A stretch of 64,000 nucleotides of DNA, from NCBI GenBank assembly GCA_963666365.2, contig CAXXNF010000001.1, forward strand, positions 1,088,001 to 1,152,000. Reading direction: 5' to 3'. The stretch's first letter is position 1. Each line of letters begins with the position of its first letter. The notes beneath the pieces are model-generated. The model saw nothing but the letters and a program-made list of their open reading frames with translations. It was not told the origin of the DNA and ran no database searches. The translations under genes and the position numbers were made by a program. Below, piece by piece: positions 1-64,000 of the stretch. Source of the stretch: Syntrophales bacterium (GTDB taxonomy: Bacteria > Desulfobacterota > Syntrophia > Syntrophales > UBA2210).

Positions 1-45
1 CATACCTTCGGGGAACTGATTGTACGCTTCATGAATACCGTTCAT
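1..45 (-). CDS. Possible 5' end of a gene running off the window (MNGIHEAYNQFPEGM...)
   Basis: ATG at 45 preceded by GAAAGGCGG; frame open to window edge; co-oriented with the upstream operon. Confidence 0.35.
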   Translation of the reverse strand, partial: MNGIHEAYNQFPEGM

Positions 46-133
46 AGAACCCGCCTTTCATTCTTTTCATACTTGATGGTCCGTACGTAATAGGAAATTG
101 TGCGAATTCGCCACCGTTGCCGCCCCGATTTCT

Positions 134-1009
134 CTATATATAGACCACATCGGCTGCCTTACGGGGCGGTATGTTTCTGATCGTGAAGCCCTGTGCCGGG
201 ACACCGACGGCAAGAATCTCGTACAGCCGGCGGCCCTGCGGCATCTCAATCCCCATTTCACCCAGCGAATCGGGCGACTGATTTATTGCCATTGTGAGAA
301 GTCCGAGCATACAGGTCCCCAGTCCCATGGTCACGGCCTGAAGCGCCATATTATGCGCGGCAAGCGTCGCATTGATAAATGAATCGTCACGGTTCGGCCC
401 CGGTCCGTGAACGAGAATCACGCAGGGGGCATTGTTCGTGAGTTCCATGCTGCCCGTGTTGTCGTATATGTCGACATGCCACTGCAGTCTCGGGGCCATG
501 AGATTCACGATATAGGCTTTTTCCTTGCCGATGAGTCCAACCAGCCTGTCCTTGTCAAGTTCCAGAATACGCCGGAAAGCATTCAATCCCGCCTCACCCA
601 GTTTTCGTATCTTGTCGAGGCTGGTGAGCACGATGTAGCTGACATCCTGACTGTTGTGGCCGGTGGGGGCATAGCGCGCCACATCGATAAGCTGTTCGAT
701 GTCCTCTCTGGTAGGCACTACATCCTTACGGAATTTTTTGCAGCTTCTTCGCGAATAGAGCAGCATGCTCATATCCCCGGCTGACGGCAGCGATCCCACG
801 GGCCTCAATTTCACCGGACCGTAGGGGGAAAGTACAAGGGCCCCTTCCTCCGGACAGACTGACAGGCAGTGCCCGCATCCAAGACAGGTGTCCTGCGCAT
901 ATGTTGCAAGCTGCACCTTCCTGTTTTCATCGAGAACAAAATTCTGCCGTGAGCATACGGTCAGGCAGGACTTGCAGGATCGGCATATCTGCTGATTATG
1001 CGTTATCAT
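134..1009 (-). CDS. Nitroreductase family protein with N-terminal 4Fe-4S ferredoxin domain
   Basis: CxxCxxCxxxC twice (CRSCKSCLTVC, CLGCGHCLSVCP); nitroreductase motifs SRRSCKKF, YAPTGHNSQ, GLGTC; start chosen at ATG 1009 with AAGGGG SD. Confidence 0.9.
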   Translation of the reverse strand: MITHNQQICRSCKSCLTVCSRQNFVLDENRKVQLATYAQDTCLGCGHCLSVCPEEGALVLSPYGPVKLRPVGSLPSAGDMSMLLYSRRSCKKFRKDVVPTREDIEQLIDVARYAPTGHNSQDVSYIVLTSLDKIRKLGEAGLNAFRRILELDKDRLVGLIGKEKAYIVNLMAPRLQWHVDIYDNTGSMELTNNAPCVILVHGPGPNRDDSFINATLAAHNMALQAVTMGLGTCMLGLLTMAINQSPDSLGEMGIEMPQGRRLYEILAVGVPAQGFTIRNIPPRKAADVVYI

Positions 1010-1113
1010 ATTCGGTTTCCCCTTTAAAAATGGTTCCCTTGCTCGTACATGTTCCCGAAGTGCGGCGATACTAAAGATATTCCTGCCTCTCGGGGCCTCG
1101 AACGACCCTGGGG

Positions 1114-1800
1114 TCAAATCCTGCCGAGAAATTCCTCGATGGCCTCATTGACTTCCTTCGGCTTTTCGGCAAAGACGAAATGAGTGCCGCCCTCTATAAT
1201 GACGGCGCGGGCGCCCGCAATATTTTTTTCTACAAATTGACTGTACTTGGGCGGGGTCATTTCATCATCGGCGCCGCAGATAGCCAAAGTCGGTAAGGTG
1301 ATTTCGTGCTCCCGCCCCATGATATTGAAATTATCGCAGGCGCGCATGTCGTTCAACATAACCGCCGGACCGTTTTCCAGAACCCGCCTTGTAAGAATGC
1401 CGGTCAATGTAGGATCGATACGTTCGTAGCTTGCCCCGGCAAATTCTTCAAAAATATCCGGCTCGACGCAGGCCTTTTCCAAAGATTCCAAAAACAGTGG
1501 ATGCACACGAAGCCGCACACCGCTCCCCAGCAGGATAAGACCTTTCAGACCATCTGGATATTTGAGGGCATAGGCGAGGGCAATGCCGCCTCCCAGCGAA
1601 TGACCGGCAAGCACCACGTCCTCATACCCGCGATCTTTCACATACGCGTGCAACCAATCGGCATACTCGTCAATGGTGGTGCAGGGCTCACCCTCGGGAT
1701 GACCGGGAAGATTCACCGCCTCCGAATTATCAAAATAGTCCGTCTGATACTGAAAGGACTCTTTGGCGCCTCCCGAACCGTGAATAAAGATCAATTGCAT
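1114..1800 (-). CDS. Alpha/beta-fold hydrolase
   Basis: HGSGG, GHSLGG nucleophile elbow, D(DEMTP) and GTH catalytic His. Confidence 0.9.
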   Translation of the reverse strand: MQLIFIHGSGGAKESFQYQTDYFDNSEAVNLPGHPEGEPCTTIDEYADWLHAYVKDRGYEDVVLAGHSLGGGIALAYALKYPDGLKGLILLGSGVRLRVHPLFLESLEKACVEPDIFEEFAGASYERIDPTLTGILTRRVLENGPAVMLNDMRACDNFNIMGREHEITLPTLAICGADDEMTPPKYSQFVEKNIAGARAVIIEGGTHFVFAEKPKEVNEAIEEFLGRI

Positions 1801-1937
1801 GACATCGCCCCCTTTTCGCAGAATTATCAGGCACTATCGGCCAGTCGAACCGTTATGGACAGACAACCGCTTCCGCATTAAATGATTGCAGTGTAAGACG
1901 AAGAAAAGGGTGAGTCAACAATAATGTACTTTTTATT

Positions 1938-2516
1938 TTATTTTACAAGCTTGAATTCATCTCTGCGATTTTGAGCCCAGGCGTCTTCGTCGTGACCCGG
2001 AGCTGCAGGCTGCATCTCTCCATAACTGACGGCGATCAAGCGGTCGGGGGAGATCCCGAGAGAGGCGAGATAGGCCTTGGCCGCTTCGGCGCGCCGCTGT
2101 CCAAGGGCGAGATTATACTCCGAGGAACCCTGTTCATCGCAATGACCTTCGATCCTCAGGGATAGTCTTGGATGGGCCTGGAGCCATGCGGCCTTCCTCA
2201 TCAGAATTTCCCGGGCCTCAGGTTTCAGATCATACCTGTCAAAATCGAAGAATATCTTTTCCGACTCGAATCGGCTCGCCTCCGACGGACTCACGACCTG
2301 TACAATAGCCTCGGATTCCACTTTTCCCGGCGACGCAGGCGCTGCCTTTGCCGTTGCCGCGGGTTCCCTCGTTGTTGCCGATGCCGCTTTCCGGTCTGTC
2401 GTGGCTGATAGTGTTGGCTCACTCGTCACCATCACATCTTTTGTTGCACATCCCGATACCATTAGCACCATCGCCAACAGGAGAAATAACACCGTCATTG
2501 CACCATACTTTTTCAC
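1938..2516 (-). CDS. pal: Peptidoglycan-associated lipoprotein (OmpA-like domain)
   Basis: Lipobox VSGC; IFFDFDRY, IEGHCDEQGSSEYNLALGQRRA, SYGE...NRR; GTG start with GAGGTG SD. Confidence 0.88.
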   Translation of the reverse strand: MKKYGAMTVLFLLLAMVLMVSGCATKDVMVTSEPTLSATTDRKAASATTREPAATAKAAPASPGKVESEAIVQVVSPSEASRFESEKIFFDFDRYDLKPEAREILMRKAAWLQAHPRLSLRIEGHCDEQGSSEYNLALGQRRAEAAKAYLASLGISPDRLIAVSYGEMQPAAPGHDEDAWAQNRRDEFKLVK

Positions 2517-2567
2517 GTTTACACCTCTTGACAAAGATTTTGAATTCGAATGATTGAACCGGAACAG

Positions 2568-2596
2568 CCGGGAAAGGGATGCATCCCCTTTCCCGG
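2568..2596. terminator. GC-rich hairpin between small OB-fold gene and pal
   Basis: ccgggaaaggg-atgcatc-ccctttcccgg perfect 11-bp stem; no clear U-tract. Confidence 0.45.
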
Positions 2597-2620
2597 GTCT
2601 CGATACTGTAGAGCAGCCTA

Positions 2621-2914
2621 CTAAATTTCTTCAAAACTTGCAACCGTAAGGGTCTTTTGATCACCTTCGGTCTGGACAGTTCCCTTTACCTCAACCTTCT
2701 TGTCGACCATGACCGCAAGCTTTTTCCCCATGTCGTCCTGGGCGATAAAATAAGAGGTCCCGTCTCCGGCAACCAGCTGTCCCGTGGGATTTACGGTCCC
2801 AACAATTACTGTTTCATCGGCTGCAGTGGCATTCGTTACCATTGCATTGGCAAAAAATAACGATGCTGCCACCAGACAAAACACCACCACAACTACCCCC
2901 AAATACTTTTTCAT
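2621..2914 (-). CDS. Small exported protein, probable OB-fold
   Basis: Signal peptide MKKYLGVVVVVFCL...; GGAGG SD; C-terminal KVEVKGTV...LTVASFEEI beta pattern. Confidence 0.7.
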   Translation of the reverse strand: MKKYLGVVVVVFCLVAASLFFANAMVTNATAADETVIVGTVNPTGQLVAGDGTSYFIAQDDMGKKLAVMVDKKVEVKGTVQTEGDQKTLTVASFEEI

Positions 2915-2984
2915 GCAACTACCTCCATTGTGAAATAAATTATGAGCACCATGCTCCTTTATTACCGGATCCATCTTATGATAG

Positions 2985-3266
2985 TTATCCCGGTTTTCTT
3001 GTGATTTTATATTCTATTACTTCTAGATAGAGCCGATCGTCATATCCCTGTTCAATAAATCCGCGAATCTCTACGGAACACCGAAAATATGCGGCAAGTT
3101 CCCTGTTTTTCTTTATGGGAATGGGGAAGTATCTCTGTTCTTCCTCCGCGTCGATGACAACATCGACAACGAGGCCCTTTTCATCCCATGACCACGGGAC
3201 AATAATCCCCCGTATGCAGATAAGTTCCCCCTCTTCTCGCCCTTTCCTATCCATAACCGTCATCAT
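2985..3266 (-). CDS. Small hypothetical protein, probable OB-fold, similar pattern to neighbour
   Basis: IRGIIVP...SVEIRGFI...LEVIEYKI beta-rich pattern; co-oriented. Confidence 0.6.
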   Translation of the reverse strand: MMTVMDRKGREEGELICIRGIIVPWSWDEKGLVVDVVIDAEEEQRYFPIPIKKNRELAAYFRCSVEIRGFIEQGYDDRLYLEVIEYKITRKPG

Positions 3267-3414
3267 GTGCAGCTATAACTGCCATTTGTAGTTCTGCTGT
3301 CAGGCTGTTGCCGGAGAACAGCAGGCATCTGCCATAATATCTGCTCCCTTCCAGCGGTACTCCTTCACTCTCTGCAGATAAACTTCATGTTTCGAACTGC
3401 CGTGCAGGACAAAT

Positions 3415-3430
3415 TGCATTCGCCGCGCCA
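3415..3430 (-). promoter_or_regulatory. Putative sigma54 -24/-12 promoter
   Basis: TGGCGCGGCGAATGCA (GG-N10-GC) just downstream of a sigma54 activator gene, preceded by an AT-rich tract. Confidence 0.6.
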
Positions 3431-3609
3431 AATCATAACATGCTGATATTATGTAGTATAAATGATTGGTCCAACAGAAATCGGAACTATTATTCCGTAT
3501 TTAAAAAATCGGCATGGCAAGGTATAATGATTACATCTATCAGATATCATTACAGTAAACTGATACCAGGAACTTTTTGTCCTATTTTCCTGACGACGAA
3601 CAAGAGTTC

Positions 3610-5028
3610 TTATTTGACCGGTGAGTGTTTCTTGTCCTTGAAGATATCCTTATGAAGATCATACTTTTTCATGAGTTTGTGCACCTGCCTCGTTGAGATG
3701 CCGCCCTTTTCAGCCGTTCTCCGGATATTTCCCCGGAATTCATCAAGCAGTGTTCGAAGATACTCTTTCACTGTGGTATCCTTGATCTCCGCGAGGGAAC
3801 CGGCGGTGCGCGGCAAAGAGTGGTCTCCGGTACGACAGTCGAAGGAAAGCTCCTTGGGAATGCTGGCCGGTGTGATAACCTCTGATTTTTCAATAATAAA
3901 GGCACGTTCTATGATATTCTTCAACTCACGGATATTTCCAGGCCAGCAATAACACTGTAACAGTTCTATTACTCGTGGATCGATATTGTTGATTACTTTC
4001 ATGTTTATTCGGTTGAGCTCTCTGAGAAAACCGTCTGCCAGCAGGGGAATGTCCTCGATCCGTTCCCGCAGGGGAGGAATCTCTATGGGAAATACGCTGA
4101 GCCGATAGAAAAGATCATTTCGGAATAGACCCTCTTCTATCATCTCTTCCAGATTCGTATTTGTCGCTGCGATCACGCGTATATCCACAGGGATATCTAC
4201 TTCGCCTCCCACGCGTTGAAGGGTTTCTTCCTGGAGGACCTGAAGCAACTTGACCTGCGCCGATGGGGTCATAGTGCCTACCTCATCAAGAAATATGGTA
4301 CCCTTATCGGCGATTTCGAATTTTCCCAGCTTTCTCCGGTCCGCACCGGTAAAGGCCCCTTTTTCATGGCCGAACAATTCGCTTTCCAGCAGCGTATCCT
4401 GAATGGCGCCGCAGTGAACCTGTATGAACTGCTTATCGGCCCTGTTGCTGTACCGGTGTATGATCCGGGCGAGGACACTTTTACCGGTACCCGTTTCACC
4501 GGTAAGGAGGACCGTTGTTTTCATGGGGGCAACGGCCATAAGCTTATCAATGGCACTGCGCATTGCCTGACTTTCCGTATGGATGCTGTCAATACCGCTC
4601 TGCAGGAATCTGCCTCGCAGGTACTGAAGTTCCGATTTCATGAGAAGTGTCCTGTACACGCTTTCCGTAATATATTTTAATTCATCTCTGTCAATAGGGC
4701 GGGTAATATAGTTACTCGCCCCGCCTTTGACGGCCATAACGGCCTTTCGAATGTGCATCGCAGAAGTAAGAACGATGATTTGCGCTGTGGGAAATACCTT
4801 CCAGAAATTCATAAGAGCCCTTTTGAAATAGGGATCATCACCCAGCGTCGATTGCAGATGTTCCAAGAATTCCATATCAATAAAGAGGTATTCGCAGCGC
4901 TTCCTCCCGAACATTTCGATACATTGAGCAGCGCTTACCGCTACATCGATACGATATTCCATGTTGAAGGATTCTCTGATGGCCTGAACCGTGTCGCTGT
5001 CGGTCGTTGCCACAAGAATGAGTTTCAT
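3610..5028 (-). CDS. Sigma54-dependent response regulator (receiver-AAA+-HTH, NtrC family)
   Basis: Receiver N-terminus; GETGTGKS, ELFGHEKGAFTGA, FLDEV, WPGNIREL; C-terminal HTH. Confidence 0.95.
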   Translation of the reverse strand: MKLILVATTDSDTVQAIRESFNMEYRIDVAVSAAQCIEMFGRKRCEYLFIDMEFLEHLQSTLGDDPYFKRALMNFWKVFPTAQIIVLTSAMHIRKAVMAVKGGASNYITRPIDRDELKYITESVYRTLLMKSELQYLRGRFLQSGIDSIHTESQAMRSAIDKLMAVAPMKTTVLLTGETGTGKSVLARIIHRYSNRADKQFIQVHCGAIQDTLLESELFGHEKGAFTGADRRKLGKFEIADKGTIFLDEVGTMTPSAQVKLLQVLQEETLQRVGGEVDIPVDIRVIAATNTNLEEMIEEGLFRNDLFYRLSVFPIEIPPLRERIEDIPLLADGFLRELNRINMKVINNIDPRVIELLQCYCWPGNIRELKNIIERAFIIEKSEVITPASIPKELSFDCRTGDHSLPRTAGSLAEIKDTTVKEYLRTLLDEFRGNIRRTAEKGGISTRQVHKLMKKYDLHKDIFKDKKHSPVK

Positions 5029-5279
5029 AAACCGTAAGTTCCCCTTATTCGTACGTTGATCATTATGCGTTCTTTTAATCCTATCTGACTATAAATACAA
5101 CAGATATTTAAAAAGCGGACGACGATTGTTTCCGCGACACATAACGACATTTCATACTCATAAGAGAAATTTATGTATGGATATTTTTTCACGCATTGGT
5201 ATGATGCATTAATCACGCCGAATGTTGATTAATGAACCGATGGGAAAGGCTTTTTGCGCACACACAAAGGAGGAAACTC

Positions 5280-6470
5280 ATGGCACACACCACATTTATT
5301 GAAGCATTCGATCCTGAAGGAAAGAGCCTCAACATCTGCGAGCATTGCGGCGTCTGTTTGCAGCAATGCCCCGTAATGAAAATGGAAGAAGAGGAATCCC
5401 GGGCGGAAATGGGCCGGTTGCTCAGGGGGCAGGAACCTGACCGTGTGCTCAAAGAATGCACTTTCTGTTTCGGGTGCAATCATTATTGTCCCCATGGTCT
5501 GCGGCCTTATGCCCTTATCATGGAACGGGCTGCGGAGAAGAATCGAAAGGCCGGCACGGGGTTCCCTCCCTATATCGACTACCTCTTGACGGGAAAGACC
5601 GATTCTTCCGTCTTCGGCGATGTATATACCACAGAGTCTGAAGAAGAAAAGGCCATTCTGGACACGTGGGAGGTCGTTCCTCCCAAAAGCCCGGAGGTGC
5701 TTTTCATCGGGTGCATCGGTCGACAGATTCCATACGGTACGGAACACTCATCGCTGTTCGCGGAACTTCCGAAGTATGCACCGCGCACTGCCTGTTGCGG
5801 AGAACTTGCCTATCGATACGGGGACTATGACACTTTTGCAAAGACCGTCGAGCGAACTCGGGAAATGCTGGAACGCCTCGACACGGAACGCCTGATCTGC
5901 TACTGCGGTTCCTGCGCGAATTTTCTGGGCAATATTTGGCCGAATTATCACGGCGTCACATTACCCTTTGAGATCATATCGGTGTGGCAGTGGTTGTGGG
6001 AGAAATACCGGAACGGTGAAATAAAGGTAGTACGCCCTATCAATCGGACGGTAGTCATTACCGACTCCTGTTACAGCAGCGAACTGGGTGACGGATTCAT
6101 GGATGCGGTCAGAGGACTTCACAGAGCAGTGGGAATGGAGGTGGTGGAACTCGAGAACAATCGGTTCGAAAATCTCAGCTGCGGCATGGTGTCCGGCTTT
6201 CGAAAGAACTACGACCTGGGCGTAAGCGCCAAAGAAGCGGGAAAAAAGATGGTGCAGATTCTTGACACAAAGGTGGGCGATCTTAGCTGCTATTGCCCCG
6301 GTTGTTATATGCAGCTCCGTGGCGCGGCCAAAATGTCCCAGGTGAAAATCCACTATGCCCTGGAGGAAATTCTCTGGGCCTTTGGCGACGAATATCCGGT
6401 TCCGCTGGAAACAAGGGCGGATGCACAGGTCGCACGTTTCATAGAAAAAATAAAAGAGTCGTTTTCGTAA
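5280..6470 (+). CDS. Fe-S oxidoreductase with CCG domains (HdrD/GlpC-like)
   Basis: CEHCGVCLQQCP, CTFCFGCNHYCP, CCGE, CGSC, DSC, CPGC; GGAGGA SD. Confidence 0.88.
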   Translation: MAHTTFIEAFDPEGKSLNICEHCGVCLQQCPVMKMEEEESRAEMGRLLRGQEPDRVLKECTFCFGCNHYCPHGLRPYALIMERAAEKNRKAGTGFPPYIDYLLTGKTDSSVFGDVYTTESEEEKAILDTWEVVPPKSPEVLFIGCIGRQIPYGTEHSSLFAELPKYAPRTACCGELAYRYGDYDTFAKTVERTREMLERLDTERLICYCGSCANFLGNIWPNYHGVTLPFEIISVWQWLWEKYRNGEIKVVRPINRTVVITDSCYSSELGDGFMDAVRGLHRAVGMEVVELENNRFENLSCGMVSGFRKNYDLGVSAKEAGKKMVQILDTKVGDLSCYCPGCYMQLRGAAKMSQVKIHYALEEILWAFGDEYPVPLETRADAQVARFIEKIKESFS

Positions 6471-6508
6471 AGAATAACGACAGTAAAATATTAAATAGGG
6501 AGACTGTA

Positions 6509-7429
6509 GTGATTAAGACGTGTTGGCGTGTATGTATTGTTCTGGCAGGAATTTTGTCTCTTGCCTTCGGATCCGTTCTCACAGCCGGTGCCGCAGGGAA
6601 TGGTTATACACCAGGCACCGAAGGGGTAATGGCGGCAACGATCCCCCCACCGGGTTTTCACTATCGAATGTATAATACGTATGTCGATGCAGACACGCTC
6701 ACAGATAAAAACGGTGACGAGTTGAATGTCGGCTTTGACCTGATGGTATTTGCGCAGGCGCACCGTTTTGTATGGATTACTAAACAAAAGCTTTTCGGCG
6801 CCGATTACGGCATGAGCGCCATAGTGCCGCTTATTTCGACGGATTTTAACGTGGACGCACTGAACATTCATGACTCCGAAACCGGACTAGGGGATATTTT
6901 CATAGAACCCCTGGTGTTGGGCTGGCACGGTGAGCGCTACGATATCGGCCTGGGGCTGGGCCTCAATCTGCCCACGGGCAAGTTCAGTCGGAATGAACCC
7001 GCCTCCTGCGGCAACGGGTATGTAAGCGGATTATTGACATTGGGTGGAACTTACTACCTTGATGACGAAAAAGCATGGACAGCCTCGGCGCTGACGCGCA
7101 CTCTGGTCTATGGCGAGCAGGAAGAGACGGATGTAACTCCAGGGTGGGAATTTATTGTTGACTGGGGCATCGGGAAACAGTTTCCGCTCACGAAAGGCGT
7201 GCTTGCCAGACCCGGAATCTGCGGGTACACCTATCACCAGCTTGGAGAAGACCATGGTCCGGGGACAGCCGGTGACAAAGGAAGGAACTTCGCAATCGGC
7301 GCGGAGGTCAACCTTTTCTGGCTGCCGCCCTGTCTGTTTCAGGCAAATTTGAGAGTGTTGAAAGAATTCGGCGCAAAGGACGAAGCGGAATCCACCAAGG
7401 TTGTCCTCACCCTGAGCAAGTCTTTTTAG
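6509..7429 (+). CDS. Outer-membrane beta-barrel, SphA/MetA-pathway-of-phenol-degradation family
   Basis: Signal peptide; PPPG; GLGDIFIEPLVLGWH; PTGKF; terminal Phe; GTG start with GGGAG SD. Confidence 0.8.
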   Translation: MIKTCWRVCIVLAGILSLAFGSVLTAGAAGNGYTPGTEGVMAATIPPPGFHYRMYNTYVDADTLTDKNGDELNVGFDLMVFAQAHRFVWITKQKLFGADYGMSAIVPLISTDFNVDALNIHDSETGLGDIFIEPLVLGWHGERYDIGLGLGLNLPTGKFSRNEPASCGNGYVSGLLTLGGTYYLDDEKAWTASALTRTLVYGEQEETDVTPGWEFIVDWGIGKQFPLTKGVLARPGICGYTYHQLGEDHGPGTAGDKGRNFAIGAEVNLFWLPPCLFQANLRVLKEFGAKDEAESTKVVLTLSKSF

Positions 7430-7538
7430 GCACGCACAGGTCCTCCTGTCCTGAAAATCTTTCGGCCCGTGTAAAATTGAGACCGGTTAACAGTACCGCG
7501 GTGATTGAAAGGGTGCCGCACTACGGTCTGTTGCCGAA

Positions 7539-7568
7539 AAGCTCCCCGCATCCTGCTGCGGGGAGCTT
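7539..7568 (-). terminator. Intrinsic terminator of SDR gene
   Basis: aagctccccgca-tcctgc-tgcggggagctt stem followed by TTTT on the minus strand, 7 nt after the stop. Confidence 0.7.
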
Positions 7569-7575
7569 CGCGCTG

Positions 7576-8340
7576 TTAGATCAGCATGCCGCCGTCGCAG
7601 ACGACGCAGGTGCCCGTGGTGTAGGATGAAGCATCGGACACGAGGTACAGCACTGCACCCGCCATTTCCATGGGTACGGCATGACGGTGCATGGGAACTC
7701 GCTCTACGGCCAGTTTGTAGATTTCCTCGTTCGTAAAAAGCGCCGAAGCGAACTTCGTCTCCGTCAGCCCCGGGAGAAGGGCGTTTACACGGATGTGCGC
7801 CGGCGCCAATTCCTGGGCGAAGGCCTTGGTCATGCTGATCATGGCAGCCTTGGTGATGGAATAAATGCCCTGAAAAATTGCGGGGCTGACACCGTTTATC
7901 GAGGCCACATTGACTATAGCGCCGCCCCCGCCCTCGGTCATAAGCTTTGCGGCGTTCTGAATCATAAAGAAGGGGCCCTTGAGGTTCACTTCCTGTGTTT
8001 TGTCCCACACACCTTCATCGGCCCCGATCATATCGCCGAAATAGGGGTTGGTGGCGGCATTGTTGACCAGGATATCCAGTTTCCCGAATTTCTCCTTTAC
8101 TTCATTGAAAAGTTCCGCAATCTGATCCATTTTCCCCATGTTGCAGGCGATCGGCGCCGCAACGCCTCCAATCTCTTCGACCTTCGCCGCCACTTCTTTG
8201 AGCGCATCCAGTTTCCTGCTGACGAGAATCACCCGGGCGCCGTATTCCGCCAGCGTCATGGCAATGGCCTCTCCGATGCCCCTGCTTGCCCCTGTGATCA
8301 GGGCTGTTTTTCCCTCGAGAGAAAAATCAACTGTCTTCAT
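7576..8340 (-). CDS. Short-chain dehydrogenase/reductase
   Basis: TGASRGIG, NNAA, YSITK. Confidence 0.95.
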   Translation of the reverse strand: MKTVDFSLEGKTALITGASRGIGEAIAMTLAEYGARVILVSRKLDALKEVAAKVEEIGGVAAPIACNMGKMDQIAELFNEVKEKFGKLDILVNNAATNPYFGDMIGADEGVWDKTQEVNLKGPFFMIQNAAKLMTEGGGGAIVNVASINGVSPAIFQGIYSITKAAMISMTKAFAQELAPAHIRVNALLPGLTETKFASALFTNEEIYKLAVERVPMHRHAVPMEMAGAVLYLVSDASSYTTGTCVVCDGGMLI

Positions 8341-8722
8341 ACCGTTCCTCCGTTTCTATGGAATATTTTTAAACTATTGCAGTGGGATTGCATAGGTACC
8401 CATGTTCGACCAGCAACACTTTTCATGTAAATGCCTCTCAGTCAACAGTTTTCTGATCAAAAACAAAATATACAGGCGCAATAAACCTCTTGCACGGCAA
8501 TATCAGAGCCTGCAATGAAGAAAACAGTAAGGATCCACCTTTTTCGACCGCTTCTTTATGCTTGACAAGAGGACATCGACACGCCTATGTACAGATATCT
8601 TTCAGAGTTTTTTGCAGCCACTCCATCAGATACCGCCTGCACTATTTGACCGGCGGAAATATCCTATAAGGACTACATTCAGCCTGTCAGGAATATTTAT
8701 AAAAAAGACACTTGAGGAAAAC

Positions 8723-9403
8723 ATGTCGCGAAATTTCAAATTTTCGATCCTTACGTCACAGCTGTTTTTGTCTTTTCTTTACCGCTTTATACGTATTTAT
8801 TCAGCAACATTTCGGCTGACCGTCCAGAACGAAGAGGGATGGCGTGATCATATAGAAAAGGGAGGCAAAGTTCTGCTCTGTGTCTGGCATCAGCAATTCT
8901 TTTCCGCAATTCGTCACTTTAAAGAATATCGTCACTACCATCCCAGCCTGATGATCAGCAGGAGCGCCGATGGAGAAATCATTGCAGGCGTGGCCAACCG
9001 CACCGGGTGGAATACTGTGCGCGGTTCGTCGTCGCGGGATGGACGCAAGGCATTGAGTGAAATGATGGAAACGCTGAAACACTCCTCGCTGGCCGCCCAC
9101 ATCCTGGACGGGCCGAGAGGCCCTGCCGGGATTGTCAAACCGGGCGTCATCCGCCTGGCCGGGGCTACGGGCGCGGCGATTGTGCCTTTCTATACGAGTG
9201 CCGACAGGGCCTGGTATTTTAACAGCTGGGACAGATTTATGCTCCCGAAACCCTTTGCCCGGGTGACCCTGCGGTTCGGAGACATAATTACCTTAGCCGA
9301 TGCAGACACCGAAGAGGAGTTCGAATCTCAGAGAAAGGCCCTCGAAACGCTCATGGGTCCTTCGCTGATCCTTCCTGAAGCCAGAGGTTCCATCTCACCC
9401 TGA
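8723..9403 (+). CDS. DUF374 / lysophospholipid acyltransferase family protein
   Basis: WHQQ, SRSADGE, RGSSSRDG, DGPRGP, SWDRFMLPKPF. Confidence 0.85.
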   Translation: MSRNFKFSILTSQLFLSFLYRFIRIYSATFRLTVQNEEGWRDHIEKGGKVLLCVWHQQFFSAIRHFKEYRHYHPSLMISRSADGEIIAGVANRTGWNTVRGSSSRDGRKALSEMMETLKHSSLAAHILDGPRGPAGIVKPGVIRLAGATGAAIVPFYTSADRAWYFNSWDRFMLPKPFARVTLRFGDIITLADADTEEEFESQRKALETLMGPSLILPEARGSISP

Positions 9404-9498
9404 TTCGAATCAGATACCGGCGGACGCCCGAATTTTCGAAAAATTAGTAATGGCATTACATGGATTTCGGCTGTATATAAGTAGAGAGAGTGACGCCT

Positions 9499-10665
9499 AT
9501 GGACCTGAAAAGGCGACATTTCATTACGGGAATCGCCGCGGCAGCCGGTGTTTCCGCCCTGGACGGCTTTGGACTCCTGAGGGCGTCGGCGGCAGCTCAG
9601 TCCGTCGCTCGCGCAGTGAATGACAATCCAAGCAGAAGACTGGAAGACTACCCTCACATCACTGACACGATTCCATCCAGGGATATGCATCGCTATTTTT
9701 CCCTCATTGTTGACGCCTGTGCTGCGCCCGGAACAGGCTATCTGTCAAAAGTGCCCTTTATTATCGAACTGGAAGTAGCAAAGATCTGGAGCGAGTCGCG
9801 ATTCGAATGGGATGCCCTCTCGGCTGTCGGCGCAGCGGGCCTGCAGCAGTTGATGGCAGAAACGGCTCGTAAGTACGGTCTTACGGTGATTGAAAGTCCT
9901 GAGTTCGTAAGAGTGAACAAGTGGATTTGCAAATACCGGCAGTTGAGATTCAGCACGGGGGCCACGCGCCAGAAACTTTACCGCATGGCAGAGTCGGGAA
10001 CAGGCGCCATTTCGAAACGGCGCATCGGAGCCATGAATACACTGCGCGCAGAACTGCGTGAACTGGACGATCAGCGCGCGGCTGCATATGAGAATCTTGC
10101 TGCCGCACGAAGGGCATACCGGGATAAGATTCGCTGCATGACCCCGGATCAGCGAAAAAAAACAGATGCCAGATTCGCCCCGGAGCTGCACATTCCGGTA
10201 GGGGTGAGGCACCTCGTCAGGGGCATACTTGAATGCAGGGATTTTTTCGGCGGTCCCGTTGAAATGAATGTCTGGAGGGGAATCGCGGCCTACAACTCCG
10301 GACTGGCAAGAGTAAAGACATGGGGGGGCCTGCCTTTTATCGAGGAGACGGTCCACTTTACCCGGAATGTGGTTTCAGACCTTACCAGGACGCTGGAAAT
10401 GAAATATGCCTATGCAAACGGCGATGCCGCGCTGATCGCCGAAACAAGAATGCGCTTGGGGTTGAGGAAACCCTATTTTATGTATGTGGTCAAGGTCGGC
10501 GACACTTTTTTCCGGATCGTTCGTGAGCAGATCATGGAACGTTACGAGCTGACCTTTGCGGACGCGCTGAAGCACATACGGGATGGGCAGGGCAACGAGG
10601 TGAATCCGAAGGATATGTCCACAATCTTTCCGGATCAGCAATTCAGAATATACGTCCCCGAGTAA
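9499..10665 (+). CDS. Tat-exported lytic transglycosylase (SLT) with C-terminal LysM-like domain
   Basis: LKRRHFI twin-arginine signal; ESRF...SAVGAAGLQQLM...A; AAYNSG; YVVKVGDT...IFPDQQFRI. Confidence 0.8.
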   Translation: MDLKRRHFITGIAAAAGVSALDGFGLLRASAAAQSVARAVNDNPSRRLEDYPHITDTIPSRDMHRYFSLIVDACAAPGTGYLSKVPFIIELEVAKIWSESRFEWDALSAVGAAGLQQLMAETARKYGLTVIESPEFVRVNKWICKYRQLRFSTGATRQKLYRMAESGTGAISKRRIGAMNTLRAELRELDDQRAAAYENLAAARRAYRDKIRCMTPDQRKKTDARFAPELHIPVGVRHLVRGILECRDFFGGPVEMNVWRGIAAYNSGLARVKTWGGLPFIEETVHFTRNVVSDLTRTLEMKYAYANGDAALIAETRMRLGLRKPYFMYVVKVGDTFFRIVREQIMERYELTFADALKHIRDGQGNEVNPKDMSTIFPDQQFRIYVPE

Positions 10666-10735
10666 TTACGGAGAGTATCTATGGCATGGCCGAAACGTCC
10701 GGACTGGGGGATAATGTGAAAGGGGGGTATTTATC

Positions 10736-12103
10736 ATGAAACATAAGATCTCAGGACTTATTCTGGCCCTTCTCTTTTTCACTGCCACATTCTGCAATTC
10801 ACAGGCAGCGCTTTCAAAGACCGACAGTGCGGTATCAAAAAAGCTTGATCTCTACATGACGGCCCTTGCCGATGCCGGGAGGTTTGATGGGGCCGTGCTG
10901 GTGGCCAGGAACGATGCGGTTCTCCTCTCTAAGGGGTACGGAACTGCACAATACGAATTCTCCGTCCCCGTTACGCCGGAAACTCTTTTTCCCATCGGTT
11001 CAAACACCAAGCAGTTTACCGCGGCCGCCATCATGAAACTTCAGGAGCAGGACAGGCTGAATATCAACGACGCGGTTACGAAATATATCCCCGATACCCC
11101 GCGATGGAAAGATATACGCATTTACCACCTGCTGAACCACACGTCGGGCATACCCTCCGAAGGAGCGTACGTAACCACCGATCCTGTCGATTTCACCCTT
11201 CCTGAACTGGTGAAACGCATCACCGCGCTTCCGCTCAGCTTTGAGCCGGGGACAGGCAAGACCTATTCAAATAACGGCTACATCACCTTGAGCTACATCA
11301 TCGAGAAAGCATCGGGCCTGTCCTATGAGGAATACCTCCGGCAGAACATCTTCCTTTCGCTCGGGATGACCGCCACCGGGCAGGATAACCGCCGAGATGT
11401 GTTTGCCAACCGGGCATCGGGATATACCACGATGGCGGGAAAGCACATCCACTATGAGCCCCAGAACACCCATAACCGGTACGGCGCGGGGGCCCTTCAC
11501 TCCACAACAGAGGATGTCTTTCGATGGATGCGGGCATTCCATGCACCGAGCACGATCCTCTCTCAACAGTCTTCGGACAGGATGGTTCAAAACGATTATG
11601 GCATCGTAAAAGCCCAGATTAATGGTCGCACCGTTATCGGCCATGGCGGGCGGGCAGTCGGATTCATTTCGTACACCATCTATTACCCCGAAGAGGGTGT
11701 GACCATAATATTCCTGTCAAACCACGACAGGACCCCGATGGTAACTCTTCCGAAAGACCTTGCGGCCATAGTCTTTAATGAATCCTATGAACTGCCGAAG
11801 AGGATCGAACGCAAAGCCATGCCGCTTACCCCGGAGGCGCTAAAGGAATATACCGGCGTTTATATGGCTGAGTGGGAAAAGAGCTGGACCTTCACGGTAT
11901 TTCACAAGGGAAGCCGATCGTTTTACACCTCTACGTTTCCTCGTGAGACAGTAGAACTCTTCTTTGAGGGCAATGACACCTTCTTCGTGACACCCGAGTC
12001 GGCGGACTCCTTTATTTTCACCCGCGATAATAACGGGAAGATCGACGGGCTGAAAATGTATACGCTGGAAGGGATGTATGATAAGGCTGTCAGAGTGCCG
12101 TAA
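10736..12103 (+). CDS. Serine hydrolase, beta-lactamase/AmpC family, with C-terminal extension
   Basis: Signal peptide; SNTK, YSN, HGG motifs; LLNHTSG. Confidence 0.9.
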   Translation: MKHKISGLILALLFFTATFCNSQAALSKTDSAVSKKLDLYMTALADAGRFDGAVLVARNDAVLLSKGYGTAQYEFSVPVTPETLFPIGSNTKQFTAAAIMKLQEQDRLNINDAVTKYIPDTPRWKDIRIYHLLNHTSGIPSEGAYVTTDPVDFTLPELVKRITALPLSFEPGTGKTYSNNGYITLSYIIEKASGLSYEEYLRQNIFLSLGMTATGQDNRRDVFANRASGYTTMAGKHIHYEPQNTHNRYGAGALHSTTEDVFRWMRAFHAPSTILSQQSSDRMVQNDYGIVKAQINGRTVIGHGGRAVGFISYTIYYPEEGVTIIFLSNHDRTPMVTLPKDLAAIVFNESYELPKRIERKAMPLTPEALKEYTGVYMAEWEKSWTFTVFHKGSRSFYTSTFPRETVELFFEGNDTFFVTPESADSFIFTRDNNGKIDGLKMYTLEGMYDKAVRVP

Positions 12104-12114
12104 TGAGCATTCCC

Positions 12115-12189
12115 GGGGACAGTATACTTAATTCAATATGTGCATCCTTTGTGAATATCCAATGATGTAAAATTAAGTATACTATCCCT
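12115..12189. repeat. REP/MITE-like inverted repeat
   Basis: ggggacagtatacttaatt ... aattaagtatactatccct, 17/19 complementary arms, 37-nt spacer, between convergent genes. Confidence 0.7.
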
Positions 12190-12233
12190 ATGTTTATCGG
12201 AGCGATGGCGGCAGCAGGAAAAAAATAGCCTGA

Positions 12234-12824
12234 TTATTTAAGAAGCAGCGAAGGAGGCAGCTCTTGTACAAACTCGACGGCGAAATGTTGGGGCCCGGAA
12301 CTTCCCTTTGTGTGCCAAAGGCGAATCACTCGGGAACTTCTGAATACTATTGCATCTCCTCGTTCAACCGTCAGAATTATTATATCTTCAGGGCCGAGTA
12401 TGGGCATGCTGCAGGGCTTTCTGACCAGTTGGGCGCCGCCTCGGGAAATGTTTACCACTTCCAGCGTTTCACCGGCTAATCGAACTTGCAAGTCTTGGCA
12501 CGGCTTAATCCGCTGGTATTTCCGAAGATCGCAGGGAGCGCTTTCCGTTATTCTGCGTACCAGTATAGCCGGGAATCCTCTGCCCCGTGTGATGTACCCT
12601 TCGCGCAATTCGTCGATTTCAGCCCAAAAACCGTATCGTGAAAAGTCCCTTCCGGCATCAAAAAATGTTATGAGGATACGCTTGTGCACATAACGTCCAT
12701 CCAGAGGGGGGCGTGTCTGCAGAAGCACCAGCCGATCATCATTTACATCCTGCAGAAAAGACCGGCCTATCCTACCGGCATCGAGCACCACTTCAACTGA
12801 AAGACCCGGTTTCACTGCGTCCAT
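12234..12824 (-). CDS. PilZ-domain protein (predicted c-di-GMP receptor)
   Basis: RKYQR (RxxxR) and NISRGG (NxSxxG) motifs; N-terminal beta domain. Confidence 0.8.
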   Translation of the reverse strand: MDAVKPGLSVEVVLDAGRIGRSFLQDVNDDRLVLLQTRPPLDGRYVHKRILITFFDAGRDFSRYGFWAEIDELREGYITRGRGFPAILVRRITESAPCDLRKYQRIKPCQDLQVRLAGETLEVVNISRGGAQLVRKPCSMPILGPEDIIILTVERGDAIVFRSSRVIRLWHTKGSSGPQHFAVEFVQELPPSLLLK

Positions 12825-12827
12825 TGT

Positions 12828-14522
12828 TTATGATTCCTTATGCAAATGTGACGTAGAACCGTCCTTGTTGAGGTAGGTGAGGATCGCCTGCCGCACTGTC
12901 GGTGGAATCTTGATGCCCATGGCCCTGATCCGGGTTTCATATTTTTCGAATGAACGGGTGTGTCGGGAGGTATTGGCAAAAATCTTCAGATAGGATTGTA
13001 CGCTGCCCTCAAGTTCTGAGCGGAACTCCATATCCTTGTTGAGCATATCCTCCACGGGAGCAATGACCCGGTAGTTGATGGGGCGGCAGATCGAACGGTA
13101 GGCCACGAATCGCTGTGTGTCCTGGCATTCGTAATTTTTTTCCCGGATCGACTTTTCCACTACCCCCAGATCGATGCAGTCGAGTATTTGAAAGGCAAAA
13201 TCCGGTCTCAGAATCTCTTCCAAAATCGCCTCCGCCTTTTTATACTGCCGGCATGTGGTCAATTCTGCATCACCTTCGGTACTGCGTATATAGAGCGCAA
13301 AATCGATGTCGGAACCGGTCTCACAGACACCCATGTTGGTCGAGCCGAGGATATCCATGGCAATATCGTCCTGAACTTTTTCCTCCACGAGCCGTGCAAC
13401 CTGTTCCATCCTGTCTAGACGCTCGTCCGCCTCTTCAGTCTGAAACATCCGATAAAACTGTTTGATCTCGTTGTAAAGCTGAATTTCCGGGATATGAGAA
13501 TACTTCTTGATTTTCATATCGAAGTTCTCCCCGGCCTTCAGAGCCCTGTAGCGGTTTTCGTCTACAATCTCCTCGACCCATTGTCCTTCTCTTGGAAAAT
13601 AGTCGGCAATATCGTATATTCGATTTTCAACCAGCTTTTTAAAAATGATTTTCCTGATTTCACCGTTTTCGATCTCAAGAGAATAAAAAAATCCCCCTTC
13701 AGAAACACCGCCGGTCATAAGCGTTACTTCGCCGAAATTGGAAGGATTCAGATAGAGGGTATCTTCACGAATATCGAACCCCCAGTCGGCATGAATGTGT
13801 CCGGTGAGGCAGGCCTTGATGGGATGGGTATCGCAAAAGGTCCGCAGCGCCGGCGAACCGGACGTACCGAACTGCAACACCCGATCATGAATCCCGTGGG
13901 CCGGTTGATGGGTGACAATGATGTCGGGATTGACGGCCTTGAAGAAAGTGATCATTTCGCTTTGAGATCCGTCGGCGCCCCGGTCGTCCTGATAGCGCAC
14001 TATGTATCGCTCCGGAATGCCCGGGGTCCATATGTCCGCACCGCCATACCCGGCTATCCTTATTCCCTGAAAGTCGTGCCAGTGAAGATGTAGATCCCGC
14101 TCGTGAAGCGAGGTGTATTTCAGATCCATGTCATAATTGCCGGGCAGTGAAAACACGGAAGCCGTCTGCTTTGTGGCGAAAATATTTTCCAGCACCTTGT
14201 ATTTCTGCTGAAGAACCCGCCGGGCGCGGATGGTGTACTGCTGGTATTTGGTGCCTTTTTCTTCTATCTCGGATGACATGTCGGGACTTTCGAGAAGCTC
14301 GTCCACAAAATCCTCGATCAGCATGTGTTCTTTATTCATCTGGCGGCGCAATCCGTAAAAATATGACTGCAGGTCATGGTAGTTGATTGCCGTGTTCATC
14401 GTGTAAAAGGGTATATCAATGAGATCGCCCGTGATAATATACAGGTCTGCCACTGTTTCAGATAAAAGCGTTTTAATTCTTTCAAAGGCGCCGTGGATAT
14501 CTGCCGCGTAAATCATTCTCAT
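12828..14522 (-). CDS. Metallophosphoesterase fused to a C-terminal Pol-beta-type nucleotidyltransferase domain
   Basis: DIHG, GDLID, GNYD, THQP, GHIH; C-terminal ILGSTNMG...SDIDF. Confidence 0.8.
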   Translation of the reverse strand: MRMIYAADIHGAFERIKTLLSETVADLYIITGDLIDIPFYTMNTAINYHDLQSYFYGLRRQMNKEHMLIEDFVDELLESPDMSSEIEEKGTKYQQYTIRARRVLQQKYKVLENIFATKQTASVFSLPGNYDMDLKYTSLHERDLHLHWHDFQGIRIAGYGGADIWTPGIPERYIVRYQDDRGADGSQSEMITFFKAVNPDIIVTHQPAHGIHDRVLQFGTSGSPALRTFCDTHPIKACLTGHIHADWGFDIREDTLYLNPSNFGEVTLMTGGVSEGGFFYSLEIENGEIRKIIFKKLVENRIYDIADYFPREGQWVEEIVDENRYRALKAGENFDMKIKKYSHIPEIQLYNEIKQFYRMFQTEEADERLDRMEQVARLVEEKVQDDIAMDILGSTNMGVCETGSDIDFALYIRSTEGDAELTTCRQYKKAEAILEEILRPDFAFQILDCIDLGVVEKSIREKNYECQDTQRFVAYRSICRPINYRVIAPVEDMLNKDMEFRSELEGSVQSYLKIFANTSRHTRSFEKYETRIRAMGIKIPPTVRQAILTYLNKDGSTSHLHKES

Positions 14523-14607
14523 ACCTGTCAATCTCCGTCATTCCTCACCACACTGTTGAACACGTTCATTCCCTGTAGGCGCCTTTACCGAAGAGGTTCC
14601 GCTGTCA

Positions 14608-15408
14608 TTACCCCGGCTCGTTGAACATGGCCGTTCTTCCGCCGTCCACCACAATATCCTGGCAATTGACAAAACTTCCCTCGTCGCTTGCAAGATAGAG
14701 CGCCGCATAGGCGATGTCTTCCGCAAAACCCGCCCGCGGAAGCGGCGTCGCTCTGGCCAGGCTTTTTTTCAGTTTTTCCATCTTCCGTTCGTTCTCTTCC
14801 TGGGAAAGCTCGTTGGCCCTTTCTGAACCGCCCCAGAAGATGGGAGTCGCAATGGCACCCGGCGAAATTGAGTTTACGCGGATACCGAATTGACCAAGTT
14901 CCGCGCCGCACAAGCGGCTCAGGTGGGTGACCGCGGCCTTCGCCACCGAATAAAGATAGGCTCCCTGCTTAATGCGAATCGCCGCAATGCTGGAGGTGTT
15001 GATGATGCTGCCTCCTCCCTGCTTCTTCATTACCGGCACCGCGTACTTTATTCCGAATATGCAGCTTCCCAGAAGAAGGTTCATTCCATGCTCAAAATCC
15101 TCTTGCGTCACCGTCTCAATTGTTCCGCCTGTGCGCCCTCCGGCGTTATTGAAGAGACAGTCCAACCGTCCGAAGCGATCAACCGCCTGTTGGATAATAT
15201 CGCGTATGTCGCCTTCACGGGTCACATCGGCGCGGCAGTACGCCGCCGACTCACCCAGCCTGTCGGCAATTGCGCGCCCTTTCTCTTCCGATCTTCCCGC
15301 AATGATCACACGGGCACCTTCCCGCACGAACAGTTCCGCCGCGGCTTCACCTATTCCACTGGTTCCGCCCGTTATAACAGCTGTTTTTCCTTCCAGTCTA
15401 CCGCTCAT
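14608..15408 (-). CDS. Short-chain dehydrogenase/reductase
   Basis: TGGTSGIG, NNAG, YSVAK; GAGGAGG SD before ATG 15408. Confidence 0.93.
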   Translation of the reverse strand: MSGRLEGKTAVITGGTSGIGEAAAELFVREGARVIIAGRSEEKGRAIADRLGESAAYCRADVTREGDIRDIIQQAVDRFGRLDCLFNNAGGRTGGTIETVTQEDFEHGMNLLLGSCIFGIKYAVPVMKKQGGGSIINTSSIAAIRIKQGAYLYSVAKAAVTHLSRLCGAELGQFGIRVNSISPGAIATPIFWGGSERANELSQEENERKMEKLKKSLARATPLPRAGFAEDIAYAALYLASDEGSFVNCQDIVVDGGRTAMFNEPG

Positions 15409-15705
15409 ACCTGCCCTCCTCACACGACGATAGTATGCCACAAAATGCGTACGGTCTTTTTTATAGTATGTTGAGTGTAACAGGTCAATCAAAATGGCGT
15501 GCCTCGTACACATGAATCTATGAATGAGAGAAGACAACTTCTCCCAGAGAAAAGGAGATAACAGTTATTGACAAGAGGGTTCCCGGTTTCGTATAAATTA
15601 GAACCATCCCTTAATATCGGCATTTTCTTTCCGTGGGTGCCTCAGTGATCAATTCGCACATAGCATGGGAAACGTAAGAAATCAGCCGATCAAGGAGTCA
15701 CAGAA

Positions 15706-16446
15706 GTGTTTGACCGCATAATCTCAATCATCTTTCTCTGTTTTATCGGCATCTCTTGCATGATCATGTTCGCAGGAGCTCTGATCGTATGGATGTGCAC
15801 GGTTCTTTTTGACAAAAGGCTCGTCATCCTGCACTATTTTACCTCCTTCTGGGGATCGATATACCTCTGGGCCATGCCTGCCTGGTCGGTATCCGTAGAA
15901 GGGAAGGAACGCATCGGAAAGAAAACCTATGTCGTTGTCTCGAATCATCAATCACTGCTCGATATACTCGTCGCCTTTCGCATTTTTTTCCCCTTCAAGT
16001 GGGTATCCAAGGCGGAAATATTTAAGATACCCCTTGTCGGATGGAACATGACCTTAAATCGCTACATCAAACTTGTGCGGGGAGACAGCAAAAGTATACG
16101 CAGTATGCTTGAGGACTGCAACAAAGCCCTCGCCGGGGAAAGCTCGGTATACATGTTCCCCGAGGGGACCAGGTCGGCCACAGGAATCGTAAAACCCTTC
16201 AAGCCGGGGGCCTTTGTCCTGGCTCATGACAACAAACTTCCCATTTTGCCCATTGCCATCGACGGCACCAAAGACGCCCTTCCTAAATACAGTCTGAATT
16301 TTCACGGTATCCACAGAATTAGAGTAAAGATCCTCGAAGAAATCCCTTATACATCATTCGAAAAGATGACTGTCGATGAAACGGCCGCCATGGTGCGCGC
16401 GCGCATAGTGGATGCGATAAAACTCTTAAGAAAGACATCTCGGTAA
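15706..16446 (+). CDS. plsC: 1-acyl-sn-glycerol-3-phosphate acyltransferase family
   Basis: NHQSLLD, FPEGTRS, PFKPGAF. Confidence 0.88.
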   Translation: MFDRIISIIFLCFIGISCMIMFAGALIVWMCTVLFDKRLVILHYFTSFWGSIYLWAMPAWSVSVEGKERIGKKTYVVVSNHQSLLDILVAFRIFFPFKWVSKAEIFKIPLVGWNMTLNRYIKLVRGDSKSIRSMLEDCNKALAGESSVYMFPEGTRSATGIVKPFKPGAFVLAHDNKLPILPIAIDGTKDALPKYSLNFHGIHRIRVKILEEIPYTSFEKMTVDETAAMVRARIVDAIKLLRKTSR

Positions 16447-16499
16447 AAACCAAATTTCCCTTGTGCCTTCCGGTCTTCAGCCTGTGCACGCCTGATGAG

Positions 16500-17213
16500 T
16501 CATTCCTTCTCTTCCGGAAACGTTAACTGTCCCCCATACCGACCGATCACTGCAACCAGCGGCAAACAGATAAGAAAAAGGATGACATGCGCCATGCCGG
16601 CAGCCCCTGTGGCAGTCGTGACGGCGGGATCATAAAGACGCCAGAGAAAGATCGTCGCAGAAAGGACCATAAGCACAGCGGAAAGCCAAATTTTCATTTT
16701 TATCGGTTTCATCGGACGGGCCTGGTAATTGAGCCGCCAGGACAGAAATCCCGTGATAATGGCGGGAACGGCAAAGAGAATGCCGGCGCCGAGACAATGG
16801 AGGGATGTTGGTTCAAAAAAATTAAGCCCCTCTATGAGGGAGAGCAGTTTGAAAATCACCGCCATCATGATGAGCGCAATGGGAAAATGAACCATCATCG
16901 GATGAGGATGGCGGCGCAACGAAGGGAAGCGCACCAGAAGCAGGCTGAAGAAAAGAGGCATCGATCCGGCATCGGCGTTTTCTTTTTTGAAAATACCCAC
17001 CTGGGGATAGCGTATCAGCACATCTTTCTCATGAGGGGCCGCCTGAATATCGGCAGTAAGGTCTTTCCCCGCAGCATGGCGATTCATATGAAGGCCATCC
17101 TTCCACAAACGGCTTTTGCTTACGTCATATACTTTGCCCCGGCAGGCGACGAGCGCCGGCCGGCCTTCCTTGCCGTTCGCGGCCTTCAAAGTCTCCTCAT
17201 CATACACTTTCAC
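16500..17213 (-). CDS. Cytochrome b5-like heme/steroid-binding domain + DUF2231-like membrane domain
   Basis: GKVYDVS..W..G.H..RH.AG.DLT...APH; HPMMVHFPIA followed by 4 TM helices. Confidence 0.85.
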   Translation of the reverse strand: MKVYDEETLKAANGKEGRPALVACRGKVYDVSKSRLWKDGLHMNRHAAGKDLTADIQAAPHEKDVLIRYPQVGIFKKENADAGSMPLFFSLLLVRFPSLRRHPHPMMVHFPIALIMMAVIFKLLSLIEGLNFFEPTSLHCLGAGILFAVPAIITGFLSWRLNYQARPMKPIKMKIWLSAVLMVLSATIFLWRLYDPAVTTATGAAGMAHVILFLICLPLVAVIGRYGGQLTFPEEKE

Positions 17214-17277
17214 TATAGGCCCTCCTTAAAAATCCTGCCTTTCTCACCGGTCCTGTCGTTCAGGATCGATAGTGCGC

Positions 17278-19002
17278 CTATCGTTTCCTATATTCCGTGG
17301 GTCCTTTATGCCAGCCGGCAGCTTCGCGCCACCACCGGGGATACCCGACTCGCGCGGCAACCCGGTTCTGATTGATAAACCCGTCGGAATACTTCACAAT
17401 GAGCCCTTCCGAAAATTTCCACCAATCCGCTACCACTGCCGCCGCATTGGCACGACAAAATTCTGTCAGAAGCGCCCCGGCGCCATCGGGATTTTCCTTA
17501 TACAAAGCCTCGGCACGGTTATCCATGTCTTTCAGTGCCGCCCATTCTCTGGTTTCCAGTTTATACTGCATCTCATTGATATCCCGTATCATATAGGAAT
17601 ATTTCAATTGAGCCCAGTTGGCGACGAAATTGAAGGCCCACCACGCACTCTCTTTACTGAAGATTCCCACATCGCAGGTTTCGAAGCAGGACGGCATTGC
17701 CGTGATCCCGGCATAAAAAGGAACGAAGCAGGTCTCGGCAGGCTTGTCAAGGCCGATCCACATTATGCCGCCTATGGGGTCGGGATACCAGCTTCGTGCC
17801 TGGCAGACCTGTGTGTACCCGCAATAGGCTACCGACAGGGGTCGTTCCCAGGCACCCTCCCTTTTTTGCGTGGGATCGCCCACATCGCCGGAACTTTCGT
17901 AGGGACCGTAAAATCTGTTGGGAAAACCGAACGGCCCTGCGGCAATCCCCCTGGTCATATCGAATTCGGTCCCCTCGTAATGATCTCGATAGAGATTCAT
18001 GACATCACGGACGGACAGTTTTTTGTCGGGCTTGACGGAAAAGGGATAGACCTTTGTGAAGCCGTCCTCTACCCAGGGGCTGAATTTTTTGGACGGGGCA
18101 ATGAACGACAGCAGCCGCCATACCCTTCGAAGGGAATAGTAGGGATGGTTGTATTCACCCTGCGTGATGGCCTTAAGCCAGTCAAGCGTCCCCTCTGCGG
18201 GGTTCCACCATCCCTTTTCCTGCAGTATGCGGTGCAAATCCTTCGAATACATTATATCCGGATCATCGGGATCGATCTCACGGATACGGAATTCATTGGC
18301 GGCGACAAAGATCTCCCCATCGGGAACCCTTTTTGCCACCCATAACCCTCCGGTCCCTGAGGGAGAAGGGGCCATTTCCATGACCCATGCTTCCTCTGTA
18401 TCGCCCACGGGAAGGGTTTCGCCGGTCCCATAATACCCATAGGTTTCGATAAGCTCTCCCATCAGCGCGATGGCGTCTCGTGCCGTTCTGCACCGCTCCA
18501 GGGCAACGCGCGACAGTTCGGAGCTATAAAAAATCCTCTTGCCCGGTTCCGGACCTATGGTGGTTTTCACCCCGTCGGTACACTCTCCGAACATGAGCTG
18601 ATGTTCGTTCATTATGCCGTAATCACCATCGAAATAGGCGTAGGTATGGGATACCTGTGGAATGCTCCCCAGGGGAATGCTCTGGGGGCGATCGAGATCC
18701 ACATAGGCCGGCCCTCTGTCGGGCCCGGCGTAACGACACCACCAGGAATCGTTATATTTTTCATTTGGCCCCAGTGAACAGGGATCGTAGTAGACGTTGC
18801 GCATGGCGCCTTCCGGGTAATCCCGTGCAGACACGTACACTATTCGCTGATCAGCCATATCGTTATCATCGGAATGGGCAACGATAATAGAGCCATCAGA
18901 GGTGGCGTTTTTCCCTGCAATGATGGTCGTGCAGGACAAAGCCGGAAGTGTCCAGGGAATGGTGATACACCACATAAGCAGGATAATAAGTGCTTTTTTC
19001 AT
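17278..19002 (-). CDS. Dipeptidase, peptidase family C69 (Ntn hydrolase)
   Basis: Signal peptide then N-terminal nucleophile CTTIIAGKNATSDGS; NEHQL; LERCRTAR. Confidence 0.9.
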   Translation of the reverse strand: MKKALIILLMWCITIPWTLPALSCTTIIAGKNATSDGSIIVAHSDDNDMADQRIVYVSARDYPEGAMRNVYYDPCSLGPNEKYNDSWWCRYAGPDRGPAYVDLDRPQSIPLGSIPQVSHTYAYFDGDYGIMNEHQLMFGECTDGVKTTIGPEPGKRIFYSSELSRVALERCRTARDAIALMGELIETYGYYGTGETLPVGDTEEAWVMEMAPSPSGTGGLWVAKRVPDGEIFVAANEFRIREIDPDDPDIMYSKDLHRILQEKGWWNPAEGTLDWLKAITQGEYNHPYYSLRRVWRLLSFIAPSKKFSPWVEDGFTKVYPFSVKPDKKLSVRDVMNLYRDHYEGTEFDMTRGIAAGPFGFPNRFYGPYESSGDVGDPTQKREGAWERPLSVAYCGYTQVCQARSWYPDPIGGIMWIGLDKPAETCFVPFYAGITAMPSCFETCDVGIFSKESAWWAFNFVANWAQLKYSYMIRDINEMQYKLETREWAALKDMDNRAEALYKENPDGAGALLTEFCRANAAAVVADWWKFSEGLIVKYSDGFINQNRVAARVGYPRWWREAAGWHKGPTEYRKR

Positions 19003-19221
19003 CGTCGATCCTTTCTGTACGCGGCGGGTGCCTCTTTTTCCGCCGGGGCTCAATGACCGGGCACACATGTACCCACAATGATTCGATAAAGGAATATATT
19101 CTGTAACAATTTTTCACTGATTTTAACAGTCTCTTTTATCATTAATAAAAAGGTGATTACATGTTTTGACTTGATAAAATGAGTGTTTGATATATCATAT
19201 CGAGTGCAAAATGGGGGATCC

Positions 19222-22347
<3,126 letters not shown>

Positions 22348-22391
22348 CATCCCGCACAGGCGCATCTTGCATTCCGGCGATATCTGCTTTC

Positions 22392-22511
22392 GACATATCG
22401 TATATACGCGAAATATCGCCGCATACTCTTCGGCTGTTTTTTGCCCGAACTACGCCAACAGTGTAATTATCGGCACTAAATTCCATATCTGTTCCTGGCA
22501 TGAATCATGCG
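22392..22511 (+). promoter_or_regulatory. Sigma54 promoter module 1 (candidate UAS + -24/-12 at 22496-22511)
   Basis: TGGCATGAATCATGCG; upstream gacatatcg...gcgaaatatcgccgcatac; homologous copy at 25608-25726. Confidence 0.8.
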
Positions 22512-22691
22512 TAAGTAAGAATTTTTGTGAGGGGAGGCGCTCATATTTGAATCAGAAACGCAATAGGAACCATTCCGATCCCGGAGATAAAACGAATCAA
22601 AGAGTTGCAGTTGATACAAATATGTGGAGTCAACACATCAATATATGGACGGGTGTATTCAAAACGACACAATTCAAAAAAGGAGGGTACA

Positions 22692-23513
22692 ATGGACGCA
22701 CAGGTGAATCAATCTGAGGGTTTGATCCTGACTGAAGTTTCCAACAGGATCGCCACGTTAACCTTTAATCAACCCCAAAAGCTCAACGCGCTCAGCCCCG
22801 AGCTGGAATTTGAATCGATACAAATTTTAAAACGATGGAGTCTTGACCCGGATATCGGCGCAATAGTTCTTACAGGCGCCGGCCGTGCCTTTTGTGTAGG
22901 CGGAGACGTCTCAAAAATGGATGATGGAAAGGGGGAACTGCTCGCGGGCGATACCTTTGAGCAGCACGTAGACGGACTGCGCAGAGAACACGAGCTTGCC
23001 TGGCTGCTCTACCATATGCCAAAGGTAACGATTGCCGCGGTCAACGGGCACGCAATGGGTGCCGGTCTTGCCATCTGCCTGGCCTGTGATCTTCGGATAG
23101 CTTCCGATAAAGCGAAATTCGGAGCGGCCTACGCACGCGTAGGCCTGGGAGGCGATTTTGGAACAAGCTGGCTGCTGACACAATATGTAGGAGCGCCAAA
23201 GGCAAAAGAGATGCTTTTTCTGTGCGATATCATCGATGCGACCGAAGCCCACCGGATCGGACTTGTTAATCGGGTGGTTCCGCAGGACGAGTTCTCCCTC
23301 TCTGCAAAGGATCTCGCGTCCCGCATCGCCAACGGCGCCGGGATCAGTTATCGATACATGAAGGCAAATATTAACTTTGCGGCGACGGCCGATTTTCGCA
23401 CGCTGCTCGACCGTGAGGCCGAAACGCATCTTTTGTGTGGCCTGACGGAAGATTTCAAGGAAGGAGTTCTGGCATTTATGGAAAAGCGGCCGCCCCTTTT
23501 CAAAGGACGTTGA
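22692..23513 (+). CDS. Enoyl-CoA hydratase/isomerase (crotonase) family
   Basis: GAGRAFCVGGD, AVNGHAMGAG, GLGGDFG. Confidence 0.92.
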   Translation: MDAQVNQSEGLILTEVSNRIATLTFNQPQKLNALSPELEFESIQILKRWSLDPDIGAIVLTGAGRAFCVGGDVSKMDDGKGELLAGDTFEQHVDGLRREHELAWLLYHMPKVTIAAVNGHAMGAGLAICLACDLRIASDKAKFGAAYARVGLGGDFGTSWLLTQYVGAPKAKEMLFLCDIIDATEAHRIGLVNRVVPQDEFSLSAKDLASRIANGAGISYRYMKANINFAATADFRTLLDREAETHLLCGLTEDFKEGVLAFMEKRPPLFKGR

Positions 23514-23581
23514 GGCAGACCTGCCGGGACATTCGCTTCCGGCGTTCACATATCTACTTTCTGTTAGATAGGAGGAATGTC

Positions 23582-24409
23582 ATGTACAAGGCGATTACAC
23601 TGGAAATTATCGGACACGCGGCTGTTGTTACTCTGAACCGGCCGGAAAGTCTTAACGCGTTTACCTACCCCATGATAGATGAATTCGGCTGTGCCGTTGA
23701 AGAAGCGGAAAAAAACATAGATGTAACAGGCATAATCGTGACGGGCGCAGGACGGGGATTCTGCGCGGGCGTTGACATGAACACCCTGGACGAGCTTCAG
23801 CAAGACGGCCAGGGAAGCCAATCTGACGAGCTCAAGGTCAGTCCGGGGGACAAAGAGATGGGCGATAATTTCGGGGCGGGCCTCACCTACCTCCTGTCCA
23901 TAAGAAAACCCGTCATTGCCGCGGTCAACGGGCCATGTGTCGGTCTCGGCATGTCGCTCGCCCTTTTCTGCGACATGCGATTCGCCTCCGACAAGGCGAA
24001 ATTCATTACCTCTTTTTCGCCAAGAGGACTGGTGGCGGAGCATGGCCAGAGCTGGATTCTTCCGCGGATACTGAATCCATCAAAAGCGCTCGATCTTTTA
24101 TGGAGTTCCCGCAAGGTGAGCGCGGAGGAGGCGGCTGAAATGGGATTGATAGACAGGTTGTTTCCGCCCGACCGCCTGCTGGAGGAAACAGTCAATTATA
24201 TAGAAGGCTTGGCAAAAGCAGCGGCGCCCAAATCTCTCATGGCGATGAAGCAGCAAATTTATCGCCACCTCAATATGGAGCTGGGAGAAGCAATGCAGGA
24301 TACCACCCGCCTGATGGACGCGAGCATGGTACGCAATGACTTTAAAGAGGGCATTGCCTCTTTTGTGGAGAAGCGCCCACCAAAATTTGAGAAAATCATT
24401 ATAGACTAG
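23582..24409 (+). CDS. Enoyl-CoA hydratase/isomerase family
   Basis: GAGRGFCAGVD, AVNGPCVGLG, GLVAEHG. Confidence 0.92.
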   Translation: MYKAITLEIIGHAAVVTLNRPESLNAFTYPMIDEFGCAVEEAEKNIDVTGIIVTGAGRGFCAGVDMNTLDELQQDGQGSQSDELKVSPGDKEMGDNFGAGLTYLLSIRKPVIAAVNGPCVGLGMSLALFCDMRFASDKAKFITSFSPRGLVAEHGQSWILPRILNPSKALDLLWSSRKVSAEEAAEMGLIDRLFPPDRLLEETVNYIEGLAKAAAPKSLMAMKQQIYRHLNMELGEAMQDTTRLMDASMVRNDFKEGIASFVEKRPPKFEKIIID

Positions 24410-24498
24410 GCAGGCGCGAAGGCAATCCTGCAGACTGCCCATAAAATATTGTCCGATTATCCGAAAGAAACTCATTTTTTAGCACGAGGAGACAGCGC

Positions 24499-25299
24499 AT
24501 GGAATTTACGTACATACTATTTTCAAAAGAACATAAGGTGGCGACAATTACTTTGAATCGTCCCGAAAAGATGAATGCCTACTTCGAAGACATGGTGCAT
24601 GAAATCCTGGCAGCTCTTGCCGACGCCCGTGATGACGATGACGTGCGTGCCGTAATCATCACCGGTGCCGGTCGCGGTTTCTGTTCCGGGGGCGAGGTCT
24701 CCGCCGATTTCCAATACCCTGAACGCTACCGCGGTCACCGCCTGGAATCAATGCTTGAAATGCGGGAGAATTTCCATCAGCTCGTAAAATTTTTATGGCG
24801 TTTCGATAAACCGGTGGTCGCAGCGATCAATGGAGCTGCAGTTGCAGGAGGATTAACGCTGGCCTTATGCTGTGACTTCAGGATTGCCGCCGAGGGCGCG
24901 AAGCTGGGAGACACGAGTCTGAAATTCGCCCTTATGCCGGACGAAGGCGGCGCTTGGATTTTCCCCCGTGTAATGGGTTTGCAAAATGCACTGAAAATGT
25001 CGCTCTTTTCCGAAGTATACCCGGCACAAAAGGCGAAGGAACTCGGATTGGTGCACGAAGTGGTAACGGCTGATAATCTGATGCCCACGGCACGACAGTG
25101 GGCTGAAACCCTTGCCGCAGGACCTCCCATCGCAATGAGAATCACAAAAAGAATGATGTACAAGCAGATGGAGATGGATCTCGATAACGCCCTGGAAGAT
25201 GCCGCCCTCGGCACTCTGGTGACCAATTACTGTGAAGATGTCAAGGAAGGCGTGACGGCCTTCCACGAAAAACGAAAACCGGCATTTAAAGGTCGTTGA
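24499..25299 (+). CDS. Enoyl-CoA hydratase/isomerase family
   Basis: GAGRGFCSGGE, AINGAAVAGG, LMPDEGG. Confidence 0.92.
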   Translation: MEFTYILFSKEHKVATITLNRPEKMNAYFEDMVHEILAALADARDDDDVRAVIITGAGRGFCSGGEVSADFQYPERYRGHRLESMLEMRENFHQLVKFLWRFDKPVVAAINGAAVAGGLTLALCCDFRIAAEGAKLGDTSLKFALMPDEGGAWIFPRVMGLQNALKMSLFSEVYPAQKAKELGLVHEVVTADNLMPTARQWAETLAAGPPIAMRITKRMMYKQMEMDLDNALEDAALGTLVTNYCEDVKEGVTAFHEKRKPAFKGR

Positions 25300-25607
25300 T
25301 ATCAGGCAATGAGAGAGGGGGGAATCGCACGATTACGGGCGATCACCCCCCATGCTCACAACAACTCACGGATAAAAAAACAGGGAACCCGGAAGCACTA
25401 ACGTTTACAATCTAGTCGAAAGCACCGCTATACCGAAGGATCGGCAGTATAATAACACGTACATGATGCTGGTGCATCGCTGTTCCCTCTGCTGCACCCT
25501 TCTTCAGTTCTTGCCGTTGAGGGGGATGCAGAGCGATGCAACACGTACTTGGAAGCTCCACCTGTATAAGGCACACGCATGCCGCGCACCGCAGAACCAG
25601 TCATCTT

Positions 25608-25726
25608 GACATATCGCGTATCGGCGAAATACCGCCACATACCTCCCTCATTCAGTTGTCGAAAATCCGCCAACAGTTTGATTATGGGCACGAAATTGCA
25701 CGCACGGTCCTGGCATGGATCATGCG
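25608..25726 (+). promoter_or_regulatory. Sigma54 promoter module 2 (candidate UAS + -24/-12 at 25711-25726)
   Basis: TGGCATGGATCATGCG; upstream gacatatcg...gcgaaataccgccacatac at the same spacing as module 1. Confidence 0.8.
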
Positions 25727-25748
25727 GTGTTTCTGTTCTTTATGAGAG

Positions 25749-26681
25749 GTGGCATTGAAATTGGAATCAGAAAAGGGGTGCATTTACAAAATTCAGCCAT
25801 TGTCAATTCACTTCGGCCCGGGAATACGTACCGCAGTATTTCTGCAGGGCTGTCCCCTGCAATGCCGTTGGTGCCCCTTTCCGGAAGTACGACAGGCAAT
25901 CACTTTTATTGAAAAGAACTGCACCGTCTGCGGTATATGCAGGGATGCATGCCCCGCCCATGCCATCGAAGAGACCGAAGAAGGCGCTGTACGAATCAAT
26001 CAAGACCTGTGCAACGGATGCGGCATCTGCGTGGAACAATGCCCTGCGGGAGCGCTGGAGCAGCGGGGAACATGCTACAGTGTTGAAGGACTGCTGAGGG
26101 AGGTCGAGAAAGGAATCCCCGCATATAGACACTCCGGCGGAGGAGTCACGGTAGGCGGAGGCGAACCGGCTCTTCAGGCAGAGTTTGTTGCGACCTTTCT
26201 TCAGCAATGCAGAAGACACAGCATTCATTCCGCAGTCGAGACTCGCGCCTTCGGACCCTGGCACAAGATAGCCACGATAGCTGAGTGGCCCGATCTTTTC
26301 TACATCACACTCTCATGCATCGACGACAAGGCACACAGAGAAGCAACCGGCGTATCCAACCAATCGATTCTCCACAATATCCGGAAAGTTGCGGCTGAAC
26401 GCCCTGTTATTCTTCGCGTGCCCATATTTCCCCACACAAGCGGTCTGGATGAAACCATTCGAGATATCGCCAGCTTTACCAAAAGCCTCGGCACGAATGT
26501 ACACTCTATCGAACTGTTCTTCCGGCCCGAGGCTGCCGCCGAAAATGGGTGTGGATTAGCACAAAGTGCTCATGACGGTCAAAAGACGCCATATTATGAA
26601 GAAGACACCGCGTCTGCACTGAAAGACCTTTTAGAATCTCACGGGGTGCATGTCCGCATTGACGGCTGGAAAGGAGGCTAG
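25749..26681 (+). CDS. Glycyl-radical enzyme activating protein family (radical SAM with 2x4Fe-4S insert), atypical
   Basis: GPGIRTAVFLQGCPLQCRWC; two CxxCxxCxxxCP; GGVTVGGGEP. Confidence 0.85.
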   Translation: MALKLESEKGCIYKIQPLSIHFGPGIRTAVFLQGCPLQCRWCPFPEVRQAITFIEKNCTVCGICRDACPAHAIEETEEGAVRINQDLCNGCGICVEQCPAGALEQRGTCYSVEGLLREVEKGIPAYRHSGGGVTVGGGEPALQAEFVATFLQQCRRHSIHSAVETRAFGPWHKIATIAEWPDLFYITLSCIDDKAHREATGVSNQSILHNIRKVAAERPVILRVPIFPHTSGLDETIRDIASFTKSLGTNVHSIELFFRPEAAAENGCGLAQSAHDGQKTPYYEEDTASALKDLLESHGVHVRIDGWKGG

Positions 26682-26871
26682 ACAAATGATGCATATAGGG
26701 ACGCTGCGTGAACGCTGCGGCACACATTACCTGACGTACGAAACAGATATATACCATATAATGAAGGTGAGTCCATCCTTGCGGACCAGGGGATGATCAT
26801 CATCGCATAATGGGGATTTCCTGCAGTTGTAACAAATGAACCATTTCTTATGACAATGGAGTGTAATCGTA

Positions 26872-28530
26872 ATGGAACGCATTTGGATGAAAAATTGGCC
26901 GGAGGGTGTATCCACCACCATAGAGTATCGTCTCGGCGAAAAACCCCTGCACGAGTACCTGCTGCAGAACGCCAGGGATTTTCCCGACAAAACGGCCTAT
27001 ATCTTCTACGGCAGAGAGATCTCCTGGGGAGAACTGGCAGACTTCGCCACGCGGTTCGCCAATTATCTGCACAGCGCAGGAGTGGTGAAGGGAGAGCGGG
27101 TTGCCCTTTTCATGCAGAATTGCCCCCAGTATGTCATTGCTCATTTCGCAACGCAGATGCTCGGCGCCATCGTGACCCCTTGCAGCGCCATGTTCAAGGA
27201 ATGGGAGCTGGAATACGAACTCAACGATGCCGGCGCCAAACTGCTGGTTACCACCGACGATCTCTATCCCATTGCCGAGAGAATCAGGGGAAATACAAAC
27301 CTTGAAAAAGTGGTCCTCACGAGCTATCGTGACATGATCCCCTCAACACCGACACTTCCCCTTCCCGCGGAACTTGAACAGGAACACATGGTCTATCCCG
27401 ATACGGAATTGTTGATGGAAATTATCGAAAGCTGTCCCGCAGAGATCCCTTCCTGTGATATCGATATATGGAACGACGTGGCCATGATGATCTATACCTC
27501 AGGGACCACGGGCCGACCCAAGGGGGCAATGCTGACCTACGGGAACGCTCTGGCAACGGTTGCTTCCGCCGTCCAGGTCAAACGACTCCGGATGGACGAG
27601 ATAGCGATTGCGGTCATGCCGATCTTTCATATCGCCGGGAACCTCCTGGGACTTTGCACTCCCGTCTACTCCGGCGCCACAACAATGCTTCTCACCCGCT
27701 TCGATCCAAAAGCCATAGTGGAAGCCTTTGCCAGGTATCGTTGCACCACGTGGTACTCTGTGACGCCAATGCTCCTGGCCATCATGGCACTTCCGGAGGC
27801 GAAGGAGATAGACTGGAGTTCGTTGCGCCATACGACCTGCACGAGTTTCGGCGTGCCGCTTACCGAAGACATTGCGACCCGGTGGCGGGAATTTACCGGA
27901 GGAACACCGGTACTGGAAGGCGGGTACGGCCTGACGGAAACGCATACAGGCGACACCTTTATTCCTGAACGCAATATAAAGTGGGGTTCTAACGGCATTC
28001 CCACCTTGGAGACGGATTTGAAGATTGTCGATTCCTTATCGGGCCAGGAACTGGGAGTAAACGAAAAAGGGGAGATCGTACTCCGCAATCCCGGCGTATT
28101 CAAGGGATATTGGAAAAACCCGGAACGGACAGCGGAAACGCTCAGGGACGGCTGGGTGTACACCGGCGATATCGGATATGTCGACGAAGACGGAATTTTG
28201 TGGTTCCAGGGTCGCATGAAAGAGATGATCAAGTGTTCCGGATACAGCGTGTTCCCGGAGGATGTGGAAGTGATGCTCGTCAAGCATCCTGCGGTGGCCC
28301 AGGTGGCCGTGATCGGCATTCCCGATCAGGTGCGCGGAGAGAGCGTAAAAGCCTTTATTGTGCTCAAACCGGAGTATAAAGGAAACGTTACAGAGTCAGA
28401 CATTATTGCCTGGTCAAAAGAAAAGATGGCCTCTTACAAGTATCCCCGCGCCGTGGAATTCAGAGACAGCCTGCCCGCTTCCGGGGCAGGAAAGATTCTG
28501 CGGCGGTTGTTGAAAGAAGAGGCTAAATAG
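26872..28530 (+). CDS. Long-chain acyl-CoA synthetase (AMP-forming)
   Basis: YTSGTTGRPKG, GYGLTE, TGDIG, GKILRR. Confidence 0.93.
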   Translation: MERIWMKNWPEGVSTTIEYRLGEKPLHEYLLQNARDFPDKTAYIFYGREISWGELADFATRFANYLHSAGVVKGERVALFMQNCPQYVIAHFATQMLGAIVTPCSAMFKEWELEYELNDAGAKLLVTTDDLYPIAERIRGNTNLEKVVLTSYRDMIPSTPTLPLPAELEQEHMVYPDTELLMEIIESCPAEIPSCDIDIWNDVAMMIYTSGTTGRPKGAMLTYGNALATVASAVQVKRLRMDEIAIAVMPIFHIAGNLLGLCTPVYSGATTMLLTRFDPKAIVEAFARYRCTTWYSVTPMLLAIMALPEAKEIDWSSLRHTTCTSFGVPLTEDIATRWREFTGGTPVLEGGYGLTETHTGDTFIPERNIKWGSNGIPTLETDLKIVDSLSGQELGVNEKGEIVLRNPGVFKGYWKNPERTAETLRDGWVYTGDIGYVDEDGILWFQGRMKEMIKCSGYSVFPEDVEVMLVKHPAVAQVAVIGIPDQVRGESVKAFIVLKPEYKGNVTESDIIAWSKEKMASYKYPRAVEFRDSLPASGAGKILRRLLKEEAK

Positions 28531-28592
28531 CCATGGGCACGCACCGATTGAAGTGGGTGATGGCGCCACATTACATGATGTGAAGGTAAGAG

Positions 28593-30176
28593 ATGAACTC
28601 TACAAAGGATCAGCACAACACAACCTGGCTTCCCGAAGTCGAGGAGCTTCGTTTACGCAGCAAACTGGCAACACAGATGGGCGGGCCGGAGAGTCTTGCG
28701 AAGTATAAAGCCGGCGGCAAGTTGAACTGCCGGGAACGAATAGAAATGCTGCTTGATAAGGGAAGCTTCCATGAAACCGGAGCGATTACGGGAATTCCCA
28801 CTTATGAAGGAGGCCGTCTCTTTGCCTTGCGGCCTTCCAACTATATTTTTGGAACGGGAAGAATCAATGGCCGCAAAGTAGTGGTGGGCGCCGACGACTT
28901 CACCATTAGAGGAGGCGCTGCCGATGCCAAAATCGGCAACAAAGGACCCTATTCGGAGCAGATGGCTCTCGAGTTGCGTCTTCCCATCATTCGCCTGATT
29001 GACGGCACGGGGGGAGGCGGAAGCGTAAAATTTCTGGAAATAATGGATCGCACCTATGTTCCCGCCAATCCAGCCGTTGCCACAATGGTGGAATTACTTT
29101 CGACCGTACCCGTCGTGTCCGGCGCTATGGGGTCTGTCGCGGGGCTGGGGGCGGCACGGACCGTCTTTTCTCACTTTTCGGTGATGCCCAAAAAAACGGC
29201 CCAGCTCTTTGTTGCCGGCCCGCCTGTGGTGGAACCTGCAATCGGGCGTAAGATCAGCAAGGAAGAACTGGGCGGTTCTGAAATCCAGACCAGGGGATTC
29301 GGCGCGGTGGACAACGAGGCCGAATCGGAGGAAGACGCCTTTGAACAAATTCGACGCTTTCTTTCCTACCTGCCCGATTCGGTGTACGAAATGCCGCCGG
29401 TTATTGAATCTACCGATTCTGCAGAGCGCCGCGAAGAAGAACTTCTCCGCATCATTCCGAGGAATAAGCGCCGCTCCTACCAGGTACGACGGATTATATC
29501 CCTGGTCCTTGACAGGGAATCCTTTTTTGAAATAGGGGCAAAGCACGGAACCTCCATCGTAACAGGATTTGCGCGGCTTTCCGGAAAGCCTGTCGGGGTC
29601 ATTGCCAATGATCCCAGATTCTTCGGAGGAACCATGACGGCGCAGGCGGCGGACAAGATTGTACGTTTCATCGACACCTGTGACACCTTTCATCTCCCCA
29701 TCGTCAATTTCGTTGATCTTCCCGGTTTTCTGATCGGTCCAGATGGAGAAAAACAGGCCACTATCCGCTTCGGCGCCCGTTACATGTTTGCCGTCTGTCA
29801 GGCGACTGTTCCCTGGTGTTCAGTTATACTGAGGCGGGTTTTCGGAGTGGCCGGTGCGAATCACGGCAATACGGGAAGACTTAATTTACGCTATGCCTGG
29901 CCTTCGGGGGAATGGGGGTCCCTGCCTATCGAAGGCGGCGTTCAGGCGGCCTACCGTCGTGAAATCGAGGCCGCTGACGATCCGGAGGTCCTGCGAAAGG
30001 AGATTGAAGCCCGTCTGTCCAAAGCCACGTCGCCCTTTCTCACGGCGGAGGCCTTCGGCATTGAAGACGTCATCGATCCTCGCGATACACGGCCTTTGCT
30101 GTGTGACTGGATCGAAACGGCCTATCGCCTGCTTCCGAGCGAGCTGGGTCCGAAGAAAAGAGGGATGCGGCCCTGA
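28593..30176 (+). CDS. Acyl-CoA carboxylase carboxyltransferase (beta) subunit
   Basis: RERIEMLLDKGSF, DFTIRGG, AGPPVV, GVIAND, DLPGF, IDPRDTR. Confidence 0.92.
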   Translation: MNSTKDQHNTTWLPEVEELRLRSKLATQMGGPESLAKYKAGGKLNCRERIEMLLDKGSFHETGAITGIPTYEGGRLFALRPSNYIFGTGRINGRKVVVGADDFTIRGGAADAKIGNKGPYSEQMALELRLPIIRLIDGTGGGGSVKFLEIMDRTYVPANPAVATMVELLSTVPVVSGAMGSVAGLGAARTVFSHFSVMPKKTAQLFVAGPPVVEPAIGRKISKEELGGSEIQTRGFGAVDNEAESEEDAFEQIRRFLSYLPDSVYEMPPVIESTDSAERREEELLRIIPRNKRRSYQVRRIISLVLDRESFFEIGAKHGTSIVTGFARLSGKPVGVIANDPRFFGGTMTAQAADKIVRFIDTCDTFHLPIVNFVDLPGFLIGPDGEKQATIRFGARYMFAVCQATVPWCSVILRRVFGVAGANHGNTGRLNLRYAWPSGEWGSLPIEGGVQAAYRREIEAADDPEVLRKEIEARLSKATSPFLTAEAFGIEDVIDPRDTRPLLCDWIETAYRLLPSELGPKKRGMRP

Positions 30177-30271
30177 TGTCGGGTGGAATGCGATTGTTTT
30201 CGGCAGCAAGTATGTAAATGAGGTAACAATACCAACAAACCGTAGATAAGGACAAAAAAGGAGGAAACACA

Positions 30272-30422
30272 ATGAAAAAACCATCGGTGGCAGTATTGCT
30301 GGGCATTCTTGTCTGCCTAATGGGTATTACGGCAGGCAGCAGATGCGTCTATGCAGAAAAGAGGTACGTTTCGGCATACTGACCGCCATAAGCGGTCCGG
30401 CATCGCCCTGGGGTATCCCCAA
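30272..30422 (+). pseudogene. 5' fragment of branched-chain-amino-acid-type ABC substrate-binding protein
   Basis: AAGGAGG SD, signal peptide MKKPSVAVLLGILVCLM..., then (after a -1 shift in the A run near 30357-60) EVRFGILTAISGPASPWGIP; rejoins 32373 as ...IP-N-SRAM. Confidence 0.8.
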
Positions 30423-31744
30423 ATCTGGGAGGAAGTGGCCTTGCAGCCACCCCCTCCCAACAGAACGGCTCGTACCGGCCAGGTAAGCCGCTCTTCGATT
30501 AGTAACTGAAGTTAAATTCACAAGTCCGTTTTGTGAAATCATGGAAATGGAAAAGACCCTGCCTTCTGAACCACTGAAGATTCATCACAACGTTGACCTC
30601 TCTGCGGCTCACCGATTGCCACTTGTTCATTTTGACCCATACTCTATGAGCTTCCTGGGGTTTGTATCAAGATCGGATCATCATGCTCTGGAATCGCTTC
30701 GGCTTCTTCCACTTTTTCAATTGCATGGAACGGAGTCGGTTCCGTATCCAGGTATCAAGATCGCTGAATATCTTCTTAAATTCCTGAACTCGAAAATACG
30801 CCACCCATCCCCGCAGGTACTCGTTAAGGCTTTGGATCTCTTGATGCATCGACAACAGGTTGTTTCTTCTGGTCAGTTCCCGCACTTTGGCTTTGAACTT
30901 CTTTATTGCCTTTCCGCTGATCCGGATCTTTCCCCTGAGTATCTGGAAACCAAAAAAGGCTACGTCCTTTACCTTTGCGGCCTCGCTCTTCTCCTGGTTG
31001 ACGGGAAGTTTGAGTTCATTTTCAAGATAACGGATCGTTCCTTCCATCACTCGCCCTGCACCTCTTACCGATTTTACCATAATCAGAAAGTCATCTGCCC
31101 ATCGGCAATATCTCAGCCCCCTTCTCTCAAGTTCATGATCCAGTTCGTTTAAGACAATGTTCGACAGCATCGGTGACAGCGGCGATCTCTGGGGACATCC
31201 CTTCGTCGTTTTCTCAAATATCCCCTTATCCATGAATCCTGCTTTTAACGCTCTTGCAATCAGCGTTACCAGCTTCTCATCGGCTATCTTTCTTCGAATG
31301 AGTTTCAGAATCACTTCATGGGGAATTTCGTCAAAGAAGCTCCGCAAATCTATGGATGCACACCTCTCGTATCCCTGCTTTGCATACTTCCGAACCTGTC
31401 CAATGGCCTGGTGTTGGCTTTTCCCTCTCCGAAAACCAAAGCTGGATGCAGTAAAATCAGGATCTAATATCTCTTCGAACACCAGATTCATGCTCTGACC
31501 GACTATGCGATCCATCACTGACGGTATCCCCAGCTTCCGCATCTTCGAGGTTCCTTCCTTCGGTATCAGTACCCGTCGGCTTGGTCGGAAACGGTAGGCG
31601 CCGCTCTTGAGCTTCTCGTGGATGGCTTTAAGCAGCGCCTCCTCGTTTTGCTCGAACGTCTCTACCGTCATCCCGTCTATCCCTGCTGCTCCGGCATTTT
31701 CTTTACATGCCAGAAGCTCGGCTAATGCGCCATGCCAGGCACAC
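30423..31744 (-). mobile_element. Group II intron, class C-like, internally deleted
   Basis: 5' GTGTGCCTGGCATGG at 31744; domain V GAGCGGCTTACC...GGTACGAGCCGTTC (30493-30463); domain VI and terminal AT at 30423. Confidence 0.85.
30499..31716 (-). pseudogene. ltrA: Group II intron reverse transcriptase/maturase (N-terminus lost, in-frame TGA at 30667-69)
   Basis: GAAGIDG, RKLGIP..DR..Q, GFRRG, DL.SFFD, PQRSPLSP, RWADD, LRGW..YF; frame reads on past TGA to TAA at 30499. Confidence 0.85.
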
Positions 31745-32372
31745 GTAAACTACCACCGACTTTGTCGGTGGTTTTCTCAAAGACGACAACTCCTGACAAT
31801 GTCATTCGCTGTCGTCCTTCCACAACCTAAGCTGTTCTTCTCGAATCTGTTCCTCTGACTGCTCTCTCACATAATTTCGTATCACGGTACTGTCGATCCC
31901 CACTGTGCTGACAAAGTAGCCCCGCGCCCATATATGCATCCCCCAATATCGCTTGCTCAATTCCGGATACTCATTGCGCAAATACTCCGCACTCTTACCT
32001 TTCAGCATCTTCATCACATACGATGGAGAATGTTTCGGCGGAACCGACAAATACAGATGCACATGATCCGAGCATATCGCACCTTCTATAATCTTGATGT
32101 CCAGCCATTCGCATAACTTCGTGAGAATTTCCTTTAGTCGAGGCTTGATATCCTTGACCAATATATGGTACCGATATTTCGGAACCCAAACAATGTGATA
32201 CTCACAACGATATTTCGCATGGGACGATCTGTTGTAACCTTCCATATCAACTTCCTCCGCTCCACAGGTTACAACGAAAACCCTTTGCTCATCAACAATG
32301 TTGATTCGCTAAAGGTGTGGGGCCTCCGCCCCCACACCCCACCACTGACTACGTCAGTGGATTAGGCCGATA
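31745..32372 (-). mobile_element. IS200/IS605-family element (tnpA only, IS200 group)
   Basis: Subterminal hairpins ccactgac-tac-gtcagtgg (32342-32360) and accaccgac-ttt-gtcggtggt (31752-31772); no TSD; ends fixed by rejoining the interrupted gene (+/-1 nt). Confidence 0.88.
31802..32245 (-). CDS. tnpA: IS200/IS605 Y1 HUH transposase
   Basis: YHIVWVPKYR, DHVH, LKGKS, WARGYFVSTVG, NYVREQ. Confidence 0.95.
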   Translation of the reverse strand: MEGYNRSSHAKYRCEYHIVWVPKYRYHILVKDIKPRLKEILTKLCEWLDIKIIEGAICSDHVHLYLSVPPKHSPSYVMKMLKGKSAEYLRNEYPELSKRYWGMHIWARGYFVSTVGIDSTVIRNYVREQSEEQIREEQLRLWKDDSE

Positions 32373-33417
32373 TTCAAGAGCGATGTCTATGAATGCGGAA
32401 ATGATAAATGATAAGGGCGGCTTCAAGGTGGGAGGCGAAATCTATAAATGGAAGACCTTTACTTTTATCTATGACCACAAATATGTTCCCGCTGAAGCCG
32501 TCAAGGCCGCGAACAAGGCGATCTTTTCGGACAAGGTACAATTAGTGTCCATCATGGGGGGCAGCCCCACCTTCGCCTGGATTCCGACATTGAAACAGAA
32601 CAATATATTGTCGCTGAATGATACCGCAGGCGGCAAATCCGTCACGAATCCCGACAATCCCCTGGTGTTCAGACACAATCCCGGCATTGAAGCCTCCTAT
32701 GCGGTAGGGCTGAAATATATGAAAGAACAGCAGGGCGTCAAGACGATTGCCTCTCTGAACCCTGACGATGCAACCGGACACAGCAACGATGAAGCCTCTC
32801 GGTATATGGTCGGCAAGGTCGGAGGCCTTGAAATTATTGCAAGTGAATTTTTCGAGCGTGGCACAAAGGATTTCACTTCCCTGCTCACGCGGATTATCGC
32901 CAAAAAACCGGACATGATCGAGACCGGCATGACGGACCCCACCAGCCAGGCACTCGTTCTCAAACAGGCCAGGGAACTCGGCTATAAGGGAACAATGTAT
33001 CTCATATGGGAACCGAATCCACAACAGGTCGTTAAAATAGCTGGCCCCCTTGCCGAGGACGCCTTTCTCGGCATTGCGGAAGCCGAGCCCAAGACTGACA
33101 TCGCAAGAGAACTCTATCAGAAGTTCCTGACAAAATACCCGCCGCAAGAGTGGGATGCGAATTATTACACCCACAGCGAACTTTTCACCCTCCTGACAAT
33201 GGCAATAGAGAAAGCCCAGAGCTTTGATCCTTTAGTCCTCGCCAACGTCATCGAAGGGCTGAAATGGAAAGGCGCCTTGGGTAACCGCAGCTGGGGTGGC
33301 ACGGAAATCTTCGGAATCAAGAGGCAGATACTAATGCCTGTCACACTGCAGACGGTAAAAAACGGCAAGGCTGTTCTAGTGACAAAGCAGTATGTTCCTC
33401 CCGGAGTCCTGGATTAA
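32373..33417 (+). pseudogene. 3' part of interrupted ABC substrate-binding protein
   Basis: EMINDKGGFKVGG, DFTSLLTRI..KPD.I, QARELGYKG; lacks own signal peptide. Confidence 0.85.
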
Positions 33418-33504
33418 GTGAAGTGAAACAGGTCTCTTTTCCTCTCCCCGCACATAACGGCACAAAGGGGAGGGGAAAAATATGCAGTTCCAAAGGAGCA
33501 CACA

Positions 33505-35220
33505 ATGGATCTGGAAGAATTGAAGAAGGAGTTTGAGCAGGACGGACCCAGTGTAGTCTACCGGCTCTATGAGCATGCAAAGTCAAAGGCGGAAAAGAAG
33601 TTTCTCTATTACGGCGAAGAAAATCAATACCTTACCTATGCGGACTTTAATCAATTGACCAACAGAATCGCCCATGCTCTGCAATCGATGGGTGTGGGGA
33701 AAGGCGACAGGGTTTCCCTCTATCTTTTCAATCCCCTTGTCACCGTGTCGGTCATGTTCGGTATCTGGAAGATCGGGGCCGTGTTCAGCCCCATCAACTT
33801 CAATTACAAGGGGAGGCTCCTGTCATATCAAATCAACGATACGGCACCGAAACTCCTGATCACCGAACAATCCATGCTGCCCCTTTTCAATGAGGTCGCT
33901 GCCGACCTTCACCCAATGACGGTGATTTTGCGAAAACCCACACACAACGAGCATGATTACAGCGCCGAAACCGCCTGGATGACGCTGGACAATAAATTTG
34001 AACAGGTGGCTTACGAAGAGCTGCTGAAGGGCGATACAGCGGATCTGTGCACCGAAATCAATTACTGGGATATGGCAAACATTATTTATACCTCGGGGAC
34101 AACGGGACCGGCCAAGGGGGTCATGCAGTCACACCGCTGGATGGCCCAGTATACCCTCAACTCACGGCGGTTTATCCATGAAGATGATGTCTTCTATAAT
34201 GATCTGCCCATGTATCATGTGGGAGGGGCCATCAGCAATTTTGTCCGTGTAGTCTGGGCAGGAAGCAACATCGCCATGTGGGACAAGTTCAGTCCCAAAG
34301 ACTTTTGGGAACGAATCAAGGTGAGCGGGGCAAGCATGACGACCCTTCTGGACGTAATGGTGCCCTGGTTGATGAATGCGCAAGAATCCCCCAGAGACCA
34401 CTTAAATTCTCTAAAAATGGTGCACATGCAGCCTCTTCCCCAGTATCATAACAAGGTGGCGAAGAGATTCTGCATTGATTATATCACCGGCGGCTATGGC
34501 CAGACGGAAGCGGGCAACGGGTTCGTCGGCCTTTTCGATGAACTCGAGCCGGGGGAAGGAACGCCTCCGGAACTGTATAAAGGACATTCCAGAGCATATA
34601 TTCTCGATCTATTCCGGCAATGGGGTTACCCGATTTTCTCAGGGAATGACGAAGTGAAAAAGGGCCTGATGGGACGCTCGGTTATTATTGAACCGGCAGT
34701 GTTGAACGAGCACGACGAAGAACTGGGGCCGGGTCAATACGGTCAGCTGGCGTTTAGAAGCAGACTGCCCTTCTCGATGCTGGACGGCTATTTCAACAAG
34801 CCGGAGGCTACCGTCAAGGTATTTCGAAATCTATGGTTTCACACGGGCGACGCCTGTTACAAGGACGAGAACGACATTTACTATTTTGTAGACAGGATGG
34901 GCGGATTCATACGGACTCGGGGGGAAAACATCTCTTCCTATCAAATCGAAGACATTATCAACAGCCATCCCACCGTACAGGTATGCGCGGCCTTTCCGAT
35001 TCCTGCGGCCGACGGCGAAGAAGACGATGTCGTCGCCTATGTTACGCGGGAAGAGGGTTCGGCGCTTACAGAGATTGAATTGCGGGAATGGCTCGCAAAG
35101 GAAATGCCTAAATTCATGTGGCCGAAGCATATAAGGTTTATCGATGCCTTACCCAGAACACCGACAAACAAGGTGGAAAAATACAAGCTGAAGGAGATGA
35201 TCCTGAACGAGCTGAAATGA
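33505..35220 (+). CDS. Acyl-CoA ligase (CaiC/crotonobetaine-CoA ligase-like)
   Basis: YTSGTTGPAKG, YGQTE, WFHTGD, GENISS, PRTPTNKVEK. Confidence 0.9.
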   Translation: MDLEELKKEFEQDGPSVVYRLYEHAKSKAEKKFLYYGEENQYLTYADFNQLTNRIAHALQSMGVGKGDRVSLYLFNPLVTVSVMFGIWKIGAVFSPINFNYKGRLLSYQINDTAPKLLITEQSMLPLFNEVAADLHPMTVILRKPTHNEHDYSAETAWMTLDNKFEQVAYEELLKGDTADLCTEINYWDMANIIYTSGTTGPAKGVMQSHRWMAQYTLNSRRFIHEDDVFYNDLPMYHVGGAISNFVRVVWAGSNIAMWDKFSPKDFWERIKVSGASMTTLLDVMVPWLMNAQESPRDHLNSLKMVHMQPLPQYHNKVAKRFCIDYITGGYGQTEAGNGFVGLFDELEPGEGTPPELYKGHSRAYILDLFRQWGYPIFSGNDEVKKGLMGRSVIIEPAVLNEHDEELGPGQYGQLAFRSRLPFSMLDGYFNKPEATVKVFRNLWFHTGDACYKDENDIYYFVDRMGGFIRTRGENISSYQIEDIINSHPTVQVCAAFPIPAADGEEDDVVAYVTREEGSALTEIELREWLAKEMPKFMWPKHIRFIDALPRTPTNKVEKYKLKEMILNELK

Positions 35221-35241
35221 TAACAGATAGAGGTACTTACA

Positions 35242-36792
35242 ATGGATTGGCAAGAAAAGATCGATGAGTTGACACGACGGCGTGACACAGCCCTGGAAAT
35301 GGGGGGTCCCGAAAAGATAAGGCGCCAGCATGACCAGGAAAAGCTCACTGCCCGGGAGCGATTGGACCTGCTCTTTGACAAAGGGACGTTTACTGAATAC
35401 GGCTTGCTCGCCATGTCTGCCAGCGAACGCCTTAAAAGGGAAAATAAAAAGACGCCCGCCGATGCGGTGCTTGTCGGCTATGGCAAGATCAACGGCAGGA
35501 TGGCCTGCGGCATTGCCGAGGATTTCACCGTTCTGGGCGGTTCCGTAGGCAGAACCCACTGGCTCAAAAACTGGCGTACCGTACAGCTCGCAAAAAGCAC
35601 AAAGGTGCCTATCGTGTGGATGATGGATGGCGCCGGCGCACGATCGGAGGAAACGATCAACATGGGGCTTCCCCACGTGAGTCATTTTCTCGAAATCGCA
35701 AGGCTTTCCGGCATCGTTCCCCAGGTGGCCATCGCCATGGGTCCCTGTTCGGGCGATTCGTCGCTGCAGGTAAGCCTGATAGAGTTCATCATTATGGTGA
35801 AGGGACACGGGGAACTGTTCGCCGGCGGTCCCCCGGTGGTGTATTCGGCAATCGGCGAGGTCGTGTCCAAGGAAGATCTCGGGGGGTCGAAGATCCATTG
35901 CCGGGTATCCGGGCTGGGCGACAACGAAGCGGCTTCGGACGAAGCGGCTATTGCCATGGCCAAGGAATATCTGTCCTACATGCCGCTCAACGCCTATGAG
36001 TACCCGCCCCATGTGGACACGGGCGATCCCGCGGATCGCATGGAGGAGGAACTCCTGGATATAGTACCGGTAGGGAAAAACAAACCCTACGATATGAAGC
36101 GCATCATCCGCTGTATCGTGGATAAGGGCGCCGTTTTCGAAATCAAGCCCCTTTTCGCGCCCAGCCTGATCACGACACTGGCGCGCATGGGCGGACATAC
36201 GGTAGGCATCATCGCCAACCAGCCAAAGATACTGTCGGGGGCAATCGACGCAAAAGCGGCGGCCAAATACCGTCATTTCGCCGATCTCTGCGGCGCCTAT
36301 CACATTCCGATCATTTTCCTTACCGACGTTCCCGGCGTCATGACGGGCAGCCAGGCGGAACGGCAGGGAACGTTGCGGGCGGGGCTTGCCTGCGCCTATT
36401 CCCTCGCCTTCGCCGATGTGCCGATCATTACGGTGGTCATTAAACGGGCCTTCGGCTATGGAGGCTCTGCCATGGGCGGCTATGAGGCCGGCCAGACCGC
36501 TGTCTTTGCCTGGCCGACGGCTGACTTCGGCGCCATTCCGGCGGGCGGAGGAATCCTGGCGGCCTACAAGAAGGAAATCGAAGCCGCACCGGATCCTGAA
36601 GTCAAGATCAAGGAATTGATGGAGCAGTTCGCCTCGATCGGCGGGCCCTATGGGGCGGCGGCCGACTTCAACGTGGACGATGTAATCGATCCGCGCGAAA
36701 CGAGGCCTCGCATTATCCGGGCTCTGGAGCTGGCCATGCACCGCCGGAGTGTTCCCGCGCAACCTACCTCGCGACACGGAATTATGCCCTAG
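35242..36792 (+). CDS. Acyl-CoA carboxyltransferase subunit
   Basis: KLTARERL, DFTVLGGS, GIIANQP, DVPG, IDPRETR. Confidence 0.92.
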   Translation: MDWQEKIDELTRRRDTALEMGGPEKIRRQHDQEKLTARERLDLLFDKGTFTEYGLLAMSASERLKRENKKTPADAVLVGYGKINGRMACGIAEDFTVLGGSVGRTHWLKNWRTVQLAKSTKVPIVWMMDGAGARSEETINMGLPHVSHFLEIARLSGIVPQVAIAMGPCSGDSSLQVSLIEFIIMVKGHGELFAGGPPVVYSAIGEVVSKEDLGGSKIHCRVSGLGDNEAASDEAAIAMAKEYLSYMPLNAYEYPPHVDTGDPADRMEEELLDIVPVGKNKPYDMKRIIRCIVDKGAVFEIKPLFAPSLITTLARMGGHTVGIIANQPKILSGAIDAKAAAKYRHFADLCGAYHIPIIFLTDVPGVMTGSQAERQGTLRAGLACAYSLAFADVPIITVVIKRAFGYGGSAMGGYEAGQTAVFAWPTADFGAIPAGGGILAAYKKEIEAAPDPEVKIKELMEQFASIGGPYGAAADFNVDDVIDPRETRPRIIRALELAMHRRSVPAQPTSRHGIMP

Positions 36793-36833
36793 CAAAATAT
36801 ACGCAGTTATTGAAGGAGGAAATTTTTTCAGCG

Positions 36834-38390
36834 ATGCCTTTTGAACAACAGATGGAAGAACTAAAACGGCGTAAAGAAAAGGCCCTGAAGATGGGCGGAG
36901 AAGAAAAGATCGCAAAACAGCACGCCAAGGGGAAATACACCGCACGGGAACGGATCGACAAGCTTCTCGATGCCGGTTCTTTTTCCGAAGTCGGAATGCT
37001 GAACCACTCCGACATAACGGGAATGGAAGACAAAAGCCCCGCCGACAGCAAGGTGGGCGGATACGGCACGATTAACGGCAGGCCTGTAGGAATAATTTCT
37101 GCAGATTTTACCGTCCTTGGCGCAACTTCCAGCCGCATTGCGGCACGGAAGGAAAAGGACATACGGGCAACGACCATACGGCATGGCATGCCCCTTCTTT
37201 ATCTGGGAGAAGCAGGGGGCGCCCGCATGCCCGATATTATGGGAGCAGCCGGGCTCGCGTCCTTTGGAGGCGGGGGCAGAGACACCTTTATAGAAAGCAT
37301 GAGCCGTGTGCGGGAAACGCCTATGGTCGCAGCCGTACTGGGAAAGTGCTACGGTGCGCCGACCTGGAAGGCCTGCCTCGCTGATTTTGTCGTGATGGTC
37401 AAGGGAACGGCCATGGGGGTCTCGGGTCCGCGGATTGTATCGATTGCACTGGGAGAAAATATATCCGATGAGGAGCTGGGGGGCTGGGAACTGCACGCAC
37501 GGGTCACCGGCATGGCAGATCGGGTGGCGGAAGATGAAGACGAATGCGTCAATATTATTAAAGAGTTTCTAAACTATATGCCTTCCCATAACGGAGAACT
37601 ACCCCCGCGGGCACCCGTACCGGAAGGCTCCGGCGATAAGATGCCCCATATTCTCGATCTGTTGCCGGAAACGCGAAACCGTACCTACGATATGAACCAA
37701 ATCCTGAAATGCATTGTCGACAAGGACAGTCTTTTCTCTATCAAACCGCTTTTCGGACAAACGGTCATTACATCGCTCGCACGCATCGACGGCAAGGTGG
37801 TCGGTATCGTGGCGAATCAACCCCGTTTCAACGCCGGCGCCATGGACACCGACGGCATCGAAAAGGTCATAAGCTTTCTCTGTCTTTGCGATTCCTTCAA
37901 CATTCCATTAATTTTCATGGAAGACATACCCGGATTTCTGGTGGGACGCGAGGCGGAGCGGAAACGAGTAGGCGCCCACGTAATGAATTTCATGAACGCC
38001 ATGGGACTCCTGACCGTACCTAAAATTACCGTAATAGTGAGAAAGGCCTACGGCATGGCCTATCACAATATGTGCGGCGGCGGAAGCGGCGCCGATTCGA
38101 TCGTCGCCTGGCCTACGGCGGAAATCAGTTTCGTCGATCCCGTCATTGCGGCTAATGTAGTCTTCGGCGCCACACCGGCACACACACCGGAGGAACAGGC
38201 GGAACGGGTGGCAAAAATGGCGGAAGGAACCGATCCTTACGGGGCCGCCGGTCTTCATTTTTTCCACGACGTAATCGATCCGCGGGAAACCCGGAATCAC
38301 ATAATCCGCCTACTTCACCAGACACAGGATTTCTCGAAAACAGGGGGAATCGGCGCACATAAACTGGCCAACTGGCCTACGAAGTTTTAA
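36834..38390 (+). CDS. Acyl-CoA carboxyltransferase subunit
   Basis: TARERID, DFTVLGA, GGARMPD, GIVANQP, RKAYG, IDPRETR. Confidence 0.92.
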   Translation: MPFEQQMEELKRRKEKALKMGGEEKIAKQHAKGKYTARERIDKLLDAGSFSEVGMLNHSDITGMEDKSPADSKVGGYGTINGRPVGIISADFTVLGATSSRIAARKEKDIRATTIRHGMPLLYLGEAGGARMPDIMGAAGLASFGGGGRDTFIESMSRVRETPMVAAVLGKCYGAPTWKACLADFVVMVKGTAMGVSGPRIVSIALGENISDEELGGWELHARVTGMADRVAEDEDECVNIIKEFLNYMPSHNGELPPRAPVPEGSGDKMPHILDLLPETRNRTYDMNQILKCIVDKDSLFSIKPLFGQTVITSLARIDGKVVGIVANQPRFNAGAMDTDGIEKVISFLCLCDSFNIPLIFMEDIPGFLVGREAERKRVGAHVMNFMNAMGLLTVPKITVIVRKAYGMAYHNMCGGGSGADSIVAWPTAEISFVDPVIAANVVFGATPAHTPEEQAERVAKMAEGTDPYGAAGLHFFHDVIDPRETRNHIIRLLHQTQDFSKTGGIGAHKLANWPTKF

Positions 38391-38437
38391 ATTGCAAACT
38401 TTTTGAACATCGAGTGTAGATAAAGGAGATATCGACG

Positions 38438-39995
38438 ATGCCCTTTGAACAACAGATGGAAGAACTGAAGCGCCGCAAGGAGAAAGCGCTGCTGATGGGA
38501 GGAGAAAAAAAGATCGCCAAGCAGCACGCCGAGGGGAAATATACCGCCCGGGAACGGATCGACAAGCTTCTCGACGCCGGTTCTTTTTCCGAAGTCGGAA
38601 TGCTGAACCACTCCGATATGCCGGGGATGCAAGACAGAAGCCCCGCCGACAGCAAGGTAAGCGGCTATGGTATGATTGACGGACGGCCCGTGGGATTAAT
38701 TGCTGCAGACTTTACCGTCCTGGGCGCGACTTCAAGCCGCATTGCAGCACGAAAAGAAGGCGATGTCAGGACCACAGCCACGCGGCACGGCTTCCCCATA
38801 ATCTATCTCGGCGAGGCCGGCGGCGCCCGCATGCCCGACATTATGGGATCGAGCGGTCTGGCATCGTACGGCGGCGGCGGCAGAAGCACCTATCTTGAAC
38901 ATATGAGCAGGGTACGGAAAACACCTATGGTTATGGCCGCGCTTGGCAGATGTTACGGAGAGCCGACCTGGATGGCCTGCCTTGCCGATCTTGTGGTCAT
39001 GGTCAAAGGGGCGGCCATAGGCGTATCGGGTCCCCGAATCGTGTCCCTTGCCCTGGGTGAACAAATCACCGACGAGGAGCTGGGGGGATGGGAGCTGCAT
39101 GCCCGGGTTACCGGCATGGCCGACCGCGTGGCGGAAAACGAAGACGAATGCATGGAAATCATTCGCACATATCTGAGCTACATGCCCTCGCACAACGGAG
39201 CACCCCCCCCCGCGGGCGCCCGTGCCGGAAGGTTCCGGCGCCGACATGCCCCACATTTTCGATCTGCTGCCGGAAAAACGAAACCGCACCTACGACATGA
39301 ACCAGATCCTGAAATGCATTGTCGACAAGGACAGCCTCTTTCCCATCAAACCGCTCTTCGGCCAAACGGTCATTACATCGCTCGCCCGCATCGACGGCAA
39401 GGTGGTCGGTATCGTGGCGAATCAGCCCCGCTTTAACTCCGGCGCCATGGATACGGACGGCATCGAAAAAGTCATGAGCTTCCTCTGTCTTTGCGATTCC
39501 TTCAATATTCCTCTTGTTTTCATGGAAGACATTCCTGGATTTCTGGTGGGACGCGAGGCGGAGAGGAAGCGGGTAGGCGCCCACGTAATGAATTTCATGA
39601 ACGCTCTGGCCCTTGTTACGGTCCCCAAAATCACAGTGATCGTGAGAAAGGCGTACGGTCAGGCCTACTGGAATATGTGCGGTTCCGGCGCAGGCGCCGA
39701 TTCCATAGTCGCCTGGCCCTCAGCCGAAATCAGTTTTGTCGACCCCGTCATAGGGGCAAACGTGGTCTTCGGCGCCACGCCCGCAAAGACGCCGGAGGAA
39801 CAGGCGGAACGGGTGGCAAAAATGGCAGAGGGGACCGACCCTTACGGGGCCGCCGGTCTTCATTTCATTCATGATGTGATCGATCCGCAGGAAACGCGCA
39901 GCCACATCATTAAGATGCTCCAGCAAACACAGGATCTTTCAAAAACGAAAGGAATAAGCGAGCACAGACTGGCCTGCTGGCCTACCAAGTTTTAG
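38438..39995 (+). pseudogene. Tandem paralog carboxyltransferase, split by a +1 frameshift in a C9 run (39203-39211)
   Basis: ORFs 38438-39436 and 39222-39995 together align end to end with 36834-38390; removing one C restores the frame. Confidence 0.85.
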
Positions 39996-40164
39996 ACAGA
40001 AGCCATTTCCACAGGTATATGACTGTTTCCTGTGACTTCACAAAGCAAAGGGATGCATTCTTCATTGTCCGGCACATGCGTCCGGTGTATCGAAAGCGAT
40101 TTGCGTCAGACGGCAGGATTTGATACAAGGCTGGAATTATAAAAGCAAGGAAGGAACCTCACGA

Positions 40165-41037
40165 ATGAAATGGAAAACAAAAATCACTGAATTGCTGGGA
40201 TGCCGATATCCGATTTTGCAGGGTGCCACCGAAATGATCGGCACATGGTCCTTTGCCGCCGCCGTGGCGGAGGCGGGCGCCCATGGGACGATTACCGCAT
40301 CGATATGCAGAACGCCGGATACCCTCCTCGACGATATTCGGCAATGCAAGGATGCCACAAAGGGGTCATTCGGCGTAAACCTGAGCATCGGTCTCTGTCC
40401 CCGGATAGAGGAGATGCTGGAGGTGTGCATCGCAGAAGGCGTTCCCATAGAAACTTCGGTATATAAGCCGGATGCCCTGGCGCCGCGCATCAAGGAATCG
40501 GGATTGCCCTGGATTCATAAGTCAGCCCGGGTAAAAGACGCGATCCACGCCCAGGAAGTGGGGGCAGATGCCATAATCCTGGTGGGGGTGGAAGGTGCGG
40601 GCATCAAAAATCCCGCACAGTTGCCCACCATGACCACCATCCTCTGGGGCGTGCGGGCGCTTTCCGTGCCGGTAATCGCCGCGGGCGGCATCGGTGACGC
40701 TCACAGTTTTCTTGGCGCACTGGCACTCGGGGCCGAAGGGGTGACCATGGGAAGTGCCCTCATGACCACGAAGGAATGCCCTATCGCTCCGGAATATAAA
40801 GAAAAAATGCTGCAACTCAGATTGGATGAGGCAGAGTTCCGTACCCGTGTGCTGACGCCGGCGCCTTTCAACCGCGACGCCGCGGCACGTCCTGAACCAA
40901 AGGATATCGACTGGAGTCATGCCGCTTCCTTCGCGGTGACGGGAATTAATCGGATACTCAGCGTAAAGGATTTTATCAATACTGTGATATCGGACGCGGA
41001 ACATATAGTGCGTGAATGGCAGTTTTTAAAGGACTGA
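40165..41037 (+). CDS. Nitronate monooxygenase / FabK-like flavin oxidoreductase
   Basis: T.LLG..YPILQG, FGVN, GADAII.VG.E.AG, PVIAAGGIGD, LGAEGV.MG. Confidence 0.88.
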   Translation: MKWKTKITELLGCRYPILQGATEMIGTWSFAAAVAEAGAHGTITASICRTPDTLLDDIRQCKDATKGSFGVNLSIGLCPRIEEMLEVCIAEGVPIETSVYKPDALAPRIKESGLPWIHKSARVKDAIHAQEVGADAIILVGVEGAGIKNPAQLPTMTTILWGVRALSVPVIAAGGIGDAHSFLGALALGAEGVTMGSALMTTKECPIAPEYKEKMLQLRLDEAEFRTRVLTPAPFNRDAAARPEPKDIDWSHAASFAVTGINRILSVKDFINTVISDAEHIVREWQFLKD

Positions 41038-41123
41038 TCGTTTGAATCACCGCACAGGGCAAGAGAAACGTAAGGAACGCCCGCATGTGGTGAGAGTTAT
41101 TTTTAACAAAAAGGAGCATATGC

Positions 41124-42653
41124 ATGGAAACGTATCCCTGGTGGACCGATGCACAGGTCGCACTGGCAGAAGAGGCGAAGAGGTTTGTTGATGAAGTGCT
41201 CATGCCGATAGGCACGCGCAGCACCCTGAATAACACATTCAGCCGCGAGGCCATGAAACTGATGGCGGGCGAGGGCTGGTTCGGGGCCCTGGTTCCCAAA
41301 CAATACGGCGGTCACTTCGAAGAATGGGGCGTCACTGGCGCGGCGATTCTTAATGAAGAAGCCGCCCGTGCGGCAGTGGTCGGTCCGCTGGGCACCACCA
41401 TGTTCGGAAGCGCCACACAGCTCCTTCATAACGGGAATGATGCGCAGAAGGAGAAATGGCTGCCGCCGATGGCCCGGGGCGAGCTGCTCGGATGCATTGT
41501 CATGACCGAACCCTATGCCGGTTCCGACATCGCCTCCATCGAATCGACGGCCGTGCGGGAGGGCGACAGCTACATTATCAATGGAAAAAAACGTTTTCAA
41601 ACCACCGCCGCTGCCGCGGACTGTTATCTCTGTTATTTCCGGACAAGCGACAGGCCGGAGGACAGGGCGGCCTACCGTCATCTCAGCGCTTTTGTGGTCG
41701 AGAAGGGCGCCCCCGGATTCCACGTGGAAAAGATCAACGATATGATCGGGATGCAGGGCAATTATAACGGCAACCTGGCCTTCGATGACGCACGGATTCC
41801 CGCCTTCAATCGTCTGGGTGAAGAGGGCGACGGATGGAAGATCATGATGGGCGGCCTCAATGTCGAACGCATTCTCAACGCCGCGCCCATTATCGGCTTG
41901 ATGCGTGAGTGCCTACGGTACACACACCACCACCTCGAGCGACGTCTTCAATTCGGTCGCCCCACCGGAGATATTGCGACCAACCAGTTCAAACTGTCGG
42001 ACATGATTTCAAACCTATCACTGAGCAGGCTGGTCATGTATTATGCATCCTACTGCGCCGATCTCGGACGGGAAGTCCCTATCGAAGCGGCGGTTTCCAA
42101 ACTCTTCGCCGCCGATTCACTCATGGAAATGGCCGTTGAGGCCATTCAGTGCATGGGAGGAAACGGCACGCTGAAGATCTATCCCATTCAACGGATCATG
42201 CAGGATGCCAAGCTGACGCAGATAGCAGCGGGCACCTCGGAAGTGCTCAAGCTCCTCATCTACCGCCAGGGGACAAGGAAAATGAAGGAGGATCTGAAAG
42301 TTCCCCAGCGCATCGTCGATCCGGAGCTGCGCGTACCCCTGCCTGTTGGGAAGGCCACGGCCAAGATACCCGCTGCGGGCGAGACGGACGTGCTGAACAT
42401 CCTGGCAGAAAATTACCTGGTCAATCCCGGCCTGCATATGACTATGGGCGACATCAGAGAGTGGCTTGAGATCACTCACGCCGACCTGATCGCCTGCCTG
42501 GAAAGCCTGGAGACGAAGGGCCAAGCCGGACTCTACCGAACGAAGCGCGGCATCGAACTGGCGAGGATCACCCTTTCGGGCCTTCAGGCAGCGCACTCGC
42601 CCGACTATTATCACTATATGCCGGAATGGGTAAACCAGGATGACCTGTTTTAG
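41124..42653 (+). CDS. Acyl-CoA dehydrogenase (IVD-like) with C-terminal winged-helix-like extension
   Basis: MTEPYAGSD, INGKKRF, GLNVER, RLQFGRP, QCMGGNG, IAAGTSE; ~120 extra C-terminal residues. Confidence 0.9.
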   Translation: METYPWWTDAQVALAEEAKRFVDEVLMPIGTRSTLNNTFSREAMKLMAGEGWFGALVPKQYGGHFEEWGVTGAAILNEEAARAAVVGPLGTTMFGSATQLLHNGNDAQKEKWLPPMARGELLGCIVMTEPYAGSDIASIESTAVREGDSYIINGKKRFQTTAAAADCYLCYFRTSDRPEDRAAYRHLSAFVVEKGAPGFHVEKINDMIGMQGNYNGNLAFDDARIPAFNRLGEEGDGWKIMMGGLNVERILNAAPIIGLMRECLRYTHHHLERRLQFGRPTGDIATNQFKLSDMISNLSLSRLVMYYASYCADLGREVPIEAAVSKLFAADSLMEMAVEAIQCMGGNGTLKIYPIQRIMQDAKLTQIAAGTSEVLKLLIYRQGTRKMKEDLKVPQRIVDPELRVPLPVGKATAKIPAAGETDVLNILAENYLVNPGLHMTMGDIREWLEITHADLIACLESLETKGQAGLYRTKRGIELARITLSGLQAAHSPDYYHYMPEWVNQDDLF

Positions 42654-42933
42654 TGGAGTATTTATTATGGCCCTGTAAATAGCTCCACTATGCCGACGGG
42701 TCGGCATTATGAGGAAATAAAAAAATTCTCTCTGCCTCTCGGCGGGAGAAAATGAATCAGTTAGGCAGAAGGTATATTACTCCTTGGGGAGGGAATGGCG
42801 GGGGAAGGGATTGCTCCCGGATCGCAGTAATCTTTTTTGGTGCCTCTGTATGGATTAAAACCTTCAGTCAACGGCGGGCGTCTTTTAAGGTTTTTCCTTG
42901 ACATCGGATAAGAGCTGTCCGTATATCTAGCAC

Positions 42934-43995
42934 ATGAGAAATTGGATCTATAGAGCACTGGTCATCATAGTAATTCTGGCTGGGGGCAGCTACGCCGTTA
43001 ATTGGCTTCTTGATGCCTTCTCTCATGAAAGCACTGACAATGCGCAGATTACCGGCATTATCGTGCCCGTTTCTTCTGAAATAAAGGGACGGGTGGTAAA
43101 GGTGCATGTGGAAGATAACGAATACGTCTCCGCTGACGACCCTCTGGTTGAGATTTTTCAGGACGATTACCTCAAGGCACTCAAAGAAAAGACCGATGCC
43201 GTGTCGCGCTTGAAAGCGGAAAAAAGCGAATTGAAAAGCCTGATCGTAGAGAAGGAAAAGGTGCTCCAGCGGGTGCGGGCCAACGAGAAAGTCGCCCGCG
43301 CAGAAGAATTTCTGGCAAACAGGGAAAAAAAACGATACGAGGCACTGGTGCGGCAGAAGGCGGTTTCGCAGAGCCATTATGACAATGTACAGTCTCAATG
43401 GAAGATCGTTCATGCGCGCACTGAAGCGTCCGCAGCCGAAGTGGCCGAAGCGGAGGCGGCCATCAAGGTGCTGAAGGCGCGGTTGCAGACACAGACGTTC
43501 CGAATAAAAGAAGCCGAAACATCGCAGCATTTAGCCCGGTTGAACGTACAGAGGACCGCAGTGAAGGCGCCGGTATCGGGACGGGTGGCGAAAAAAAACG
43601 TTGAGGTAGGAAAATATGTGCAGGCAGGCCAGTCACTTCTCGCCCTTGTCAAGGAAGATATATGGGTCATCGCAAATTTTAAGGAAACTCAAATAAAAAA
43701 GATGGTGGTGGGACAGCCCGTTGAGATAGAGGTTGATGCCTATCCCCACATGAAGATTAAAGGCCGCATCGAAAGCATCCAGCACGGCACCGGATCGGTA
43801 TTCAGCCTGCTCCCTCCTGAGAACGCCACAGGCAATTTCATTAAAGTCGTCCAGCGCGTTCCCGTTAAAATCCTTATAGAGAAAGAGGGCGACTCAAGCC
43901 ATATGCTCTGGCCGGGGCTTTCAGTTGTCGCCACGGTGGACGTGAGCGACCCTTCAGGCGCGGCTTCATCCGCAAAGCAGAAGGCTCGTGACTAA
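42934..43995 (+). CDS. EmrA/HlyD membrane fusion protein
   Basis: STDNAQI, APVSG, ANFKETQ, FSLLPPENATGNFIKVVQRVPV. Confidence 0.93.
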   Translation: MRNWIYRALVIIVILAGGSYAVNWLLDAFSHESTDNAQITGIIVPVSSEIKGRVVKVHVEDNEYVSADDPLVEIFQDDYLKALKEKTDAVSRLKAEKSELKSLIVEKEKVLQRVRANEKVARAEEFLANREKKRYEALVRQKAVSQSHYDNVQSQWKIVHARTEASAAEVAEAEAAIKVLKARLQTQTFRIKEAETSQHLARLNVQRTAVKAPVSGRVAKKNVEVGKYVQAGQSLLALVKEDIWVIANFKETQIKKMVVGQPVEIEVDAYPHMKIKGRIESIQHGTGSVFSLLPPENATGNFIKVVQRVPVKILIEKEGDSSHMLWPGLSVVATVDVSDPSGAASSAKQKARD

Positions 43996-45577
43996 GACGC
44001 CGGCACGTCACAAGTGGCTGATCGCGGTCACCGTCATGAGTGGCGCGATCATGGCCGCCCTGGATATCAGCATTGTAAATGTGGCACTGCCTCAGATGCG
44101 CGGAAGCCTGGGCGCCTCCGTTGAAGAAATCACCTGGGTTTCGACGGGCTACATCCTTTCCAGTGTCATCCTCATGCCCATGATTGCCTTCCTGAGTTCG
44201 CGATTCGGACGAAAGCGATTCTATCTTTTTTCGACGCTGCTTTTTACCTTTTTTTCCACGCTTTGCGGTTTTGCCTGGGACCTGCAGTCGATAATCTTCT
44301 TCAGAGTTATTCAGGGCATCGGAAGCGGTACGCTGATCGTGGTTTCGCTGGCCATACTTAGAGAAACCTTTCCTCCCGAAGAGCAGGGAACCGCCATGGG
44401 TATTTACGGGTTCGGCGTTATCCTTGGTCCCGCCATCGGACCTACCGTGGGAGGGTGGCTTACCGACCTCTATTCCTGGCGGTGGATTTTTTATATCAAA
44501 TGGCCTTTGGGTATTCTCAATGCACTGCTCATTCTAAAATTTATCGAAGATCCGCCCTATCTGATCCGGGAAAAAGGGGGAACCCTTGATCTGGCCGGAC
44601 TCTTTTTTATGGCTGTCGGCCTGGGCGCCATCCAGGTCATATTGGCAAAGGGTAACAACAGGGACTGGTTTGAATCAAATCTGATCGTCATGCTTGCGGT
44701 AATAGCCGCGGCAGCTCTTCTCATGTTCGCCTATCGGGAGTTGACCACCGAGAAGCCCGCCGTGAACCTTCGGATTTTGAAAGATTTCAATTTTCTTTCG
44801 GCCTGCATCTTCACCGGGTTTCTCCATCTGGCCCTGATGGGCAGTTTATTCCTCTTTCCCCTCTTCCTGCAGCAGCTGCTCGGATATCCCGTACTCGATT
44901 CAGGATTGGCTCTTTTACCGAGAAGCATTGCCATGATGCTTGCTATGCCCCTGGGGGGACGACTGTACAATCGTACAGGACCGAAATTTCTCATTGGAGC
45001 AGGATCTCTTATAAACGCTCTTTCATTTTATCAGCTGTCGGGACTTTCTCTCAATACGGGCTACTGGGAATTTTTCATCCCCCAGGTGCTTCAGGGAATG
45101 GGATTTGGCCTGATATTCGTCTCCTTGATTACGGCCGCTTTGTCGAGCATTGAAAATCGCTTTATGACTGATGCGTCAGGACTCTTCAATGTCGTATCCC
45201 AGGTGTTCGGCAGCATGGGCATTGCCGTGGTCGCCACCATACTGACCCGCAGAGTAACCTGGAGCCGGGCGCTGCTGATGGAACAGATCACCGCGTTCAG
45301 TGACGCCACGGCGGAAAAGATGCACACAATCTCTTCAATATTGACTGCCCGCGGTGTCAGTCCGGGCGATATAGACACAATGACATTGAAAATGATGGAG
45401 CACATCGTTATGAAACAGGCAACCATCCTCGCCTACAACCATGTGTTTTATCTGCTTGCCGTTCTCTTCATCGCCTTGCTCGGTCTCTTGTGCTTTATAA
45501 AGCATCGTCCATCGCCGCCGATGAGAGGGGTCTACAGTGCGAAACCACCTGCGGGGGAAGGGGAGAGGGAACCATAA
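43988..45577 (+). CDS. EmrB/QacA DHA2 MFS efflux permease
   Basis: LDISIVNVALP, FGRKR, GPAIGPTVGG, many TM helices. Confidence 0.93.
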   Translation: MTKTPARHKWLIAVTVMSGAIMAALDISIVNVALPQMRGSLGASVEEITWVSTGYILSSVILMPMIAFLSSRFGRKRFYLFSTLLFTFFSTLCGFAWDLQSIIFFRVIQGIGSGTLIVVSLAILRETFPPEEQGTAMGIYGFGVILGPAIGPTVGGWLTDLYSWRWIFYIKWPLGILNALLILKFIEDPPYLIREKGGTLDLAGLFFMAVGLGAIQVILAKGNNRDWFESNLIVMLAVIAAAALLMFAYRELTTEKPAVNLRILKDFNFLSACIFTGFLHLALMGSLFLFPLFLQQLLGYPVLDSGLALLPRSIAMMLAMPLGGRLYNRTGPKFLIGAGSLINALSFYQLSGLSLNTGYWEFFIPQVLQGMGFGLIFVSLITAALSSIENRFMTDASGLFNVVSQVFGSMGIAVVATILTRRVTWSRALLMEQITAFSDATAEKMHTISSILTARGVSPGDIDTMTLKMMEHIVMKQATILAYNHVFYLLAVLFIALLGLLCFIKHRPSPPMRGVYSAKPPAGEGEREP

Positions 45578-45636
45578 TGTTGTCCGCCCCGGGATGGTCG
45601 AACCTTTTTCCGCACGCACCGTGGGCGAAAAAGCGG

Positions 45637-48600
45637 TCAGGCATATTTCTTTAATCCTGTGCGATGGTGATGCCGGGCGTGTTCGATCATAAAATGCAGG
45701 CGATTGAGGATATTGACTTCGCTTGCGCCGGCATCGAAATCGAGAAAGAGCATATTCATCATGGGATAGAACCGAAGGATGCGGTTTTCGATCCCCTTGG
45801 CAACTACTTGATTGGCGATGCAGCCGAAGGGCTGAAGGCAGACGACGTCCCAGATTCCCTCCCGGGCGAAGCAGGCGATCTCGGCCGGAATCAGCCATCC
45901 CTCGCCAAACTGGTTCGACAGGCTCACAATCTCAGACGCCATGCGGGCTTTCTGATAGATGCCCGCAGGAGGTTCATAACAGCGAAAGCCCCTGAGCACC
46001 CTTTCAAACCGGTCTATCCAGAGCCCTGCCTGATATTCCAGAAACACCTCAAACAGTTTTGACACCACACTTCGAGGCTCCAGATAACTGCGCCGGTTGT
46101 CCTTCACGTTGACAAAAAACTGCATTACAAAGTCCGTAAGCGAGGGAACCGACACTTCCACCTTTTGTGCGATTATCCAGTCAACCACGTTCATCTGGCT
46201 GAAGCGGTTGTATTTCAGGAAAATTTCACCCACGATGCCGATTCTGGGTAGACTTGCATTCTCACTGACTATGTCGTTAAAGGATGCGACAGCCTTCCTG
46301 AGACTGTCTATGAGTCCCTTTGCATCATCCCTTTCGGCACAGTGACGACCCATGTCAAGATAGTGGTCCCGCACGGCCCCGGCAGATCCGGGCGTCCCTT
46401 CGCGCACCACCGTCTTGTAATACATGCGTGCGATGGCGTCCGCATACAGAAGGCTGGTAAAGGCCGGTTTTATGATCCGACTGAATGCAAGTTCGAAGCC
46501 GGGCTGCTCGTTGATCAAATCGCTCCCCTGGGCCGCCGCCACTACAGATACCTCGGGATATCCTGCACCGATGAGCGCCTTTTTAATGAGCGACACATAG
46601 TTGGTGGCCCTGCACTGTCCGCCCGTCTGAGACATGCCGACAACGGTCTTCCGGGGATCGAACCGACCGGATTTAAAGGCCTTTATAAAATCGCCGATCA
46701 CGACGGTGGCGGGATAGCATATTTCATTGTTGGCGTACTGCAATCCGTACTCCACGGATTCCTTGTCCGAAGGGGGGAGAATTATCAGATTGTAGCCGAG
46801 GAGGCGGAAGAGGGGCGAAAAGAAGGGAGAATAGCAGTCGGCAAAATAGGGAGCGATGATCTGTTTTGTCCGATCTTCCGGCAGATAGGGAGGAGCTTTG
46901 GCACGGTGGCGAGAGGGCGCGGCGCGGCGAGAGGGTTGCACTGCAAGGGTTTCCATCAGCGATCGCAGGCGAAGACGGGCAGAGCCGGTGCTGGATATTT
47001 CGTCGATTTTGATGACCGTAAAGGGTTTTCCTGCCGCGGCCAGTATGTCGCGAATCTCATCCATCACGAAGGCATCGGGACCGCAGCCGAAAGAATTCAG
47101 CATGACATACTGAATATTCTGCGCCGATTGATCGGCCACCCATTGCGCCGCCTTAAGAATCCGGTTGGGGAAGGTCCATTGAGGAATGGTGTGCAGTTCT
47201 CTCACACTTTTTTCGCAGAGGCTGGAGACTGCGTCGCAGGGGAGTACATCGGCGCCCAGGTCAGCCAGAATTTCCGATGTGTGGTGCTCGATGAGCGGAT
47301 CGGCGTGGTAGGGTCTGCCGGCAAGCACGATCACGGTCCGCCCCTGTCTGCGCGCCTCGTCAAGCACCATGCGACCCCGGTTTTCCAGAGATGCGCGAAA
47401 ACGGCCCTGTGCCGCCAGTGCCCGTACAAAGGCATTCTCGAAACGCCGGCGGGACACATTAAGGGATTTCAAATACCTGAAACAGGCCTTCTTGAGCAAC
47501 CTTTCATCACGGAACGATATTGTCGGCGCGTCAAAAGGAATCGGCTGTTCTTCCCTTTCTCCCATGGCGCCCTTCAGCACTTCGGCATAGCTTCCCACGA
47601 TGGGACAGTTGTAGCTGTTCGCCGCGTCTGCCTCTTCTTTGATCTCATGAATCGTCAACGGATAGAGGATGCGGTCCACCCCTTTTTCACGGAGATCCAT
47701 TATATGGCCGTGAGCCAGCTTTGCGGGAAAACAGATGTTATCGGCCATTATCGATCCGAGGCCCTTTTCGTAAATCTCCTGGCTCGACTCTTCCGACAGC
47801 ACGACATGAAAACCGCACTCGGTCAGAAGGGTGCTCCAGAACGGGAAATCTTCATACATCCCCAGGATGCGGGGAATACCTATAGTCGTAGCGGCAACGG
47901 GCGCCACAGGCGGCGTGAGATTTTCAAAAAGCAGCTCCCTGCGGGCGGCAAAGAAATTGGTTCCCCTTGCGGCACTGCCGCCGCGATTGCCGAAATGGCG
48001 TTCACACTTGTTTCCGGTAAAAAATCGCCCTCCGCCGCTGAATGAAAAAACGGTTACACTGCATTGATTGGGACACCCGCGGCATTCAATTTCCCGGGTG
48101 CGATAGCGGGTTGATTCTTCCAGGGTGTCCAGGTGAAACGGGCGGACCGCTTGCTGACCGGCATCATAGGCCTCTTTTGCCAGTAAGGCCGCACCGAAGG
48201 CGCCCATCATTTCCGGCTTGTCCGAAGAGGCAATGGAAGAACCGGAAAGCATTTCAAAGGCTCTCAGTACTGCCGGGTTCCGAAAGGTTCCCCCCTGCAC
48301 AAGAATATGGCCGCCCAGCTCCGATGTGTCCCGCAGTTTCAGGACCTTGTTGAGGGTGTTTTTGATCACCGAATAGGCGAGACCCGCCGCGATATCCTCT
48401 ATCGAAGCATTCTCGCGCTGTGCCTGCTTGATGCGGGAATTCATAAAAACGGTGCATCGTGTCCCGAGGTCGCAGGGCGCCCGGGATTTACAGGCCCTCC
48501 GGGCGAAGGTATCCGCCGTCAAACCGAGGGACTGGGCAAAACCCTCGATGAAGGAGCCGCATCCCGAAGAGCAGGCTTCGTTGATTTCAATGCGCTTTAT

Positions 48601-49926
48601 TCCATGATCGCCGATAAACAGTGCTTTCATGTCCTGCCCGCCTATGTCGAGAATAAATGAAACCTTCGGATCACACTGCATGGCCGCCCGCCAGTGGGCA
48701 ATGGTTTCCACCACGCCCCGGTCGAGATCAAAGGCGGCACTGATTAGATCCTCTCCGTACCCGGTCGCCTTGCCGGCAGCAATGGGCATCCGTTCTGCGC
48801 CTCCCCCTGCCTTTTCTCTCAGTACGAAAAGGGCTTCCATTACGGCGTCGACAGGGTTACCCCGGTTCGGGCGATAATCGCTGAATACCGTTCGCTCCCT
48901 GGAATCGATCACCATCACTTTGGCGGTAGTGGACCCGCAATCGATTCCGAGAAAAAAGGGCGGCTCGGCGCGCTGAAAGGGAATCTCCTCAAGTCTCATA
49001 ATACGGCGGCTATGTTCCCAGTGCCGGTATGCGGCCTCGTCGGAGAAGAGTGGAGGCAGCCGATGACGAGTGTTGGTATGCACCGCGTTGAGGATGTTCA
49101 TACGCTCTTGCCAGTCGCCGAGGCCTGCCGCAGGAATGTCCCGTTCCTCCGTGAGCGCCGCACCCCAGGCGGGAAAGAATAATCCGTTGGACGGCATGAC
49201 GACGTCATCCTGCGTAAGTTTCAAGGATCGGCAAAAACAGTCCCGGAGACTGGAGAAAAAGGTCAGAGGACCACCGCAGAAAAGCACCTTGCGCCGTATT
49301 GACACGCCGCGGGCAAGGGAATTGAGGTTCTGGAGGGCCACTGCATGAAGAATGGAGGCACATATGTTGGACAGTTCGATTTTACGGCTTACCAGATTTT
49401 GCACATCTGTTTTCGCAAATACACCGCATCGTGAGGCAATGGGATAGATGCGGGTGTGCAGACCGGCCAGTCTGTTGAGATCTTCGACGGAGAGATTGAG
49501 CAGCGTTGCCATCTGGTCTATAAAGGCGCCGGTGCCGCCGGCGCAACTGCCGTTCATGCGTATATCAGGCGGCCGTTCCGCGGAGAAAAACATCATCTTG
49601 CTGTCCTCTCCGCCGATGTCAATAAGCGTTCCCACCTCCGGAAAGTACCGCCGCGTTACCTCACCGGCGGCAACAACCTCCTGAACGAAAGGGACACCGA
49701 CGCGCTCGGCGATCCCCATTCCCGCCGATCCGGTAACAGTCAGCGCTATCGGATGGTCGCCAAGGGCTGCCGTTGCCTCTTCCATGATGGATCTGAGGGT
49801 GTTCGCAATGTCGGCGCCGTGACGCCGATAGGCTGAAAATGTAACCGTTCCCCGCCCGTCAAGAATAATGACCTTTGCCGTGGTGGAACCCACATCCAAG
49901 CCAGCTCGAAATAGTTCCTTCCTCAT
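45637..49926 (-). CDS. Giant CoA-substrate-specific enzyme activase (two BcrAD/BadFG ATPase modules + DUF2229-like region)
   Basis: GLDVGSTT, IDIGGEDSK, CAGGTG, GIDCGSTT, DIGGQDMK, CSSGCGS, CFPAK, SFGCGPD, QPFGC. Confidence 0.9.
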   Translation of the reverse strand: MRKELFRAGLDVGSTTAKVIILDGRGTVTFSAYRRHGADIANTLRSIMEEATAALGDHPIALTVTGSAGMGIAERVGVPFVQEVVAAGEVTRRYFPEVGTLIDIGGEDSKMMFFSAERPPDIRMNGSCAGGTGAFIDQMATLLNLSVEDLNRLAGLHTRIYPIASRCGVFAKTDVQNLVSRKIELSNICASILHAVALQNLNSLARGVSIRRKVLFCGGPLTFFSSLRDCFCRSLKLTQDDVVMPSNGLFFPAWGAALTEERDIPAAGLGDWQERMNILNAVHTNTRHRLPPLFSDEAAYRHWEHSRRIMRLEEIPFQRAEPPFFLGIDCGSTTAKVMVIDSRERTVFSDYRPNRGNPVDAVMEALFVLREKAGGGAERMPIAAGKATGYGEDLISAAFDLDRGVVETIAHWRAAMQCDPKVSFILDIGGQDMKALFIGDHGIKRIEINEACSSGCGSFIEGFAQSLGLTADTFARRACKSRAPCDLGTRCTVFMNSRIKQAQRENASIEDIAAGLAYSVIKNTLNKVLKLRDTSELGGHILVQGGTFRNPAVLRAFEMLSGSSIASSDKPEMMGAFGAALLAKEAYDAGQQAVRPFHLDTLEESTRYRTREIECRGCPNQCSVTVFSFSGGGRFFTGNKCERHFGNRGGSAARGTNFFAARRELLFENLTPPVAPVAATTIGIPRILGMYEDFPFWSTLLTECGFHVVLSEESSQEIYEKGLGSIMADNICFPAKLAHGHIMDLREKGVDRILYPLTIHEIKEEADAANSYNCPIVGSYAEVLKGAMGEREEQPIPFDAPTISFRDERLLKKACFRYLKSLNVSRRRFENAFVRALAAQGRFRASLENRGRMVLDEARRQGRTVIVLAGRPYHADPLIEHHTSEILADLGADVLPCDAVSSLCEKSVRELHTIPQWTFPNRILKAAQWVADQSAQNIQYVMLNSFGCGPDAFVMDEIRDILAAAGKPFTVIKIDEISSTGSARLRLRSLMETLAVQPSRRAAPSRHRAKAPPYLPEDRTKQIIAPYFADCYSPFFSPLFRLLGYNLIILPPSDKESVEYGLQYANNEICYPATVVIGDFIKAFKSGRFDPRKTVVGMSQTGGQCRATNYVSLIKKALIGAGYPEVSVVAAAQGSDLINEQPGFELAFSRIIKPAFTSLLYADAIARMYYKTVVREGTPGSAGAVRDHYLDMGRHCAERDDAKGLIDSLRKAVASFNDIVSENASLPRIGIVGEIFLKYNRFSQMNVVDWIIAQKVEVSVPSLTDFVMQFFVNVKDNRRSYLEPRSVVSKLFEVFLEYQAGLWIDRFERVLRGFRCYEPPAGIYQKARMASEIVSLSNQFGEGWLIPAEIACFAREGIWDVVCLQPFGCIANQVVAKGIENRILRFYPMMNMLFLDFDAGASEVNILNRLHFMIEHARHHHRTGLKKYA

Positions 49927-49968
49927 CGCGTTTCTCCGAATCGTATATTACCGTAAAATGCCTCAACA

Positions 49969-50625
49969 TCAGTCCCGATAGAGCGGGGGCTGCAGCGAGG
50001 ATGCATTGTTGATGCTGCCCATCAAGGTCTCAACGATCACCACTTTTCGTTCGTCGATAAATCGGTCGAAGGCATCCGGCTTGTCGTCGATGAAAAATTC
50101 ATTAAACAGGGGTTTGGCAATAAAGGGAAAGACGCAGAGACTGATCAAATTCGCCACAAACTGAGAAGCCGGAATCTCGGAATTGAGATCGCGCATTTCC
50201 TTTTCTATCCATCGCCGCATCCGATCGGATAAGAGCCCCTTCATGGTGAATTGTGCAACGATCTTGTCGGGATTTTTATTAAGCTCATTCATGATAAAAT
50301 TGGGAAGATAGGGATTTTCCTTAAACAAATCAAGATAATGATCAACGAACCATTTTATTTTTTCTTGAAAGGGCATGTCGCCTGACATAATTTCTTCCAC
50401 TCTGGGGAGAAAGTGATCGAAGAGATCGTCAAATACGGCCTCGAACAGCTTCTTTTTGCTTCGAAAGTAGTAATGAAGCGCTGTGCGGCTGATTCCGGCT
50501 TCGTCGGCAATGTCCTGCATCACGGTGCCGTCTATACCCTTTTTCACGAATACCCCTTTGGCTGCCTCCAGAATGCGCTGATCTTTGTCGCGCGAAGCTC
50601 CCTCTGCGTGCAACATCTCTGACAC
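49969..50625 (-). CDS. TetR/AcrR family regulator
   Basis: ILEAAK.VF..KG...MQDIADEAGISRTALHYYFRSK. Confidence 0.93.
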   Translation of the reverse strand: MSEMLHAEGASRDKDQRILEAAKGVFVKKGIDGTVMQDIADEAGISRTALHYYFRSKKKLFEAVFDDLFDHFLPRVEEIMSGDMPFQEKIKWFVDHYLDLFKENPYLPNFIMNELNKNPDKIVAQFTMKGLLSDRMRRWIEKEMRDLNSEIPASQFVANLISLCVFPFIAKPLFNEFFIDDKPDAFDRFIDERKVVIVETLMGSINNASSLQPPLYRD

Positions 50626-50757
50626 CTCTGTTCAACAGTATAGTCTGACAATTGCGTCCGCCTATGTAATTGATTTTCAGCAATCTGTCAACAGGGGTTC
50701 CGCAGGAAATTTCAATCATGGATTTTTGATTTGTTTTATGGGTGTTTCGCGCAGAGG

Positions 50758-50812
50758 CGCAGGGACGCTGAGGACAAGAGAAGATCTTTTCTCTGCGTCC
50801 CTGCGGGAGAAA
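50758..50812. repeat. REP-like palindrome
   Basis: cgcagggacgctgag ... ctctgcgtccctgcg arms (14/15) followed by ggagaaaa; degenerate right arm also at ~42729-42752. Confidence 0.6.
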
Positions 50813-50817
50813 AAGAA

Positions 50818-53082
50818 TTATGTGTGCTCTTTCTCGGATCCCTCCAACTCTTCGACAACATCCTTGGATGCTTCTGATTCCGAAATGACCTGTACGCGCG
50901 GGCGGGCACGCTCGGGGCGTGATGACTGTTCCACAACAGTGTGCTCTTCAAGTGCAACCCGCATAGGTGGCGCAGCGCCCTCTTTATCGATGCCAAACCA
51001 CAGGGTCTGATGGGGAAAGGGAATTTCGATGCTCCGTTCATCGAACACCTGTTTCATGAGCTGTAGAAAGGCGCGCCGCACGGCGAACTGTTTCATGGGA
51101 ATCGTCCTCAGGCGCACCCGGATTTCGACAGCCGAATCAGCCAATTTGTTCATACCGAACACTTCCAGGTCGCCCGTGATGAACGGCCCCCATACTTCGT
51201 CCTTCCGGAGTTCAACGGCCACGTCCTGAAGCGCCTGCACCACATCGCCGTATCGCTCACGGTATGCCACACCAGCATCGATCAGGGCATATCCGTATTC
51301 CCGGTTGTAATTGGTGACGGTGGTCACCTCGCCGAAGGGAATTACATATACCGTGCCGGCAAGATCACGTAGTGTTACCGTCCGAACGGTAAGACGTTCC
51401 ACCGTCCCGGCGTAGCCTCCGGCCTCCACCCAGTCCCCCACGGATATGGCGTCCTCCAGCAGTATGAATATGCCCGTGATCATGTCGCGCACCAGCGTCT
51501 GGGCGCCGAAGCCAACGGCCAGTCCGACAACGCCGGCACCTGCCAGGAGCGGCGCAATGTTTATGCCGAACCGTGAAAGCACCAGCATCGAGACAATCAC
51601 CACAAGCGTCACGCGCATCACTGTTTTCAGCATCGGCAGCAATGTGAGCATGCGCGTCCTTCCCTTTCCCTCCGCCTCCTCCCGGACAAGCAGTCGTTCG
51701 GTCAGTATATTTACGGTCTCCCACAAAACAAGCGCGCCGACGATGATGATGATGACCTTCAGCAGTTCCGCGATAAGCATCCCACCCATGGGCGAAAGCA
51801 GCCAGCCCAGGGTGCCCAGCCCCCAGACCTCGAGAATCGCGAAGGCGCACACCGCATAGATGATTCCCGAGAGAATCGCTCGCACAAGCGCCTGATAACG
51901 GTTTGCCCGCGCTTCCAGACCGGGATAGTCCTTTTTCAATACATCGCTTATAAGGAAAAGCCGATCTACTCCCCGCCGCACCACCCGTACCAGTATTACC
52001 GTCAGGAATGTCAGGACCATTGTCATGGCAAGACCGGAGAGAAGAAATTTCGTGCCTCCCTCAATTTCGAGCACCCATTGGGCATAGAATCCAATCACCA
52101 GAATAATCGCGATGATATGCCACCCATCAGCCAGACGCCGCAAAAACGCAATGAGCATGGCAAGCCCGGCCTGTCGTTCCCGTAGCGGCGCTGATTCCCT
52201 TCTTTCCTTACACATCCAGGCGGCAACATTTTTTCTGTTCTGCAGAATCAGGGTGACCAGCAACACCACGACGGCAAGCCCCAAAAACTTCATCAGAAGG
52301 GAGTATAACACTGCCGGTACACCCATGAGCAGGGCCGCTTCCAGGATAAAATATCCATACACGGTGAGGAGGGTCACCCGCCGTATCCATATATAGGCAT
52401 AGTGGCCGGTCTCCTCATCGGAAAACAGCACACTGAGCGCCGGACTTCCTGGAGCGCAGATCATGCGAGCAACCGCAAGAACTAGACCCGAGACGACAGC
52501 GGCATTGATCAGGGCCAGCACGGCCAGCCGGGTCTCCGCTGCGGAATTCGTAAGCGGTACTACGACATAGGCGGCAACGGCGAAGCCAACAATCGGTATG
52601 ATGTCAAAGAGGGTGCGGGAAAAAAGGAAAAGCGCTCTTACCCAGATTTTATTCTCTTCACGGTCTTCCACGGAACGGCGCCCGCGGCTCAAAAGGCGCT
52701 GCAACAGCCACCAGACAAGAAGACCTGCTGTCAGAACCAGGACCAGTTTAACCAGTATTCCGCCCCAGCGCAGAAGATTTTGCGGGTCCTGCGCCTTCAC
52801 AAACACATCCTGCAACACTGCAGGCAGGGCAAGAAGCCCTGTGCCCGCTTCGGCAAGCAAGTCGGCCGCTTTTTCCATCCGACCCGACACAAAGGCTATA
52901 AACTGGCCGCCGATTCCTCCTGCATCGATGATGGTGACTGCAGGGGCTTTTCCCGGTGGTGTTTCTTCTCCGGCTACGGCGATATGCGAAAAGATAAGGC
53001 CGGCCCACAGCAAAGCCGCTGCGATAATGACGATCGTGGTACGTGAATATCTCAACAGAACAACCTCCTCATTACTATTCAC
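50818..53082 (-). CDS. Mechanosensitive channel, large MscS family (YbiO-like)
   Basis: LLAGAGVVGLAVGFGAQ.LVRD, GDWVE, G.VE, IEIPFP; multiple N-terminal TM helices. Confidence 0.92.
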   Translation of the reverse strand: MNSNEEVVLLRYSRTTIVIIAAALLWAGLIFSHIAVAGEETPPGKAPAVTIIDAGGIGGQFIAFVSGRMEKAADLLAEAGTGLLALPAVLQDVFVKAQDPQNLLRWGGILVKLVLVLTAGLLVWWLLQRLLSRGRRSVEDREENKIWVRALFLFSRTLFDIIPIVGFAVAAYVVVPLTNSAAETRLAVLALINAAVVSGLVLAVARMICAPGSPALSVLFSDEETGHYAYIWIRRVTLLTVYGYFILEAALLMGVPAVLYSLLMKFLGLAVVVLLVTLILQNRKNVAAWMCKERRESAPLRERQAGLAMLIAFLRRLADGWHIIAIILVIGFYAQWVLEIEGGTKFLLSGLAMTMVLTFLTVILVRVVRRGVDRLFLISDVLKKDYPGLEARANRYQALVRAILSGIIYAVCAFAILEVWGLGTLGWLLSPMGGMLIAELLKVIIIIVGALVLWETVNILTERLLVREEAEGKGRTRMLTLLPMLKTVMRVTLVVIVSMLVLSRFGINIAPLLAGAGVVGLAVGFGAQTLVRDMITGIFILLEDAISVGDWVEAGGYAGTVERLTVRTVTLRDLAGTVYVIPFGEVTTVTNYNREYGYALIDAGVAYRERYGDVVQALQDVAVELRKDEVWGPFITGDLEVFGMNKLADSAVEIRVRLRTIPMKQFAVRRAFLQLMKQVFDERSIEIPFPHQTLWFGIDKEGAAPPMRVALEEHTVVEQSSRPERARPRVQVISESEASKDVVEELEGSEKEHT

Positions 53083-53932
53083 AGCAGAGTCCCCTCTTTA
53101 ACAGCCATGGCTTCGATCGCTCAAAGTTCCTGCGCGCCACATCGGTGCGGGCAAAGCCTCCCGCATCAGGACCGGCAGCCGTATGCGCGCCGAGACTGTA
53201 CATAAGACAAAAGTTCCTGTATGCCGCTTCTATTTCGGCACTGAATCCCCGCGTGTCTTCCATGTGATTAATGGCGTTTTTGATCGTTCCCGTCCAGGAA
53301 GGGGCGGACAAATAATTGTCGGCAACGCGGGTTGCATATGCCAGGGTTTCTTTTTCCAACTGATCCGCCGGAAATGAGCGATTGACAAATCCGTAGGCGA
53401 GGGCCTCCGTGGTGGTAATGAACCGGTGTTCCAGAAGGATTTCCTTTGCCTTTCGCGGCCCCAGGTCCCAGGGAGCGGAAAAATATTCCACCAGCCCGGG
53501 CAGGAATCGAGCATCATCGGCAGCAAAGATAACATCCATGGCCGCCGCCAGCATCCACCCGGCGTATATGCAGTATCCATGAACCATGGCAACGGTGGGC
53601 TTCGGACAGTTACGCCACGCCAGGGTTTTTTTCACGAAATACTCGTACATATCGTCGACTTTCTTATGAAAATTTTTGTCCTGCGGTTTTGCAAGGTCCT
53701 TTGCCTCGCAGTAGCGAAGTTCCGCATCCGTTCCCAGGTCATGACCGGCAGAAAATGACCTGCCGGCGCCGGAAAGCACAATCGCCCCGCAGGCCCCATC
53801 GGATATCGCCGCATGAAAAGCCCGGTCCACTTCATCCAGCAATTGGTACCCTTGAGCATTCAAACATTCCGGCCTGTTGAACACGATGCGGGCCACATGT
53901 CCGGGTTGATAGACAATTTGTTCAAATTCCAT
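53075..53932 (-). CDS. Enoyl-CoA hydratase family
   Basis: NRPE..NAQ, GAGRSFSAGHDLG, PKPTVAMVHG. Confidence 0.9.
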   Translation of the reverse strand: MEFEQIVYQPGHVARIVFNRPECLNAQGYQLLDEVDRAFHAAISDGACGAIVLSGAGRSFSAGHDLGTDAELRYCEAKDLAKPQDKNFHKKVDDMYEYFVKKTLAWRNCPKPTVAMVHGYCIYAGWMLAAAMDVIFAADDARFLPGLVEYFSAPWDLGPRKAKEILLEHRFITTTEALAYGFVNRSFPADQLEKETLAYATRVADNYLSAPSWTGTIKNAINHMEDTRGFSAEIEAAYRNFCLMYSLGAHTAAGPDAGGFARTDVARRNFERSKPWLLKRGLCCE

Positions 53933-54149
53933 GAGCTCCTTCCTTTCTTGGCTGAAATGCCTCATCAAGGATCTTTACCGATGACCGTCAGTACCGATAC
54001 CTGTGTACTCTTACGGAACATATCAGTTTTTTCCGCAAAAAAGAAGAAAAAGCATCTCACCGAAGGCGCGGAGGACCGCCATTTCTCTTGACAGAACCAC
54101 GACAGAGTATATGCTCGAAATGATACAAACGATGCGTAAGGAGCACATC

Positions 54150-55835
54150 ATGTTTCTGCCCGCCACTCAAGATGAAATGAAGGCCCTTCGATGGAATGCC
54201 CTCGATGTGGTGCTGGTCACTGGCGACGCCTATATCGATTCTCCTTTTGTGGGAGTGGCGGTTATCGGTAAGGTGCTCCTTGATGCGGGGCTTCGCGTAG
54301 GAATTATTGCGCAGCCCGACACTGCCTCGGAACAGGATATCCGTTGCCTTGGCGAACCGGCCCTTTTCTGGGGGGTGACGGCAGGATGCATCGATTCCAT
54401 GGTGGCCAATTACACCGCCAGCGGACGACGGCGCAGAAGCGACGATTACACGCCGGGAAACAGGAACAGGCGCCGTCCCGATCGTGCCGCTATCGTCTAC
54501 AGCAATCTTATCAGGCATTATTTCAAGCACACCCGTCCCATCGTGCTCGGCGGCATCGAGGCGAGCCTGCGCCGCATTGCTCATTACGACTTCTGGTCCC
54601 ACCGGATTCGCCGATCCATTCTCTTCGATGCCAAAGCCGACTATCTGCTCTACGGCATGGCCGATCATTCCGTATGTGAACTGGCGGCCTGTCTCCGCGA
54701 CGGGAAGGATCCCCGCAACATCCGGGGGCTCTGCTACGCTTCGCCTACTCCGCCGGAAGGCGCCCTGACGCTTCCCTCTTTTGAGGAGGTTGCACATGAC
54801 AAGGGGGCCTTTCGGGATATGTTTCACCTCTTTTACCGGAATAACGACCCGGTCACGGGGCGTCCGCTGGTACAAAAGCAGGACAGCCGGTATCTCATTC
54901 AGACCCCCCCACCCCTTCCCCTTTCTCAACAGGCACTCGATTCGGTCCATGGACTCAGGTATGAGCGGGCGCTGCACCCCTTCCATCGCAAGGATGGGAC
55001 CGTAAAGGCCCTTGACACCATCGGCGCTTCCATTGCCACGCACCGCGGCTGTTACGGAGAGTGTCATTTTTGCTCCATTGCCGTTCATCAGGGACGCACC
55101 GTGACTTGGCGGAGCCGGGAGTCGATTGTGGCGGAGGCGAAAGAACTGGCGGCCCAGCCGGGATTCAAGGGAATCATTCGCGACGTGGGAGGACCCACGG
55201 CCAACATGTACGGCATCGAGTGCAGCCGAAAGGAAAAAGAGGGCGCCTGTCCCTCACAGCGCTGTCTTTTCCCAACGATCTGCCGGGGACTCCCCGTCGA
55301 TCACGGAGCACAAATAAGTCTCCTGAAGGAACTCAGATCGGTTGACGGGGTGAAAAAGGTATTTGTCGCCTCGGGAATCCGGCATGATATGATCCTGGCC
55401 GACACAGACCATGGCGTTGCCTACCTGGAGGAGCTGATCCGCCACCATGTATCGGGGCAGATGAAGATCGCGCCGGAACATTCGGAAGCCCGGGTCCTGG
55501 AGATGATGGGGAAACCGGGCCCCGAGGCACTGCTTCGTTTCAAGGCACTTTTTACCCGCCTGACGCAAAAGCACAAAAAAACGGCTTTTCTGACCTATTA
55601 TCTCATCGCCGCCCACCCCGGCTGCACCGATGACGATATGCGGCGTCTCAGATCGTTCGCCCTGAGGGAATTTCGGCTGCTGCCCGAACAGGTGCAGATC
55701 TTTACCCCCACGCCTTCAACCTATTCCACGCTCATGTACTGGACCGGCGAGAATCCCTTTGACGGCACGCCCTGTTTCGTGGAAACTTCCGTGAGGGGCA
55801 GAGAACAGCAAAAGCGAATGCTGGCGAAGGAGTGA
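54150..55835 (+). CDS. ygiQ: YgiQ family radical SAM protein
   Basis: VTGDAYIDSP, DSMVANYT, GGIEASLRR, RGCYGECHFC, GGPTANMY, IAAHPG. Confidence 0.92.
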   Translation: MFLPATQDEMKALRWNALDVVLVTGDAYIDSPFVGVAVIGKVLLDAGLRVGIIAQPDTASEQDIRCLGEPALFWGVTAGCIDSMVANYTASGRRRRSDDYTPGNRNRRRPDRAAIVYSNLIRHYFKHTRPIVLGGIEASLRRIAHYDFWSHRIRRSILFDAKADYLLYGMADHSVCELAACLRDGKDPRNIRGLCYASPTPPEGALTLPSFEEVAHDKGAFRDMFHLFYRNNDPVTGRPLVQKQDSRYLIQTPPPLPLSQQALDSVHGLRYERALHPFHRKDGTVKALDTIGASIATHRGCYGECHFCSIAVHQGRTVTWRSRESIVAEAKELAAQPGFKGIIRDVGGPTANMYGIECSRKEKEGACPSQRCLFPTICRGLPVDHGAQISLLKELRSVDGVKKVFVASGIRHDMILADTDHGVAYLEELIRHHVSGQMKIAPEHSEARVLEMMGKPGPEALLRFKALFTRLTQKHKKTAFLTYYLIAAHPGCTDDDMRRLRSFALREFRLLPEQVQIFTPTPSTYSTLMYWTGENPFDGTPCFVETSVRGREQQKRMLAKE

Positions 55836-55838
55836 ACG

Positions 55839-57377
55839 ATGGGCTACCGTGAAATCACGTGCAGCATGCCGACCGAGTATGGTGAGGACGAACTGCGACG
55901 GGCCATCAGGAGTACACTCGGCGTCAGTGATTTTTCCTTTAGGATCGAGGGCAAGAGCCTCGATGCGCGGAAGAAGCAGGACATTCACTGGGTTCTTCGC
56001 ATCGCAGTGCTTTCGGAAGAACTCAAAGGGGGCGAGCCTCCCCCGCGACCGGCACTCTCAATCCCCTTTCGCAAAAGAAACAGGAAGGTGCTGGTAACAG
56101 GGAGCGGTCCCGCCGGTTTTTTTGCCGCCTATGTGCTTCAGAAAGCAGGATTTCATACCGTCATTATCGAGCGTGGCGCCGAGGTAAAGACGCGGGCCCT
56201 CGGCATCAGGGACTTTGAAGCGGGCGGACCCTTCAATCCGACCTGCAATTACGCCTTCGGCGAGGGGGGCGCCGGCGCCTTTTCCGACGGGAAGCTTACA
56301 TCCCGTTCGAAACATATTTCCAGGGAGAAGGAATTTATCCTGGAAAGCTATATCCGTGCCGGAGCTCCTGAAGAGATCCGCTATATGGCCCACCCCCACC
56401 TGGGAAGCGACAACCTGAAGACTATAGTGCGCAATCTGCGCAGGGCCTATATGAACAGCGGCGGTACGATCCTGTTCGAAACATCGCTCCTTGACATCAG
56501 GGTAGTGCGCGGCCGCGTCATGGAAGCGGAAACCTCTACGGGCATCTATGAAACCGATTACTGCATTGTCGCACCGGGTCACTCCGCCTATGATACCTAC
56601 CGCATGCTGATACAAAAGGGGGCGCCCTTTCAGATTAAAAATTTCGCTCTCGGATCACGTGTGGAGCATTCCCAGGAACTGATCAATCGCGCCCAGTGGG
56701 GACGGGCCGAGCTGCCGGGGGTAAAGGCCGCCGAATACCGGCTTACCTCAAAGGGGGATGGAATACTGCCCGTTTATACCTTCTGCATGTGTCCCGGCGG
56801 CGTGGTGGTGCCTGCCACCGCCTACGGGCATACCAACATCGTGAATGGCATGAGCCGCTATAAAAGAAACGGCGCCTTCGCAAACGCGGCCTGTGTGGCG
56901 GCCGTAAATCCCGAAGCGCTTAGAGGGCAAAAGACCGACCCCCTGGAGGTCCTCCAGTGGCTCGAAGAGCTGGAAGAAAAATTTTTTCACTATGCCGGGG
57001 GATTTTGTGCACCCTCCTGCTCCATCAAAAATTTTATAACCAAGGAAGAACCTTCCACGAGTGTCGCAACAAGCTATCCCCTGGGATTGAAACCGGCGGC
57101 CCTGTGGAATCTGCTGCCTGCACCGGTAGGCTCAGCCATTCGTGAAGGATTGAAACATTTTTCCCGCAAGCTACGGGGATTTGAAAAAGGAACCATCATG
57201 GGGCTTGAAAGCAAGACCTCTTCACCGATCCAGGCATTGAGGGAACAGGGCGGACGCTGCCGAGGCTTTGAAAATCTTTTTCTTGTAGGTGAGGGAAGCG
57301 GGTGGACCGGCGGCATCATTTCGAGCGGCGCCGACGGCATCAGGACCGCACTTCACATTATCGATCACGCGAAATAG
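55839..57377 (+). CDS. FAD-dependent oxidoreductase (uncharacterized conserved family)
   Basis: GSGPAG, FGEGGAGAFSDGKL, FCMCPGG, GEGSGWTGGI.S. Confidence 0.9.
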   Translation: MGYREITCSMPTEYGEDELRRAIRSTLGVSDFSFRIEGKSLDARKKQDIHWVLRIAVLSEELKGGEPPPRPALSIPFRKRNRKVLVTGSGPAGFFAAYVLQKAGFHTVIIERGAEVKTRALGIRDFEAGGPFNPTCNYAFGEGGAGAFSDGKLTSRSKHISREKEFILESYIRAGAPEEIRYMAHPHLGSDNLKTIVRNLRRAYMNSGGTILFETSLLDIRVVRGRVMEAETSTGIYETDYCIVAPGHSAYDTYRMLIQKGAPFQIKNFALGSRVEHSQELINRAQWGRAELPGVKAAEYRLTSKGDGILPVYTFCMCPGGVVVPATAYGHTNIVNGMSRYKRNGAFANAACVAAVNPEALRGQKTDPLEVLQWLEELEEKFFHYAGGFCAPSCSIKNFITKEEPSTSVATSYPLGLKPAALWNLLPAPVGSAIREGLKHFSRKLRGFEKGTIMGLESKTSSPIQALREQGGRCRGFENLFLVGEGSGWTGGIISSGADGIRTALHIIDHAK

Positions 57378-57431
57378 CTTCCCGGGAATTGTTTCCACCG
57401 ACCGATTATAGGGGGGCATATGGTCTAAGCA

Positions 57432-57826
57432 TAAGTGGGAACTGGATTCAACCACACTTATTGCAGCTCTATTGCGCGCCCGTACCAAGCATTATAAATT
57501 ATAATCAGTTGGTTAGAAAATAGCGAAGTGGAATTTATTAGCAAGGCGGCTCTTAGGTTTGGTTTGGCCCATTTTTATAAAAATTCCCGTATTTTGATAT
57601 TTTTGTCAAATGGTATGCCATTTCAAATATTTTACCGCAATATTGCAACACAATAAAATCACTTTTAAAATTGACAACACCCCTTCTCTCAACAGGAATT
57701 AAGTGGGAACATGGGTACAATATACTGGGAACACAAACCGGAAACAGAATAAATATATTATAACTTAATGATATTACATCGAATTTATTTAGTTTTATCT
57801 AGGTGACTATAAATTATTCTGGAAAC
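57432..57826 (+). repeat. Candidate transposase-binding repeats
   Basis: TAAGTGGGAAC at 57432 and 57700; variants AAGTGGAAT 57526, CTGGGAAC 57725, CCGGAAAC 57738, CTGGAAAC 57819. Confidence 0.6.
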
Positions 57827-57835
57827 TATATAAAT

Positions 57836-58321
57836 TTACAAGTTGCTGTTCTCAGTACCATCGGTTTTCAAGATTGATGCAACCTCCTTCTGTAATTCAC
57901 CAAGCTGGTTTTCAACACTCTTTATCTGCTTTTTAAGCTCCGCAATTTTAGGACTGTTGTTTTTAATATCTATTTCATAATCACCGAAAATACCCATAAA
58001 ACGTTTTGTACTAAACATTAGAAGGTTTAAATTTTTTATTAGCGAGTCAAGCCTAATGTCTTCCAGGGCGATGTCTAGTATCCCTAATTCTTCAGTGGAG
58101 GTCAACCCGTCACCCATTGGCCCCTCTCCATAACGCAACCACTTTTCACTAAGATCATAGACGTTGCAAATTAACTCAATTAATTTATCCGATGGAAGCA
58201 TGCCACCCGTTTCCACTTTGGAAATAAGAGGCTGATCTACCTTAAGGCTGTTAGCAAACGCTTTTTGCGACACCTTAAGCATACTTCTTAAACTATGTAT
58301 TCTTTTACCAATATCAGACAC
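57836..58321 (-). CDS. XRE-family HTH repressor with C-terminal coiled coil
   Basis: IGKRI..LR...SQ..FA..L.V.Q..ISKVETG...WLRYGEG; divergent from ner. Confidence 0.85.
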   Translation of the reverse strand: MSDIGKRIHSLRSMLKVSQKAFANSLKVDQPLISKVETGGMLPSDKLIELICNVYDLSEKWLRYGEGPMGDGLTSTEELGILDIALEDIRLDSLIKNLNLLMFSTKRFMGIFGDYEIDIKNNSPKIAELKKQIKSVENQLGELQKEVASILKTDGTENSNL

Positions 58322-58341
58322 TTAAAAACCTTCCTTCAAAA

Positions 58342-58391
58342 ACCATAACCACCATATTTTATCTTGACATTATGGTAATTATGGGTATAAT
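58342..58391 (+). promoter_or_regulatory. Early sigma70 promoter overlapped by operator-like inverted repeats
   Basis: TTGACA(58364)-16 nt-TATAAT(58386); ACCATA-acc-ACCATA ... TATGGT-aat-TATGGG. Confidence 0.75.
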
Positions 58392-58401
58392 CATAGTTAC
58401 G

Positions 58402-58749
58402 ATGAAAAAGAAAACAAAAAAACCCTCAAATATTCAATGGGAACTAATTAAAACCTTGCTTTTGGCTCGCGGCTATTCACTTGCCGATCTTGCCCGTCTG
58501 TATGGGGTAAATCCTGCTTGTTTCCGGTATGTAAAAAAAATACCTTACCCCAAAATTGAAAAAATTATAGCCAGTTACCTTGGCGTTAAACCCCAGGACA
58601 TATGGCCTGAACGATACGACGAAAACGGAAAGCCCAACAGAATTAACCAATGGTACTTGAGGGGCTCCCGTAAGGTGCAAGATACCACAATTGCAGAAGA
58701 ACAAAAAAGCAAAAATACCAAAAAGACAACAGAGGCGGACGGGCAATAA
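58402..58749 (+). CDS. ner: Ner/Nlp-like DNA-binding protein
   Basis: IK..L..RG.SL..LAR..G...PYPK.EKIIA.YLG..PQDIWPERY. Confidence 0.88.
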   Translation: MKKKTKKPSNIQWELIKTLLLARGYSLADLARLYGVNPACFRYVKKIPYPKIEKIIASYLGVKPQDIWPERYDENGKPNRINQWYLRGSRKVQDTTIAEEQKSKNTKKTTEADGQ

Positions 58750-58750
58750 T

Positions 58751-60844
58751 ATGCAACAATGTGACTGGTATACCGCGCAAGAGTTAGCCGATATGAATTT
58801 GCCCGGCATTCCCAATACAAAACGAGGTGTTAATAAATTCGCGTCTAAACATGCGTGGCCTTTCAGGAAACGAAAAGGAAAAGGCGGCGGTCGTGAATTT
58901 AACATCCATTCCATCCCCCATGCGGCGTTAACTGCATATATGCAATCAAACTTTCCACTCAATCAAATAACACACGCCCAGGACCGCAATTCCAATGACG
59001 ATATAGATTGCATTGCATATGCTAACGCCCCTGAATACAACAGAAAAATAGCCGACAAATATTTAAAATGGATCAGGCGCTTTGACGGTTTGTGTGGCAC
59101 CGAATTGAAAAGCGCCATCAGGCAAGAACAGAAGCTAAATCCCAATATCGACGTGCCGAGCTATCGTCGCCTTAATGCGTCAAGAAAAATATACGAACGT
59201 GAAGGCGTAGAAGGTCTTCTTGGGAGTTATGGCAATCGGGCGGGCAAAAGCAAGATACGCCCGGAATGGCAAAAGCATTTTAACTCATTGTATTTAACTG
59301 AAAAATTGCTTTCCGTTCGGGCATGTTGGAAAATGACATTAGGGAAATTTTGCAATGATAAAGAAGGGGCATCTTCCTTTCCCTCACCTACGGCCTTCCA
59401 AAGACGGCTTGAACAACAATTCCCGAAGTCTGCGATATATCTACATCGGTATGGCTTTAAAAAATGGAATCGAAAGTTCGGAAATTATATCCCCCGCGAC
59501 ATTTCCGATCTTAAGGCGGGTCAATGCTGGGTAGCAGATCACGCCCAACTTGATATATTTGTCAGGTTGAAAAACGGAAAGGTGGTTGCCCCCTGGGTGA
59601 CTGCCTGGATCGATGCAAAGTCAACAAAAGGATTAAGCGCACTACTTCACCCCGATCCGCCCAATTCTGACCATGTATTTCAAAGCTTTCATCACGCTGC
59701 AATTAAATTCGGTCTGCCTGAGTGTATCTACCTCGACAACGGGAAAGACTACCGATGCAGAGACTTTGCCGGAAAACCCCAAAAACATACAGTCAATATT
59801 GACGAAGCACAAACGACAACGATGATGTCTCTTTTGAATGTTGAGGTAATTTTTGCCATTCCGTACAATGCCCAAGCGAAACCAATAGAACGCACCTTTT
59901 TGAAATTTAAAGAGTCTTTTTCGAAAAACTTTGAGACATATCGGGGGGGTAATGTTATAGAGCGCCCCGAAACCCTCCTTCAAAAAATCAAAAATGGCGA
60001 ATCTGTCTATTTTGAAGAATTTGAACGCTGCTTTAATGAGTATGTCTTTGAAATATATAACAAAACACCGTCACACGGAAGGTATTTGCAGGGACGTTCA
60101 CCAGACGACCAATGGAATAGCGAATCTCCTATAAAACGCATGGTTTCAAAAGAAGCGTTAAAACTATTCTGTATGCGTACCTCAAAGCCTGTTGTTATTG
60201 GTCGTAACGGGATCAATGACGGAGACTTTGGGGTAAGTTATTGGTCTGATTGGATGATACATTATAAGGGCCGCAAGGTTTACGTTCGCAGGGATATTAA
60301 GGACTTTAACGAAGCCTGGGTATTTAGCGCGGAAACGGACGAATATCTTGGCAATGCCTTTCTTGTTGGATTGGTGCCGTTTCTTGCAAAAACTCCGACC
60401 GAGAAAAAAATTCTAAAGGAATTGATGGCTGAAAAGCGCCGTGAGGTTAAGCTGCTCCGCGAGTTAGGAAAATCTGATTACGTTCCTTCCGTTCAGGAAA
60501 GGCTGACTCACCTAAAAAAGGCAACTATGCTTCTTAGCCCTGAACCGGTCCCCGAAGGACAACAAAACGTTGTGTTGCTCGCTAATACTAAGATGGATAA
60601 AGTTGCACTGGCAAAAAAACAACACGCAAAATCATTGGAGATCAAGGAAAAATTTCTTGATAAATTGTACCCGAAAAGCCAGGGCACAGACAATTCTAAT
60701 GTAAAAGTACCCGATATGTTTGATAGATTTGCAATGGAGCCGATGCCTAACGTTACCCGCGACCAGGAAGAGGAAAAGCCGGAATATAATTTTTTTGAGC
60801 TGTTGGGGAAGGTGAATAAACAAAAATCACAAGGCGGCATTTAG
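58751..60844 (+). CDS. MuA-like DDE transposase
   Basis: N-terminal Mu-type DNA-binding domain (W.TAQELA...LPG.P....G...GKGGGREF); DDE WVADH, YLDNGKD, KPIER. Confidence 0.92.
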   Translation: MQQCDWYTAQELADMNLPGIPNTKRGVNKFASKHAWPFRKRKGKGGGREFNIHSIPHAALTAYMQSNFPLNQITHAQDRNSNDDIDCIAYANAPEYNRKIADKYLKWIRRFDGLCGTELKSAIRQEQKLNPNIDVPSYRRLNASRKIYEREGVEGLLGSYGNRAGKSKIRPEWQKHFNSLYLTEKLLSVRACWKMTLGKFCNDKEGASSFPSPTAFQRRLEQQFPKSAIYLHRYGFKKWNRKFGNYIPRDISDLKAGQCWVADHAQLDIFVRLKNGKVVAPWVTAWIDAKSTKGLSALLHPDPPNSDHVFQSFHHAAIKFGLPECIYLDNGKDYRCRDFAGKPQKHTVNIDEAQTTTMMSLLNVEVIFAIPYNAQAKPIERTFLKFKESFSKNFETYRGGNVIERPETLLQKIKNGESVYFEEFERCFNEYVFEIYNKTPSHGRYLQGRSPDDQWNSESPIKRMVSKEALKLFCMRTSKPVVIGRNGINDGDFGVSYWSDWMIHYKGRKVYVRRDIKDFNEAWVFSAETDEYLGNAFLVGLVPFLAKTPTEKKILKELMAEKRREVKLLRELGKSDYVPSVQERLTHLKKATMLLSPEPVPEGQQNVVLLANTKMDKVALAKKQHAKSLEIKEKFLDKLYPKSQGTDNSNVKVPDMFDRFAMEPMPNVTRDQEEEKPEYNFFELLGKVNKQKSQGGI

Positions 60845-60855
60845 AGGAGGTCAAT

Positions 60856-61830
60856 GTGGCTGCTCAAGCTGTTGCGAAAAAGGAAAATACTCTCCAAGAG
60901 ATACCGGAATATGGTTATTATACAAGACTTTCCAGGCGGTTTAGTTACACAATCAGAAGCCGCAATAACCCTTTTTCGTGGACTAGCCTTGCATTTCTTA
61001 TGAATAGGCCAGCTATGCAAATCAAACAATTTGCAGAGGGCATTTTTGATGATTATCTTTCTCCGATGATTGCCAAAGACGTTGAAGCCTTCCTGGTAAA
61101 ATATGAAACAGAGGAAACCCGCTTTGAGGATGATATATGTCAAACCTCTTTTTACACAGAAATATTTCAAACATGCCAATTTGCACGTGATTCCGTAGAC
61201 ATGGCCATCATTGACGGACAGGCGGGATCGGGAAAATCTGTTGCTTTGAGAGATTTTAAACGGCGTGATCCGCTTGCAATCATGATTACTCTTGACCCAT
61301 TGACAAAAGCACCCTCGACAGTTTTACCGCTTATAGGCAAACAGGTTCCCGTGAACACGTCAGATGCAAATAAATCGCAAATATTACAAAACATTATAGG
61401 GGCGCTTACAAACAGCAAACGCCTATTGATAGTCGATGAAGCGCACTTTTGCTCATGGGAGACATTAGAAACGCTTCGTCGCATTCATGATGCGGCGCAA
61501 GTAGGCGTTATTTTGTGTGGTCAAGAGCGCCTTTATAAGCAAATGAAAGACCCTAAATCAGGGTATCTGTGGGATCAGATCAGCTCACGTATTGGCATAA
61601 GGGCCACCCTTAAAAATATCAGAAGTGAAGATACGGAAATGATATGCCTTCGGTTGTGTCCAGGGCTTGACCCTAAGTGTTTGAAATATTTACATCAAAT
61701 AGCGCAAGATTCGGGCCGGTTCAGACTCGTTGCAAAAATACTCAAAAAAGCAATCAAGTTTGCAGACATTGACAAAGAAGCCGTGTCTTATGAGCTTATT
61801 CAAAGCATTGCGGCACAACATATTCTATAA
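60856..61830 (+). CDS. MuB-like AAA+ transposition ATPase
   Basis: GQAGSGKS, LLIVDEAH, LRRIHD, ILCG, SRIG. Confidence 0.9.
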   Translation: MAAQAVAKKENTLQEIPEYGYYTRLSRRFSYTIRSRNNPFSWTSLAFLMNRPAMQIKQFAEGIFDDYLSPMIAKDVEAFLVKYETEETRFEDDICQTSFYTEIFQTCQFARDSVDMAIIDGQAGSGKSVALRDFKRRDPLAIMITLDPLTKAPSTVLPLIGKQVPVNTSDANKSQILQNIIGALTNSKRLLIVDEAHFCSWETLETLRRIHDAAQVGVILCGQERLYKQMKDPKSGYLWDQISSRIGIRATLKNIRSEDTEMICLRLCPGLDPKCLKYLHQIAQDSGRFRLVAKILKKAIKFADIDKEAVSYELIQSIAAQHIL

Positions 61831-61846
61831 ACAGAGGGCTTATTTT

Positions 61847-62164
61847 ATGAAAAAAGAATTATCGCCAGAAGCACAGCGGGCTTTACGACGCCTAAAAACG
61901 GATGAAATTGAAGCGATACAAAAAAGCAATCCTTTCCGCAATGAACGAAACGAGGCGATTTATAGCTTAAGAAAACTAGGGCTAAAACATTCCATTCTTT
62001 CAGAGATTACGGGTATTTCCCTTACTCAAATGAAAAAGATTTGTCCAGGAAAACGCCGCGAAGAACAAAAGCAATTAGGGGCATTACAAGCGGGTATAGG
62101 ACCGCTCACCGAGGAAATCATAGCCTTAAGGGAGGCGATAGAAGAGTCGTTAAAGAACCGATGA
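61847..62164 (+). CDS. Small HTH protein, Mor/C activator-like
   Basis: RNEAIYSLRKLGLKHSILSEITGISLTQMKKI resembles the Mor-type HTH pattern. Confidence 0.55.
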   Translation: MKKELSPEAQRALRRLKTDEIEAIQKSNPFRNERNEAIYSLRKLGLKHSILSEITGISLTQMKKICPGKRREEQKQLGALQAGIGPLTEEIIALREAIEESLKNR

Positions 62165-62292
62165 TCCACTATTCAAACGCGCAAATACATATCAAATTAC
62201 CGACTAACACACTTTAGGCTTGGGTTTTAGTGCCGATTGAAATGATTTTAATTACGTTTCCTTATTGAAAACTAAAACTGAAAGGGAGGTAA

Positions 62293-62802
62293 GTGACTAT
62301 GGGGCATGAATTTTTAAAGACCGAAAAATGTGAGGAAGTACCTTTTGTTTCTGGCAGTTTGATAGACGACCTTGACGCTTGGTCCCGGAAATTGCAGGTA
62401 CTTGGGGGAGCAGTGAGTACAATTGCATGGTATAAGAGCAGAAATGTTGATAGTGATTGCTTTTTTGAGACCCAGGGCGAAACTTTGGGGCAGATTATTG
62501 AAGACTACGCCAAAGCCATAGAATTAACCATAGAGAAAAACGCCGCTATCTTTTCCGACCGAAAAGAAAATATCGATATTTTGATTAAGGGGTGTCAAGA
62601 AACCTATGATATTGTAAGTAAAAACCGTCACATTTCTGATATATGCGCGATAGATCGCCGGGTAGCGGAACTTGATGAATTTTTAAAGGGTGCGCTTGTC
62701 CCGGCAATGCGCTTGAAAAACAACTTTGAAACCCTAAAAAGGGAGATTCTTGCAATCAATAAAAAAGCCCCCGAAGCTGTGGCGGCAGCAGAAGGAGCCT
62801 AG
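62293..62802 (+). CDS. Hypothetical helical protein
   Basis: GGGAGG SD, 169-codon ORF, no recognisable motif. Confidence 0.7.
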   Translation: MTMGHEFLKTEKCEEVPFVSGSLIDDLDAWSRKLQVLGGAVSTIAWYKSRNVDSDCFFETQGETLGQIIEDYAKAIELTIEKNAAIFSDRKENIDILIKGCQETYDIVSKNRHISDICAIDRRVAELDEFLKGALVPAMRLKNNFETLKREILAINKKAPEAVAAAEGA

Positions 62803-62869
62803 GAAAAGGGACTTGAATAATCCCGTAAGCTGAAAATACTTTTAACGTAAAAAGAAAATGAAATCAAAA

Positions 62870-62925
62870 TGTTCCGGCTAGGGTAGCTCCCGAAAAGGCG
62901 GTTTCCTCGCCGCCTTGCCGGAACA
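62870..62925 (+). ncRNA. C4/CI-like antisense RNA (three-way-junction cloverleaf)
   Basis: P1 tgttccggc/gccggaaca; P2 ggg-tagct-ccc; P3 aaggcgg-tttcctcg-ccgcctt; loops complementary to downstream gaggggcaacc. Confidence 0.7.
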
Positions 62926-62944
62926 AAGAAATAGAGGGGCAACC

Positions 62945-62998
62945 ATGAGGGGGTTGTGCGGATCGTCGTGCAATCCCCTTTTTACATATACAGTTTAG
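62945..62998 (+). CDS. Putative 17-aa leader peptide MRGLCGSSCNPLFTYTV
   Basis: GAGGGG SD then ATG; spans a terminator-like hairpin. Confidence 0.45.
   Translation: MRGLCGSSCNPLFTYTV
62947..62983 (+). terminator. Terminator/attenuator hairpin inside leader ORF
   Basis: gagggggttgtgcg / cgtgcaatcccctt stem with GU pairs, followed by TTT. Confidence 0.55.
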
Positions 62999-63015
62999 CC
63001 AAGGAGGTTTAGCGC

Positions 63016-63483
63016 GTGGATATAAAAAATAAATATGACGCGGTTATTGGGCGCGAGGGGTTGGAACACCTGAAAGACATTGTTCTTTCAAGAAGTAACG
63101 TTACCCCTGGAAAGATCGACGCAAACCAGAGGCACATAAACCGCCTTTTGGGGATCGGAGATGAAGTATTCCTAAAATACTCACAAGATTGTCAACCGGG
63201 CGCTCTGGCCGCGAAAGCGCAGACACGGGCAGCACTCAACGCCTTTCGGAATGCCGGTGATCTTGTGTTTTCAAAGTATCGAAACAACCCCGAAAAGTGG
63301 CCCGAAATCATTGACGAATGTCAACGAAATATTAACGAATTGATGGGAATCAGCGACGAGAGCTTTGTTGATTATATGTGTAAAAAGGAAGCCCAAGAAA
63401 ATAGCACTATCGATGAAACCCAGCGAAAAATTAATCAAATAATCGGTGTGGATGATGAAACCTTTAAAAAATACAACAAATAA
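63016..63483 (+). CDS. Hypothetical protein with 3-4 internal ~22-aa repeats
   Basis: AAGGAGG SD; repeats IDxxQRxINxxxGxxDExFxxY. Confidence 0.8.
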   Translation: MDIKNKYDAVIGREGLEHLKDIVLSRSNVTPGKIDANQRHINRLLGIGDEVFLKYSQDCQPGALAAKAQTRAALNAFRNAGDLVFSKYRNNPEKWPEIIDECQRNINELMGISDESFVDYMCKKEAQENSTIDETQRKINQIIGVDDETFKKYNK

Positions 63484-63504
63484 TTTCAAATAGGAGGACA
63501 AAAT

Positions 63505-64000
63505 ATGCTTCCAGCTTTAAGAGGTGAAGAAATTGCCGCTCAGGTTCTGAATGCATCGGGCGGTGGCGGTGCATCCATAAAGAAATATTTTAAACTGGAT
63601 ACTGTCAAATTTTCATGGGTGGATGATTACCTTCGGGACGAAGCCTTAAGGAAGAAAATCCAAGGGTTAAACGACAAAATCAACGAAATGCACAATTCGC
63701 CTATGCATAAAGATGAACTTCGGGCGCTGTTTGAATCTACCATTGACCAAATCAATAACGAACGCCGTTTGTGGTTCGAGGAAAAGCTCAAGGCCGTGCA
63801 GAATAGAAAAGGTAGAATGATATACAGTGACATGTTGATTTACAATGCAAGCCTGTATATTTCTCCCATTGGCCTTTCAAAAGGAGATATTGACCAAATA
63901 TTTGCCAACATTCCTGAAGGCGTCAAACAGGCAGACATTACGACCGCCATCGGAAGAATGCAGGAAGAGGTTGCGGAAATAGAGGCTGTTATTGAAAAAG
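63505..64000 (+). CDS. Hypothetical coiled-coil-rich protein, truncated by window end
   Basis: AGGAGG SD, ATG 63505 (MLPALRGEEIAAQ...), frame open to the edge. Confidence 0.75.
   Translation, partial: MLPALRGEEIAAQVLNASGGGGASIKKYFKLDTVKFSWVDDYLRDEALRKKIQGLNDKINEMHNSPMHKDELRALFESTIDQINNERRLWFEEKLKAVQNRKGRMIYSDMLIYNASLYISPIGLSKGDIDQIFANIPEGVKQADITTAIGRMQEEVAEIEAVIEK

Follow-up and report, generated by a model that had tools for sequence, protein, structure and literature searches.

The window, the whole 64,000-nucleotide stretch of Syntrophales DNA analysed here, ends within a 7,998-bp insert (57407-65404, with the contig extended past the window end; coordinates beyond 64000 are extrapolated as contig position minus 1,088,000). 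We give about an even chance to the explanation that this insert is an intact natural 'mini-Mu', from a lineage that keeps the early core of Mu, and probably a satellite or capsid-interfering hitch-hiker of phages with Mu-type heads. Genes for lysis, head and tail are all missing from the lineage, whether through loss or because it never acquired them; what it retains is a control region (repressor, early promoter and Ner), MuA and MuB, and ends that carry multiple transposase sites.

Borders and ends of the element

The preliminary description of this DNA proposed a compact element moving by Mu-type transposition, and posed extension of the contig, with a length of 35-40 kb as the other outcome, as its refutation test. 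Extension reached a right end at 7,998 bp instead, followed by a duplication. The left end (attL, 57407..57835, plus strand), recognised by a shared terminal motif and a site scan, begins with the terminus TATAGGGGGG, 14 nucleotides before the 57421 first suggested, and the right terminus, ...CTAACTATA, read directly from the sequence, ends at 65404. Both are flanked by CCGAT (57402..57406, unstranded, and 65405-65409, outside the window), again by direct reading and with a motif scan covering both flanks; the duplication had been predicted to be GCATA. The predicted CA at the right terminus also failed, since the ends read TA...TA and not TG...CA. They form the imperfect inverted pair TATAG...CTATA, common to this element (L002) and to two of its compact relatives, L026 and L036, and the terminal motif TATAR-N6-10-RTGGWNTG recurs in these two, in L031 and L103, and in the viral contigs L275, L306 and L307. 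TG...CA ends are found in a third compact relative, L186.

Inside the termini, the site scan gave weak matches at the left end for a terminal site L1 (~57417-57433) and an inner site L2 (~57556-57572, 5/17 mismatches). At the right end it gave R2 (65356-65372) and R1 (65378-65394), also recovered as repeat D19; the two are identical in sequence, spaced 22 bp apart and adjoin the right terminus, and the same pair with the same spacing is present in L026, L036 and L186.

The surroundings agree with these borders. A low-GC island (~42% vs ~56%) ends near 65400, the host gene nrdJ starts at 65564, just past the right end, and in a same-genus genome of a sister species (G001) both flanking host genes are adjacent, without the insert. 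The same end-detection method finds a canonical 38,850-bp Mu-like prophage, with TG...CA ends and the duplication AAATT, in a genome of the same order (G196). Ends, duplication and empty site bear out the compact Mu-transposing element that had been proposed, and there is good support for its transposing as one compact unit.

Control and transposition core

An XRE repressor divergent from ner, MuA and MuB had been described, and Pfam and PHROG recover all four. The c-type repressor (57836..58321, minus strand, 161 aa) combines an XRE helix-turn-helix with a helical C-terminal part (Pfam HTH_19, 6.8e-08, and HTH_3; PHROG transcriptional repressor/regulator families). On the plus strand lies a Pe-like early promoter of sigma-70 type, TTGACA-16-TATAAT (58364..58391), the best among 31 sites found at 12/12 consensus positions and predicted from this consensus match alone. 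The Ner-like regulator follows (58372..58749, plus strand; HTH_35, 1.7e-16; phrog_769, 5.6e-22), its true start probably being an internal Met near 58402. The MuA-type DDE transposase (58691..60844, plus strand) has 717 aa as listed and 697 aa in its database form, which starts 20 codons downstream; it carries the four Mu-specific Pfam domains HTH_Tnp_Mu_1, HTH_Tnp_Mu_2, DDE_2 and Mu-transpos_C (PF02316, PF09039, PF02914, PF09299), matches phrog_310 at 6e-100, keeps its acidic residues invariant in an alignment of 12 relatives, and is present in a single copy in this genome. Adjoining it is a MuB-type AAA+ transposition ATPase of 324 aa (60856..61830, plus strand; AAA_22, 1.6e-17; Phage-MuB_C, 5.7e-08; phrog_296, 1.5e-51), with a weak TniB match of 22.4 bits, exactly at the cut-off.

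A MuA with DNA-binding and C-terminal domains, an adjoining MuB and multi-site inverted ends with a 5-bp duplication are what defines a Mu-like phage; the late region that completes the definition (lysis, terminase, portal, head and tail genes, ~36-40 kb) is missing from these 7,998 bp. Neither Pfam nor PHROG gave a match in the element's ORFs to lysis, head, tail, GemA, Gam or virion families, in keeping with the earlier remark that no gam, gemA or virion genes could be recognised in the 2 kb behind the core, and these searches of the element did not reveal a terminase small subunit, a pac site or any of the known capsid-size genes either. Most virion genes are thus absent while the element's own regulation, replication and integration genes are present, which is the composition of a satellite.

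Genes and structured RNA behind the core

All listed ORFs of the element are open. At the position of Mor in Mu stands o144 (61730..62164, plus strand, likely start 61847), a small protein with homologues in L026, L027 and L186. It had been called a Mor-like HTH, of which the HTH part holds: its Atlas neighbours are of HTH_23 type, weak at 0.82. Membership in the Mor family is unsupported, with no Pfam match to the Mor/C activator family (PF08765) at E<=0.01 and an hhalign probability of 0.03 against the Mor protein of L036, a comparison of low sensitivity because the template was a single sequence. Next comes o169 (62293..62802, plus strand), a conserved protein with homologues in L027, L186 (34% over 151 aa) and L026 (40% over 52 aa) and no match in family searches, Pfam and PHROG included.

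Behind o169 lies a structured RNA with a three-way junction (62871..62938, plus strand), which belongs to the int-alpA family (Rfam RF02996, E 5e-08, spanning model positions 1-71, with 49.1 bits where the gathering score is 35.8). The preliminary description saw here a C4/CI-like RNA module; the structured RNA is real, and the family is a different one. C4 identity (RF01695) was rejected, with no C4 match at E<=10, and the sole match within the C4 clan, c4-a1b1 at E 3.2, is noise. Directly 3' of the RNA, folding reveals a 15-bp hairpin followed by UUUUU, resembling an intrinsic terminator (62947..62985, plus strand). The region 62865-62995 folds at -56.1 kcal/mol (z -4.29), and 0/200 shuffles were as stable. 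L026 has an int-alpA RNA at the equivalent position (48.8 bits). A run of 17 nt of the RNA is complementary to a site within the next gene, a pairing that is not kept in L026. The RNA may regulate the genes that follow it. The same genome holds a second, weaker int-alpA match, in an island with integrase, regulator, RNA and primase.

The window end cuts through o255 (63505..64000, plus strand; whole gene 63505-64272, extrapolated), a protein of 255 aa with a conserved PYPQGCRWT motif. Its AlphaFold model consists of long helical hairpins (pLDDT 87.6), matching the coiled-coil protein that had been described from the letters. None of its 18 homologues has a Pfam domain, fold searches of PDB and BFVD gave nothing at E<=0.001, and a search of the viral contig collection gave no match; the family is rare (2/401 genomes sampled in the phylum), and in L065 and L186 its homologues adjoin those of o155, the gene preceding it here.

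Beyond the window (all extrapolated) follow two 72-nt hairpin repeats (D1; 64277-64348 and 64455-64526) with 82% identity and folds of -36.8 and -31.8 kcal/mol, found nowhere else in the genome; o95 (64637-64924, plus strand), which resembles ORFs of viral head modules, being 59-64% identical to minus-strand ORFs next to gpI in 4/80 viral loci; and o81 (65034-65279, plus strand), a zinc-ribbon protein whose motif recurs in L186 (52% over 44 aa) and L026 (61% over 18 aa).

o155 consists of copies of a scaffold tail

Between the terminator and o255 lies o155 (63016..63483, plus strand), the protein of scaffold-tail-like repeats that had been singled out earlier. HMMER and the match to the gpI tail identify it as the outermost C-terminal tail of gpI, the Mu-type protease/scaffold, in three copies; these follow the pattern ID..QR.IN.L.GI.DE.F.KY, and the protein ends in ETFKKYNK-stop. 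By Pfam it has no PF10123 N-terminal domain and consists of tail repeats only. An exhaustive HMMER search of 1.84 billion proteins returned only 46 representatives of its homologues; some are PF10123 proteins with the repeats at the C-terminus, and across a family of short proteins the repeats are tripled and conserved. Among viral gpI loci, 44/80 match o155. All 15 matching gpI proteins examined have one tail copy only, at the C-terminus, reading ...KKY plus 1-6 residues, and 10 of these 15 end exactly in ETFKKYNK. The PF10123 domain is present in the relatives P0144 and P0176; the former, a 'mini-gpI' of 243 aa, has two tail copies and an N-domain 87% identical to that of a gpI from a viral contig.

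In other phages, the C-terminal tail of the scaffold binds the capsid protein, which for Mu-type gpI is an analogy. Judged by its gpI-tail sequence, o155 is a candidate for a gene aimed at the capsid assembly of a helper. There is a parallel in SaPI1, whose CpmB competes with the helper scaffolding protein for the same capsid-protein site (PMC5644958). Unlike CpmB, to which it has no sequence relation, o155 is made of three tail copies and is carried by an element with a DDE transposase, not an integrase.

Compact relatives and the MuA tree

Three other compact elements of ~7-13 kb carry parts of the module. L026 (8,518 bp, duplication TCAAT), the nearest MuA relative at 59% identity, has homologues of o144, o169, o255 and o81, and behind its int-alpA RNA a gpI-like gene for a 220-aa protein (phrog_976, 7e-22). 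L036 (12,954 bp, duplication TCTCT) is likewise without virion genes. The MuA of L186 is only 26% identical, yet this element, with host genes immediately past its right end, has homologues of o169, o155, o255, o81 and o144. A search with the Mu-type head proteins of L199 gave no match in L026, L036, L065 or L186.

A MuA phylogeny had been suggested as a check, and it favours a compact lineage. Of the 211 sequences at hand, 54 entered the tree. It places the present element in a clade with 98% support together with L026, L027, L036, L065, L070 and L291, and of the 26 long viral contigs (33-47 kb) on the tree none falls inside this clade; compact borders were found for the present element, L026 and L036 and not for the other four members. 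Homologues of o144, o169, o155, o255, o81 and o95 were found within 10 kb of MuA in 0/80 viral MuA loci. In L065, homologues of o155 and o255 lie between Mor-like and C-like late-activator genes, and since this contig stops at 8.9 kb, L065 could be a complete phage owning the module.

Comparison with known systems

The nearest named records are Bacillus phage BalMu-1 (39.9 kb) and Rhodovulum phage vB_RhkS_P1 (38.8 kb), with MuA proteins 26-30% identical. With Mu-like phages the element shares the divergent repressor, Ner, MuA, MuB, multi-site ends (R1/R2 22 bp apart) and the 5-bp duplication; it differs in its size of 8.0 kb against 37-40 kb, in lacking genes for lysis, heads and tails as well as any match to GemA or Gam, and in its TA...TA ends, a type also seen in the viral relatives L275, L306 and L307. 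Laboratory mini-Mu constructs consist of the Mu ends with A and B and no virion genes; they replicate by transposition, and helper Mu particles package their copies with flanking host DNA. The present element, unlike these, occurs in nature, in a lineage that has conserved an accessory module of its own, and its helper is presumed.

Its RNA resembles the CI/C4 RNAs of P4 and P1: it is short, has two hairpins besides an outer stem, and heads an operon. In the present element a terminator follows it and 17 nt of it can pair within the next gene, and we take the likeness to extend to shape and logic; it differs from the C4 RNA of P4/P1 in matching RF02996 and not RF01695. The integrase satellites (P4-like, PICI, cf-PICI, PLE, PICMI) are likewise ~7-13 kb long, have no or few virion genes and their own regulation and replication, and have a gene aimed at helper capsid assembly, for which o155 would be the candidate here. 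They use a site-specific integrase and a primase or replicase, whereas this element has MuA/MuB transposition with random-site 5-bp duplications. To our knowledge, the well-described satellite families all integrate by a site-specific recombinase, and we found no MuA/MuB-based satellite in the literature searched. The accessible text of two satellite surveys (PMC10085698, PMC9618062) mentions neither Mu-like elements nor MuA; that of the former has no word beginning with 'transpos', and that of the latter has one, on Tycheposon-like serine recombinases.

Proposed cycle and candidate helpers

Tentatively, and at somewhat less than even chances, we propose a new class of satellites that combines Mu-type replicative transposition, with no integrase or replicon, a multivalent scaffold-tail mimic hijacking Mu-type capsids, and an int-alpA leader, common also to integrase-type islands, gating the take-over genes. 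In the cycle proposed under the mini-Mu explanation given at the outset, the element would lie repressed in the chromosome until derepression, when MuA and MuB, through replicative transposition, would place copies at new sites. Transcription reading past the int-alpA RNA and the terminator would then express o155 and o255, and wherever a phage with a Mu-type head is co-resident or infects, o155 would fill the sites at which the scaffold docks on that phage's gpT-type capsid protein, so that its capsid assembly would be diverted or blocked. Headful packaging could then export element copies, joined to flanking host DNA, in helper particles, as with laboratory mini-Mu, and MuA would drive integration in the next cell.

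Against this reading, a resident helper is not seen: this genome shows no second MuA, no other o155-like sequence and no PF10123 match, the last in a search whose control was likewise unmatched. No sign of packaging, particles or a helper response was found, and the borrowing of a helper capsid, as the preliminary description had it, stays a hypothesis. Candidate helpers do exist in the host's order, where PF10123 occurs in 14/339 genomes; several carry the tail motif, and among the candidates is the complete transposable prophage in G196. Five of five viral records with a tail-bearing gpI lack a MuA match, and five of five MuA-bearing viral records lack a match to a tail-bearing gpI, blanks that show little. 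The rarity of the o255 family and the possibly phage-owned module of L065 also weigh against the proposal.

Alternative explanations

One could also speculate that the element is an autonomous compact transposon in which o155 serves the host as an anti-phage decoy poisoning Mu-type capsids, and which spreads by transposition or ordinary gene transfer with no specific packaging. We consider this unlikely, but it deserves weight: the same anatomy, with an intact MuA/MuB core, ends, duplication and scaffold-tail mimic, would be expected of it, and it fits with the single copy, the lack of any recognised packaging function and the absence of a visible helper in the genome. The repressor, Ner, early promoter, and RNA with terminator, however, resemble a switch from lysogeny to induction and not a constitutive defence, and known capsid-interfering islands are also packaged (PMC5644958). 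The decoy and satellite readings are compatible, and both could hold.

A functionless remnant of a decayed Mu-like prophage, in which a once complete 37-40-kb phage kept its left 8 kb and its right end but lost the late region by internal deletion, seems improbable. An internal deletion would likewise keep both ends and the duplication, fragments of a head module are present (the scaffold tail, and o95, common to viral head modules), and complete relatives of 33-47 kb exist. But the ORFs are all open with full MuA and MuB domain sets; three compact elements of like design lie at other sites, two with their own duplications and one with a MuA only 26% identical; and a tripled repeat, conserved in a family of short proteins, is not what a deletion scar would leave.

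We give equally little credence to an ordinary MuA/TniA-TniB cargo transposon with accessory genes unrelated to phage particles. Tn552-, Tn5053- and Tn7-type transposons are likewise built around a DDE transposase with an AAA+ partner, MuB has its TniB match at the cut-off (22.4 bits), and o169, o255 and o81 are without recognised function. In the Pfam search this cut-off match is the only one pointing to the TnsB/TniA plus TnsC/TniB systems of Tn7 and Tn5053, and HTH_Tnp_Mu_1, Mu-transpos_C, Phage-MuB_C, Ner and the divergent repressor, all present, argue against such a transposon, as do the derivation of o155 from a virion-assembly protein and the occurrence of o95 in viral head modules. A complete Mu-like prophage, of which the visible 6.6 kb would be just the early part, is refuted by the right end and duplication at 65404-65409, nrdJ from 65564 and the empty site of the sister species, and contig extension has left nothing in its favour.

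Implications

If the element is indeed a satellite built on MuA and MuB, it would represent an added way of parasitising phages, with insertion at random sites, transpositional replication and packaging together with flanking host DNA. Every transfer would then carry host genes, which could make such elements agents of gene transfer and of insertional mutation. From the o155 family comes a simple and testable idea, namely that a multi-copy scaffold tail redirects or poisons capsid assembly. Virus-detection pipelines would probably miss such elements, because these have no hallmark virion genes, and since o255 is unmatched in the viral contig collection, they may be under-counted. For the biochemistry of transposition, a lineage of natural mini-Mu elements with TA ends is of interest even if none of its members is a satellite.

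Borders and insertion site

The window (positions 1,088,001-1,152,000) sits inside a contig of 1.54 Mb, from a genome of 4.0 Mb, so that the element could be extended to the right; window coordinates are those of locus L002 plus 57,000, and values above 64,000 are extrapolated past the window. GC content falls from ~56% to ~42% at 57,400 and is again at the host level near 65,400. The element is flanked on the left by a host gene of 512 aa, which ends at 57,377, and on the right by nrdJ, a class-II ribonucleotide reductase gene that starts at 65,564. Since these two genes adjoin each other in G001, the sole other genome of the genus, with ~140 bp of unalignable spacer between them, the ~8 kb at this locus represent an insertion; the empty site is defined by gene adjacency only, the intergenic DNA having diverged beyond exact alignment. 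Farther to the right, we observed a 2,077-aa ORF downstream of nrdJ (extrapolated 68061-74294; L002:11061-17294), and after it a second low-GC patch (43-48%) at about 74000-76000 (extrapolated).

By motif scan, the left terminus (TATAGGGGGGCATATGG...) was located at 57,407 and the right terminus (...CCGGCTAACTATA) at 65,404, with CCGAT directly outside both as a 5-bp target duplication. Followed to its right end, as the preliminary description had proposed, the element thus closes at a total of 7,998 bp. The left end which that description had placed at a TG at 57,421, with GCATA as the duplication, was 14 bp off, and instead of the predicted TG...CA termini the element reads TA...TA. Two identical 17-nt sites, 22 bp apart (repeat D19), stand beside the right terminus, and the site scan found a weak terminal copy at the left end and a second weak copy ~150 bp inward. 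The ends of Mu consist of L1, a spacer and L2 on the left and of contiguous R1 and R2 on the right, an arrangement which the end sites of the element share. A generic scan for a 24-nt inverted repeat with a 5-bp duplication was rejected: its scores of 15-20 in AT-rich loci were at chance level, and it did not detect the element itself.

As a positive control, the same end logic was applied to G196, a genome of the same order, where it delimited a classical, complete Mu-like transposable prophage of 38,850 bp (G196:C1:523961-562810; loci L370 and L371) with TG...CA ends, the duplication AAATT and tandem 22-bp right-end sites. The MuA gene of this prophage lies 17 kb upstream of the gene for gpI, the Mu-type head protease/scaffold (PF10123), which ends in ...EDTFKKYNQ. 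Contigs assembled from two sequencing runs of one sample, which may be the source of the genome, span the whole insertion at our locus, and two further runs gave next to none of the stretch, with no RNA run listed for it; no joints and no alternative insertion sites were seen in the assembled contigs of those two runs of one sample. There is good support for an intact transposable element of Mu descent at this locus, inserted as a unit of 8 kb.

Gene content and the int-alpA RNA

The core of the element starts with an XRE repressor on the minus strand, which is followed by a promoter matching the consensus perfectly (TTGACA-16-TATAAT), Ner (HTH_35), MuA with all four Mu-specific Pfam domains, and MuB (AAA_22 and the MuB C-terminal domain); MuA is single-copy in the genome. 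Behind MuB, with ORFs named by their length in residues, the order is o144, o169, an int-alpA RNA, a hairpin with five U, o155, o255, hairpin repeats, o95 and, as the last ORF, the zinc-ribbon protein o81. The ORFs of the element gave no family match for lysis, terminase, portal, head or tail, in line with the earlier impression that virion genes are missing. A decayed prophage is kept as a rival explanation of such a gene content.

The gene described earlier as a Mor-like HTH, o144, does encode an HTH protein, with no demonstrable Mor membership; Atlas look-ups with o169 and o144 returned weak leads only (scores 0.82-0.85). Between o255 and o95 lie two GC-rich long hairpin repeats of 72 nt (extrapolated 64277-64348 and 64455-64526; L002:7277-7348 and 7455-7526), which are 82% identical to each other and have no Rfam family match and no further copy in the genome. 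L026, the closest relative by MuA, has at the equivalent place, behind an o255-like gene, a GC-rich stretch whose GAGGGTGCTGG motif is similar.

The RNA matches Rfam int-alpA above the gathering score and has a fold of two hairpins inside an outer stem, with a terminator-like 15-bp hairpin and five U directly after it; a structured RNA is present where a C4/CI-like module was proposed previously, and it is not of the C4 family. Seventeen nucleotides of its centre (62888-62904) are 94% complementary to 63138-63154 (repeat I10), a stretch 200 nt downstream that comprises codons 41-46 of o155, in the part coding for its first repeat. This pairing was the best of 476 windows in the duplex scan, and L026 has no equivalent of it. 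In P4, the CI RNA gates downstream genes, and by analogy the int-alpA RNA of the element fits a leader or immunity RNA with a similar, putative gating role.

Directly behind the RNA, a short ORF of ~17 codons starting with MRG (62938-62990) uses the 3' AGGGG of the RNA motif as its ribosome-binding site; P0141 and P0144, two database homologues, have a similar leader (MRDN.EG...) joined in frame to the scaffold-like protein. A weaker int-alpA match, at 29.6 bits and below the Rfam cut-off, occurs on the other contig of the same genome (G000:C2:446632-446698, locus L357). There, the order is integrase, XRE regulator, RNA, a 396-aa ORF and primase/helicase, with a second integrase nearby, and this may be an integrase-type satellite-like island.

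Relatives of the element

The database search with MuA gave 791 relatives at E<=0.001, with 59% identity for the best. MuA loci were fetched from metagenomes and genomes (160) and from viral contigs (80); a single-protein search of genome contigs with MuA gave no relatives. The best match, L026, is a unit of 8,518 bp between host genes; its termini are of the same kind and its duplication is TCAAT. It carries repressor, Ner, MuA, MuB, homologues of o144 and o169, and an int-alpA RNA (48.8 bits), followed by a 220-aa gpI-like protein (phrog_976, 7e-22), an o255 relative covering the first two-thirds of o255 (hhalign probability 83%), a zinc-ribbon motif and DUF3800. L036 (MuA 46% identical; 12,954 bp; duplication TCTCT) has GemA and a Mor-family protein and is without virion genes; an IS630/DDE_3-type transposase gene close to its right end (L036:14008-15630) is probably a secondary insertion. 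L186, on a Desulfonema MAG contig, combines a MuA of 26% identity with homologues of o169, o155 (84 aa), o255, o81 and o144, and at its right end tandem 22-bp sites and a TG...CA-type terminus have host DNA directly beyond. Parts of the module are also present in L027 and L065, on short contigs. The end sites of L070, L291, L065 and L027 were not found.

For the MuA phylogeny suggested in the preliminary description, 54 of the 211 distinct sequences were hand-picked (4 compact, 2 module-bearing, 26 viral of 33-47 kb and 22 others). In the FastTree result, the compact L026 and L036 group with the element in a clade that also contains L027, L065, L070 and L291 (98% local support, 54 rows) and none of the 26 long viral rows, labelled 'full' solely by their size of 33-47 kb; the MuA of L186 sits on a long branch outside it. 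In the 80 viral MuA loci, no homologue of o144, o169, o155, o255, o81 or o95 lies within 10 kb. A left end of the TATAR type is also seen in some viral contigs, among them the 39-kb L307, an observation which argues that this terminus is a trait of the clade and no artefact. A list of ORFs of at least 380 aa downstream of MuA in 78 loci did not tell complete phages from compact elements, and is uninformative because the 10-kb flanks are too short. That compact elements sharing a conserved accessory module form a lineage, to which this one belongs, is well supported; a plain cargo transposon is retained as a rival reading of the element.

o155 and the tail of the head scaffold

o155 consists of three repeats of ID..QR.IN.L.GI.DE.F.KY and terminates in ETFKKYNK-stop. 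Across 1.84 billion representatives, an exhaustive HMMER search detected a family of just 46 proteins, most of them short and made of the repeats alone. In several, the repeats follow the N-terminal domain of Mu-like prophage protein I (PF10123; 2.3e-50 in P0144 and 1.3e-54 in P0176). Among a separate set of 80 viral contigs, fetched through the PF10123 domain, 44 have an o155 match, and in all 15 matches printed it is one motif copy at the extreme C-terminus of gpI, which in 10 of the 15 ends exactly in ETFKKYNK (open frames of 335-628 residues, measured from the preceding stop codon). The head modules on these contigs are of the ordinary Mu type, with terminase, portal, MuF, gpG, gpI and the capsid protein gpT. 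Since the match is the single C-terminal tail of viral gpI, o155 is, judged by its sequence, the extreme tail of the scaffold, tripled and cut free from the remainder of the protein, which bears out the earlier proposal of scaffold-tail-like repeats.

GenBank phages gave no match to o155 at E<=0.01 (short query, low-complexity filter on). P0144, a 'mini-gpI', sits on a 1.5-kb contig, and a search of genome contigs with it found three gpI relatives only (48-72% identical) and one short, chance-level match.

It is through its C-terminus that the scaffold of other phages and of herpesviruses binds the capsid protein. A complex prediction between gpT from viral contig L199 and the last 66 residues of o155 scored 0.01, against a mark of 0.32, a value that counts neither for nor against binding. 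A protein that competes for the capsid-protein site with the helper scaffold is described for SaPI1, the satellite protein CpmB (PMC5644958). One could also regard o155 as a decoy serving defence only, and we keep this rival.

o255 and o95

o255 models as helical hairpins (pLDDT 87.6). Against the PDB, its sequence found nothing better than E 0.24, and its fold found nothing at E<=0.001 in the PDB or BFVD, the best being an uncharacterised phage protein (E 7e-3). The o255 profile has no relative in the viral contigs and, of 401 sampled genomes of the phylum, matches only 2; the relative in the second genome is distant (26% identity) and lies on a small integrative island of ~9 kb (L270, G393:C10, about 362800-372000), which also holds a tyrosine integrase, a DnaB-like helicase and DUF1599.

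o95 shows 59-64% identity to an ORF that lies on the minus strand next to gpI in 4 of the 80 viral contigs fetched through PF10123, which further links the element to gpI-bearing viruses. In L199, the homologue forms a minus-strand pair with a 103-aa ORF (8608-9213). This pair interrupts the plus-strand head module, with gpG on one side and on the other a 449-aa ORF that has a DRAT-like ADP-ribosyltransferase domain, and looks like a moron cassette.

A candidate satellite of phages with Mu-type heads

No MuA/MuB-based satellite appeared in full-text literature searches and term look-ups in the satellite surveys PMC9618062 and PMC10085698, nor in passages of PMC13612085 and bioRxiv 10.64898/2026.05.11.724261. 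Several points speak against regarding the element as one: the search of this genome gave no helper, none of the genes was recognised as a packaging function, and L065 may be a complete phage with the same gene pair. Candidate helpers do exist in the host's order, where PF10123 occurs in 14 of 339 genomes, several with the tail motif, and one of the latter, G196, holds the complete transposable prophage. The most likely reading, at about an even chance, is that the element is a satellite of phages with Mu-type heads, in which MuA/MuB would replicate and integrate the element and o155 would redirect the capsid assembly of such a phage.
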